A stretch of DNA of 64,000 bases from Curvularia clavata (lineage: Eukaryota), in assembly GCA_023920165.1 (NCBI GenBank), contig CP089280.1:744001-808000 (forward strand). Reading direction: 5' to 3'. The position numbers and the translations under genes were made by a program. Of the stretch, positions 1 through 64,000 are shown piece after piece. Within the stretch, counting starts at the first letter, position 1; each line of letters opens with the position of its first letter. The notes beneath the pieces are model-generated. The model was not told the DNA's origin. It saw only the letters and a program-made list of their open reading frames with translations, and made no database searches.

Positions 1-2
1 TC

Positions 3-236
3 ACACCTAAACCTAACTCCATTTTCTGGCACGCGCGTCAGATCTGCGGGATATCGATGAGCAACGACAACCATGGGGCCTGGACGAACGCAATACAGCC
101 TCTCTGGATTGCCGGCCAATGGATGAGCCATGAGAGCGAGCAGAAGGCCATCCTGGAGTTATTGGAAAGGATTGAAAAGCAGTCAGGGTGGAGCACCAAG
201 TGGCGAGCAGAAGATTTGAAAGAATTCTGGGGTTAG
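3..236 (+). CDS. 3' end (partial) of a probable fungal-specific transcription factor (Zn2Cys6-associated C-terminal domain type)
   Basis: Open frame from the window edge to TAG 234-236: ...FWHARQICGISMSNDNHGAWTNAIQPLWIAGQWMSHESEQKAILELLERIEKQSGWSTKWRAEDLKEFWG*. The PLWIAG...IE..GW......L...W ending is typical of fungal C6 TF C-termini. Absent from the ORF track because it has no start. Confidence 0.7.
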   Translation, partial: TPKPNSIFWHARQICGISMSNDNHGAWTNAIQPLWIAGQWMSHESEQKAILELLERIEKQSGWSTKWRAEDLKEFWG

Positions 237-803
237 CCTACGTAACAGACATTGCAGGTGGGTTTGTCGCTGTAATTCCTCGTGCATCATGAATGTAGCA
301 GATACATTTCATACTGCAGCAGATGTAAAAGGTTGATTGAGAAGATGTCAGCACAGGCCCCTTGTATGTGTATCTTTATTGTTGGGATGCGTGGGGGCAA
401 AGTGCAGTAGTGATAACTTGGTAGTGGGTGAAGACGCGGATGGAGACGCGTCGCTTCGACGAGTAATAGTAATGACGGCACCAGTGCACGGACGTTCTCG
501 GAGGTAACAGCGGCGATGCTGACTATCGCTTGCTGCTCCATCACGTCCGTCGCCGCTGGAGACACGTAGAAAGCGATCGAAGGCGACTCCAGCCCAAGTC
601 TCTTTGTGCTACGGCTTGCATCTCGACTACACTTTCGCTTTCACGTACGTATGGGTGACAGCACTCGATTGACACTATCCAGTGCTGCCTCGGCTTTTCC
701 CGTCGACTTTCCCATTTAGCATTACACCCTCATACATTCAGCACTAACACTATACCCTGCTGCAGCCTGTCGAGCATTCCACCAGATCGAGCGCCCCGCC
801 ACC

Positions 804-3800
804 ATGTTCACGAGCTTCACGGGAAACCCGCGTCGAGCGCGACAAGTCAACCTCAGTGGAAAGAAGACGAATCCCTTTGGGCCTCCCGGCTCTGGTGCCG
901 GATCACAAGCCGCTCTCGACCGCGCTCAACAGGACCGGGCACAACGGCAGCGGGAACGAGACACATTAAATGCCGCCAAACGGATACAAAGGGTGTGGCG
1001 AGGACACTCATCTAGGAGAAAGGTAGCCGACCATGTACGGGTCGAATGGGATAGAGCAGAGGGCTCCGGCGGCCTTTCACAACAGACGGCATATGCTTCT
1101 GAAGACGAAGCTCTTGCTCAATTACAGCGGCTGCTTCGTTTTGCTTCCACCAGAAGCGAAGACGACCTAAGACGAATACACCAATACGGTGCAAGACAGA
1201 TACAAACAGTGCGTTCTTTGAGTCTTGCAGCAAGTGGGCCGTGGCCATGGGCATATTCAAGGCTGCAGCGGATATTACTGGTCGCTATAGAACGGCAACT
1301 CAAAGCCTCATCAACACAATGGAATCAGATCGGGACTTCCCTTACCATTTTGCAGTTTCTAGCAGAACAAATACCTGCCGAGACATCCCAACACGCTACA
1401 CACTACTACCGTACCCTCGCCCAAGTCGTATCTACGCTTTCCCCCGTTTTCGAATCACAGGATGGGCTAGAGATGGCCGAAGTTATACTCAAGACCCTTG
1501 TCGCACCATTGAAGGTTACTGGATATACTTTGGACGCCTACGAAGCGCTTGGGGTGCAATTCCTGACACTTCCAGTGTTGAGTTCAGACTCGACATCTCC
1601 ACCCATACAAAAGCTTCGAGACTCGCTCGCCGACTCGATAAACTACAAGCTGCTCGCGAATGCAATGGCGACTTTGGCTAAGAGATCGGGTCTTCAAAGC
1701 AAGACTGAATTGCAGAGCACAATAAGTCGGTTGCGCTTGCTCGGAACATTCATCTACTTCCATCGCTATGCTCATAACTTTGATACCCCAGAAGCCTATG
1801 CTGTGCATAAGGATTTTGTGTCGGTCGTGTCCGTCCTCCTGAACTCCTTGCCAGTTAATATTGTTGATGACGACCGACCAATTGCGGAAATCACAGAAGA
1901 GGATGATGTCAATCAAGACCCAGGAACAGTGACCGAGTTTCTCAAACAGCAGGTTGAATCCCTGGTACACCAAGAAGGAATTGGCAGTCTGTTGGCCGGC
2001 TCGTCGCAGTCCCTGGATGCTTCGGAGGACGAGAAGATCGATGAAGCACGACAGCTCGCCAACTACGCGCTTGCGCTGCTACGCTTCTTTCCACGAAGAG
2101 GCGACGAGATACGCATGTGGCTTTATATCGGCCCATCAGAGCCATCTGGGAAGAGTACTCGGAAACTGCCTGCTATCCGATATTTCTGGGAGGCGACAAG
2201 AAGGTCCTCGGTGTTTTCCACAATCTTCAAGGACTCACGGGCAGCCATCGGTCTACTCAAGCCAAAACCCACTGAAACTAACAGCTCAGATCGCCCTGGA
2301 ACATCCGGCCTGACACAGCACGGGTTTTGGCAGCCAGCCAAACAGCAGGTGAACCGTGATGCTGCTGTCACTGACGAATGGCGGGTTATTCTAGTATTCC
2401 TAGAACTCTACACGTTCGTGCTGAAAGTCACAGACGATGAAGAATTCTTTAGTACTGGACAACAGGACGTCTATTCCGGCCAGGTCCGTGACAATGGCTT
2501 GCCTTTGAGCGAAGTAAAGGACCTCACAACATTCTTGAAGAATCTGGGCTTCACACTTTACTTCAATGCAGTGGAAATCACCACATCAGACAACAATACC
2601 GAGAGTAACAGCACGAGCCTCAACTATTTCAACCCCAAGGGCATGGACGTTCAAAGCCAGAAAGAACAGGTCGAGCCATCCATAGGTGGAGTTGCGGGGC
2701 TAAGGATTGATTATGCCAAAGGACTAGTCACTGGCCTCCTTCGCATGATCTACGAACGTGATTCTCGGCGTAAATTCTTGCCGTCAGATCACTGGCTAAT
2801 GACTTCCCGGTTTGACATGACTGGCTTCATTCCAGCCGTAGTTGAAGAAGAAGAGTCACGGCATAAGATTCAAGAGGAGGATGGAGAAGACCTTGATGAT
2901 CAAGAAGATGAATTTGACGACACACCACAATTAATCGGAACGAGTCGGACGCAGCAACAACGACGACTGGAGAAGTTGCAGCGACAGCAACGCAAAGCTT
3001 CAAGAAGGAGGTACCTTCAAGCTGTGGCTCCTCGACTGGAGATACTGCAGAACATGCCATTCTTCATACCATTTACTACCAGGGTGCAAATCTTCCGAGA
3101 ATTCGTACACCTTGATATGACCAAGCGAAGAGGTAGTTCGGATCCCGAGCTCTGGCGATTCAGGCTAATGCAACAACCGAATGCCCGCGGACAATTCGAA
3201 AGACATTCGGCAAGGATTAGGAGAGAGAACGAGTTTGACGATGCGTTCGAGCAGTTCTACGACTTGGGCCAGGGTTTGAAAGAGCCAATTCAAATCACTT
3301 TCCTTGACCAGTTCGGTGCACAAGAGGCTGGTATTGACGGTGGTGGTGTTACCAAGGAGTTTTTGACGAGCGTCACAAATCGAGCCTTCATGCCGACGGG
3401 CTACATCGATATGTTCGTTGAGAATGATCAACACTTACTCTACCCCAATCCTGCGGCACTTGAAGAGCACAAGGAAGCTTTACGACAGGCTGGTGTTCGC
3501 GAGGGTTCACAGGAATACCGTGCGCAAATCACCGAACTGCTTCAGCGCTATGAGTTCCTAGGCCGCATCATTGGCAAATGCTTGTATGAGGGAATCTTGG
3601 TTGACGTCAACTTCGCACCCTTCTTCTTGCGCAAATGGGCCCTCACAGGTGGTGCCGGCTCCGCACCCAACGAGTCAGGCTACCGACCTACGCTCAACGA
3701 CCTGCGTGATCTCGATGAAGAGCTGTACCAGGGCCTGCACAAGCTCAAAACATACAATGGCGACGTGGAAGATTTTTCGCTCAACTTCACGGTTACAGAC

Positions 3801-4421
3801 ACCATTATCGTCGACCACACTACCACACCCAAGAAGACCAAAGCCATCACCAAGGACCTCAAGCCCGACGGCTCCAACACGCCCGTCACGAATCAAAACC
3901 GTCTCGTTTACATCAGCTATATGGCCCGCCACCGCCTGCAAAACCAGCCCTACGCGCAAACAGCCGCCTTCCTGCGCGGTCTCAGCACAATGATCCAACC
4001 TTCCTGGCTCTCTATGTTCAACCAATCCGAACTCCAAACCCTCATCTCCGGCACCCGCACCTCCATTGACGTCGAAGACCTACGCCGCAACACAATCTAC
4101 GGTGGCACTTATGTAATCGGCGACGACGGCCTCGAGCACCCCACGATCCAGCTCCTGTGGAAGGTTATGAAGGAAATGTCCGACGACGAGCGCCGCGCTG
4201 TGCTGAAATTCGTTACTAGCACTCCACGCGCTCCACTCTTGGGTTTTGCGACGCTGAACCCGCGCTTCAGTATTCGCGATGCGGGGAGTGATCAGGAGAG
4301 GCTGCCGAGTACCAGCACGTGCGTGAATCTGCTCAAGTTGCCCATGTATCGGGATGAGGCGACGCTGAAGGAGAAGTTGCTCTATAGTATTTTCTCGGGT
4401 GCTGGGTTCGACTTGAGTTGA
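804..4421 (+). CDS. HUL5: IQ-motif HECT E3 ubiquitin ligase (Hul5/UBE3C family), 1205 aa, intronless
   Basis: N-terminal IQ motif (AAKRIQRVWRG). HECT domain with EAGIDGGGVTKEF, FLGRIIGKCLYEG, catalytic RLPSTSTCVNLLKLP and terminal GFDLS. Good Kozak context CACCATG. Confidence 0.95.
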   Translation: MFTSFTGNPRRARQVNLSGKKTNPFGPPGSGAGSQAALDRAQQDRAQRQRERDTLNAAKRIQRVWRGHSSRRKVADHVRVEWDRAEGSGGLSQQTAYASEDEALAQLQRLLRFASTRSEDDLRRIHQYGARQIQTVRSLSLAASGPWPWAYSRLQRILLVAIERQLKASSTQWNQIGTSLTILQFLAEQIPAETSQHATHYYRTLAQVVSTLSPVFESQDGLEMAEVILKTLVAPLKVTGYTLDAYEALGVQFLTLPVLSSDSTSPPIQKLRDSLADSINYKLLANAMATLAKRSGLQSKTELQSTISRLRLLGTFIYFHRYAHNFDTPEAYAVHKDFVSVVSVLLNSLPVNIVDDDRPIAEITEEDDVNQDPGTVTEFLKQQVESLVHQEGIGSLLAGSSQSLDASEDEKIDEARQLANYALALLRFFPRRGDEIRMWLYIGPSEPSGKSTRKLPAIRYFWEATRRSSVFSTIFKDSRAAIGLLKPKPTETNSSDRPGTSGLTQHGFWQPAKQQVNRDAAVTDEWRVILVFLELYTFVLKVTDDEEFFSTGQQDVYSGQVRDNGLPLSEVKDLTTFLKNLGFTLYFNAVEITTSDNNTESNSTSLNYFNPKGMDVQSQKEQVEPSIGGVAGLRIDYAKGLVTGLLRMIYERDSRRKFLPSDHWLMTSRFDMTGFIPAVVEEEESRHKIQEEDGEDLDDQEDEFDDTPQLIGTSRTQQQRRLEKLQRQQRKASRRRYLQAVAPRLEILQNMPFFIPFTTRVQIFREFVHLDMTKRRGSSDPELWRFRLMQQPNARGQFERHSARIRRENEFDDAFEQFYDLGQGLKEPIQITFLDQFGAQEAGIDGGGVTKEFLTSVTNRAFMPTGYIDMFVENDQHLLYPNPAALEEHKEALRQAGVREGSQEYRAQITELLQRYEFLGRIIGKCLYEGILVDVNFAPFFLRKWALTGGAGSAPNESGYRPTLNDLRDLDEELYQGLHKLKTYNGDVEDFSLNFTVTDTIIVDHTTTPKKTKAITKDLKPDGSNTPVTNQNRLVYISYMARHRLQNQPYAQTAAFLRGLSTMIQPSWLSMFNQSELQTLISGTRTSIDVEDLRRNTIYGGTYVIGDDGLEHPTIQLLWKVMKEMSDDERRAVLKFVTSTPRAPLLGFATLNPRFSIRDAGSDQERLPSTSTCVNLLKLPMYRDEATLKEKLLYSIFSGAGFDLS

Positions 4422-4811
4422 GGCGAGCCATCCTCTTTCTTTTCAATTATGGTTATCAGGGAGGGACGGGAAATAGCTTTGGAAGCGTAGGAGTATATAT
4501 ACAGCGCACGCCCAGGGTTTCTGTGAATGAATGCATTGTTATAGATAAGAACGCGTAGCCTCTTTCTTCTTACGTTTTTGACGTGTGTCCGAAGTAGATG
4601 CGCATAGGTATTTGTTCCAAATGAGAAAAGGAGAGTTCCAGCTTGTTCATGTAACTTGCAATATCTAGTGGCGTCTGCCGTTTAGTCCAAATCACCGCGT
4701 TACACTGCGAAAGAATCTTATCGGAGAGCGGAAGGTATTCCAGAACGGATGAATTGATATATAGAAAAGACATGACATGTAGTAAGAACATGCAACTTTG
4801 GGTATATAATT

Positions 4812-4833
4812 TGCTGCTGCTGCTGCTGCTGCT
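4812..4833. repeat. (TGC)7 microsatellite
   Basis: tgctgctgctgctgctgctgct read directly; intergenic between convergent 3' ends. Confidence 0.9.
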
Positions 4834-5051
4834 TGTGTACACCAGGGAGGCGTATGCATGTGCGTAGCAGCGCTTTTAATCAAAGAGGAAAAACTACCAA
4901 CCAGAAAGAACATCACAAGTAGCTACCAGGCTAACCCATTTCCCAACCTACCAACCAAAAACAATACGGGTGGGTAGTTTAGTTGTACAGAAATATATCA
5001 AGAAGCAAATTTCCAGACGAGTGGAACAAGAATCTACAGCAAGCGCCACAT

Positions 5052-6154
5052 CTAGTGTCGCTCTGGCATTTGATGCTGTCGTTTGAGATAACTTGCCTGT
5101 TGTTTGTTGTCAGCTTTTTTTTGGCTATACATTTCCAAGATTTCCGCCTCTAAGAACTCACCTCATCAAGTACGGCCTGCAGTCTCCCCTCCTCGGCCAC
5201 GACCTTCTTCACCGTGTCACTAACGTTGCCTTCGAGTCCTACATTACACCCCCTCGGCAGCCACCTGAGTATATGAAACGCATTTGCATACACGCTCGTA
5301 GCGCCCGTCATGCGCCCGTCGTCTGGTAGACTTGCTTGGAGTATGATTTTGAACGTTTTAAGGCCCCAGCAGTATCTGAGGCCCAAGCGAACGAGATCAG
5401 CGAAGCCATCGAGGATATCGTGGTGGGATGGTATGGTGAGGACGACGTGTTTGATTAGGCTGCGGGAGCGCTGGTGCAGCGTCGAGAGCGTGTGTATGCC
5501 GCTTGTTAGGCTGAGCGTGAAGACGTTGTCGCTGTAGAGGACTTGGCGTGCTTCTTTGTAGATCTGCTTATTCACTCGCAGGATCTCGGGGATGATAGGA
5601 TCGCTCAAGGGGACTCGTTCTGGCCCAGGGCTCTGACCTCGCACCCCTCGTGGATTTATATATGGGCGTTGCTGCTCTGGCCCGTGGAACCATACTCGGC
5701 GCAGGACGGGTGCTGGGGCGGGGGGAAACTCGTCTTCGTCGGGTTTCTCGGGGGCGCGGTCCGCGTGCAGCAGGAGAGGCTCCTCGCGCACAAGCGCCAT
5801 GTGGTAGATGTGGATGCGAAGTTCGGCGGGGAGTTTCATGAATGGGAAAGGTGTTTCGAGGCTATCGTCGGCGGCGCCATCAAGATGAGGTTGTGCGGCT
5901 TCGGTCTCGGACAGTGTACTGGCTTCCGGCGTCGCAAGGCCATGTCGGACTCGCGTAGTCGAAGGAGTGGTATCGGAGACTGGGCTGTCGGGCGCTTCGT
6001 CGCTGGCTGGGTCGTATGTACGGGACTTCTTGGATCTGTTCTCGTGAGGCTCAACCTCATCCGCCAGTATTAACCTCTTGCGCCTGGGTGCTGCGCGCTG
6101 GTCCATGGGTGACTGCTCTGATGTAGTGCAATCCAGCAGATTCGGCCAATTCAT
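5052..6154 (-). CDS. Hypothetical protein with F-box-like/2EXR-like motif; exons 6154-5162 and 5096-5052
   Basis: Motif PFPFMKLPAELRIHIYHMAL followed by ILRVNKQIYKEARQVLYSDNVF, a common fungal F-box-like family pattern. Intron 5161-5097 (GTGAGT...GCTGAC...CAG) gives C-terminus ASYLKRQHQMPERH*. Start ATG is 6154 or 6106. Confidence 0.8.
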
Positions 6155-6962
6155 CAAAGACCTAAGAATGTTTGGTAGTTTCTTTCTTTTTTCCCTTTTC
6201 TTCGGCTATATGGCGCCGAAGGCGACTTGGGCGGAAGCGAATTACGCGTCGAGCGTGCTCAGGATGGTGTTCAAAACGTGGACAGGCACTCAAGGTAACT
6301 AAACCATTTCAGTGGTTAAATGAAATGGGACATAGGGCTGAGTAAGACAACAACACTGGTGCAATACAAACACCTGCGTTTAGTGATAAACAAAAGGCCG
6401 TCGAGGGCAGAAGTTGGAGCACGGGCAAGTGGATTCGCGGGTCGAAAGGTGGGTGATTGCGGGGTCGAGAGCAACAGTAGCGCGTCTGAGGGCCCAGCAA
6501 CCATGCGCATGATAGTTGCGTCACGTGTTGGTTACTTCGAGGAAGGTCAGAGTGCGGTGAACGCAAACAACGGCACTGAGCATCCAGTCTCTAGTGAAGA
6601 ACGGGCCGTAAGACGAGGATATCATTGGACAAATTTACTTCTGTGGAATAGTTCGCACCATATTGCTATCTACATCAGCCAGAACAGTACACATTGCCTG
6701 ACTCTGTGTCTACGCAATCGGCGTTCGGTTGAGAAATTAATAATAAAGGGAATCAGGAAACAACCGCACTCCCTGCTCATCAGCTCCGCCTCCGTCAGTT
6801 TGTTGTAACCTCGAAACTCCAAAGCATCCAGACAGCCCCCGACTGCATCTTGGAAAGCACAAGGAACCGTCCATGCAAGCAGCCGGGCGCCCCAGCTACG
6901 GACATCACACAGTGGAGATGGCAAGACTAGAAAACTCCATCTGCATAATTTCTCAAAGCAAC

Positions 6963-8890
6963 TTATAAGTCTATTAAGTTGTTGCCGCCAGGTTGCCGGT
7001 TCTGCTGCTGTTGTGGCTGAGCACCAAATGGGTTGGAGCTGCCATAAGGATTGACGCCAAAATTGCTTGCTGGGCCGGTTTGTGCGGGAACCAAGCGGTT
7101 TTGTTGGGGCATGCCGGTGAACTGGGAGTTCAGGAAGGGGTTGTTGCCGGTGGCATTTGCATTCACCTTGCTCAAACCCGCACCGGCTGAGTTGACAAAG
7201 GTTCCAGGTGCCGTGTGTTGGGCAGGAATACGCATATTCCCCACATTTCCAAAAGTGTCCTGGCCCTCTCCTGTCGCCAAGAGTGCGTTGAGTCGCGCAG
7301 CCGTCGGATCCATTTCCTTTTGTGGTGGCTGCGGTCGTTGTTGCTGCTGCTGCGGCTGCGGCGTCGGCTGCGGGGAGAACGATGGCTGGGAGCTGAAGGC
7401 CGGTGTGTTGAACTGTGTCTGGGTCCTCTGTTCGCTTAGGGTGTTCAAGGTTGGTTGTGTGAAGGATGGAGTCTGCTGCTGCGGTCGGTTAAAAGACTGA
7501 GCGAATGGGTTGTTGGAGCCGGTCGGCTGTGGCATCAGGGATTCCTGGGGTTTGTTGCTGGCCCATGGGTTGTGGCTGCCAGGCTGGAGTGTATTCTGAT
7601 CTTGCTGAGGCTGCTGCTGCTGGCTCATGTCTCCAAAGCCACCGAACTGGCCATATGGATTATTGGTGAAAGCGGTCTGCTGGGGCTGGATAGTCTGTTG
7701 GGGCTGCAAAAACTGTTGCTGTTGCTGCTGAGCCCCAAACTGATCAAAACCTGTCGGTTGTTGTTGTTGGAAACCTCCATAGCCTCCAAAGCCATTCTGG
7801 AATCCCGTCTGCTGAGGCTGCATTCCTGTAGGCTGTGCATATGCAGTGTTGAGGAAACCAGTGTTCTGGGGTTGCTGTTGTTGCTGATTTGGGTCCACGA
7901 GATTACCAAACCAATCGACCTGGCCTTGTTGCTGATAACCCTGGTTGTTTCCGGTAGGCTGGTAGGCATTTGGCTGGGTGGTCGTCTCTCCGAAGAGTAG
8001 ATCTGCGTTGGTCTGTTCGAGTTCTTTGCGGCGCAGTTCTTCCTCCTCCTTGCTCAGCTTGATTGCCTTCTCCAGATCGTCGTCGGTCTCGTCAGCCCTC
8101 GCATTACGCTCACGGCGCTTCTTTTCTTCCTCTGCCTCGTTCTTGCTGGCCTCAAGGGCTAACCGAAGCTCAAGGTCTTCCTCTTCATTTCTGCGGTTGC
8201 GACGCTGTTCGCCATTCCGCGCACGCCTTGCTGCCTCGTGGTCTGCGCCGTGGTGTCCTCCCCCAGGATATTCTTCGATGCCCGTGACTCGCGACTTCCA
8301 CGACTTCCTGTCGGCTCGCTCGGCGCGTAATCGTTCTTCGTCCATAATAAGGGAGGTCAGCTCCTTGGCTGCCATTCGCACTGCGAGAGTCTTAGTGGGT
8401 TGCCCTCGCTACCAAGTACAGCGCGCTTACCGTTCTGTCCAACATCACGGCCATCTTCGTCAATGTGTTGGAATTCGCGCAATGTCTTGATGATGTAGAT
8501 GTTCTTGCGCGCCCACGTTACCACGAGCTCTGAGCCCTCGTGCAGACAGTAGTCGAGCACCTTGAGCGATTTAAGCACGTGGCGCCAGTTCTTTCCCCGG
8601 TCGTTGAGGCGCTTGTCTAGCATGTCCATTACCTGATAGAAGTCGGTCGAACTGGACAGCTGTTAGCATAGCCGGCGTGGCCATACAGGGCGCCATACCT
8701 ATTGAAGGTGATTTGGGCAATCTCTGCCATGTCGGAGCCGACGGGGCCCCATGGATCGTTGCTGGTGGCTGCAATTGTTAGATGCGCCATACGTGTAGCT
8801 CACAGGGTGCTCCCTACCATTCCGGACTTTGACCTCGACCTGGCTGTACCCCTTTGTCACGTTCTTGACGGATCTCGCGATTTTACTCAT
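6963..8890 (-). CDS. ENT1: Epsin (ENTH-domain endocytic adaptor, Ent1/Ent2-like); exons 8890-8818, 8768-8699, 8651-8431, 8380-6963
   Basis: Spliced ENTH domain (KNVTKGYS...ATSNDPWGP...KNWRHVLKSLKVLDYCL), two UIMs (LRLALEASK, LEKAIKLSK), Q-rich region, NPF motifs and C-terminal clathrin box NLIDL. Three canonical GT-AG introns with branch sites. Confidence 0.95.
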
Positions 8891-10484
8891 GGCTGCGACG
8901 TATCTCGAGAGTTAGATGCTCAAGGATTGCAGAGGGAAGATGTCGGAGCTGTCGGGAGAGAAGGAGGGTCGCAACAGGCGTGCAGCAGATGGGAGCTAGA
9001 GCGCTGGGCGTATGACGTGCCACTAGGCTGGGCGGGCTCGAGCAATGGGCAGCGCGATGAATCCGAGCCCTTTAGAGGTCCAGCGAGGGCAAAGATGAGG
9101 CTGTGTCTTCGGTGTGGGCTGTGGCAAGTTGGGGCAAAATGGACTTGAAGGAGCGTCGTGGATAGACGTAATGCGAGGCTGGTGCGCTGATGACCACCTG
9201 CAGCCATGGCCAGGGCCGAGCGACCGAAACCCAGGGTCAAAGCGCTACGACGTCAACCCCAGAAATATCGCCCGCGACTTCGGGAACCCTGGAAGTACAC
9301 TCGCTCAATACGTGGCACCACAATGGTATACTCTCCAGGAGCCCATCTCTACGGGTGCCAGATATCCCCGTGGACAGCCCAACGTGCCACAGAGAAGTTG
9401 AATGCCAACTCGGCTGACGAATCTGCTTCGTCAGCCGTTCTTGGGTATGCCATGCATTGCTCGGGATCTGCTCGAATAACCCTCCCGATTCTCAGATGCA
9501 GCGCCCAAGGTTTACAAATTGTTCCTCCAAGCGCACGAGAATACCTCGAACAAAGGCCAAACATTGCGTTTGAGAGATGCGGGCTGAAGCGCATGCACTG
9601 TGCATGCCACTACCAAGCAGTCCAAGGAACGGTTGGTTGGTTGGGCATCATTATTACCCGCCCTACCAACAGCATCATCGTCTCTCCACCAGCACCCAAA
9701 AGACTGCATGGAAACCCAAGGAATACCCGTCCATCTTTCTATTACGTCTTTGGCAGGCGGTTCAGTTTCTCCACATTTCACATTGGCAGAAAAGGCACTT
9801 GTATTAGAATTGATTCACATTTTTTGGGTCCGCTCGCGCAGAATATTTGTAGTCTAAAAGTGGATGTAAGTCCCTTCATTAAATACCAGTCTAAGATTTA
9901 CCCATGTGCATGAGAAAAGTGAGACAAAAAGATACGGGCCAGGACGCCCTTGCCAGTCTTGATGTGTCACAGACACGCCCCAACGCCTGCCATCCCGTGG
10001 TGAGCTCCCTTGGGAGAGCAACTAGAAGTGAGACCCCCGAGAACCCGCCACCAGATGAAACCTAAAACAGAAATGAAGAGAGACTTGCAATAAGAGGGAG
10101 AGGCGACAACGAGTCGGGAAACAGCTAAAGAAATCTCAGAGTGCTTCCGGTCCTGCGAACCCATGGAATCTGCCAGGCAGGACATTTTGAGCTAAACAAT
10201 AGTAGAACACGCCGATTGCGCAAAGGTAAAGAAATTTTGAGACACAGGGGTATAAGTCCTGCTAGCCAAAAGAAAGAAACACCGCTCTAAAGGATTCGCG
10301 CGTATTAGTTTTTACAGACGAAAGCGATGGCCCATGATGGTACCATCATGGCTCCAGACGATTTCTGTCGAGTGCACGGCAGCCCACCCGAGCCAGTGTC
10401 CGAGACTGCCCTGCCATTTCATCGGACATGATACCGTAACTATATGGGGTCGATCAAGGCATTAACAACCGGAGAGCATGGCGT

Positions 10485-12034
<1,550 letters not shown>

Positions 12035-12347
12035 TGTCTCGAAGCGAGCTTCGCGTGACGAGCGACGTGGACAAGGGAGAGAAGGGGAAAAGGGCTCTTT
12101 GAAGCAAGAGCCGGGGCGGTGCGCACCAGATGAGGGTGGGAGCGGGCTGGCGTGAGGCCTCGCAGTTGCACGCGTCGCGCTGGAGAGGAGTAGAGAGTGT
12201 GGGGGTTGGGTTGCAGAGGATAAGCAGACGTCAACGACAGCTGGCTCGATGATTCGGGCGTCGGACAGTCAGTCAGGCCTTTTGCAGCGGGCAGCACGGC
12301 AGTCGAGTCGAGGATCGGACCGCGCGCAGGTCAATGCAGAGAGTAGA

Positions 12348-12579
12348 CTGGAGGAGCGATGTCAGTCGCGTGGTGGGTGAAGGAGTGTGGTGGTGGCAGA
12401 GCGCGAGGGCGGGTGAAGGGGCAAAAGAGTGGCGCGCCAGAAATTGTCGGTCTGGCAGTCACGCTGGCCACGTCCTCTCTGGGGCGGAAAAGGGGAGTGG
12501 AGCGGTGAGAAGGGTCTTTGGCGGGAGTGGGCGGGCAGCACGGGGCGAGAGCGGACCGGCGACGAGGTGCAGTACGTAC
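12348..12579 (-). other. Probable 5'-UTR intron of the C2H2 gene
   Basis: Minus-strand donor CAG|GTACGT at 12579. Branch ACTGAC, pyrimidine tract and CAG ending at 12348. A second possible acceptor (CTGAC...CAG) ends at 12241. Confidence 0.6.
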
Positions 12580-15500
12580 CTGAGATAGATATAGACGAAG
12601 AAGAGGTCGGGCCAGGGGATGGGCGGTGATGGGGGGACGTGGTGTTGAAAGTCTGCAGGTACTTCTTTCCTCGTTGCGCGTAGTTGCCCAGAAAGTGCAA
12701 ATGGCGCTAGTGCCCTTTCGGCTTTGGGCGGATCCCTTTCACGAGCTAGTCAACAAAAGGGACTCTACTGCGTCCAAGCGCCAGCAAAGGACCTGCGGCT
12801 GCTACCACACACACCACCACTACGACGGCCGCCGTCTGGTCTGGCGCTGCTGCAAAAGCGATCCGATGGTGCTGCGACACGCCCGACTGAAACTGCCCGG
12901 CTGGCCGACGGCTTTCCCACGCGTGACGGGCCCGAGGCAGGGGTGTCTTGGGACGGCCAACCGCAACGAACCGGCTCTGCTGCAAATAACGCTCTCCCGA
13001 CGAGGGGGCGAGCCGTTGCCTTGACGTCGCCGGAAAAGACGCTCTGCTCTCGCTGGGAGATTACAGATTGCTTTCGCCCAACAATGTCGTCCGCGGCTTG
13101 GACTTGGTTGCACTCACACCCAACTGCTGCTGTGTGGATCGCCGTGCTGCTTTTGGCCGGCAAAAAACAAAGTACAGGACAAGGCAATTGAGGCGGCGGC
13201 TGCATGTCATTGTTAATCGGGTTCGCGAGCCGTGCGCTGGGTGTCATGCGGCTTACATACCTCTAGTGACGGCGGTATCTCTCAATCGCTCTCGCTTTGT
13301 TCGCACAGAGGTGGTGTCGAGATCTGGAGAGGATCTGGGACGCTCTGGACAGGTGGTGCGTGTGCAGTATAGAAAGGCAGACAAGCATTCCCGCTCGTCG
13401 CCAGCAGCCCGGCACGTTCAAATACAACGACATCAGTGCATTCCAGCGCGAAGACTAGTGTGGAGCAGCCCTATCCTTGCGCTCATCTCGCGCTCGCGAC
13501 ACTACAGCTTCACCATGACGCTTCCTGCTAGTATGCCACTGCTAGCTGTCAAGGAGCGCCGGGGCAGTCATGCGACCTTGTTTGAGGCGTGTGTGGCGCT
13601 CCTGTGCACAGATGGAGATCCACCACCCGGCGACAGCAGCACCATCGTTACCAACGTATGTACATATACACACATGTGCTGTACATGGAACAAGCTGTTG
13701 CAACGTCCATGCCGGTTGCCATGTTCCGCGCGCATGGCAGTCGCTCGTTGTTCAGGATGCATCAGACGTCACAAATACCATGCATGACTCCGCCACCGCC
13801 CTTCCTTGGTCACCTCCCCCCCTTGGGCAGGCAGTGGAATTACTACAGACCAGCACATGAAAGCGACTCAGCGGTTCCTGGAGGCGTGCTGGGATTAGGA
13901 GCAGGGGCCAGATGTGGAAGGGCCATGGAAGGCCGCTAGAAGGAACAAAGGCATAGCCCTTTGCTAGGACGTGCAGCGGGCGACAAGTCTGCGTGCCGGC
14001 AAAGGGCCCAAGCACACAGGTGGGTTTGAGGCTGCAGAAAGAAGCATAGCAGTCCCAATTGCCCAAGACACGGCCGCCGTCTAATTGGCGAGGCTGGGCC
14101 CAAATGGCGGAGGCTGGAGACGCCCTCGCAGCGCAGTGAGACAACCATGGGCGCCCCTGACCGCGGCGGAAACACCATGGGCTCGCGAACGGCAGGCCTT
14201 TACCACCCTCCACCACTCGGCGGGTACCACGCATTGGCGATATATATGGCATCACGCTGCGATACAGACACACCCTCCTCGCCAGCTTGCACATATAAGC
14301 AACGCCAAATCGACGATTGGTAGCATGTCTGTCTCGAGAACCACACCCACTTGGCTACACGACTTGCAGTCCCGCGGCCTGGGGAATCGGGATGGGGGCC
14401 GCGGGTGCTCGGCGAAAGGCACAAATACATGCTACCTACTATGTGCGTATAGTACATTAGTATGCTCTACATTGTCTGGATTCGCCCACCGACATTTCAT
14501 CCACATCCTAATCACCTACAACTATGTAGTTGCGGTGAAGGAGTCGTGCACTTGGGGGCGCTCGGTATGCTTCCGCTAGATCCGTCTGTGCTTGCGCGTC
14601 CCACCCCGGCCAAAGTATTTGCCGGGGCCCACTGCGCAGCCTCACTCGCCGTGTTTCGATCATCGACACACGTACCCCCTAAACAGTTGTGCACGCCCGC
14701 TCAAGCAACACCTGCTACCCTGCATTACGACGACACCCATCACACACATCACAAAAGCATAAACACCCACCGCCCGTCCCAACTGCAATGCTCGCTGATC
14801 GACACCCCAGCCCCTAGGCCCGATCCGGCCGTCCTCGTTTGCTCTTGCCAATGCAATACCCCTAGCAACACCCACCGCCAGCTTCCATTACCGCTAGACT
14901 GGCACAGTTGTTTCATCATTATTTTGCAAATTCAAAGAGCTATTTCGGGCTTTGGAAGCACAGGGCGCCTCAGATATCCTCACGCTTTGTGTCATCCCAC
15001 TACGGCCACTGGCCCAGCGGCTGCGGCCCCAGCTCCCCCTTGACCAACGTTCCGGCGCAAGGGCGACTTGTTGGCAACCCTGGACAGCCAGCATTCCCAC
15101 GCTGTCCGAGCGCCCTTCTCTGCAATTTCTAGAAAACGCGCCTGTGTCACCAAGCGCTGCACATACTCGCCCACACCCTGCATGCTTTTCCAGAAGATTA
15201 CCCCTTGCGCCAGCTATCGCTGCACACGTGAGCTCGCAAAATGACTGTATCCGTATACTGCAATTACACGCAGTCATGCTGGCTAGGAGTAATGCCACCT
15301 TTCTATCCGCCCGAACAGCTAGCAGCAAAAGGCTCTCCTGCCTGCTGCTGTCCGGAATGCGCCGTTTTGGTGGCTAACAGCCGATGCCACCGCGGGACCA
15401 AATCCGACTCGCTTGCATCCGCATGAAGACGACCCATAACCTTCTACATTCGGTCCTATTGGTCTTGTGCTGCTCCTGATCTGCCCTGCTCCACCAGCGC

Positions 15501-16072
15501 CCAGCCATGCTTTCAATTGCATCGTGAGCCCCTTTTGTTCCATTGCAGCATGGCGCCCTTCTGCCCGCGTGATCACTTACTTGGGCTTATTGTCCAGCCT
15601 CGAAATCAACCAAACCTAAACTTGTGACGTTTGCAAAACTACCAGATACTTGGAAACACGGCCAATGCTATACCCGCTGTCCAACTTGGGCATCTTGTCA
15701 CCAAAGCTTCCCGTTCCGGTGCACAGGGTATCTCGCGCCATTGCAAAAGGCATTCTATGGCATGCGCGGTCTGCCAGTTGCGCCAAAACGCTCAAAGAGC
15801 GGGCGAAACACGACGGGCTGCACAGACATGTCGCGGTCAATGAGTCAGTGTCCGTCATCAAACGTGCCGAATTGAGTTGAATCTACTGCTCTACTGTACA
15901 TGGTACACTCCCATTTGCGAGACCGACGCAGCTTTCTCGTCGGCCCGCACAAAATACTGCAAAAAGAGAAGGCTGTCAAGCCGACTTACGCCCGGTATGA
16001 AATACAATACACATGTAACCAAGCAAAAATAAAAAGGGCCGATACTAGATTGACTGACCATCACTACTTACC

Positions 16073-17332
16073 TCAGATCCTAGGAACTCCACCAGTGCCG
16101 AACAACTCCATCTTCACCCGTTCACTTGGAACGCCATAGCTCTTCAACTTGGCCTCAACGTCGAGCATGAACGATGTGGGTCCGCACAAGTAGTACAGCG
16201 TACTGTTGTTGTCCGTGTGGAGGTGTTTGCTGCCAACGCGATCGAGATCCACGCGACCTTTGATATCGTAGTCGCGTCCCTGCATGTCTTCTTCGCTGGG
16301 GCTTGACAGGTAGTACACGGCATGCACGTTCCTATGGTTCGCCACACATTGGTCGATGTGGTGCTTGAAAGCCCTGGTCTTTGAGTTGCGCGCACCCTGG
16401 ATCCAGGTAATCGGCCGAGATGGGCTTTGGTCAATCAAAAAATTGAATATGGATGTCAGCGCAGTTAGGCCGACACCTGCCGAGATGAGGACGACAGGCG
16501 TCTCTTCTCCCGCTTCCCCGGCGTCGAAGAAGAAGTCGCCGAATGGATGGGATAGCTGGACTACATCGCCCTCTTTCTTCACGTCGTGCAGCAGATTGGA
16601 AATATACCCCGCGTGCGTCATGTGCTTGGGCTCTCCAATCTCGATACCAGGCTCTCTCTTGACGCTGATTCTGAGATAGTTCTTGCCGGGTGCATCGCTC
16701 AAGCTGTACTGTCTGGCCTGCCACACGCCGCCATCGAGCTCGTCGACAAAAATATTGACCGAAACATACTGTCCTGGCTTGAACATGGGCAGCTTGAGGC
16801 TGCTCTTGACCGGCTCGAGGTAAAAGGAAGTGATCTCCTCGCTTTCCTTTTCTTTCTTGGCAATCGTAAAGTCTTCCCAATCCGGCCAGTACGACGTCTC
16901 TTTGTACAACTCATCCTCTTTTGCAATCATGATGTTGGCAAGCTGCCAGTATGCTGCGCCCCATGCCTCGAGTATATCGGGTGTTGCTGCGTCTCCAAGC
17001 ACCGTTTGCATCGTCTCCAGCAGGTGCTTTCCTACAATGGCATAATGATCTGCGCGAATAAATAAGCTGGCGTGCTTGTGGCAGATGAGCTCGAGTGCGG
17101 GGCTCAGGTTCCCCAGATCATCGATGTTTGCGGCGTAGGCGTAGAGAGATCCCGCGAGGGCTTGGGCCTGGTGGCCCGTGGCCTGGTGTGTATTGTTGAA
17201 GACGTTCTTGAGCTCTGGGTGCGCTTCGAGCAGGTCATGATAGAATCGCGTCGTGATTTTTGTGCCGTGCTCGGCGAGAACGGGAACGGTGCTCTTGATG
17301 ATTTGGACTTGGGACGGTGTTAGGCTGGTCAT
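16073..17332 (-). CDS. YHB1: Flavohemoglobin (nitric oxide dioxygenase, Yhb1/FhbA family), 419 aa from first ATG, intronless
   Basis: Globin domain (IIKSTVPVLAEHG, ICHKHASL, WGAAYWQLA), FAD-binding RQYSLS, NAD-binding ISAGVGLT, YYLCGP and ELFGTG. First ATG is at 17332; the track start at 17434 is TTG. Confidence 0.96.
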   Translation of the reverse strand: MTSLTPSQVQIIKSTVPVLAEHGTKITTRFYHDLLEAHPELKNVFNNTHQATGHQAQALAGSLYAYAANIDDLGNLSPALELICHKHASLFIRADHYAIVGKHLLETMQTVLGDAATPDILEAWGAAYWQLANIMIAKEDELYKETSYWPDWEDFTIAKKEKESEEITSFYLEPVKSSLKLPMFKPGQYVSVNIFVDELDGGVWQARQYSLSDAPGKNYLRISVKREPGIEIGEPKHMTHAGYISNLLHDVKKEGDVVQLSHPFGDFFFDAGEAGEETPVVLISAGVGLTALTSIFNFLIDQSPSRPITWIQGARNSKTRAFKHHIDQCVANHRNVHAVYYLSSPSEEDMQGRDYDIKGRVDLDRVGSKHLHTDNNSTLYYLCGPTSFMLDVEAKLKSYGVPSERVKMELFGTGGVPRI

Positions 17333-17628
17333 GTTTGTTTTTTGCTTCTTGTATATGTGCTGTGGTGCTGTTGTTTGAAGGCTGTGACGTTGAATGGTGT
17401 GAAGTACTTGACGGAGGTAATATCTAACCACCAATAATCAAGTCTATTCGTATGTCTGTATATGAGTTTGTATGCAATGACCAAACAACCCTCCTTCCAC
17501 GCCGGCACATATATACTCCCCTCCTATATTCTCTGGTTCACTCGCTTTCTCGGTATCCCATCAACATCATCCGATGGCCCCGTCCCTCCGTCCGTTCTTT
17601 CCTACAAGACCCGTTTGAACATCTGTAT

Positions 17629-17636
17629 CTCCGCGG
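17629..17636. promoter_or_regulatory. NirA-type binding site CTCCGCGG about 300 bp upstream of flavohemoglobin
   Basis: Exact match to the NirA consensus CTCCGHGG, with a second copy at 18761-18768 and a TATA-like TATATAT (minus strand) at 17509-17515. The motif is short, so chance occurrence is possible. Confidence 0.45.
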
Positions 17637-18690
17637 TAAAACATTTTTTGTCTTTCTCCATGGTAACTGCCCCCAAAATAAACCCCAGACATGCCCCTTG
17701 TCCCACATGCCGACGACTCAGACATGCTTTTTTCTCTGAGTGGCTTGTTTTGTTTGCTTGGCGGACAGACACATGCCCAGAAGCCACCATACTACGACGT
17801 GTTGTGTCTCGTACGACACATCAACACCGTGGGGAGTGGAGAACGCGTGATGCGCTCAGAATTTGTAAGCTTGCAAAGAAAAAAAAGTGGGAAGGGGTTT
17901 TTTCTGCGTTCGGCAAAGATGCGAATTACGTATTGATTAGGTACAGGTTACACATGCTGTTGGCTTTCTCCGCTACTTCCGCCAATGCAAGACATGTCAA
18001 TGTGCTTGTCGCTTTTGCGCAAGGTATGAGTGGGAGATACAGAGAAGCTGGAGATTTTTTAGCAGATTGATATTCAGGTACGAGCGATAGCCAACTGATC
18101 TAGTATATAGAGACTTGGGAATTACGTTTTTGGGCTCTTCATCTCTACCTATCTAGGACCTCGCCCCACTACCTACAGCCATTTCCCAACTACCTTCACA
18201 AAATAAACACACACTTACATCACACTATTTTTACTTCCACCTGACATTCATAGCAAAACGCCAGCAAAAACGGAGATGCTCTAAACTGCCATTGCATTGC
18301 ATTACAAAAAAAATGCTCATGCTCACCCCATGCCATGCCATGCTCGCTAACCACGAAAACGCGTCGGATCGGGCATTTCCGCCACCGACTCTGGACTCAG
18401 ACTGACTAACAGCCCTTTTCTCACGTGGACATGCAAGAGGGAAAAATTGTCAGGCCACGAACGTCAGATTTTGCATACATAGGGTGCAGAGCGGGAAAGC
18501 TAGGCATAGCCTGCGGCTCGGCCACGTGGTTGTGGCTTTGGCTTGGGGGTTAGTGGAATATGCCTACACGTAGAGAGAGAGGTTGGAAATGCGTAGGCCT
18601 AGAAGCGCGATTATTCACGATGATTGAAAATTGTGTTGCCTGGAGGATGAGGTGAGTAAGATCGGTCATGGACGAAATGCAAGTGTCTGG

Positions 18691-18725
<35 letters not shown>
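18691..18725. repeat. (TGA)11 microsatellite
   Basis: Perfect trinucleotide run read directly; intergenic. Confidence 0.95.
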
Positions 18726-19729
18726 GGCATGTCTTGGTTGCTGCAATACTTTTCTTTTTTCTCCGCGGAAATGAGAAAAGGATGGAGATGTGCGTAGAGT
18801 CAGAATATGACGTGCATAGGTGTGACAGCGTAGGGTTCAATACTTTGGGCGCAGCGATGTGACTCTGAGTTTTGCGTTGGGGGCCTATATTTAGGGGAGT
18901 AGGAGGTGGTGGTTTTCTAGGTGTGTGTTATATATGTGGTGCAGAGGTGATGTGCAGGAGAGGGTGATCTTAGAAGCGTTGATGTGCCTGGTGTATTGAA
19001 CCGATGACCCTTTACTCAGGCCTCTTCGGCAATTTCTTGCTTTAAGAGTCAATTGCCATTCTATCTCTGATTTGGATGTGCTCGAGATGGTGTCGCGGTT
19101 CAATTTAGTTGGGCAGTCAATATACCCGTTTGGGTAACACAAGCTACTTGTTGAACGCTGCAGTAGCAGGTACCGCAACTGAAATACACAGGTGCTGTTT
19201 GGTTACGCTCCAGTTCAGGTCAGTTGGGCTAAACCAAATCGAGTAGGTGGGATAACCCTCCCGCTGGGAATGGGCTTGTGTTTGTTACGATTCCAGTCCA
19301 TGAGTCTGAACGTACGGGTCCTGAATCCTGAACGCTGGTCTGACTGGACAATTGTTAGCGCTGCAATTACTGAAAAAGGGCGAGGCGCCTTCTGTCTATA
19401 TATCCATGACTATCGGATACCTTCTGTGTATGTTCCTTGACACGACTGTTTGACTTCAGATTTCAAGTACTGATTTTCATTTATGTAAGGATTCGAAGTC
19501 TGTCTTTGGTGCAAAGGCTTGAAATTTCGATCCATTAGGCAACCCGTCTTGCTACTCATCTTGTCCCCACGGGGTATATCTCGCTAGCGGCTGTGGACGC
19601 AGCGTGTCTATTGAGTCACCCTGAATGACTCTCTTTCAACATAAAACCAAGCAAGACAACGGCTTGGACCATTGAATCCATACATTAGAAATTGCAAGCA
19701 ACCCGAAGAAATACGAAAAAAAAACCACC

Positions 19730-20463
19730 ATGGCACACGAAAGTAAGCCAATCAATCAATACCTCTTTGATAGTTCGCACGTCATTCACACAATATAGTC
19801 CCTACAGACCTCAAGGCACGCGTCAAAGCTTCCTACGACGCTATCGCAGATACCTACAATGCCGTTTTTACCAACCCCAACGAGGCCATTCGTTTGGATT
19901 ACCTTGGCCGTCTACTCACCAAGCTGTCGTCCCAGACGACAGCCAACGTTCTAGAGCTCGGCTGTGGCGCCGGCGTGCCCGCAACAAAGTTCCTACTTGA
20001 GCGCTCAAACCCAGTATTTCATGTCACTGGCAACGACATTTCTACGTCGCAGCTCAATCTTGCGCGTGCTAATTTATCCGCGTACGAGGATCGCTTGACG
20101 CTGGTCGAGAGCGACATGCTGAGTCTCTCTTTCCCACCCGCAAGCTTTGATGCCGTCACAGGCTTCTACAGCATTATCCACCTGCCACGTGAGGAGCAGA
20201 CGCAGCTCATGACCAAGATTGCAGAGTGGGTGAAGCCTGGGGGTTACCTCTTAGCTAATTTCATTGTTACGACTGCGTCGACATATGAGGAGGATAAGTG
20301 GCTGGGCCATGAAAAGGGGTGGATGTTTTGGAGTGGATGGGGAGAGGAGAAGAGTGTGGAGATGGTGGAGAAGGCGGGGTTTGAGGTCGAGGTGAGAGAG
20401 GTCAGGCAGGCTGACGGGGATGAAGCGTTTGTTTGGGTGCTGGCAAGAAAAGTGGAAAAGTGA
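19730..20463 (+). CDS. Class I SAM-dependent methyltransferase; exons 19730-19742 and 19799-20463
   Basis: CACCATG start. Intron GTAAGC..TAG (an in-frame alternative CAG ends at 19807). Protein MAHEIPTDLKARVKASYDAIADTY..., motif I VLELGCGAG, FDAVTGFYSIIHLP, VKPGGYLL. Confidence 0.9.
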
Positions 20464-20902
20464 GGGCACTGTGGTGTGGAACGGGAAACGGTGAGGGTCT
20501 GTGAGTTGTACCTGGATAACCCGTTATGCTTATTTGGGAATCTATCTATCCTGTTCCGCTATCAATGGTAGTTGAGTGATGCCTGATTTCGGCCCATCCG
20601 CATTTAACCTAAACATTCAACAACCACAAAGGCCTCTCCGGGAATGATTGCACGTAAAACTCACACAGCCAACTACTTTCTCTGCCGAGAAACTGCTCTC
20701 CCTCTCCACAACCATTCCTGAGTCATTCATCTTACTCAACCATATTCCTGAAAAGCAAGAAGAGCCGAAACCCCAAGTCTAGATTTTCTCAAACTATCGT
20801 CCCACCAAACCGGTGAGCAGAAAACAAAGTAACAGCTAGTCCAGACCCCATGTCTGAGATAGGAAAGAAAAAGGAAACCCCGCTAACACTTGCATCGAAG
20901 TC

Positions 20903-21049
20903 TTGCTATCTAATCGGGAAGCATATGCTTGAGTTCTCCCAACAAAGCAATATGCCAAACTGGGCCCCTGGTGCAGGGCAATGTACGTGTGTGCTCGTCC
21001 CTTGACCGGGGAAAAGCAAAGAACTAGCCAGGGGAAGCCAGTGCATATC
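20903..21049 (-). ncRNA. Candidate structured non-coding RNA, family not recognised
   Basis: Nested complementary segments 20950-55/21043-48, 20959-63/21038-42 and 20965-71/21028-34, an inner hairpin 20992-21018 and a second hairpin 20903-20950. Several extra G-U pairs form only on the minus strand. No credible ORF. Confidence 0.3.
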
Positions 21050-21896
21050 ACTCATCTTGCTTTGCTTTTGTCTTGCAGCTATTTCTCGACTCCTTTTTTG
21101 GTTTTCATTATGCAATGAGGATATGAATGCTTTGTGAATTATGCATGGGAATTAGCTAATTATGCTGCGTATTTGGGTCGTCCTTTTGTTTTGGCCGTTA
21201 TGCAGGATAATGTTAGGTATTAGGTTGAAAGGACGTAAAGCCAGGTTTCACCGGATGTTGTTTAGAACTGGTTAGGTGGCATTTGAGAACACGATCATTG
21301 TGTGTGCGTCTTCGTCATGTCTCTAACCGTACTCTGTTGCACCTGGCGGTACTTTGAGTCAGGCCGTGAATGAAAACTACCACAATATTCTGACAAGCAG
21401 TGGACTTTTCTCAGCTATCTCGCTACATTAGACACGAAAACGTCTATATTTGCACGTGTGGAATCGTTCCCTGTTTGCGTCGTACTCTGATGTCCAGATG
21501 AATCCCTTTCATTATAGAGAAAAGAGCCGTCAGGTGTTTTGGAAGATAATGGTGCATGCGTACTGGCTTATGCTAGAATCAAGCCACTATCCAAAGAACT
21601 ACAGAGTGACAATTCGTAACGGCCTTACTTTCCACACCATTTCAAGTTGCAATACGATATACTCGGCACAAGAGAGGATTTTTTTTACATGAAACACATT
21701 TTCAGCATTATGATAAACAAGCACGAACTCCGTTTTTTTTCTTTCAGATGCTAACTCAACAGCCTGCATTTCGCGGATATCGCAGTGCATGTCTAATCGT
21801 ACAAGATCTCGAGCTCCATCAGGACTAGAAAAAGGCCTTCAAGTGGTGGCGCACGATATGTGTTGCCATAACTTGTTTAGCCTCGTGTGCTAACAA

Positions 21897-24800
21897 TCAG
21901 CGGTAGTCATTCGAGTTGTAGCCAGACCTGTTACCCTGGTACCCTCCACCATTACCGCCGCGATGTCCACCTCGACCACCTCGACCTCCGCGGTTTCCCC
22001 TATCGTCCCTGGGTGGACGGTCACTATACGGGTTGCTGCCTTGATATCCTCCGCTTCCGCCTCCACTTCGACCGAGTATCTCGTCAGCTGGCCGATAGAA
22101 CCTCTCATCCCGTAGTGAGCTGTTGTTGGGTGCCTGACGCGGCGGTGGTGCACCATATTGCTGATTGGAGTTGCCCATCCATGCAGGCCGTTGTCCGGTT
22201 GGTGGTGGTACGGGTGGAGCTCCATATGGAGGAGCACCGCCTTGCCAGCCACCTACACCAGGTGGAGGTACCCAACCCGGAGGTGGGGGAGGGAAGAAAT
22301 TGGCACCTGGCGGAGGAGGGAAGCCGCCAGGAAATGGAGGAGCAAAGTTAGGCGGCGGTGGTGGATAGCCCCCAGCCGGGCCGCCATAGCCTCCTCTGTT
22401 GTTGTCCCAACTGCCCCCTCCACGACCATTCTGATAGCCTCGTCCGCCGCCGTTCTGGTAGTCGTTACGCATGTTGTCGTTGCCACGGCGATCATTAAAG
22501 CCTCCCCGACCACCTCCACCTCCACCTCCACGACCGCGGCCACGGTAGCCACCTCGCTCGTTGGAGCGACGTACCGCTTCAGCCTCACCCGGACTAAGGG
22601 CTGGCTTGGGTAACTTAACGCCATCAAGCAAGACAGACTTGTGTGCTCGGTTGGAGGTTACAGACGGCATTTCGTAATAAACCCTGTGTTGTCAGTAAGT
22701 GGTTCAAAGATAAGACTCAGAAATAAAAATCAAATGTGTCTTACCTCATTGAACGATCCTGAGTAATCTCATAATCGGTTACGCCAGCGGCGTCAAATGG
22801 CGGTACAAGCTGACTGTCCATGACAAACAGGTCGTGCGGCTCAACCTCTCCATGAAGCGCACGACTCTTGGCAGGATCAATCTTGTGTTTCTGCTGACCC
22901 TTGCGATATAAAGCCTTCTCGACATCTTCGAAAAGACTGCACTCTTGAGAAAACATAAGGGTTTCCTTACCAAACTCATTTCGTTTCCTCTCATCATCTG
23001 ACAGCTCAGGGTACTTTGTGGCCATAGCGGCGAGCAGCCGCTTCTCGTCAATGAAAGGCAAGATCGCGACGCCTTGCCAAGCAAACTTTTTGCCATTAAG
23101 ATCGATGGGGAAGTCTTGGGGATAGAAGTCTACAATAGAACTATCTGGGTCTTCCATGAGCACGCGGAACGGTTCGGGGATCGCGTGGTTGGATGCCGCA
23201 GGCAAGACACCCATCAGTTGTTCGTAGGGATGGAAGGGCTTGCCCTTCTCAAATAGCTTGCGGGGATCCATGTCTTCGAGGCCCACAAAGTCGGCGGCGA
23301 ATGGGGCGTAGTGATATGGGAAGTACCATGTCCAGGAAGGGCAGCCTTGCATATAGTAAGCCAACACCCAACATAGACCCTCAGCATACTGGCGTGCGAC
23401 CTGGTTGCGGAAGGCGATGTCATCAGGTGCAACGCCAAACTTTTGCTCGTAGTATCGCTCTTCGTAGCCGTCCTCCCAAAGCCTGACGGTGTCCTCTGGA
23501 GTACCATTCTCTGTTTTTTGGGTCTGGCCATCCTGTGCTGGAGACTCTGGAACGATTGGTGTATTACGTCCGGGTGTCCCGTTGTCGAGGTCTTCGACGT
23601 CACCTGCCTTACGTTTTCCAAGGTGAACTGGTGTCTCAGTACCAGAAGCAGGTTCAGAAGCAGGTTCCGAAGCGGGTTCCGAAGCTGGCTCAGGCTCCGG
23701 AGCAGAAGTGCCTTCGGCCTTGGCCTTCATGAGCTCCTTGAGCCTAGCAGCCGCACTTTTGTTGGCTTGAGGGTCCCGAGTATGCATAATATCCTTGTGG
23801 ACATCGCGGACCTCCCTAGATTGGGCCTCCTTGGGATCAAAGAACACGATGCCTGCACTTGTGTAGGTATCCGTGGTCTCCTTTGTGCGCTTGAATCCTG
23901 GTGCGGACAGGCCATTTTCGTCTGTTCGTCGGCGTTTGTTGGCCTTGTTCTGGGCTTCGCGTCGGAGCCGGTTGGCCTCCTGGCGGTCTTGAACTTCCTT
24001 GCGCTTCTTGAAAATACCGGCCTCTCTGCTGGCAAGCGCCGAAAGAATCTGCTGTACGCGGCGCATATCAGGATATCCGTCCTTTGTTATGTAGTCATCC
24101 ATTTCTGCGGCAAGGTCTCGCCAGATGCTAATAAGTAAATCGATACCCTGGTCGCGGATCTCAAGACTAGGTAAGTGTGGCAGAAAGTCGTTACCGACGA
24201 AGAAACACATGAACACCCAATCATCGAGTGAACGCTCCAAATCATACCTAAAGGTGCGTTGGGGCGTGTCCATTTCGACAGCCAAGTATTCTCGCAGAAT
24301 GTTGGTGTGTAGCCATATGAAAGGCTTCAGCTGATGGTCAGATCTAGCCCATTCTTCAGCTGCTTCTTCTTCTGTGAGTTTTTTGCCATCATCGGGAAAT
24401 TCACAGTTGGTTCGGATATGGCCCTTGCGCCCACAGCGCGTGCAGACTTTGTCTTTACCAGAATCGTAGAAGACATCTTCTCTGAGAACACGGAAATGAG
24501 GCTCATGAGTGGCAAGACTCAGCATGATCAAGTCGGCATCCAAGCCGTAGATGACATGTGAGGTGTTGGGGTCATGTGTAGGCATAGCGCGTTGTGAGCG
24601 AATGAAGTTCATGATTTTGTGTTCGCCTTCACCAGGCACAGATGCATCGGAAATAATGACTTTCATGTCTTTCCAAGAGGGATCGGTTGTGAATTTGTAG
24701 GCACACCAGTATTGAAGACTTTCGGCAAGCAGATGCATAAATGGTGTACCAGGTGTGATTGCATTGGAGTCCCAGGTCTTCTCAATGACCTCTTCGAGAC

Positions 24801-25254
24801 TACTGATGTCTTCACCACGACTGGCCTTTTGTGAGTTGAGCATCTTCTGAAACTCTGCACGCTCGTCGTCCTTTTCCTTTGCCTCTTTGGCTGAGCGGAA
24901 ACGACGCGAGCGCTGCTGGTTCATCTTGGCACGAGGCGCAACGCCATCGACTGCCATGTAGAGCAGCTTACGTGGGCGCACCATACCGAGTACGCGATCA
25001 GTGTATTCGAATATAGCAAGCATCATTTCAGCTTCGTTCTTAGGCGCTGGCTTGTCTTCGGGGTGCGAACATGGATGGACAATGCCGTTCATATCGAGGT
25101 ACAGATTGTCGAACTCTTCACCGTTGGGATTGGGTCCACTGCGGTCTACGGGTATGACGGCATCGCCGACCTTCTTGGGCATCTCTTCCTGCACACTGGA
25201 TACAATCTTGGGGTATTTCTGGCTGAGCCAGCGAAACATCGCAGGAACACCCAT
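21897..25254 (-). CDS. RAT1: Nuclear 5'-3' exoribonuclease 2 (Rat1/Xrn2/Dhp1); exons 25254-22745 and 22683-21897
   Basis: MGVPAMFRWLSQKYPK, DNLYLDMNGIVHPC, DGVAPRAKMNQQRSRRF, PGEGEHKI, YGLDADLIML, CCHC knuckle CTRCGRKGHIRTNC, GNDFLPHLP. Intron 22744-22684 (GTAAGA..ACTGAC..CAG) joins an RGG/P-rich tail. Confidence 0.96.
23645..23692. repeat. 12-bp coding minisatellite (4 x EPAS) inside RAT1
   Basis: Four tandem gaagcaggttca-like units, translating to EPASEPASEPASEPAS on the minus strand. Confidence 0.85.
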
Positions 25255-25883
25255 GGTGGCGGTAGGCGCTCAGTGGCGCGCGGTGTAGGGGTAGGTGGAG
25301 TACGACGCTGGCGCGGACGCGTATGCTAGTGCTCTGGAAGTCTGGGTAGTGTTGCGGCGATACTATGAAATGTGTGGAAAGAGTGGTGCTCAACGCCTCT
25401 ATCGACGAAGCGCCCCTGGAGAGAAAGAAAGAAACAGCCTGCGGGCAAATGAGAGGCCCTCCTCTTTGATGGCGCGGAAGGCGGCACTCAACAGCAGCAA
25501 ACCAAGAGCTTCTCAGAATCGAAGGCTCTTTTGACGCGCTGTGACCGTGTTGCACGCGCAGAACTGATGAGAGATGGGGGAATTGCGTGAGTGTTAGGGC
25601 ACGAGAGTCGGACGAGGACGCGCGAATGTTGAAGAGTTGCGCCCAAGATCCGGAGCCGGGGTTTAGCCGACCCTGAGACAGGGATGTGGCCGAACCGCAG
25701 GCGGCCGTGCGCCGAATTATACGTGGAGCTCAAATGGACACTTTGGTGCTTCACCTGTGCGGACGGTATTCGCGGTGACTGTGCAAGGCGCCGGGCAGAC
25801 CCGATGATTGCTCATATATTCACAGTCACTTCCACCACACCACAGCCCCTGCAATGAAGCCATAGCCCGCCTAATCCTTCAAG

Positions 25884-28800
25884 ATGATGCGAGTACTCGA
25901 GGCCAACGCGCCTCCCAAGCAGACGGCCACAGATACTATCAGCACATTGAGCGGGCGGCTGACGAGCGCAACCCTTCTCGAGGACCGCCGCGCTGCCATT
26001 CTCGGCCTCCGTAGCTTTGCAAAGGAATACCCTGCCTCGGTTGCATCAGGCGCTCTGCGCGGTCTTATAACGTCTCTAACCAAAGATGGAGACGACGTGG
26101 ACACGATCAAGGTGGTGCTGGAGACGTTACTCATGCTCTTCCACCCTGATGAGAATAGTCCAGAGGCATCCGAGGAAATAGCTCTGTGGCTAGCAGATCA
26201 GTTCTCTCAAGTATGTGCCTCCCTTTTGTGTATCTGCTAGTGCTGAGCTTATAATAGCGACAAGACAATATCACTCTGCTTGTTGACCTCTTGGAAACAC
26301 CTGACTTCTACTCCCGATTATATTCATTGCAACTGATACGTGCCATCTCGCAAGCGCGACCCCAACGAACCCAAGAATGTGTCCTCACGGCCCCCGGTGG
26401 CATCGAGCGCCTAGTCGCAACCCTAGACGATCCACGAGATGCCGTCCGTAACGAAAGCCTAGTCGTACTCACCGACCTAGCCCGCTCCTCTCCTGAACTT
26501 CAAAAGCTATTCGTTTTCGAGGATGCATTCACGAAGATATTCAACTTAATACACGCTGATGGCGGACTTACACAAGGTGGTGTTGTGGTTCAGGATTGTC
26601 TAAGTCTGCTGGCTGCTCTCATCCGCTTCAATGTGTCCAATCAGACCAACATTCGCGAGATGGGGCATGTCGCACGATTTGCTGCACTCCTTCCTGGTGG
26701 AAAGAAGCCAAAAAAGCCCCGCTCTAATGTAGAGGGTGAAGACGACTGGGTCAGTCCGCAGAGTGACAAGAACATTTGGGGCTTACTGGCCATTATGCGC
26801 ATGTTCCTCGTAAAAGGTAGCCCAGGCACACTGCAAAACCAGAATGTTTTTCAACAACACGGTCTTGTCCGTCAGCTTTTGAACATCGCTTTCGACCCAG
26901 CAACTGCAATGCCCATCAAAATTGAGGCTCTCAACACTTGCGCCGATCTCATCAGAGGTAACGCTCGGATACAAGAAGATTTTGCCCAAGAGCAGGTTCG
27001 GCCCATTGTTGAGCCCGCCACAAATGGTGTGGCTTCTCCGAATGGTACTGCACAAGTATACGTTATCGAAGCGCTTCTCAACCTTGTCCTCTCCCCTGCT
27101 CCCAACGAGTTCTTCGATTTGCGCAATGCAGGCTGTGAGTGCATCAAAGCCTACTTTTACAACCACCTCCAGATTCAAGGTCATTTCCTTAACCGAGCTA
27201 TTGGTGGCCACGAAGGTGGTGACGAGACGGCCAATGCATTGACTATATTGATGGCGGGTCCGCAAGTCCCCCCAACTGGCGACCCGTACAGGATCTGGTT
27301 TGCGGCAGTTCTTGTGTACCATCTCATCTTTGATGATTACCAAGCAAAGAACACCTTGATGCAAGTCAAAGAAGGTGACGCGGAAAGTGGCGAGGAAGTC
27401 GTAACATGCATACAAACACTGACTGCCAATCTCATTGCAAGCCTGCAGCTCGGTGAAGACGAGCGCATCTCAATCGCATACTTGATGCTTTTGATAGGTT
27501 GGCTGTATGAGGACGCTTCAGCAGTAGACGACTTCCTAGCCGAGGCCAGCAGCTTACAAAGCTTAGTTCAAGCCGTGTTGACACCAGGCGAGGATCGTGT
27601 GCTGATTAGGGGTCTTTGTGCAGCTCTGTTGGGCGTCGTGTACGAATTTTCAACGAGAGACTCGCCAGTCCCACGGCGCGAGCTTCAGCCAATACTCACT
27701 TCAAAGCTCGGTCGTGACAAGTACCTTGATGCCATTACGGGGCTGCGCCACCACCCTCTTGTGCGCGATTTCGAGGTATTGCCTCGCAATGGCGGTGGTG
27801 GAAGCAGCTTGCCTGATGTGTTCTTTGACGAGAGCTTCATAGATTTTCTGAAAGATAACTTTAGCCGTTTGTCTCGAGCCATTGACCGGAATCCGAACAT
27901 CGAGCAGCATCAGTCACATGACGGCGTGGATCGAGACGTGGTTGATGCTTTACGTGGCGAAAGAGACGAGAAGGAGCAGACCATCCAAGAGCTTCGAGCA
28001 CAACTCATGACTCTGGAGCAGAAAATAGACAATGAGCAGGCTGAGCACCGGAAGACGCAGCAATCAGCAGAAGAACAACGAGCCACACTGAAGCGCATCA
28101 ATGACAAGCTACACGATGATCTCGACAAGGAAATTGCGAATAAAGATCGTGAGCATCGACAAACAATGCTTGACACGGAGAACAGATACAACCTTCAAAT
28201 TGTGGCGCTCAACAACAAGTTGCAACAAGCAACCAAGGATGCCAACCTCGCCGTCGCAAAGGTCAGGCAAGAATACGACGATAAGTTGCACGATGCCAAC
28301 AGGATACGGGCGGAATTAGAGAGTCGACTAGCTGCCTCTGATAAAGCTCGACAAGAAGCCTTGGAAAAAATTCGCGGCCTTGAGCAGGCAGTAAGCCAAA
28401 CACGTAGCGAAGTGGCTGCCATTACGGAATCATTGCGCAATGCGCAATCACATGTACAGAAGAGTGAAGGAGAGATCAAGCGGCTTAAAGAAGAGAGGGA
28501 TACGCAGATCAAGAAGCTCGAGGGAGAGAAGGATGCGCAAATCAAGAAACTCCAGGAAGAGAAGGATGCACAAATTAAGAAACTTCAGGAAGAGAAGGAG
28601 GCGCAAGTCAAGCAACTGCAGGAAGACAAAGAGGCAAACTCCAAGCAGGTCAAATCAGACAAGGATGCTCTGCAGTCAACCGTGGACAAACTCAAGAAAG
28701 AAAATCAGGACCTCAAGACCAAGGTGCAAGACCAAACATGGAAGGTCAAAGACGCAGAAGAGAAGCTTCGCAAGGCCGAGTCAGGTGCGAAATCTACCAA

Positions 28801-29123
28801 GGAGAAGGAGATCAAAGACCTGCAAGAGAAGCTTCGCAAGGCCCAAGAGATCGAGAAGGAAAAGACCACTGAGTTGGAGGATCTCATCATGGTCCTCAGT
28901 GATCTTGAAGAGAAGAGGAGTAAAGATAAGGTACGTTACCATTGGCATGGCGCTGTATCTTGTATGACAATGCTAACAATTGTAGGAACGCCTTAAGGCT
29001 CTTGGGCAAGAGGTGTCGGACGACGAAGAAGACGATGACGAAGATGATGATGACGACGACGATGACGAAGACGATGATGAGGAAGACGATAGCGATGAGG
29101 ATGAAGAAGAGGAGAAGAAATAG
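25884..29123 (+). CDS. USO1: Uso1/p115 ER-Golgi vesicle tethering protein; exons 25884-26210, 26258-28930, 28986-29123
   Basis: Armadillo-like head (TISTLSGRL..TLLEDRRAAILGLRSF, DFYSRLYSLQL, GGVVVQDCLSLL), long coiled coil, ELEDLIMVLSDLEEK..ERLKALGQEVSDDE and an acidic tail. Two canonical introns. Confidence 0.94.
28472..28636 (+). repeat. 33-bp (11-aa) tandem repeat, 5 copies, in the Uso1 coiled coil
   Basis: EIKRLKEERDT-QIKKLEGEKDA-QIKKLQEEKDA-QIKKLQEEKEA-QVKQLQEDKEA; similarity is visible at DNA level. Confidence 0.85.
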
Positions 29124-29406
29124 AGTATTGCCGATAGCCTGTATCTATATCTACATCTCTATCATGGTCCACAGCCTCGGTCTCAGCTTGGGTGTTTTTC
29201 GAAGACATCATTGGCAAGAAAATAGCACTCTCAAAAGCAAACACTAGCATTGCACGTTGTTTTGATTCCATCTACCCCCTTCGACTCTACAAGGGCACAT
29301 CTGAGTCTTCAAAATTCACTTGCACATACTGCATATTAAACTTCACCAAGTGCTTTCCAAAGTAGAGATTAAAAGCGCGGAATCGTAGGATATATGCTTG
29401 AGTTTT

Positions 29407-30399
29407 CTAAAATACCATGGCACCACCATCCACTATAATATCTGTGCCATTGATATATTTTCCCGCGTTACTACACAGCAACACCAAGGGCCCCGTAATC
29501 TCCCACGGATGGCCCATCCTCCCCATGGGATTCCTCTCATTCCAGCTCTTGCGCGCTCGAATCAATCCATCCCCTTCATTCAATATCGTGTCCATGTACC
29601 CGGGGCTCAGACAATTAACTCTGATACCAAAGCTACTCCACTCAGCCGCCAGACTCTTTGCCAGCGAAAGCAGGGCCGTCTTTGAAGAATTGTAAGCACA
29701 TTGCGGTTGCGGGTAGTTTGTATGATGCGCAGAGATGCTGGCTGTGAAAACGATACTGCCGCCGGTGCCCTGGGCGCGCAACTGTCTGGCGACGGCCTGG
29801 GCGCAGAGAAACGAGCCTGTGAGGTTGATTTCATGCGTTCGTCGCCATTCATCGGCGGGCATCTCCATGGCATGCGTGCATCCGACTACACCTGCGAAAC
29901 AGCACAGTATATCGACGCTTCCGAGAACCTTGACTGTGCTTTCTACAGCAGAGGCAATGGCATGTTCGTCGCGGACGTCGACGGCCTCGGTGATGATGCG
30001 TGCTTGGGGGAATTTGGAATGCAGTTTCTTGACGCTTTCGAAGGCTTGGTCGGGGTTCTTGTCCCAGAGAGCTAGGCTTGTGGCGCCGTGTTCGAGGAGA
30101 GCTTGCGCGGCTTCGAGGGCGAGAGTGCCTGCGCCGCCGGTGACTGAGGGAAAGAAGTGTTAGCCAAGTGGTGACTGGGGTGTATGGCGAATAAGTGAAA
30201 AGGACGAGTGTACCAATGTAGGCATTCACGTACTGATCGCATTGCCCTTGACCTGGAATCTGTACTGAGCTCTCTGAGCTACGGATAGGTCCTCTGGTGG
30301 TGGTTTAGGCGCAGTAAGAGGATTGTCTGCTGTTGACAGAGTCATTTCTGGCAACTGTCTGTTGACGAGCGCAGCGCGGTCATCCCCATCTGCTGGCAT
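29407..30399 (-). CDS. Short-chain dehydrogenase/reductase (polyol dehydrogenase; D-arabinitol dehydrogenase/sorbose reductase-like); exons 30399-30234 and 30143-29407
   Basis: Intron GTACGT..GCTAAC..CAG restores the Rossmann motif NAIITGGAGTLA. Also INLTGSF, catalytic YNSSK, RVNCLSPGYMDT, NPMGRMG and IIVDGG. Confidence 0.92.
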
Positions 30400-32054
30400 T
30401 TTGACGGTATGAAATTGTGGATGTATTGCTAGGCAAGGTTTCTAGTCTTTCTGCGAACGCCCAAGTACAGTTGAGAAAGTTGAGCTCTTATGTTTTGCGT
30501 CGGACGACTGTTGTCCGCGTTTACTGATGTCTGGTGGAGCTTCCCGCAGCTTGAACATGACGTCGCGAGCGTTGCCCCGCCCCCACTAGGTGTACGTTCA
30601 CCCCTCTGGGGCTGTGGGTAAGTTTGCCGAGATTTCGTGGTTGGCTGGAGACATTTGTTTGTTTCTCGCCCTGACCAAAATAGCCGACTTGACGGCTTTT
30701 GATGCTCTTGGGTTTTTATATTCTGAACAGCTACTGCCAACGACGAGCTGCTTGGTTGAGTTACACTACAGGCAAGAGAATCATCAAGTTTTCAGTTTAG
30801 ATTTGCTGGAAAGACATAGAATCGAGTGTATATAACAGCACTACGTCCAGTTCCTCATCGTGTGGCTAGAACAATAGCCATAAAGACTGGAAGCCTTTAC
30901 AAAATCACGTGCTTGTTTCACTCCTCGAATGCTCCCTTCCTTGTCTATCAAATCGAGTTTAATACCAAAGCATAAAAAACACATGATAACTTACCCTAAA
31001 ACCCATCCACTCGACAACAGCCAAGCCAAGCGCATGCATCTTTCAACGCCCGTGTGTCTCAAAGCGGCAACTTTCAAATCACTCATCGATTCCTGTTGCC
31101 CTTCGGTGCCCCTCGTCCCCTGTAACGGGGCACCCAGCCAGCGCACAAGTGTGCGCCTCCAAGTCCGCCATGTGCCACTGAAAACACCATCTTGGGCAGG
31201 TTTGGGGCATGCCTGTTGATCTCTGCTGCCCTTTCGTGCCCTTTTTCATGCACACCACCTGTCGCCCTGCACACCACTTCATGCCATGGCGGCAAATAAG
31301 CATTGCACACCTTTGCCCTTGGTGCCAGCCAGTCGGTACCTAATGAGCTTTGTGCAGCTATTTGTCGCACTCCTAGTTTGCTTCATGTCTTGTACACACG
31401 ATACGCACGCATCCGCCTTGCATTTGAGCGATTTCACACAGCCAAGCCACTCACCGATTCTTGGGTCCTAAAACCCCGCAAACCAATACATGCACATTTG
31501 GTGAACGGCACTGCCCTCACCGCAACTAACGGTAACATGGCCCAAAGTAAGGGTAGTCGACCAGCTAAAAAGCGCAGGTTTAGTGTTAGCGCCCGCGGTC
31601 AACGATGCAGGTATCCGTAGAGCAGATCCTTGAAATATAAATGTATGAACTTGGCGTTGACTTGATTGCGTTCTCAAGCCGCAGCCCTTGTGGTTTCTCG
31701 CACTATAATCGCCCTAAGCTATTCTATCGTCAGCCACCTTTGCTTATTCAAGCCCGTACCGCGTGCTCTTTTCCCAGCAGCAAACACTAGCGCAGCGCAC
31801 GAGGACCGACGTAGGGAAACGAGGGCCCGTGACGTCGTGCATTATCACGAGTCATATCTTAGACCCGCTTTTGCCCGTGTCTCTCTTGTTCAGCATCCCC
31901 ATCCCACCTTTTTATCAAATGTGAAGCCTCTCGTCATCATGGTATCCTAGAACCGTGTTTCCTTTTTCTCCTTTTCCTCTGTTCACGATTCCATACTCCA
32001 CTCTGTTTTCCTTTTTCCATGTTCCTTGAGTGCTTGCTGGCTTAGAGAGACATC

Positions 32055-33452
32055 ATGTCTTACGTCCAAAACTCGATGCGGCGATTCCGCCGCACACAGT
32101 CACATAATGTCGAGACGATGCGGTCGCAGCCACTCGCAGAGCTATCCGGCTCACTCGGAGACCTGGGAACATTACTGCCGCTCATGACGGCGCTGGTCAT
32201 AACAAACTCGATATCCCTTCCGTCTACATTACTCTTTACCGGAGCGGCAAACATCCTAACGGGTGTTGCATTTGGTCTGCCGCTACCTGTCCAGCCCATG
32301 AAAGCCATTGCCGCAGTCGCCATTGCACGGAAATTTTCGCTCAACGAAAACGCGGCAGCTGGGCTCGTTGTTGCGGGGTTAGTGGGTATCTTCAGCATCA
32401 CGGGCCTGCTCAACTGGGCGAACCGCGTCACGCCTATTCCGGTGGTCAAGGGCATCCAAGTTGGAGCCGGACTCTCACTGTGCTTGAGCGCTGGATCCAA
32501 AATGCTTCTGCCGTTGACTTGGACTGGGCCGTGGTGGGGTGACAACCTACTCTGGGCCCTTGCGGCAGTCCTCTTGCTCCTCTGCTCCTTTGCTTATCCT
32601 CGAATGCCCTATGCCCTCATCGTCTTCACAACAGGAATCATCTTGTCTCTTGCTTCGCCCCAGGATGACAATACAACTGTACCCGAGGCAGCTATACCTG
32701 TTCTGCATCCCTCGGGCCACGACTTCTGGAAGGCACTGACTACAGCTTCCTTGGGTCAGTTGCCGCTTACGATTCTCAACTCTGTCATCGCTGCGTCTGC
32801 GCTCGCTGGTGATCTCTTTCCCTCACCACCATACCCGGTTGCGCCCACAGTCACCGAACTGGGTGTCTCGGTCGCCGCAATCAATCTTGTCGGCTGCTGG
32901 TTCGGTGCTATGCCTGCGTGTCATGGGTCAGGCGGGTTGGCAGGCCAGTACCGATTCGGTGCCCGCAGCGGTTCGAGCATCGTCATGCTAGGCAGCGTCA
33001 AGTTCGCACTCGGTCTTGTAGCCTTTTGGAATTCCTCTGCCATCGTGTCGTTGCTAAGCAACATACCAAAATCACTGCTGGGCGTGCTCGTGCTCGCCGC
33101 TGGTTTGGAACTAGCCAAGGTGGGTGAGAGCGTCAATACGGACGCAAGGGATCTTCGTGTGCTAGAGAGAGATCATTCCTGGGACGGAAAGAGAGTCAGG
33201 GAGCTTGATGAGCGCGATAGGAAAGAGAGATGGACAGTTATGCTTGTCACGGTTGCTGCTCTGCTGACGTTCAAGAATGACGCTGTGGGCTTCCTAGCGG
33301 GACTGGCATGGCACTGGGGGTTCAATCTTGCGAGGAGGATACAAGGATGGAGACATGGAGAGATTGAGGGACGCGTATGGACAACGGTTGGGCATAGCCG
33401 GGATGAAAGTGCCGGGTTGCTGGCGCATACCGAGTCTGATACTGTTGCGTAG
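32055..33452 (+). CDS. MOT1-family molybdate transporter (often annotated sulfate transporter-like), 465 aa
   Basis: Family motifs ELSGSLGDLGTLLP, PLPVQPMKAIAAVA and GAMPACHGSGGLAGQYRFGARSG, with multiple hydrophobic segments. Confidence 0.88.
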   Translation: MSYVQNSMRRFRRTQSHNVETMRSQPLAELSGSLGDLGTLLPLMTALVITNSISLPSTLLFTGAANILTGVAFGLPLPVQPMKAIAAVAIARKFSLNENAAAGLVVAGLVGIFSITGLLNWANRVTPIPVVKGIQVGAGLSLCLSAGSKMLLPLTWTGPWWGDNLLWALAAVLLLLCSFAYPRMPYALIVFTTGIILSLASPQDDNTTVPEAAIPVLHPSGHDFWKALTTASLGQLPLTILNSVIAASALAGDLFPSPPYPVAPTVTELGVSVAAINLVGCWFGAMPACHGSGGLAGQYRFGARSGSSIVMLGSVKFALGLVAFWNSSAIVSLLSNIPKSLLGVLVLAAGLELAKVGESVNTDARDLRVLERDHSWDGKRVRELDERDRKERWTVMLVTVAALLTFKNDAVGFLAGLAWHWGFNLARRIQGWRHGEIEGRVWTTVGHSRDESAGLLAHTESDTVA

Positions 33453-33777
33453 GCAGATCATAACACCATAGCATGATTCTAAGTATTACATCGTATTTCT
33501 TGCTGCTGCCGTATCAATGCCTCTTCATCAATACAAAAATGCTCGCAGAAGGCGTGAAAAATACGAACGCTTCTATTCCTACAACCAGTAAAACCGGAAG
33601 ATCAAAACAAGCTCATCTGCCAAGATATGCTGTCAACACGAAAATACTACATAAACAACTGTGAACAACCACCGTTACTTCTGAAAGTCGAGCCAGATAT
33701 GCTACTGATATAGCAAGCAATAAATAATCGCGACAATTACAGCTGCTTTGACAGTAGGTCGCCATTTTCCAGTCTCA

Positions 33778-35772
33778 CTAGTTGTGAGAAAGGCCACCCC
33801 TTCCTCTCCCTCTTCCACCTCTCCCTCGCCCACGACCTTGTCTCTGGCCCCGATTCTGTTCCCTTGGCGGAACCTCACCTCTATTCCAGCGATCCCCTTC
33901 TTCGCGAAGATCTATCCAGCGTTCGTCCAACCCTTTAGCGCGTGCTGCTTCTCTCCGCTTTGGGCTGGCCGAACCAGTCGTTACGCTATCCTGCACCAAC
34001 AACTGCATGCCTACACTCTCATCGGCGCCCTGCTCGTACATACCGAGTGCGAGTACTTCGCCTTTCGGGTTGTACGAAGCCCGAGGGTCGATGGTGCCGC
34101 TATCGCGGAAGTGAGTGATTGAGCGTGAAAGCATGGGATCGGGATGTGGATCCGCGATGCCGTGGAAAGTAAGGCTCTGGACTGCGCCTTCAAGACCGGC
34201 GTAGAGGTTCTGCGATGTGGGTGAAGGGATGGAAAGACTATAGACGGGAGAGTCTTCTCGGACACGCGAGTAGTCTTGTCGATAGGCGCTGCGTGGTGGA
34301 GGGATGCGCGGATTGAGGTATAGGTTCCATCCGCCGCTGATCGTCGGTAGTTTGTTCTTGCTCTCATCAACGATAGTGTTAGTTGCGGAGTCTCGTGTTC
34401 TCGCAGGCTTCTTTCCGTTGGACGACGGCAATGTGATGGTATGGTATGCGTGCGATCCAGAAAGTCGCAAATCAAAGACCTTGATCATGCTGTGCAAGGC
34501 GACTCCTGCCACCACACGGTCCATGCCTTGGGCAGCGAGTGAGTATATTGGTGAATCATTGGTTGGATCCCAGTAAATTTGCTCGAAGCCCCGTGGTGAA
34601 CGCATGTCATGCAGCCGGATGAGACCGTCATAGCTACCGGAGAGAAAAGTGTTGCCTTCTGGGCCGCCATGGGCTGCGCTGGGAATAGGCAATATTGGAT
34701 ACACTGAAGTAGGACGAGAGGTTGATGCACTGTCAGTGGCAGTAGTAAAACTGCGAAGAGGCACAGGCATGAAGCCATCAGGGCCGATATGATATACCTC
34801 GATTGGCTCTACATTTGGCCCCCAGCCAACTGCGACTTTGTCATTGGATAGGAACTGGCAAGACCATAACCGACCAAGTCGTGCACTCGCCACGGTTGTC
34901 TTGACTTGTGAGGCGGGTTTGATCTTTTCATGTGATGTGTAGTCACGGTCTAAAGCATACAATGCTAGTGACGAGTCTGCTAGCGCAGCGGCCACCATCG
35001 GCGCGCTTGATGAGGATAATGAGAGATCATTTATGCCTCTCCGACTAGTGTCGTATTGTTGCAACAATGTCTCTTCCATATCAGGATTAACACTGAGCAG
35101 AGACAGCTCACCCGATGCAGTTCCAAAAACAATATCTTCATAAGCTAGGTCCCGCTGATGAGGTCGCAGCAGCCTCAACTGCGTGATATCATCGCGACCT
35201 TCAAAGCTTTCAGGGATTCTGTATGTGAACCACGTGTTCAAATGCTTAAAACTGTCGTAAGCCCAAGTCTGGTCAGGCACCTCTCCTGCATCTTCTTCGC
35301 GCTGTCTGATCTTTTCGATGCTTGCACCCGTTTCTTTCGTTCTCAAGACGATCTGGGTGCCGGCAGACCATGCCAGTACTTCTCGTCGTTCTTCCCACCC
35401 ACCGTATATCTCTTCATAGCTGTCGATGCTAGGCTGGTAACCCATAGTCTGGCCTTGCGGGCCTCTCCATGTCTCGGGCCGCCACGTGTTGAGACTTGTT
35501 ACTTGTTCAGTGGGCTCCAAATATTTTGCGACGAAGCCTTTGCGGTCCCAGTTGCGATGCAGAGTGGTTAGCCCGTGAACAGAGTCGCGAGCATCTGAGT
35601 CCAGCCCGCGAATCCCAAACCGGCCTTTGAGAAAAGCCTTGAATCCGTCAAGCTTCCCAAAGTCGCTCAGACGACGGCTCGCCAGGGAGAGATTGAGAAC
35701 ATCTTGGGGGCGTTCGAGATGTCTTGTGATAAGCGAGAGGATCTCGTTTGGTAATGTATTGAGCGTTGTCAT
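33778..35772 (-). CDS. F-box protein with WD40-like beta-propeller region and RG-rich tail, 664 aa
   Basis: N-terminal F-box pattern LNTLPNEILSLITRHL...LNLSLASRRL, WD-like segments FLSGSYDGLIRLHDMR and MIKVFDLR, C-terminal RGRGRGGRGRGRGG. Confidence 0.82.
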   Translation of the reverse strand: MTTLNTLPNEILSLITRHLERPQDVLNLSLASRRLSDFGKLDGFKAFLKGRFGIRGLDSDARDSVHGLTTLHRNWDRKGFVAKYLEPTEQVTSLNTWRPETWRGPQGQTMGYQPSIDSYEEIYGGWEERREVLAWSAGTQIVLRTKETGASIEKIRQREEDAGEVPDQTWAYDSFKHLNTWFTYRIPESFEGRDDITQLRLLRPHQRDLAYEDIVFGTASGELSLLSVNPDMEETLLQQYDTSRRGINDLSLSSSSAPMVAAALADSSLALYALDRDYTSHEKIKPASQVKTTVASARLGRLWSCQFLSNDKVAVGWGPNVEPIEVYHIGPDGFMPVPLRSFTTATDSASTSRPTSVYPILPIPSAAHGGPEGNTFLSGSYDGLIRLHDMRSPRGFEQIYWDPTNDSPIYSLAAQGMDRVVAGVALHSMIKVFDLRLSGSHAYHTITLPSSNGKKPARTRDSATNTIVDESKNKLPTISGGWNLYLNPRIPPPRSAYRQDYSRVREDSPVYSLSIPSPTSQNLYAGLEGAVQSLTFHGIADPHPDPMLSRSITHFRDSGTIDPRASYNPKGEVLALGMYEQGADESVGMQLLVQDSVTTGSASPKRREAARAKGLDERWIDLREEGDRWNRGEVPPREQNRGQRQGRGRGRGGRGRGRGGLSHN

Positions 35773-36738
35773 GATAGCGTAGGTAAGTCTACCACCATTT
35801 CTAGCAGACTAGATAGTGGTTCTTCAAGAAAAAAAAGTAGTGATGCTTTTTATAAAGGGATACCCAGGCCTTGTAATAACCTCCTGGGGTTGGTGAAGAG
35901 CATGGCTGGTGGTGGTTTGTTGTTCCGGGCAAGATGACGACAGGCGTCGCTTAGCGGCGTTGGTACCAGGCAGTCGCGAGTGAGTCACGGGCCAGCACGA
36001 GGAGCAAGTCGTCACTCTGACTCCTCTTCCCTACACGTTTCAAGCCCACGCCGGATTGCCCACTGGAGCTCGCAGCATCAACGTCGTCGCCAGGATCAGA
36101 TCCAACTTCAGCCTCAGCTCCAGCACTACGGTAGCACCAGCAGCGACCTACGGTACGGCAAATGACTCCCGGCTGTGGTTCCCCCTGGTGGCCATGCCAT
36201 GCCTCAATTAGCCGTCGGGTCACCCCCCAGCAGGGTAAGACAGAAGTACCCTAGCTGCCACGCCACGCTATCAGCCGTAACCGATTAACGCGTCCCTGGC
36301 ATTAAGACGCGCCATGCAGCCGCCCGTGACGGGCATCACGGCCATGCATATGTTTGTGAGCAGGTCGAGGCCATGTCGTCCTCACGCATTCGCCAAGCTT
36401 CCCCTATGCATTTCTTGCGTTGCCTCTCGAGAAACGCTGCAACCCCGCACTGAAACGGCCAGCGCTCCTCTGTCGGTCCACCTCTATCAGGCCTTATCCT
36501 TTCCTCTGTTTCGAGCAATCAGCATCCGCGGACCTGGTGCTGACCCTTAAGACCACGCCCAATGACAACCGTTTGCAAGTGCCAACCTTAACCCCTACGG
36601 CCCGTGAGAACCCCTTCTCCCAGCCTTTGCGCATGTTGGTTATCAGTCGCAAACACCTCTGCCACTCACACTCGTGTTCGTTTGGACTAGATTGGTTGTG
36701 ATACTTCTGCCACGCAACGCTGCCAGGTCACATCAGCC

Positions 36739-38604
36739 ATGGCCGACGAGAAAAGGGTCTTCGCATTGGTTGGCACCATCGGAGCACTACGCGAACGACT
36801 TCGACGGGACATTGACAGCTTGCGCCAGATTCACAACCGCCGCAAGGACAACAGTGAATCGTCTATCAATCTCCTTGCCCAACTGACAGCCTTGAAATCT
36901 ACCTTCGGAAACATCCAGGACTGGCTAAACAGTGCCGGCAATGATCTACACCCCCAACTGCTTACTGACCTGGACGTACTTGTTCGATCATCCGATGAGC
37001 TTGCACGCCATGTGAGCGCACTCATTAGGACCTTTCAGCGATCGGACCCCAGTGCCGTTGATTTTGCAGCCAGGCTAAAGCATGCACTTGCTGGTAGGAC
37101 CATGAGTCGACTGCAGACAGTTGCACAGCGCCAAAACGATGCTGTAAATCTACTTCTTGCAGCATGTCATTGGTAAGTAGCTCAGCGTAAGCTTCTGCAC
37201 CTCAGATGACTGACAAGTAATAGCACGGCTCAGGCACAGCGCAAGATTTTACTCCACAAGAGTCGCCAGATTAGGCGGGAAGACGCCGCAAATCTCAAGC
37301 TACTCTCGCAGTCTTCAAGATGGAATAGTGGCTGCATTGCAGGACTTGCGCACCTATCGAGTCTCGTCCAATGGCTGATGCTCATCTTCAACAAGCAGCA
37401 ATCTCGAAGTCCACTCGACAGAAACGTTTCGCCTAGCGATGCAGATTATGAGCATGTTGAAGCAATGAATCGATCCGAAGCAATCGATCGTGCGCTGCAA
37501 AGAGAAGCCACTAATCTTCGTCACGAGACAAAGCTCGTCCTCGTAGGGAAAACCAACAGTGGCAAAGATCTCTTAATGCACCAACTGAAGATGCTGTACG
37601 CAGAAGGCCACCTGTCAACCAACGAACGCATCAAATACCGGCACCAAATCTACCAAGTGGTCTACTCTCTCATGCACTCGATCAGCCACCTCCTCACAGA
37701 TACCGGTGTTTCCCTCCCTCCTGCGCTCAGCCATGATTTTGCTACGTTACTGCACGAACTGGACGCTGGTAATGAAGGCATTACACCGGACGCGGTCAAA
37801 GCATTTGATCATATCTGGTCCAGCCCTCAATTTTCCAAGCTTTACGACCACAATTTCGAGATTGAATTCCCGCAATACACCCCGTATTTTGCGCAGGAAG
37901 TCGCCCGTATAGCTGAGAAAGACTATGTTCCCACAGAAGCGGATATCATTCGCTTGAACCAATCTATGCGTGGCGTCAAAGAGCTGCGCTTCAACTGGGA
38001 CGAACTTGACATACATCTGTTCAATATTAGAGAGGGCCTTCCTGACCAGTTCCGAGAGCGCTGGTTTCATCAGCTTGAGGGAGCGACCGCGCTCATGTAT
38101 ACTATCGACGTATCTCTGTATGATAAGCCCAATCCTAACCGACCGAACGAGTCGCTTTTATGGGAAGAGATTGAGAGCTTTGGGAGCTGGATCAGTCAGC
38201 CCGGATTTTCATCCTCTTCGGTTATTCTCATACTTAACAACTACACCCGTTTCATCAGAAAGATGGCACACTCGCCTTTGGAGAAGTTCTTCCCAGACTA
38301 CTCGCCGAGTAAAAGCGAACCCGAAACATCGGTCAGGCAGTATATTGTGCGCCAGCTCAAATCCGTCAACCGCCAAAGCCTGTTCTTCTACTCCTTCTGG
38401 GTCGACCTCGATACCAGTGATAACAGACAGCTATACTCTGCGCTCAAGACAACACTGTCGCAGATACAAGAACGAAGGATCCAAGAAGAAACTTGGTACG
38501 CGAGCCGTCCGGCTCCAGACTCGGATTCACCTCCAAAAAGCAGCTTGTCCAACGTCATTCGGACATATAGCCAGAAGAAGAAAGAAATAAATGAGTTGAA
38601 CTGA
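36739..38604 (+). CDS. Fusion of a fungal HeLo-like N-terminal helical domain and a degenerate heterotrimeric G-alpha domain, 604 aa; exons 36739-37172 and 37224-38604
   Basis: Intron 37173-37223 (GTAAGT..ACTGAC..TAG) joins the two track ORFs in frame (434+1381=1815 nt). G-alpha hallmarks are present (RSEAIDRALQRE, KLVLVG...SGK, DYVPTEADII, ERWFHQLEG, SSVILILN), but the G boxes are altered. Confidence 0.85.
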
Positions 38605-40346
38605 TTGGGTCGATTGACATTAGTGTCAATCAATTGAAGGCGTTCTGGTTTTCCGGCATTTGAAGCCCATGGCGTTTGTGAATACGAAGATACCATGGCG
38701 ACGGGTCGGCGTTCTTGCGGAGATGGGCGTCACCGTGGCGTATATTTCGCCCCAGCCGAACGGGTCGGTACAAGCGATGGTTGCATCAGATACTTGATAC
38801 TGCCACTGCATATAGCCCCGGACGATTTGTCAATGTTTACTAGTAATCTATATCTGCCTTGTCACACCCTGCTCGCGAGCACTACGCTTTCCAACAGATC
38901 TCCGCGTTTCGGGCGAGATGCAATTGCCGAGCGGAGGTCTGCTGCTTTACATCTTGGTCCATTTGCCCATGATTGGGTGAGAGCTGAGCAGCATTGTCCA
39001 TTTTATATTTGTACCCACGCCTCCACCCTTTTCCCCACAAGTTCAAGAAGTCGATACGATCTATCTTGGCATTGCTAAATTCGAAGCCAGATTATTCATT
39101 TGCGACCCATATGCTTGTGTTGGACAGGACGCGTGTCCTATGCTCACACAACAGCGTGTTAAGCCTCTTGCTTAGAACTTGTTGATTCCTCGCGCGTTGA
39201 CCGCTATTTGACAAGACCAATCGTTACCCAAGGCAGCAAAACTCGTCTCGAGTGTGTAGCACTTTTCCGACGGCAGCGTCTCGACAGTCTGGACTGCAGA
39301 GGAGTTCTAAATTTGGACCAGTTGATTAGATGGGGATTACCAACTATGATGTCGGAACTTTAACTCCGCGATGGTTACTAAGACCACTTTTGTGGCAAAG
39401 TGGAAAGACAAAGAACAAAACAAACCATACCACACCACACTACCTCAGATATTTGGACGAGTTACGTACAGCTTGGTCAATCTGGTAATTGAGAAAGTGG
39501 TATGAGATTTCGTGTTGTCCCTGCTTACGCATCATCTAGTGCCCCTACTAGGATGTGCTAGTGGCTGACGGCCTTAGACCGCCACATGCATAGCCTCTTT
39601 CGAGCCCAACGTTTCTGCTTGACTACTGTACGAACTGTTTCAATGTGCTCCTTAAAATCGCCCTGACTCATTTGACAAATCCGATCTGTCGTCATTGCTG
39701 CATAGGCGGCATGTCGAGTCCTGCGGCTGGCGAGATGCTCCACGTCACCAGCCATTGCTTCGCCCTGTTCACGTGGACATTCTTTCATGGCGGAACATGA
39801 CCGGATCGCTCTTCCGAGATGATTCAGCCATCTGGGATCTCAGCTTGAGCTGCCTAGCGCACGATGGACAGAAGTAAGTAATCACGAGAGCGGTGACTGC
39901 TTGAGCGGCTGAGCGGCTTTGAATCGGCATTCGGCGTCAAAGATGACTTTCCAAAGATGACTAAGACTCCAAGAAATGTGCATTGCGATTCTCAAGTCTC
40001 TGGCGGTCACATCTCACTGCTTTGCAGCAAGATTAAGGTTAAGGTTGACGGCGGCAGGATCTACCTATGCATTGCTGGCTTCCGTCGGCCACTTGCTCCT
40101 ACTTCTATTTTGGTGATGTTTAATAAGCGGTGCCTAGAAAAGGTCTGGTGGTAGAGACAAGCTGCGAGTCTCGTTTCGCTTAGCAACGCGGCCCCCAGTG
40201 TCGAGCCAGGGGAGTCTTCACTGATCGAATGTAACCTTGCCACATATGATTAGGGATAGATCAGCCGCTCAAAAGCAGGTCCATTTCAGCACTCTTTGTG
40301 CATATCATTTCCATACTCTGGTCCCCCATACGTACCTGCTGGCGCC

Positions 40347-41178
40347 ATGGATCTCCCTAATACCACACTACCGACACCGTCCTCGCAAAGATATCGACAA
40401 AAGTCCAGGCAGCCAGGAGAGAGTTCAGACCCAGCCGTGAAACCAAAGAAGGTCAACAGCGAGATCCGGAAGCAACAGAACAGAATCGCTTCGCGCAACT
40501 ACCGTGCGTCACATCCAAGAACTACTTTTCGTGTTCCTTCTGACTCGACGTTGTACAGGTGAAAAGCGTAAACGAAAGCTGCAGTACCTTCAGCAGTTGA
40601 TCAGCGATGATACAGATGATCAGAGCAAGCAACCTTCTCCTGAGCAACAAGACGTGTATGCGCCTTCCCACGCGCCAGACCACAGTATCGCAGGACCAAG
40701 TCTATCACCTTACCGAACACCAGCCAACAGCGACCTCAGCTCTGTGAACGCCAGGAGAAAGACTTCACATAATCTTATTGCACCAGCCACTACCACGTCT
40801 TTCAATAGTCACCATGTTCCCACATCGCACGCTTATGGGGCATATCCTTCAAACTGGAGTGCGCATCCCTACTCTCCACCTCCGCCTCCTCCAGCGAATC
40901 CTGCTTGGAACATCTCATCTGCCTGGACGCTGGGATTCGAGCACACTGTACAGCCCGCTCAACACTCAATGTACCAATATAGCCCTGAGCCTCCAGCACC
41001 CGTAACGTATAATCAAGCACAGAATCTATCGCACCAGCCACATGAATACCTCTCCAACACATATCTGTATGGCTATGGTTCGCAACCCGGGTCTCAACAC
41101 CAGGTAACGCACAATCCGCATGTGAGTTTGCCTACCTCCGCGCCTGATTATCCGCGATATCACCCTAGACCGCACTGA
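40347..41178 (+). CDS. bZIP-like transcription factor; exons 40347-40503 and 40559-41178
   Basis: Intron GTGCGT..CTGAC..CAG joins the basic region RKQQNRIASRNYREKRKRKLQYLQQLI to a P/S/Y-rich C-terminus. A further intron (donor 41104 or 41122, acceptor 41244) could change the C-terminus. Confidence 0.82.
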
Positions 41179-43825
41179 GGTTCGCAACATACCCACCTGC
41201 GGGAAAATCGGCGCAGGAAACGCGCGTGCTGACAGACTGACCAGTTTCTGATTGGATATGAACCCTCCACGTTCGAACGATTCGTTTCCATCTGAAACCC
41301 AACAGCTCGCCTTGTTTATCATGGGCACCCTCAGCCACAAACAAAAAAAGAAGGATCGAACTTTTGAGATTATGCGCTATCTTTGCCCTACCATCTGAGA
41401 TTGAAAGCACGCGCACGAGTCAGGCAAGCATTGTCCTGAAAGGCTATGAATACGGGGGCTGTGCGGATACGGTTACACTCAGCTGGAAACTATGCAGCGC
41501 CTCGGCATCAGCCCACGTCCCCCCGGAAAGAGAGAGAGAGAAAGAGAGAAAGAGAAGTCTCCACCACGACATGTTTCATACAACCCCCTACAACGAGTAT
41601 CTTACTCCTTCAAGCATTCGTGGACGCGCACTACCCACAACTTGCTTACGCCAAGAACCATGCTGTGGATTTAAGCAACCCGCACCACGATATGCAAGGC
41701 ATCGCCTTCCGCGACAGGGCCACGTAGGTCTGTGAGCCAGGGCGCTACTTTTCAAACATGTGTGATCTTCTGGGGATATGCCAAAAATTCCGGGGAAACT
41801 GCCGATCATACACATTCTTGGCAAAGCAAAGAGCCTAGAACCTTTGCGAATGTGCGGGAGCGAGAGAGGAGCTGAGGTTGTTAAGGCCCCAAGAGGGAGT
41901 TAACCTAGCAAGATATTCCTGACGTCAGCTGACCCCACTCTTTTCCACTGGTCACTTGGTCTTGCTAGCTAAACAGAAGACTGCTTTGCTACTTGTTTGT
42001 TCTTACCGCTGCTCCCCGCTCAAAAAAAAAGTCTCGGCGACGTGTGGTCTTGCTACATGTGCTTTGCGGCTTCCAGCCGTGGCTCACCTTGCGGCCGATG
42101 ACTACGCCCAACTCTACTTTTGTCTTACTTCTCCGCGGCAAAAGACCTTGGACCGTAACCCCCCTCCCTCACCGTACAAAGAAAGTTGCAGTCATACATT
42201 CAAGCTATGCACGAGTAGTCGTAATCCACTGCAGATGTTAAACCAAGGCCAACCTTTGATCGACACGACCCAAGGACCTGAATGGGGGGCCCTATCTCGC
42301 ATGTGCATCATCCCAGCGACTTGGTACGCACACAGACACTGTGCAACATGCAGTCTTGCCTAGACCTTTTCAGTGGCTACTTGCATAGCAGATGTTTCAG
42401 GATCTTCCGTAGCTGAACGGTCAGATACACGCGTTTTGTTTTTGTTTGTTCTCAGTAAGCTAGGGTCAAACAGCCGCGCTGGAGTCCCGTGGACTTGACC
42501 CCTCTTTTTCTCAAGTAGCTGAATGGCTTCGGCTTACTATGGTCCGAGAGGGATGTTGTGCTAGGGCTTATAAGGGGAAGTAGGTAGAGGGATCGGGGTA
42601 GTGGTGTGGCCGAGGCTAAAAGGGCTGAGGTGATAAATAGCCTGTTTGGTTATCATGTTGAAGGTTTAAGTGGGTGTGAGAGTAGCTTAGTGTTATTTTC
42701 GGATACTTGTGCGTCGGAGATGTAAACTTGGTGTGAAGAGACAATAGGTACTTGCTTTCTGCATTAGACAGTAGAACATAGTAGAGAGAATGGAGTGCAA
42801 AAATAACACTATAATACTATTTTGATAGGTCCAGTAAATGCCGTATATGCCCAAGCGCATGGGACTGTTGAGAGACATGAATAGCTATGATCACAAACGT
42901 GCCAAACCCCCCTTGCCCCCGTCTTATTCCCTACAAACCGTTGTGTCAAGCACATTTCTCTATTATTCATTTTCCAGAAGCGCAGACAGCTTCTCTTCTC
43001 ATATGTACTTAGCAGGTACCGCAAACACCCCCTTCACACATCCCTTCGCCCGAGTCCATTGTTGATATTCATACCCTCTCTCTTCAACACCCCACCCTAA
43101 TCCATTCTGAGCAACTTGTCTAGAGCGACGTGGCAGCACTCAAGCAGATGCTCACTTGAACTAGTCTCTTGGTTTGGTGGAGAAATCGCGGTGAGAACAT
43201 ACCTACATGAAACGTCTAGTGATTGATTCAGCTGATGATATGCATTCAGCTTATACGAATGACGCAGCGATATATATCTAGTGTCTTGATTCTCTTGGCC
43301 GTGAGATATAATTACTTACTGATCATGACTATTCGTTATGTGCATGTGTTGATGTCATACGGAAAGCTTCTGTGTAGCATGTAGCATAGAAGCGTGTAGC
43401 TGGCACAAGGGGGTTAACAAGTAAAGATGAAAGGGCTTTGAAGAATGCTTGAACAAGCAGACTTGAGAACATATACGCATTCGCCTGTATTGAATTTCGA
43501 TTATGGTCAACATCGAGCTATCATCACTACCAAACACAAGTATGACACCCAATTTCATCACTTTCACACACCCAAACATGCACAATTTGCCGAAGCATAT
43601 TTCTTCAATCTTAGTAACTTAACAAGAGCTACTATGTGGGGGTTTTCTCTTATAAAAAACCAACTGTTGTACAAAAAAAGTGCGAAAAAGACAATTCGTA
43701 ACCCTTTCAAATGAGGAAAGGAGAGGGAGGAGGGCTGAAATGAAACGCCATTTCACGCCTTTGTTATGCATACATATGCTAAAATGCGCATTTTACTACG
43801 TCCTCTTCCTCATCATCAACAATGC

Positions 43826-46383
43826 TTATGCAGGTAGTGGCGGACCCGGCGGGCCGGATCCGTCTCCACCATCGCCTCTTGGTGGAGGCAATATGGCAGT
43901 CGGAAGAGGATTATCTGGTATCTTGATGGGTGAGTTTGGCATGGCCTTCAATCGGCCAGGAAGATCCTCGCCCTTGATGACCTTGAGGATCTCTTGTTTG
44001 TCCAATGTTTCGTATTGGACAAGTGCGTCTGCTAACCGGTCAAGCTCGACACGTTTAGACTTGAGCAGCTCTCTCGCGCTCGACTTGGCTTCATCTATCA
44101 AGCGCCGCACTTCGTCGTCGATGAGTCGCTTTGTCTCAGGAGACACCATTTCGTAGTTGGACTTGAAATCGACATTGCCAAGCTTGTCCGAAAAACCACA
44201 TGCAGTAACCATGTTGTACGCGAGCGAGGTAGCTTGTTGGATATCACCGGAGGCGCCGTCTGCTACGTTGTCGGGACCGAAAACGATTTCCTCTGCCATC
44301 TTACCGCCCATGGATACTTGCAGCTGGCGGATGTACTGCTTGCGGGTGTGGTGATGCTCCTCCTGGGGAAGGAAGAATGTGATACCAGCAGCATGACCTC
44401 TGGGAAGGATAGTCGCCTTGTGAACATCGTTGAAGCCCTTGGTGAAGAGACCTACAAGTGCGTGTCCGCCTTCGTGGTAAGCAGTGTGGATCTTGTCTTG
44501 GAGTGGGATAGTGCGCGTCTTCTTCTCGGAACCCATTGTAATTTTGTCCTTGGCCCATTCCATATCATTGAGAGTGACAAACTTGCCCTGAAGCTTAGAT
44601 GCACGGATAGCGGCCGAGTTTGCAAGGTTCTCCAGTTCGGCTCCAGAGAATCCAGGAGTGCCTCGGGCAATGGTAGAAAGATCAACATCGGGTGACAGAC
44701 GAATCTTCTTGGTGTGGTACTTGAGAATGGCCAATCGTCCACTGACATCAGGAAGCTCAACCTGCACGTGGCGATCGAAACGTCCAGGACGGAGAAGAGC
44801 CTTGTCCAAAAGTTCGGGGTGATTTGTAGCAGCGATGAAGATGACACCAGTGCTTTGGTCGAAACCGTCGAGATCGTTGAGAAGCTGGTTCAGAGTTTGG
44901 CGATGGTAGTTGGCGTCGCGGGACTTTCGCTTTCCTCCAACGGCATCCAGCTCATCAATGAAGACAATGGCAGGTGCCTTGGAACGAGCAGCAGTAAAGA
45001 GTTCGCGGACACGCTTAGCTCCAACACCGACGTAGACTTCATCGAATTCGGATCCAGACATGTAGAAGAAGGGAACACCGGCTTCACCCGCACAAGCACG
45101 AGCAAGCAGAGTTTTACCGGTACCGGGAGGTCCAACCAGGAGGACACCTTTGGGTAGCCTTCCACCAAGCTTGTTGTACTTGTCTGGGTTCTTGAGAAAA
45201 TCGACTACATCCAGGAGTTCTTCTTTGGCCTCGTCGCAACCGTGGACATCGCTGAAACGGGTAGTCTGCTGCTCCGGACGAACCTCGGCAGTAGTACCAC
45301 CGCCAACCTTCTTCAGAACACCGCTTGTCTCGACGAAAAGCGTAATCAAGACCAGAGAAACGTAGGCAGCCAGAGCGAATCCGCAGATCCATCGGACCCA
45401 CTTGAAGATGACGTTCATCAAGGACTCCTCGACAACAACGTAGACAGGATCGGTCTTAACGCCACTGCCGCCCTTGGTTCTCGCAACCTGAGCAGAGTTG
45501 GCGTTGGCACCCAGAGCCTGAGTGATGGCCTGTCGCTTTTCAGGGGAAAGTCCTTCTTGGCTACCAGCCTGCTGTCCAGTCTTGGCCAATGCCTCGTTGT
45601 AGAGCTTATCTACCGCATCGTTTGCGGCGAAGAGTCCTGTGTTGTACCGGTTGATGATGATCTGGGGCATGTTGGCGCGCATGAGTGCCGAATAGAAGCT
45701 AGCCTGAGCCGCAGGGCTGTTAGGATGCTTATTGGCGGCCTGTTCAAGCCTAGCGAGTTGTTCATGCGAGGGTCCACCGAAGAGCGAGCGTTGTTGTACG
45801 AGATTCAATCCGAGCAGTCCGGGCTTCGATAGCTGACGGAGGTGCGAGAGAGGGCCGTTGGAAGAAATAGTAGAATACTGGCGTGCCTTGAGAGAGGCGA
45901 AGGGTGAAGTACGAGCGAAAGGGTTGCATATTCCGACGCGCGATGCTAATGGCAAGTCAGCTATGCCTAGTTCTGAGCATCTTCGCTGTTTCTGACCTGC
46001 AAATAGTGTCGTAGACGGAGTGGCACAAGCGGCAGGCAAAGGAGCAGAATCGGAATGTTCGGGGAGAGCAGTCTGCGTGCGTGACTGTATCCGCATTAGT
46101 ATACTGAACAGGAAGCGATGCATTTGGGCTTGCGCACCTGCGCTCCTCCGACAAAGGCAGATGGAGATGGTCGAGTCGTGTGCATCTGGCGGAGGCCGGC
46201 AGTCATGGGCTTTTGCCCAAGGGCTTGCCGGGAGGATCGCAAGACTGTAGACATGGCAGGCCACAGCTCGGTGGTGACAGAAGCGACGTTCTGGATATTC
46301 TTTGTCAGTCGAGGCTCGATGACGCGATGTCGGGGACCCGTGGCAAAACATACCTGAACCGCGCCGGCCGCGTGGAAGGCCAT
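43826..46383 (-). CDS. YME1: Mitochondrial i-AAA protease Yme1 (FtsH family); exons 46383-46354, 46290-46138, 46084-43826
   Basis: [16 protein letters not shown], Walker A GPPGTGKT, Walker [21 protein letters not shown], zinc motif HEGGH and one TM segment. The spliced N-terminus [32 protein letters not shown] is presequence-like. Confidence 0.95.
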
Positions 46384-47046
46384 AGTGGGGGTTTGTATAG
46401 CGGCAGAGGCCGCAAAGACTATGTACAATACCAGATGGTAGAAAAGAATAGAGGGGCGCGAGCGATTGCAAGAGGCGTGGCGGCGAGAGGCCAGTGGGCG
46501 TTGACGTTGAGGTTCTCTAGAAAGAGGAAGAATAGGCCAGTGCGCATCGATCGCCGACTCGTGGACCCTTGCATGACATCGTCCTCCACGCTGCCCCGTG
46601 GCTTGACACCTGGCGTTCCCACACGTTCTTGGCAGCATAGTCGGTCATTTGATTGTCTTTGCTCTATGCAATATGCTCGTGTAAGAAGAGCCTCTCTGCC
46701 TCAAGCTCTCATCTATAGAAGCAGCGCGGGGTGAAGATGTGCCTTGGTGAGGCCTCTGCGGCGGACGGCGAAGTCGGCGGGGGCGTCTTCTTCCAAAACA
46801 TGGTCATGTATCATAGAGAGACTATTTGGCGATGCAGGAGAGATATCCAATATCTACTGTACAACCGCGCGAACTTGCAATGTAGACAACAATTGCTAGG
46901 TCTATCAAGTGCTTCAAGATGACGCTGGAGCTCCGGGCACATGCAGTACACCTCGGTTGGCGGGGTTAAGGAACTACGCCCATGACTGCGCCGGAGCACC
47001 GCAAAGAGTTCAGATACGTTGCCAACCTTTACTCTAATAGACAATC

Positions 47047-47860
47047 ATGGCATCACCAAAATGGAAGAAGCTGTATGAATATGCAGCATGCGATGTACGC
47101 CTATCCTATCTACGTTCATACTCGTAACTTAACTCGCATAGCTCGCGGATGGTCTGCTCAAGCTCCACGTTCCCGGCGCAGGCTTTCTCGCCGACATCAG
47201 TACAAACCTGCCTCTAATTATATAGACTACGAGTGCTCTAACTGGTGCACAGAGCCACTACTCCATACAGCCAGTATCCCCAAGCCGGAACCGAGAAAGG
47301 TCCTTGCGCCAGCATCGACCTTCCTCATGGTTCCTAAAGCCACCAAGTCTTTCCCAACCCCACCACAGATGCCGAGCAAGGTACCCGCCTCCAATCTCTC
47401 AGACTCGAGGCCCTATGCAGATTATACCGAGAATGGTACCATTGTTGTCATAAGCCAGCCTCAGGGCCAGAGCTGTGCTGTTGTTGGGGGCATAATGGCG
47501 GCTCGTATGCAGCATCTTGGAGCCGAGGGAATTGTCGTCGACGGGCGGGTAAGGGACATCAGCGCTCTGAACCAGACAAAGTTGCCCATCTGGTCCCGGG
47601 CGACGTCTGTGATCGGAGCGGGGGCGGAGACAAAGTTTCATGCGCACAATGTCCCCGTGAAGATTGGCGAGACAGTGGTCGAGGCTGGCGACATCATCAT
47701 GATAGATCCGTTCGAGAATGGGGTGGTTGCGGTACCACAGGGAAAGGTGGACGAGCTGCTTGAGCTGCTGCCGAAGCTGGTTGAGGCGGACGAAAAGGTT
47801 ACTGCAGATGTCGGGAATGGGGTTAGTGTAGAAGAGGCCTTCAAAAGGCACCGGAGTTAG
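47047..47860 (+). CDS. RraA-like / HMG-aldolase family protein; exons 47047-47094, 47142-47199, 47253-47860
   Basis: Spliced start MASPKWKKLYEYAACD-LADGLLKL, then AVVGGIMAARM, GIVVDGRVRDI and GDIIMID...GVVAVP. The second donor (GTACAA) is weaker. Confidence 0.88.
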
Positions 47861-48127
47861 TCGCTATCAATGAGGATTCCATAGCTTTCCAGCTGAAGAC
47901 CCCAAGGCCACTCAAGGAGCATTATGGCAGCATGATGCGAGAAGCCACTGAGAGGGCTCGCAATCAGATGACGCCCGCTAACCCCAAAGATGGGGTCCGT
48001 GCACTGTCCATTTTCGCGATCCCGGGTTGAGAACAACGATTCAAGCTCTTGTCAATTCATCACCTCTAACCCTCCGCACCACCCGCATCCCAACTCGAGG
48101 ACCCCCAATTGCCCCGGAGCATTCACA

Positions 48128-48814
48128 ATGGGTATCACCGACTTCTTCACCGATGTCTGGGAGACCTTCTCCCACCCCTCGGCCGACGCCGAGCACCCCG
48201 TCCAAGGTGGCACCAGCACCAAGTCGCCCGCTTCCGGCACCGACGAGGAGAGCGGCGAGGAGGCCGATGTCAACAAGCAGGACGCAAAGTCGGGTGGCGA
48301 CTCGGGGGAGCAGGGACACAAGCCCTCTGAGGAGCCTGAGGAGGAGGAGGAAGAAGAGGAGGAGGAGCAGGACCCAAAGGATGTGCTTGAGAAGGGTGAG
48401 TGATTCTGGGCACACAGAACAGGTTGCAGAATGCGAGGAGAATGTACCGTTCTCCAGAATCTATCTGGATTGAATGCTCGAGGATGGGCATTTACGGCAT
48501 TCGACTCAGACCCAATGCATTACTCGACCGGATCCAGACAAAGACGCATGGCTAACCATTCATCACAGAATGCGCTGAATCCAAGGAATGCCACGGCCCC
48601 AAGCACCACTACGATGAGTGTGCCCAACGAGTAACAGGCCAGATTGAGAGCACAGGCAAGGCCGAGGAGGACTGCGTCGAGGAGTGTACGTCACCATCCA
48701 AGCACCAGCTTCTACTTCCCCTCGGCAACAAGCTAACACATCTTCCCAGTCTTCCATCTTGCTCACTGCGCAACCCAATGCGCTGCCCCCAAGCTCTTTG
48801 CTCAGCTCAAGTAA
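48128..48814 (+). CDS. QCR6: Cytochrome bc1 complex hinge protein (subunit 6); exons 48128-48395, 48569-48685, 48750-48814
   Basis: Acidic run, then DPKDVLEKECAESKEC...HHYDECAQRV...EDCVEEFFHLAHCATQCAAPKLFAQLK*. Canonical introns with GCTAAC branch sites. Confidence 0.95.
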
Positions 48815-49316
48815 ACAACCGATCTACCCTCTCACTTTTCCTGTACCAGCGTATAGATAGTGGCATCGTTAGGGTCAGCTATTCGGATTGCGTGCAAACG
48901 ATCAAGACCGTTATGGATGACTGTAAATACCAGAGTCATGTTTAGAAATATCACTGTACTTCTACCTCTCCTTTGAGCCTGAACTTCACGCACTGAATTG
49001 CTTGCAAAAGAAGCTCAAGTGATGTCAAGTATGGATGGCCCAATCTCATCACAAATCCATACTGTCTATGTGGCTGTAGACCTGGTATACCGACAAGTAC
49101 GAGAATGCAAGAATTGGAGCATGATAAATCCGATCCTTGAACTCCTCAATAGTCCCAAGGAATCTACAGACACATCACGGGTTTCGTGGCACGAGACTGG
49201 AAGAGATGAAACTTTCATGAAGACATTGACGCATTTCAAAGTACATAATCATCACGATGGAGAATGCGATCTGAATTCTCCGCTCCCTCATATCATGACA
49301 TCTCCGCTTCAATTCC

Positions 49317-51177
49317 TTACGCACGCTCGCCCACCACCACCCCCTCGTCTTGCTCATCCTCCTCATCTCTCGTCAACCTCGCACGTTTCGTCTCAAGCCC
49401 GAGCCTCTTGATACCCAACGCAAGCGGCAGCGGCAAGATAGCCAGCGCAATCACCGCCTGAAAAACAAGTGAATAGTACATGTTTCCTGGGGGCATCGTA
49501 TCGCCACCCGACTCGACGCCCCTCCCTCTTTCCCGCACGAGATCCAAATCCACAGGCCGCGAGTCCTTCAGCGCATCCATGATGACAATGAAGACGGCGC
49601 CCAGGATCTGTCCACTAACCCAGCAGATGGTAGAGCTGACCTCGGGACTAGCAGGAAAGGTGATTTCCACTAGGAACTCGAGGGCGACGGGGAGTAGGGA
49701 GAAGGACGAGGCGCCAAGTATGGCGCTGATGACGTAGGGTGCGGCAATTGTGCGTGTTTGTGGCGCCCAGATCATGGCGAGATAGGACAGGCCTAGTAGC
49801 GGACACAGGATCTTGATGCCGGTGAGGTAGGCATGTGTGCGGTCGATGATGGGGCTGATGATGGCGCAGGCGACGAGGCCAGTGAGGATGAGAACAGCGC
49901 CGCAGATTCCAGCTTCGTCTTCAGAGTAGCCGTAGGGATAGAGGATTTGGTTGAGCAGACTGGAGAGGGAGTTGAAGAGGCCGACGTAGACGCCGAAGGT
50001 GATGAAAACTATGTAGAAGGTGGGGGTGCGCAGCATGACGCGGATGGACTTGAGGATTGGTGCTTTGGCTACGGTGTAGGAGGCCGTTGGTGGTGTTGGG
50101 GGCGCTGCAGGAATGAAGACTGATGGGACGCAGGCTACGGAGGCGATGATGGATATGATCAGGACTGTGGTAGGCACAGAGCCGAAGAATGGGTTTACGA
50201 GTGATGCGACCTGGTTGCTTGGTTAGCAATTGTTGTTGTTTTTAGTCATACGTCAAGATGGTAAGAATACAAAAAAAAGGTAGGACGACGGGTAGAACTT
50301 ACAGCACCACCAAGGGGATTCGCCATGCTTGCTACCGCCGTTGCTCCAATGCGCCCCCTCTCGGTAAACCACATGTCGCTGTACCTCGTCGGTGCCGCCA
50401 GCACAAAAGGTTGCGCCAGTCCCGTCAGAATCTGGCCAAACATGACAACCCCAAACATTCCTCCATTTGCTACCGTACCTGCATATCGGACCCAGTTCCC
50501 TGCTAGGAGTAGGACGGAAGCAGCAATGATAGACGGTTTAGGTCCCCGGTGCAAGACGTAGATGACCAGAGGAGAAGAGACGGCAAAGGAGAGGAGGAAG
50601 CCAGTGGAAAGCCAGTTGATGGTTGACTCAGGCACATCGAAGTAGAGTGCTGAGTCAGTGGAGATGGGCGCAAATGTTAACCACTGTATTTGGTGTCAGT
50701 TCACTTGCATGTACGGGATAGTCGGATTCAGTGCCGCCTTTTCCAGACAATAGAGCCAAAAAGCACTAGGGGCAGCGCTGGTTGTTAAGCCTTAAGGTCA
50801 TAAGAACCCGATGCGAGGTATCTCTCGATCTTGGACACTTTGTAGAAACGGTGACGGAAGAGAGAGGAGCTTGGTCAACTTACATCCCAACTGACGGCGA
50901 TATTCAGTAGTACCAGCTGCGCCAGCCCGAACCATCGCCTCTTGTACACTTTGAAATGTCCATGGTGAGAACTCCGTCTCCTGCGACGAATTTTAAAGGT
51001 CTTGTGCCAGCGCCGGCGCGACTCGCCCTCTGGGTCCAAATCGATGACTTCGCCTCTTTCAAAGCCAGCTCTGTGATGGGCGCCAGATCCCGCAGTATCA
51101 TACTCGACGTCTTCCGCGAGGATGCCAATGTCCTTGTGCATCGTGTCGTAAGTGTGTGTGCGCGTGAGGTCGTCCAT
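49317..51177 (-). CDS. MFS transporter, FLVCR/SLC49-like; exons 51177-50884, 50683-50303, 50210-49317
   Basis: FKVYKRRWFGL, WLTFAPIS, GQILTGLAQPFVLAAPTRYSDMWF...R..ATA and EFLVEITFP, with many TM segments. GTAAGT..CAG introns keep frame. Start codon uncertain. Confidence 0.9.
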
Positions 51178-53477
51178 GGTGATCCACAATTGGCGGGGCG
51201 AGATACGTGCTCTCTTCCTGCGAGAGACTTGTTCTTCCAACCCCTGGTTCCTTTTGATGCCAATCTTCCAAGAAACGCTAGCAGCGATATCAGGGCAGGG
51301 TCCGCTGCTGGTAGCAAACGGCGATGTATCCGATTGCAAAATGCTGAGATGCAGGCGAGCAAGCCATGTTTATCCGTACTTTCCTTATCGGCACGCGCGT
51401 CAGTTTGTGTCTGAGTCCAATGATGCAAAACCCCTGCACCTTGTAGGGTACAATTCATGTTAGAGGTCGTGTGCTAATAATGGCCTCTACAACAAGGAAA
51501 AGGGCCGATTGGTTGCGACGGACCTGCGCCCACATTTGGCGCTAGCAGTCGAATAGTGTATCACAGAAAACCGCCAGGCGCCTCGCTCCGCCATTACCGA
51601 GATTGAGGGGAGGGCGCCTTATTGATGGCATTCGCTGGGTTTGCGTCCCAATCTTGCACGGGAATGCAGGAAGGACTGCGGGGTAAACTTTGATAGTCGC
51701 CGTATGCAGTTACTTGCCATACTGAACCGCGGATCTATCTCGGTTCAACTGTCGGTGCCACAAGTCGTGAACAGTTTGTCCACTTGAGCATGATCATGAT
51801 GGGATTGTTATTCAAGCCGGTGTGATGCGAGCTTGTGCAATCGAGTAGCAACTCCCAGAACTCGCCTGCACCGCATGAAGGTGGGAAGCAGAGTGTCACA
51901 AACAAGGGGTTCTTTGCTCATGAAATACGTCGCACTCCATCATCACAAAACCGGAGTACGGAAACCTTGGCAAGCCGACTACGGTCTTCACTTCTGGGAA
52001 CTCTAACAAGCCTCCTTCGTACCTTATCGGACCTGAGTACAGCCCAAGCCTTTCAGCTTCATTCTTTCGCTTTTTTTTCAAATCTTCTCAGAGCCAGAAG
52101 GCCCAAGTATTTCACACAAGCATTTTGCTCCTCTACTTTATTCATCACAGCCACGAAAACATGTGGCATCTGAATCGCTCTGTTCAGTTACTAAACAGCA
52201 ACAGCACTTTCCAAGGATATTGACTAGGATGGAAGCTATAGCGATCTTAGTCTGTCACCGGACTATCTTTCGCAAACTCTTCCAATTCAGCATCATTCGG
52301 GCTCATCTTCCCCGCAAAACTTAAACTGCCGTCATTCGGGTCGTCCGATGTCACGCTAACCCACTCTTTGTCTAGCGCCGTCGACTGTCCCAGGTCTGAC
52401 AAGCTTCCATCCTTGGGTTTTGAGCTTGATCAGATGTTAAACTGACGTACGCATACCCTCGTTTTGATACCGAGGATCTTGCAAAGTCTCCACTCATCAG
52501 TTGTCGCAATCGGTGTTTTGGCTTCAGTTTTCGTCCGCGGAACATGCTGGAAATGACGAAATGCCGAATGATGTTGAGCAAGAGACCAGAATATCCGCAT
52601 GCGCGTTGGTTCGGCCGAGTAGTGCAGTAGCACACTGACGTCGCTGTGTTTGAGATAGAAATGATTGCCTCTGATGTTCATGCATGAAATTGTTCAATAG
52701 ACGACTTGTCTGGTTGGATTGAATAAGTTGGCACACTGGCTAATACTCGAACGCTACCTAGAGGTATCCAGGCAGACAATTCGTATTGTGGAGTTAAGTT
52801 TTGTCCTGACTTTTGCAGCTGCTAGTTCAGCACAGTACCGGACCATTTTATCAATAATTATCATGTGATGGCACAACTTATCGTAAGGACCAAAGTCCTT
52901 GTACAAATCCATTGCTCGATGCTAGTAATTATTCTGGCTACCACGTGCTGCATATATTGATAAGTTCATATAAATTCTAGCTCTGGCTAATCATAACCTG
53001 TGTCAGAGATCAGATTCGCTGACAATCAGACTTGCCAAACAATCAAGCAGGATTGAATCGATTGCTAGCAACTCTGTTAGAGATGCTTAGAACTATCACC
53101 CAGATCTTTTGCCTAGCTCAGATGCATTCGAACTCATTGCATATCATCACTGGCTGATATCAATTTCGTCTCCTGCATTGGCTGCGCAATATGCAATTTC
53201 TAGCATGGAGGATTAACGGCTGATAGCTAATGCCATAAGTCGATGCAAGGAACAACTCGTACCAAGATTCCACTCTTTGTTCAAACTACATAGAATATGA
53301 GAGTTCATGTTACAGCTACATAAAAAATAACGCACACGCACTGTCTGGATCAGACGTGAGCACAAAGAATCGGCTTGAGGATTTGAAATTTGAATTCGCT
53401 CATGACAAGTAAGAGGTGATAGTCTAATCGCAAAAGGACACAAAAAATACTAGAATGTCATTCTAAGCCACCATCCT

Positions 53478-54968
53478 TCACGCCCCATGTGGCGTAAAGA
53501 TCAAATCACATCGATCATGCCTCGACCGATACCCGTTGGCCTCAAACGGCTCCATAGCTTGGGGCGTGGTCTCAGGCGCCAACGTAATCTTGAACGCCCG
53601 AATTGTCGCTACAAGAATAAGGCGCATCTGGTACGTCGCCATGTTGCCTCCAGGACATCTTCTCGCGCCGACGCCAAACGGCACTACAAGACGTCTTCTC
53701 TCAGCACTGTACTCGTCGTCTTCGTCCATCCAGCGAAGTGGGTTGTACGAGTCAAAGTCTGGGAAGAGATCGGGTCGCTGACGGCTCATAGAGAGTGACT
53801 GAGTTGTTAAGACTGTGCCGGCTGGAAGGTAGTAACCCAGTACGTTCAGTCCGCCCTTGGGCACCATGCGACTTCCAGTCAGAGCGACGGGAGGTCGAAA
53901 GCGAAGTCCTTCTTTGATACAAGCGTCGAGCAACTTCAGTGAATCCAATTCCTCGTAACCCTCATGTGCGATAACTTCCTTATAGAGCTGCTTTTGCAGT
54001 TGCTGGTTCTTAGCTAGCTCGTAATAGATAAACGCCAATGCCGAAGATGTCGTCTCTGTAGCCGCGAGAACTTGACCTGCCATTTCAGCGCCAAGTTCCG
54101 GACTCGTCCACGACTGTGTGGGGTACTTTGCGCTCTCATCCGTGAACAGTCCGTGCACGTTGGTGTCTTGGTTGGATTCAGATTGCGTTTTGGCGGCTTG
54201 GAGACAAAGATTTGAGCCGAGCTCAAACAGCTTGTCGCTGGATTGTACGCGGAAGCGGGCGTGTGGGAAGATGGGGACGTATTGGAGCCACTCGAAGAGC
54301 CAGGAGGGCAGGCAAAGGCGCCAGACCACGAGGAAGTTGTACTCGCCGACTACGCGAGGGAAGTCACTGGCGTCGAGGTCGACGTCTGAGCCGCCCATGA
54401 TGATTTGAGAGTTCTTGAGGGTGCAAATGCGGAGGTGGTGGACGATGTCTTCGGACTTTTTACCGTCCGAGGCTCCAAGATCCTGCACCATGCGTTCGAT
54501 GATGTTGACAAAGGTGTTGTGTGATGCCTTGAGGTTCTTAGTCGTAGTGGCAATCATGACTGGATGTCTTCGTTGCCGCGCGATGTCGTGTTGGGGGTAT
54601 GTGACGGTCCAGTCATGGCCGCCGACCCGCAGAGCGCGGATCGACGTGGGCGATGTATCCAGGTCTTTCCTAATGAAGACTTTCTCCACGGCCTCGGGAT
54701 CGTTCAGAATTACTAGATTTGGAGCGATTCTAACGATTGGACCGTATCTCGTCATGAGCTTGTCAGCTTCTAGGGAGAGCCGACCGTGCCATCTCTGCCA
54801 CCGGATCCAGAGAGATGTGGCTGAACTTATCCAGGGCCCAGGTACCCTTCGTAGGGTATGTATATTGGCGTAGTAGATCATCTTTACCACCTGGTAAATG
54901 ACGAGAGCAACTGATACTGCCAGGAATGTGTTCCCTGGAGACACATTGCGGATGATGGTGTCCAACAT
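53478..54968 (-). CDS. Cytochrome P450, 496 aa, intronless
   Basis: N-terminal anchor, LRRVPGP, YGPIVRIAPN, I-helix AATETT, K-helix EGLR, heme motif FGVGARRCPG. First ATG is at 54968; the track start is TTG. Confidence 0.94.
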   Translation of the reverse strand: MLDTIIRNVSPGNTFLAVSVALVIYQVVKMIYYANIHTLRRVPGPWISSATSLWIRWQRWHGRLSLEADKLMTRYGPIVRIAPNLVILNDPEAVEKVFIRKDLDTSPTSIRALRVGGHDWTVTYPQHDIARQRRHPVMIATTTKNLKASHNTFVNIIERMVQDLGASDGKKSEDIVHHLRICTLKNSQIIMGGSDVDLDASDFPRVVGEYNFLVVWRLCLPSWLFEWLQYVPIFPHARFRVQSSDKLFELGSNLCLQAAKTQSESNQDTNVHGLFTDESAKYPTQSWTSPELGAEMAGQVLAATETTSSALAFIYYELAKNQQLQKQLYKEVIAHEGYEELDSLKLLDACIKEGLRFRPPVALTGSRMVPKGGLNVLGYYLPAGTVLTTQSLSMSRQRPDLFPDFDSYNPLRWMDEDDEYSAERRRLVVPFGVGARRCPGGNMATYQMRLILVATIRAFKITLAPETTPQAMEPFEANGYRSRHDRCDLIFTPHGA

Positions 54969-57900
54969 CTTGGAGTGAGGAAATGATGTATCGCCAAGGC
55001 GACGTGAGTGAGTTAAAATTTCAAGAAGAGAATTTGCTAAGTTGATTTGTCCAAGATATGCAGTGATACTCAAAGAAGAGAAAGGAGCAATCTATGACTT
55101 TACATTCCAGGAGATACTTATACCTCACAGACACAACGCCCCCTGGTATAGCCCCGTCTGAACTTGCCCTAGGTCTAACGGTTCAACCTGAATTTCCGTT
55201 GAAGTAGCGTAAATAGTGAGCTAGCACCCCGCTAGTTCTTACTGATCGCTGTCACAGTCGCCTTCCGTGCCGTTTCACTACCAAGAATCTAACCATCTGT
55301 GGCTATATCAAGCTGGACGGGCCGGTGCACGCTCCTTTCAGCAGCAAAACAGTGCTCAAGCGAGGTCAAACGATGCTTAAAGTTTGAAGAATATGAGCAA
55401 GGCCTTCGGCAAGGTGGAGAGTGTAGATAAGGCGCATTTATGCTCATGGGTATACAACAAACATGAGCGATCTCGGTTTTTCAGTTCAGGGTACTTGCGA
55501 TCACGCTGATTCCTGTAGCAAATCTTGCCATCTCAAGCTTGGCCTTCTCAGCATCTTGTAGTGGTGTAGGAGCAAGGTGTGCAAATTCATGTACAAGTCA
55601 GTGACATTTGCCACCCTTTCATTACGGGGGTCTCCACCATGGCTGAACTCGTGGCTCCGACAGGGAAGGCACTGTTGAGAACAGCCCTACGTCTCATCTC
55701 GGGAAAAAACGGTCGCGTCTTTTCCTTGTTTGTCGCTAGAGCGATTGCAGGGACATCATTTGGCAATCTTCACCAGATGTGGACAGTTCTGCGATATGTT
55801 TCCCAGGATGCAACTACCGTGATACTACGTAGACTGATTCTTCGCACAATATTGTGATAGACTCGCCGAAGCTCCAAAGGTGCTCTTGCATCCAATCGCT
55901 TGACAAAACTTGTTAGTTTTTCTTTTCTACATTTTACAGTTGACGGCTTAGCCCAGGGGCCTTGCTTGGCGTTTATGACTTCACTTGTCATAGCTGTATA
56001 TCTTATCCCATTCTGACAACAGCACGTCCATGTACGTGAGACAGCTTTTAAGTATCGACCACCAATCTGTTTTCGCTACAGAAGATTAATTTTGCACATT
56101 CGTTCTGCTACATACTATTTCAGAACCACGTGTCTTAGACCTGTAAAAAAAGTAGAGATCGATAAAGTTCGAACAAGGCGATGACATACAGGCCGATGGA
56201 AGCTGAATCGTAACTCTCATAATGTCCCTGCTAGATCGAGACCCATCTCAGGTACCTACTGTTGGGCTCCTTGTATGCAACTAGCTAAATCTAGCTTCGT
56301 TTGCCTTTTGGACTGGACCCTATGCTAAACTAAATGTAATCACTAAACTACATGAGGGTTAAAAAGAGTACAAAGTTCACTCAAAACAAAGCTTGCCAGG
56401 ACACATAACGACAGCGGCACCGGAAGAAGATCGGGCGGCACTTCGGTGCACGTTCGTGATCTGGTATTAGCTAGTTTCACAACAGCGCATGAGTCGCAAC
56501 AGTCGGAGACAACTCCGCTGAAGATGGGACGGAAAGACCAACCATATTTATCTCTACACTCCGACCACGGTGCGTCCTGATGCTCTACGGAACTCGCCGT
56601 TCAATTATATGCAACCAGCATCTACTCATGTTGCGTGTCAGAGCCAATATACTAAACAGGTAGGCAGAATGCATATACTGAAAATTTCTTAAGGGGAACG
56701 GGAAGCAATTGATGCCTGACCAACGAGAGTGGCAAATGAATAGAGGTATGGAATCTCTCCCAATAGAAATTATTGATTGAATGTTCTCGTCTCGAGGCTA
56801 TTGGACTCCAGCGCCGCACCCTCAATATACCACATAGCTGAGTTCTGAATATTACACTGACGCCAACTTGCACGGAAAACCATCCTGTCGAAGAACCAGA
56901 AACCTGTTTCAACGGAGGAAAGCAAGAATACCTGGAGGTATCATCCCAAAAAGGGTCTGGATTATTATACTTTCACTGCTTGTACGTGAGAATGGCGCGG
57001 AATGAGAAGCGCACACTGATCAATGACCGCTTTCTCGATTGTCAGTGCTCGTTCAAAATGATCAGCTGTCAGACTATGTGGAAACCCACAGATCTTTTTT
57101 TCTCCGTAAGCCTCATTCTCCTTATTTTGAACAAAAAACAGGGGGTTCTATGCGAGTCGTGCCAGAGCTTGAGCAAGACCCCTATAATCTCCATCTCCCG
57201 TCCTCGTCCTCTTGTATGGAAGCACCCCGTCACGCCCCGCCCCCTCAAAGGGCCACCGGTTCTCCCACCTGCAGTATAATAGAAGGAGGGTCCACGCTAC
57301 CGAAGCCCACCATAATCGCGGAATGTGGCGTCGATTCCGCGGCCCGACTCCGGGCGAGAGGGGGTAACAGAGTCCGCAACCCAATTATCAGATAAACAGG
57401 GTTAAGGTGGTGGCAATAGTGAGATAGCGACCCGATACCAGGAAATACGTCCCAATGTGGTGGCGCTTCCGCCGCACACAAGCAATGGTAACCCAGGCCA
57501 AGGCTAAAGCTCAGGCGAGATTCAACGAACTCACAAACATTTCTTCCAGCTTTATTTGACGATATACGAGGTAAGATACGAGATCGACCCAAGATCTGGA
57601 GTTTGTCCTATATATAGAAGGATCGTGGAGAATGTAAAGCAAATCATCTCTCGGTTGTAAAACAATTCCATTCGCCTGACATTAACAATGCAAAATTTAC
57701 GACCTGATGTCGGGATGTACTAACCTGCCTACATACGAAGTGAGGCATTGGGGTTTATCAGACTTTTCAAGTTCTTCGAGCAAAGCGTTGCCCGGAGTCA
57801 CTCGGTGTCGCCAAAGTCAGTAGCACTGAGCATTAAAAAAAAGTCGGCACGGTGGTGAAATAGATGCGACTACGAGGATGGCAGCTGTTACTTTCCACAG

Positions 57901-58200
57901 GGTTCTAGCGTATACAATGACACCCGCAACGACAGGATAGAAGTGAGGAAGAAGCGACAGAATCGAACAAAGCTAACGAATCCCAGATGGGAGATATCTT
58001 CCTTTCAAGTAGACGTAGCTAGACCATTCCACACCTCAATATTCAACGTGACAAACTCCAATAACATCACTTTTCCGTGTATCAACACACTGTTTCTCAC
58101 TCTATTATTCTCTACAAGGTAATCCTGTTCACTGCTATTCTTTACACTTCCTCTCCCACAACCCACATCTTCCCACTTTAATCATCCAAACCCAGCCCAA

Positions 58201-60765
58201 TCACTCATCTTCTTCTTCAAACGCAGGCGGCGGAGGCGGCGGAATACTGAAATCCTCCAGACTCGCCCACTGACTACTCCGGTAATGTCCCCCAGCTACA
58301 TCCTGTGTCATACCCATGATAGGACTACTCCATCCCTCAGCACGAGCACTTACCTTCTCTGGACTGGGGAAACTGCTTGGTATGAAGAGGGGAGGAGGGA
58401 GTTTGTTTGGAGTGGTGAAGACGGGTTGGGAGCTGGGGATGCGGTGGGGTGTCGTGTGTGTGCTTGAGAAGTGCTGGGTTCGTTTGGCACGTGGTGTGCG
58501 CTGTGTGATTTCGTCGACGGTGGTGGCTTGGCTGGGGCGGTATCCAGATGAGTGGTGCTGTAGAGCTGGAGCAGGGTTTCGGGGTGGACGCGGCGTTGCG
58601 TCGTAGCTGAATGCGTCGGGGGCGACACGCACGCTGGATGACCCAGGGGGTCGAGCTTTTACATATTGTGAGTAAGAGAGCCATTCATTTTGGAGCTGCT
58701 GTTCTGCCTTGCTTGAATCTGATTTTTGAGACTCGTACTGTAGGGATGGAGAGCGAGGGACTTGAATGGATTCGTCGTCAAGGTTCGTAGATTGTTGAAA
58801 GCGGGCAGATGCGGGGTGCGGAGGTCTTCTGCTAGAGCGTGGTGGAGTTAGGTCTCTGTCGAGCGATCTTTCCTCGTCAGAAGAATCATATTTAAGAACC
58901 ATGGGTGTTGAAGCGGAGGTTTCCTGAAAGTCCGCTTCAAGAACCGGTGGGCTTGAATGAAGCTCATCCGTGTCTGCAGGTAGCTCTGCTTTAATACTGA
59001 TGGCCGCGTCGTCTCTCCTTGGGCTTCCATTGGGTAGTGGTTTCATTGGGACAGAAGGCGGCTCTGGATAATCCTTGCCGTCTACATCTTCGCTTTCAGG
59101 CTCTTGCTTAATCCTAGTTGGCCCATCACAGCGGGTTAGTTGCTCTTTCTGGACAGTCTGCTCCTTGTGGCCAGGTGATTGTTCATGAGACTCTCCGAGC
59201 CCAGGAAAAGGTTCCTTGTAGCCTCGAGTTATAGGAGAATCGCCAAGTTCTGGTGATGGCTCTGGTCCGACTGTTTCGCCAGTTGCCTTGGCCTCGTCAC
59301 ATGCTCGATCTATTTCACCAAGCATTCGTTGAGTGTCCACACCAATACTCTTCCCTGACGTTGCGACCTCGACACTTTCGTCAACATCTTCCTCAGCACG
59401 TCTAGCCAGAAACGTATCTTCCTCGATGATATCGCCTTCTTCATCCTCGGAGTCCTGAATAGTACTCTCGAATCTTCTCAGCTTCGGTGGTGGTACTGGG
59501 GTCTTCGAGGGCATACTAAAAACCACTTGCTTCCGTTTTGAGGGGGTCTCAGCAACAGCATTACTAGAATTGGCTCTACACTGCTTCAGTGGCGACCGAT
59601 TTGACTTGTGAGGCGTAACTCGTGTGGAGATTGGTGAGTCTGCTGGTGACTGAGAAGATGGTATCTCACGTATACGCCGCTTCTCTGGAGTGGACAAAAG
59701 ACTGAATCGAAATTTGCTTGACCTTGTTGATTTCGGTAGGGCATCCGAGATCTCTTCCAAATTTGGGCTTTGTCCTCTCGTATTGCATCGGGTTGCCCTG
59801 TCAGGTCTTCTCGAAGGAGCTTCGATGAACTGTGTTGGCTTGTAGCTGTCGTCACAGTCACCTTCTACTGATTGCACTATAGACTCAGTCACGCCTTGTG
59901 ACTCTGGCATAGAATTGTCCTCCTCCTTCTTCGTTGATTCTGAATTCAATTCTTTCTCAGCTGTCACAAGAGCTGAACCGTCCGTATTGTTATCCCCTGT
60001 TTGGTACAATCCTTGCTGTGCGAGACGCCGTGCCACAGCATCGCCGTAAGCCTGGTCATATTTTTCTTCAGCCTCAGTGTTACTTGGAGCTTCATCCAAG
60101 TCCTCATCCGACTTGATGTCCAATGGACGCATTCCGGGCACCATCTGAGTCAATGTCCGCTGTTTCTCATCCCTGCTCTTCTTGCCCTTGCCGCTCCAGC
60201 TCAACCGTGGGGGCTTTTTGACGGGCTTGAAATCGGGCTCCTCAACACCTAACAGAGGTTTGCGCCCGTCAACCAATTGAGTCATGGTTGACTGCCTTCT
60301 CAGCGTGCGCTCTCTGTCTGTATTGTTCATCCCATCCGCTTCGTTGTCAGATGTGGCCTGGATGCGCTGTGTGCGGCGATGACTTTTAGATGGGACGGTC
60401 TTGCGACGACGTTTGGACGGGTTTGCAATCGAATCGTCATGTTCGCTATCTGGCTCTTCTTTGATGATATCGCTATCTCGTTTCCTGCCCTTCTGCTTCG
60501 ATGCCTTGGTGGTTCCCTCCTCTATACTCTCCTCCGTATCTGTCTCCAAACTGCCGCTATCTTCCGAGTCGTCTACAACTCTCTGTTCCCGCATTTTGTC
60601 CGGTAGAAATATCATTTGCCGCTTCTCTCGTCCACCGCGTACGGGTGTGGTGCGCTGGCGCACCGTCTTGCGTTTATGTGGAAAGTGTACTTGCTGTGGC
60701 ACGTTCTTTGAGTAGTACACTTTGAAGTCAGCATCTCGATTACTGTTTCGTGTGCGTGGCGTCAT
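58201..60765 (-). CDS. Large, mostly disordered hypothetical protein, probably nuclear, 854 aa
   Basis: Uninterrupted 2.56-kb ORF from ATG 60765, S/P/E/K/R-rich, with basic NLS-like stretches (PSKRRRK). No recognisable catalytic motif. Confidence 0.8.
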   Translation of the reverse strand: MTPRTRNSNRDADFKVYYSKNVPQQVHFPHKRKTVRQRTTPVRGGREKRQMIFLPDKMREQRVVDDSEDSGSLETDTEESIEEGTTKASKQKGRKRDSDIIKEEPDSEHDDSIANPSKRRRKTVPSKSHRRTQRIQATSDNEADGMNNTDRERTLRRQSTMTQLVDGRKPLLGVEEPDFKPVKKPPRLSWSGKGKKSRDEKQRTLTQMVPGMRPLDIKSDEDLDEAPSNTEAEEKYDQAYGDAVARRLAQQGLYQTGDNNTDGSALVTAEKELNSESTKKEEDNSMPESQGVTESIVQSVEGDCDDSYKPTQFIEAPSRRPDRATRCNTRGQSPNLEEISDALPKSTRSSKFRFSLLSTPEKRRIREIPSSQSPADSPISTRVTPHKSNRSPLKQCRANSSNAVAETPSKRKQVVFSMPSKTPVPPPKLRRFESTIQDSEDEEGDIIEEDTFLARRAEEDVDESVEVATSGKSIGVDTQRMLGEIDRACDEAKATGETVGPEPSPELGDSPITRGYKEPFPGLGESHEQSPGHKEQTVQKEQLTRCDGPTRIKQEPESEDVDGKDYPEPPSVPMKPLPNGSPRRDDAAISIKAELPADTDELHSSPPVLEADFQETSASTPMVLKYDSSDEERSLDRDLTPPRSSRRPPHPASARFQQSTNLDDESIQVPRSPSLQYESQKSDSSKAEQQLQNEWLSYSQYVKARPPGSSSVRVAPDAFSYDATPRPPRNPAPALQHHSSGYRPSQATTVDEITQRTPRAKRTQHFSSTHTTPHRIPSSQPVFTTPNKLPPPLFIPSSFPSPEKVSARAEGWSSPIMGMTQDVAGGHYRSSQWASLEDFSIPPPPPPAFEEEDE

Positions 60766-61171
60766 GATGTAGGGTTGGAGCAATCGCTACCTTTGAATCT
60801 CGAGGTGCAGGAGACGCGAACGCGTCGAGGGGTCACTAGCGCGAAATGATGCCTGGGATTAATGCGTCATACAGTGATTAGCCTCATGTCACGGCACCAC
60901 TGCAACACCGTGTTTCTCATGCGTAAAGTATGCTCGTTTATATTTGTGCCATTTTAAGCTGGCAAACGTATTATTATCATTGATAGGCTATGTCACAATC
61001 TAATCTTTACTATGTATAAAAGAAGACTAAACTTGACAAGAACAAGGTGTAGCTCAGCGCTTGAGCGTTATGAGTTAACAACAAATCTAAATCTTGAAAC
61101 AGAACAATGCTTGAAAATCATGGGCTTTTTGAAAGCAAGCCGGGCTGAGAATATGAAGACAGAAAGCGGCT

Positions 61172-64000
61172 CTATGCCTTCTCCGATATTTCAGTAGGCT
61201 GTTGTGGAGGGGTGTTGGCACCAGTGATGGAGGCGTAGCGAGCAGTCTCGCTATCCTTCTCACCCTGGCGACCAGAGTCGGAGTTGTGGCTGCTACCAGC
61301 GCGCGAAGGTTCGTCGGCCGTTGTCGCGTTGGCCGCAGTGTTCGGGCTGACTTCCTTCTCCTTCTTGGGCCTGGGCATGCGGATGAGATAGTAGAAGGTG
61401 AGTGCGGCAGCGATGTTGAAGATGACATATACCCAGAGGAGACTACATTTATTCGTTAGCAATGCTTCGATAGAAAACTGAAGAATGGTTGACTCACCCA
61501 AAGTTACGCCAAAGGTCGGAGTAGGAGGATGAGATGCTCTTAAGGAAAACGTTGGTATCCTGAATAGCACAGAAGTTGCAGTCGCTTGTAGCATTCTGGT
61601 TTAGCATCTTGCCACCAGAGACCGAGATCCAGGGCTGCATGTATTCACCGCAAGTCTGGCCTTGAGGAGGGTCGAAGTGAATGAGCTCGTTTTGAGCGCA
61701 GTTGACCTGACTGTTGGCGAGACCCGCAGACAACATACCAGACACCATGTATGTAAACGGTGAGACACGATACATGAAGATCCAGAAGCGAGGGAACTGG
61801 GAAGGCTGTGCGAGGACACCGCAGAAGATCAGGCAGAGCGAGAACATCAAGTTGGCCACGTTGCCACCAGTCTCGGCGTGGTCCATACCAGCAATAACCA
61901 TGTGCGTGAAGGTCGAGGTGAAGAGCAAGAACATCCAGACGAAGAGGAACAACTGGAACCCACGAAGGGCGACAGCGTCGGTGTACTCAGCGTTCTTGTA
62001 GAGACCGATCGGGTAGTACCAGCAGAAGAAGATGAGCACAGCCATCAGAGAGTTCCAGGGAAGTTCGACGACAATGTTGGCAATCATGAAGGCTTTCCAT
62101 GAATAAGCCTTGCTAGGTCGCTCACGAACTTCATACAAGGCACGCTGGGTGACAAAGTGCGGCATAATCTGCTGGACCAATTGACCGAAGATGGTCAACA
62201 ACATGAAGATACCGAACATCTGATTCTGGAGACCAGTCTGAGTGTTGGGCATTTGGAAGAGCGAGAAACCGATGAAGAGGGCCGAGAGAACGCAGAGGAA
62301 AGTCTTGGAGTAGATGTATGAAGGCGTGCGCCAGTACTGTTGGAAGACACGAACCAAGGTCTCACGGAGCTGTACCACGAAGGGTGCAGCAAACTCGCGG
62401 TAGGCAGCCTTGTCCTCTCGCTTCTGGGCAGACAGGGTACGTTGAAGAGCTTCAGCCTGACCACGTTCAGACTTGAGTTCAGCGAGATGGCGCTTGACCT
62501 CTCTATACTCGGCGGACTGTCGCCAAGTCTGATGCCAGTCAATATCAGTATGCGAACCAGGAGCAGCGCCGATGACTTCCAACATCCATTCAGCTGGATT
62601 AGCATCAGGAGGGCATGGAGGGCCACCGTTGCGAACAAAGTAGTCGACAAGAATTTGCGAGTTTTCACCGATATCTCCATAGTAGACAGTGCGTCCACCG
62701 CGGGCCAAGAACAGAAGACGATCGAAGCGCTGGAACAACATGGCGCTAGGCTGATGGATAGTGCAGAGAATAGCCTGTCCGTTCTTCTTCAACTTGTCGA
62801 GAAGATCGAGGATAGCCCATGAGGTTTGAGAATCAAGTCCAGAGGTAGGTTCGTCCAAGAAGAGAAGGAGCGCGGGCTTAGCAGCCAACTCCACACCGAT
62901 AGTAAGACGCTTTCGTTGTTCGACGTTGAGACCCTCACCAGGTACACCGACGACTGCATCAGCGTACTCTGTCATTTCGAGAAGCTTGATGACTTCCTCA
63001 ACGTATTCGACCTTTTCTTGACGAGAGACGTGAGCAGGTTGACGTAGGACAGCAGAGAAGATGAGGGCTTCGCGAACGGTCGAGGTGGAAAGATGAAGAT
63101 CCTGCTGTTGGGCATAACCTGTCTTGCGCTGGAAAGATTCGTCACGAGGCTTGCCGTCAACCAGCATCTGACCGGTAATCACGCCCATTGTTGTACGTGT
63201 AGCCAAGCAGTCCAGAAGTGTGGTTTTACCGGCACCCGAAACACCCATGAGCGCAGTCAGAGTACCCGGCTTGACCCATCCATCAACGTGGTCGAGAATG
63301 CGACGAGGCTCCTTCTTGATCGTGATGTCGTAGCACACGTCCTCCCACTGGAAGATGGCGGTTTGGCGTTCGATGATGGCGATGTTGTCCGAGTTGTCGT
63401 TTTGCACAGTAACGTTGCGTCCAGGGTCAGCAGCTTCTAGGTCTTCCTGTGACTTGCTCTTGGGAGTGGCGAGCTTGTGACCGCGACGGAAAACAAGGAC
63501 TTCACCCTTGGATTTCTTTGCGGTAATGTACTCTGTACCAGCGAGGTAGACAAACATGAGACCGAACATGAATACCCACATGATTCCGAAGTTGCGCCAC
63601 TTGTGACTGGCGTAGTAGTTGAAGGAGGAGTTGATGTAAGCATCGCCTTCAACGTACGTCTGTCCAGGAACAGATCCGATAGCGCGGCAAGCTCGTTGGG
63701 AACCAGAGACGTTGTCATATACGCTGAGAGCCGGAAGAGAGCCACTGGTAGGAATGTAGTCGGTGCATTCAAATCGCCTGTTGTGGAATTCATTGACCAT
63801 GAGCGCTTCAAATCCATAGCTGACGGGGTTGATGTAGCGAATCCAACTGGACCAGCCCAACATGTAGCTTGGAGGAATGGCGAAACCAGTGTACATGACC
63901 AGACCCAGGATAAGAATGGCAGCTGGAGCCAATGCCTGTACTAGAGAGCGAGACAAAGCGGCAATGGACCGGAAGAACATGGACATGACCAGCGTAAGCG
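61172..64000 (-). CDS. PDR-type (ABCG) multidrug transporter, 3' part (5' end outside window); intron 61497-61443
   Basis: WRNFGI and [15 protein letters not shown] motifs, NBD2 Walker [44 protein letters not shown]. Intron GTGAGT..GCTAAC..TAG joins the last exon [13 protein letters not shown]. Confidence 0.96.

Follow-up and report, generated by a model that had tools for sequence, protein, structure and literature searches.

Canonical G-alpha subunits use their alpha-N and alpha2 RxRWFHQLEGAT-type stretches towards G-beta-gamma and effectors and end in a short receptor-coupling tail. In plant extra-large G proteins (XLGs), a G-alpha-like domain whose nucleotide-binding residues are weakened follows a long N-terminal extension, and these proteins reportedly function in part without depending on nucleotide; CENP-M and the pG domains of p190RhoGAP are pseudo-GTPases of the small-GTPase fold. 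To our knowledge, no pseudo-GTPase built on a heterotrimeric-type G-alpha and joined to a HeLo-like domain has been described, and literature searches for HeLo-like or Helo_like_N fused to G-alpha returned no paper. In fungal G-protein signalling three G-alpha groups are usual, and the excerpts considered here of two reports set 'fourth' subunits aside as inactive; these include GaoC of Aspergillus flavus/oryzae and Gpa4 of Ustilago maydis, of 690 and 580 aa, which are described there as having a G_alpha domain with altered GTP-binding motifs, as predicted to be inactive and as being of unknown function (PMC5869405, PMC13267034). In the same excerpts only a G_alpha domain is given for the two proteins, with no mention of an N-terminal HeLo-like domain (PMC5869405, PMC13267034). 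Helo_like_N has in turn been aligned with the MLKL executioner domain, according to the part of a published analysis that deals with this comparison (PMC9815663).

The locus described here lies in a 64-kb stretch of DNA, hereafter the window, and its HeLo-like/G-alpha fusion is a real, spliced, conserved and expressed fungal gene, organized as follows.

36739..37172, + strand: exon 1, from the ATG to the first two bases of codon 145, encoding aa 1-144
37173..37223, + strand: intron of 51 nt, phase 2, with a GTAAGT donor, a CTGAC branch-like site and an AG acceptor
37224..38604, + strand: exon 2, from the third base of codon 145 to the TGA at 38602-38604
36739..37172, + strand: predicted N-terminal four-helix bundle, putatively divergent HeLo-like (PF17111-related), its first helix charged and not hydrophobic
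37225..37404, + strand: long connecting ('brace-like') helix, aa 146-205, beginning with the near-invariant basic stretch AQRKILLHKSRQIR

No other in-frame ATG lies between a stop at 36688-36690 and the ATG at 36739, and the spliced CDS, of a length divisible by three, encodes 604 aa without internal stops. Transcript contigs from three runs in three studies (X1, X5 and X23) present a 51-nt GT..AG gap that matches the intron exactly; they skip precisely 37173-37223, and exons 1 and 2 are therefore joined in transcripts. A further run (X15), the only one recorded as an oligo-dT RNA library, reaches 36820-37074 and 38380-38700 but misses the junction between them, and so shows presence alone. 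The original prediction of a single intron linking an N-terminal helical domain to a G-alpha, with both exons co-spliced in an intact frame, was correct in its gene model and its coordinates. The intron is found at the same codon in two divergent orthologous loci (L001 and L003) and, judging by exon-1-only fragments ending in ...AC(x)W, its position appears to be conserved across the wider HeLo-like plus G-alpha family.

Orthologues of about 600 aa are present at 50-80% identity in named Pleosporales and allied Dothideomycetes, and 50 full-length ones preserve the reading frame. All strain differences between the window and the transcript contigs (8/8) are synonymous. Against L001, pN was 0.212 for the N-terminal domain and 0.208 for the G-alpha, with pS at 0.78-0.81, and rose to 0.53 in the tail; synonymous sites are saturated (pS 0.77-0.83), and pN versus pS is reported in place of dN/dS, for which the sole finite estimate was 0.10 (G-alpha, window versus L003). 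Purifying selection on the gene is thereby supported and the gene is not a young pseudogene, in keeping with the earlier expectation that no neutral decay would be seen. The possibility considered here, that a canonical G-alpha duplicate is decaying beside a chance upstream ORF, as a pseudogene or a mis-joined model, could draw on the degeneracy of every G motif and on some database gene models, in which the two exons are annotated as separate proteins. The exons are joined in spliced contigs from three studies, however, and the frame and the intron position are conserved across orthologues; spliced contigs, exclusively synonymous strain differences and a pN far below pS rule out both the pseudogene and the chance-ORF variants, and we regard this explanation as extremely improbable.

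Beyond the connecting helix, exon 2 encodes an alpha-N helix, the Ras-like and helical domains of a G-alpha and a Ser/Pro-rich tail, with these landmarks.

From about 37453, + strand: alpha-N signature RSEAIDRAL, just 5' of the PF00503 match
37468..38451, + strand: Pfam G-alpha (PF00503) match, aa 227-554 (exon-2 residues 82-409)
37546..37572, + strand: G1/P-loop position, GKTNSGKDL against GTGESGKST in Gq; GxxxxGK kept, Mg-binding Ser/Thr replaced by Asp
37951..37974, + strand: switch I position, RLNQSMRG against RVRVPTTG in Gq; catalytic Arg replaced by Asn, Mg-binding Thr by Arg
38023..38040, + strand: G3/switch II position, NIREGL against DVGGQ; Asp replaced by Asn, catalytic Gln lost, two extra residues relative to Gq
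38236..38247, + strand: G4 position, NNYT against NKKD in Gq; Lys and the guanine-specifying Asp absent
38398..38409, + strand: G5 position, WVDL against TCAT

The exon matches the Pfam G-alpha profile at 184.6 bits (E 3.4e-54; cut-off 48.8) over profile positions 2-331 of 333. Its best solved relative is Gq, to which it aligns from exon-2 residue 77 over chain residues 9-346 (E 2.9e-40), covering both the Ras-like domain and the all-helical insertion. In the AF2 model of P0001, an orthologue 80% identical to the window protein, the expected helices and strands are seen in the G-alpha part, where block pLDDT is mostly 80-91. The window protein thus has the full fold of the canonical fungal G-alphas (groups I-III, PF00503), with alpha-N helix, helical insertion and Ras-like domain, and can be aligned over this whole length to the solved Gq and Gi; it also retains their alpha-N RSxxIDRxL and alpha2 RWxHxxEGxT signatures, the corresponding RSEAIDRAL and RWFHQLEGAT being invariant or nearly so among orthologues. 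It differs from them in being some 250 aa longer at the N-terminus, where it begins MADEKR and has no Gly-2 lipidation site (the G-alpha starts at about residue 222), in running at its C-terminus into a helix and a disordered tail instead of the short receptor-coupling tail, and in the replacement of the G1-G5 contacts, GxxxxGK excepted, in 51/51 orthologues. The earlier reading of exon 2 as a complete G-alpha fold lacking an MGxxxS myristoylation signal was accurate in both respects, and the substitutions that it listed at the P-loop, switch I, DVGGQ and NKxD positions are all visible in the Gq alignment.

Across the 51 full-length orthologues in which motifs were counted, these replacements are uniform. 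The residue following the P-loop GK is Glu, Asp or Gln in every sequence and Ser or Thr in none, while GxxxxGK itself is kept in 50/51. Switch I is without the catalytic Arg and the Mg-binding Thr throughout (51/51), with Gly or Arg at the Thr site; the G3 Asp is Asn in 51/51, NKxD reads NN(F/Y)(T/S) in 51/51 with an invariant NN, and TCA reads WVD in 51/51. These comparisons support the loss of canonical GTPase chemistry as a consistent property of the orthologues. Having a GTPase fold with lost G motifs under purifying selection, as do pseudo-GTPases generally, the protein can be classed among them, although it is of the heterotrimeric G-alpha type and not of the small-GTPase fold of p190RhoGAP pG or CENP-M. 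As to the stronger term 'nucleotide-dead', the original prediction holds for the canonical contacts, but whether the pocket is empty we can only infer, because GxxxxGK is almost universally kept and N412, N484, W537, V538 and D539, the residues that now occupy the pocket positions, are invariant among orthologues.

It is conceivable in this light, if on the unlikely side, that the protein is a ligand-binding pseudo-GTPase whose remodelled pocket would still take up nucleotide (Mg-free GTP, ATP or some other phosphate ligand) but leave it unhydrolysed, with binding and not turnover setting the conformation of the switches and the helical domain. Such a role would be consistent with the near-universal GxxxxGK, with substituted sites that are invariant and not drifting (the G3 Asn, the acidic residue or Gln after Lys, NN and WVD, each in 51/51) and with a pN for the G-alpha as low as elsewhere in the protein; it is harder to reconcile with the absence of both Mg ligands, of the DxxG Asp and of the guanine-specifying Asp, and with the two-residue insertion in switch II.

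Between the G-alpha and the N-terminal domain, the connecting helix is modelled as a single helix (148-205) in P0001. Its residues K153, I154, L155, K158, R160 and I162 are invariant across 50 sequences, and a counterpart of it is present family-wide. The full-length AF2 model of P0001 (pTM 0.53, N-domain pLDDT 42-67) gives no confident inter-domain packing, and a complex prediction, run without controls, that paired exon-2 residues 1-430 (the G-alpha part) with the N-domain gave no answer (score 0.00, mark 0.34).

Residues 1-144 of the window protein are predicted to form four long helices (2-35, 40-66, 72-100 and 106-143) with moderate confidence (pLDDT 73.2). In a direct Pfam scan, this domain did not match PF17111 (HeLo-like/Helo_like_N, named PigL_N in the Pfam copy used; gathering score 27.2 bits) at E<=1. 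The scan also yielded sub-threshold matches to AIP3, NagJ_C, MukF_M and BORCS8 (E 0.03-0.16), unrelated helical families that were taken as noise. Only one of 18 orthologous N-domain fragments matched PF17111 (E 0.068). A profile was built from these 18 fragments and used in an exhaustive search for relatives; those recovered (E 1e-12 to 1e-21) match PF17111 co-linearly from profile position 2-4, with matches in 48 of the 93 short ones and in 9 of the 43 long ones. Five of them (P0165, P0207, P0226, P0195 and P0246), found by the profile with E 5e-19 to 1.5e-12, score 35.5, 33.4, 30.0, 27.9 and 27.4 bits on PF17111, all at or above the gathering score. A language-model search with the N-domain returned PF17111 in 21 of the 30 nearest named clusters, the nearest clusters carrying PF17111 or SesA. 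A relationship of the N-domain to the HeLo-like family is supported by these sequence comparisons, transitively only, via intermediate members: the predicted HeLo-like character stands through homology to intermediates above the PF17111 cut-off and through the four-helix model, but not through a direct PF17111 match.

Structural comparison of the N-domain model is compatible with this assignment. Foldseek against the PDB returned nothing at E<=0.001, the best entries being IncA and chemoreceptor ligand-binding bundles. A wide search with VIA-align gave 59 chains with Z>=8. IncA (13.3) headed them, and below it and designed bundles came MLKL, AtMLKL3, the MLA13 CC and the NRG1 CC-R, with Z 8.3-11.2. 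The MLKL superposition (Z 11.2, with another at 10.4; rmsd 2.4 over 100 residues; rank 9) is compatible with a shared fold but falls within the non-discriminating range for helical bundles.

What sets the N-domain apart from its HeLo-like relatives is the first helix, which in those relatives is typically hydrophobic and Gly/Ala-rich and in the orthogroup gives way to a charged one: over 73 orthogroup sequences hydropathy averages -0.46 and 7.0 of 22 residues are charged, against +1.22 and 2.6 of 22 over 49 other relatives. Like HeLo-like proteins (PF17111; HELLP-type proteins and fungal NLR N-termini), the window protein opens with a four-helix bundle of some 145 aa. It differs in that its sequence falls below the PF17111 model, in its charged first helix and in having as partner a G-alpha and not NACHT/NB-ARC or an amyloid motif.

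On the evidence of sequence comparison, the gene belongs to a Pezizomycotina-wide HeLo-like plus G-alpha family that is new here. In word-indexed searches, exon 1 retrieved 16 longer proteins, all from the same G-alpha orthogroup, and 17 exon-1-only fragments in the near search; other architectures were seen only by exhaustive profile search and none by word-indexed search. Among the relatives so found, P0247 (Podospora) has the same N-domain and keeps GAGGSGKST, DVGGS and TKRD, as do P0273 and P0279 their GTP motifs, and the relatives that keep these motifs also have a hydrophobic MADPLSI.. first helix; P0284 (Fusarium longipes) is fused to a HET domain and P0180 to PNP_UDP_1. The orthogroup, which spans Pleosporales and allied Dothideomycetes, has lost both the GTP-binding motifs and the hydrophobic first helix, and since relatives keep the two together, its states are therefore derived. 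Named genomes apparently hold one conserved copy, together with separate, more divergent paralogues.

The genes neighbouring the fusion gene in the window are ordinary cellular genes, and no NACHT, NB-ARC or HET domain was found among 35 long ORFs across the 64 kb. The window has no G-beta gene either. Within the protein itself, Pfam identified the G-alpha only, with no NACHT/NB-ARC and no pseudokinase. In three lineages, a gene for an F-box protein with a weak WD40-like signal lies head-to-head with the fusion gene.

The family relationships and the neighbourhood bear on two readings in which the HeLo-like bundle would be the active output. In one, the bundle would be a latent membrane-disrupting or cell-death module, held off, as in an MLKL-like executioner, until the dead G-alpha, acting as sensor, is bound by a G-protein partner or effector. 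Its homology to PF17111 and the fusion of relatives to HET (P0284) and PNP_UDP_1 (P0180), domains characteristic of NLR and incompatibility proteins in fungi, argue for such a role, as does a layout of N-terminal helical bundle, long connecting helix and catalytically dead regulatory domain that parallels the MLKL layout. In MLKL, however, the dead enzyme is a kinase, where here it is a G-alpha, and the fold match to MLKL does not rise above the helical-bundle background. Moreover, the hydrophobic first helix kept by relatives has been lost in the orthogroup, named genomes seem to hold a single conserved copy beside more divergent paralogues, and the neighbours in the window are ordinary cellular genes, none of them NLR or HET; we consider an executioner role distinctly unlikely for this protein. 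The 'integrated decoy' with a HeLo-like output that had been proposed is not upheld either, given a window without an NLR or STAND gene and a first helix that is charged instead of hydrophobic. In the other, broader reading, which we hold to be unlikely, the family would be an undescribed fungal switch-and-executioner class in which the G-alpha gates a HeLo-like membrane-attacking bundle, binding GTP in lineages such as Podospora and sometimes joined by HET, and the Pleosporales orthogroup would be its domesticated, doubly disarmed, nucleotide-independent adaptor, which might bind G-beta-gamma or the F-box protein.

The explanation that we favour, and consider reasonably likely, is that the gene encodes an expressed 'extra-large' G-alpha-like pseudo-GTPase, a derived member of its family, which acts as a nucleotide-independent scaffold; it is probably a non-enzymatic component of signalling. 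On this mechanism, the protein would have given up both GTP cycling and a membrane-inserting executioner role. Its G-alpha fold would serve as a protein-binding module through the retained alpha-N signature and the alpha2 RxRWFHQLEGAT, and the four-helix bundle with the invariant basic helix would form a second module, for interaction or membrane association. In working this way it would resemble the XLGs or the pseudokinase of MLKL. A point against the scaffold is that some ligand, phosphate-bearing or not, may still be bound in the pocket, because GxxxxGK and the replacement pocket residues are so strictly kept; the absence of confident domain packing in the full-length model, the non-discriminating MLKL match and the failure of the N-domain to reach PF17111 also count against it. 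GaoC and Gpa4 provide precedents for long inactive G-alphas, likened to the window protein by description only, and the XLGs, whose N-terminal region is unrelated and which belong to another kingdom, offer an analogy only.

At least one inactive G-alpha of this kind is thus expressed and strongly constrained across a large order with many plant-associated fungi, and it is physically fused to a domain that appears to be HeLo-like, a family with links to cell death and NLR signalling in fungi. The fusion family as a whole mixes live-looking and dead-looking G-alphas, has first helices of either character, hydrophobic or charged, and in places adds HET or PNP_UDP domains; it therefore constitutes a natural series for asking how a GTPase switch couples to a HeLo-like module and how such a module becomes disarmed and reused. 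With this protein, a G-alpha of the heterotrimeric type would join the list of pseudo-GTPases.

The two exons, 36739-37172 and 37224-38604, join into a coding sequence divisible by three that encodes 604 aa with zero stops, and the claim of an intact frame across one intron therefore stands. The features of the gene model, all read from the sequence, are:

36739, forward strand: first in-frame ATG of the exon 1 open reading frame
37173, forward strand: splice donor, G/GTAAGT
37174-37176, forward strand: TAA closing the exon 1 open reading frame, inside the canonical donor
37210-37214, forward strand: CTGAC branch-like site
37222-37223, forward strand: acceptor AG
38602-38604, forward strand: TGA ending the downstream open reading frame

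Public sequencing runs of three studies (X1, X5 and X23) contain contigs, 2774, 1876 and 1794 nt long, that match the window to at least 99% and omit exactly the 51-nt intron with its GT..AG ends, as expected if the exons are co-spliced across 37173-37223. The RNA nature of these runs is only a guess in their records; since the genomic window contains the intron, the form skipping 51 nt nevertheless represents a spliced transcript. Run X15, the sole one whose record states an oligo-dT RNA library, reaches portions of exon 1 and of the 3' end, with the junction outside its coverage. The X1 contig extends from 566 nt before 36600 to 158 nt past 38700 (window ~36034-38858): the transcript has a leader of ~700 nt, or else the unstranded assembly fused it to the divergent transcript next to it. 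Separately, a 60-nt X5 contig omits 37964-38014 (51 nt), with CT..AC ends on the forward strand equivalent to GT..AG on the minus strand (GTATGT donor at 38014-38009, AG at 37965-37964). A 111-nt contig retains this stretch, and contig depth 3' of it is higher (86 vs 52). The 60-nt contig, from one run and with 30 nt per side, weakly suggests a spliced antisense transcript over the gene's 3' half.

Window and transcript contigs differ at eight single bases, and every one of these changes is synonymous and falls on a third codon position. Two divergent orthologous metagenome loci, L001 (equal in sequence to L002; 63% identity) and L003 (54%), share the phase-2 intron at the same codon. Comparison with L001 gives pN values of 0.212 (N-domain), 0.228 (linker) and 0.208 (G-alpha region), versus a saturated pS of 0.77-0.81; in the C-terminal tail pN reaches 0.53. 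Synonymous differences, kept intron and pN relative to pS together show a gene that, judged by its sequence, is not decaying. The neutral decay contemplated in the original prediction was not seen, and a pseudogene is excluded by these observations and the spliced contigs: this is a real, spliced, constrained gene. The tblastn match of the more distant L003 is split at 3798-3821, and taking out its first intron alone yields a stop after 429 aa; a second intron seemingly lies there, inside the G-alpha region.

Exon 2 scores 184.6 bits against the Pfam G-alpha family (cut-off 48.8) over profile positions 2-331 of 333, and matches 353 distinct solved chains at E≤0.01. In the best of these, Gq (E 2.9e-40), exon-2 residues 77-415 align with chain residues 9-346, a span that takes in the alpha-N helix together with the complete pair of Ras-like and helical domains. 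A word-indexed homologue search returned 165 relatives at E≤0.001; each of the top 120 scores at least 464 bits. Named relatives among the matches listed are all Dothideomycetes, nearly all of which we take to be Pleosporales (lineage checked for Bipolaris and Zopfia only), headed by 605-aa proteins of Bipolaris oryzae and B. sorokiniana at 80% identity. The window protein was aligned with 50 matches of 580-680 aa.

Nucleotide motifs in Gq, the window protein and the 51-sequence orthologue alignment
P-loop: Gq GTGESGKST; window GKTNSGKDL; Gly...Gly-Lys retained in 50-51 of 51; next residue (canonical Ser/Thr) E 32, D 14, Q 5, S/T 0/51
Switch I: Gq RVRVPTTG; window RLNQSMRG; catalytic Arg now N 45, D 3, T 1, H 1, E 1; Mg-binding Thr now G 37, R 14
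G3: Gq DVGGQ; window NI(RE)GLP; Asp now N 51/51
G4: Gq NKKD; window NNYT; NKxD now N 51, N 51, F or Y, then T 38, S 12, N 1
G5: Gq TCAT; window WVDL; TCA now W 51, V 51, D 51

The Gq alignment confirms the replaced motifs listed in the original prediction and shows a full G-alpha fold that lacks the canonical nucleotide and magnesium contacts. The uniform residue counts indicate that motif loss is old and uniform, and that the substitutes are themselves fixed. Such invariance of remodelled pocket residues speaks for the main rival to a role without GTP cycling, namely a pocket that still binds a ligand, which we consider improbable but worth weighing. Also invariant or nearly so in the orthogroup are the alpha-N signature RSEAIDRAL and alpha2 stretch RWFHQLEGAT of the G-alpha, the end-of-bundle motif (..AVNLLLAAC), which is common family-wide and adjoins the conserved intron, and the basic stretch AQRKILLHKSRQIR, which opens one long helix, spanning 148-205 in the modelled 80%-identical orthologue P0001.

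The window's own N-domain passed no Pfam model, and only one of 18 orthologous exon-1 fragments touched PF17111 (E 0.068). An AlphaFold2 model from the 18-row alignment has four long helices (pLDDT 73.2, pTM 0.63); Foldseek found nothing for it at E≤0.001. An exhaustive structural search ranked IncA first (Z 13.3), with the MLKL N-domain at Z 11.2 (rmsd 2.4 A, 100 residues, rank 9) and 10.4, MLA13 CC at 9.8, AtMLKL3 at 8.9 and NRG1.1 CC-R at 8.3, all within the range that the tool itself warns is uninformative for helical bundles. Searching 1.84 billion representatives with a profile built from the 18 fragments gave 330 proteins at E≤0.001, of which 134 had E≤1e-10. Pfam was scanned with 136 of the best 150, excluding thirteen short fragments (65-164 aa) and P0034, an orthologue from the word-indexed search. 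PF17111 was matched at E≤0.001 by 9/43 long relatives (P0246 at 27.4 bits vs the 27.2 cut-off) and at E≤0.01 by 48/93 short ones, four exceeding the cut-off (35.5, 33.4, 30.0 and 27.9 bits); matches almost always begin at profile position 2-4, the domain start. Two other short relatives matched SesA. In independent agreement, a protein-language-model search found PF17111 in 21/30 nearest named clusters, with scores up to 0.94. The predicted HeLo-like assignment thus holds through the profile relatives and not through the window domain's own Pfam scores; sequence evidence is decisive here, identifying the bundle as a HeLo-like domain that has diverged and carries a charged first helix. The Pfam copy used labels PF17111 'PigL_N' (pigment biosynthesis cluster protein PigL N-terminal), while papers write Helo_like_N or HeLo-like, a mismatch through which name-only searches would miss the link. 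A published analysis of effector domains in fungal NLRs treats PF17111 and Helo_like_N/HeLo-like as one and reports that this profile aligns with the MLKL executioner domain (PMC9815663).

G-alpha is present in 29/43 long relatives, and 10/43 carry no Pfam family.

Other architectures and G-alpha motifs among profile relatives
P0180 (436 aa): PNP_UDP_1, then N-domain at the C-terminal end
P0229 (Cercophora scortea): N-domain and PH_9
P0267: PF17111 only
P0286: low-complexity
P0284 (Fusarium longipes, 1050 aa): HET, N-domain and G-alpha remnant
P0280 (297 aa): N-domain and P21-Rho-binding (PBD) motif
P0247 (Podospora): G1 GAGGSGKST, G3 DVGGS, G4 TKRD
P0273 (Botrytis paeoniae): G1 GSSNSGKST, G3 DVGGS, G4 TKID
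P0279 (Rhypophila): G1 GSSPSSKST, G3 DVGGR, G4 TKMD

Relatives outside the orthogroup come, by source name, from the Podospora anserina group, Rhypophila, Lasiosphaeria, Monosporascus, Fusarium and Cercophora (presumably Sordariomycetes), Botrytis paeoniae and Cudoniella (presumably Leotiomycetes) and Xylographa (Lecanoromycetes, lineage checked). Corynespora, Clohesyomyces, Amniculicola, Dendryphion and a Phaeosphaeriaceae sp., which we take to be Dothideomycetes, hold extra paralogues beside the orthologue. When 22 non-orthogroup relatives were aligned with the window protein, some had near-canonical motifs and others were as degenerate as the window or more so. The window protein is thus placed, by homology, in a broad HeLo-like-plus-G-alpha fusion family that includes motif-intact members. 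Two relatives bear names such as 'Fungal N-terminal domain-containing protein', so automatic annotation already recognises the N-domain in them. In Podospora anserina S mat+, the P0247 cluster comprises two adjacent models, PODANS_5_11490 (199 aa) and PODANS_5_11500 (354 aa), where sister species have a single protein of 603 aa; misannotation at the conserved intron probably explains the split.

The first helix of the relatives is hydrophobic and Gly/Ala-rich, of the type MADPLSI(I/V)G..G..A.IIDV. Over profile positions 3-24 in all collected proteins (106/228 domain matches dropped, more than 4 positions being absent), and with groups split at a threshold of 140 bits that we chose, the orthogroup (at least 140 bits, 73 sequences) has a mean Kyte-Doolittle hydropathy of -0.46 and 7.0 charged residues of 22, versus +1.22 and 2.6 in the 49 other sequences. 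As both parent families at large have the 'live' states, the charged first helix and degenerate G motifs of the orthogroup are derived.

Aspergillus flavus GaoC is described as a fourth G-alpha with altered GTP-binding residues, predicted inactive and left unstudied there, and Ustilago maydis Gpa4 as 'evolved dysfunctionally' (PMC5869405); both appear in a 2025 review as long proteins, of 690 and 580 aa, whose function is unknown, under a three-group G-alpha scheme that the review retains (PMC13267034). The available portions of both papers make no mention of an N-terminal HeLo-like domain on GaoC or Gpa4, and full-text literature searching, limited to the main text of articles outside subscription journals, turned up no publication that connects G-alpha to HeLo-like or Helo_like_N.

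The window's other long open reading frames are ordinary cellular genes, including a HECT ligase, XRN exonuclease, Uso1, flavohaemoglobin-like protein, SDR, MOT1 molybdate transporter, Yme1-type AAA protease, P450 and PDR ABC transporter; no NACHT, NB-ARC or HET domain was found in the 35 open reading frames scanned (of 139 with at least 110 aa) within the 64 kb. Upstream, head-to-head and ~930 bp away, lies an F-box-like protein gene (33781-35808, minus strand, 676 aa; F-box E 1.2e-5) with weak WD40/beta-propeller signals (Pfam E 0.003; PDB WDR5 about 0.1, Ste4 G-beta 0.34). This divergent pairing is kept at L001:2-1615 and L003:4-1704 (F-box identity 67% and 61%), and downstream nothing is common to the three loci; the two genes may be a co-regulated pair.

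An executioner role like that of MLKL is weakened both by this stable, housekeeping-like context and by loss of the hydrophobic first helix in the orthogroup, and we think it quite unlikely. The reading we favour, with some confidence, is that of a scaffold protein that functions with no GTP cycling, in which the G-alpha fold and the bundle with its basic helix would each act as a binding module, in parallel with plant extra-large G proteins and the MLKL pseudokinase.
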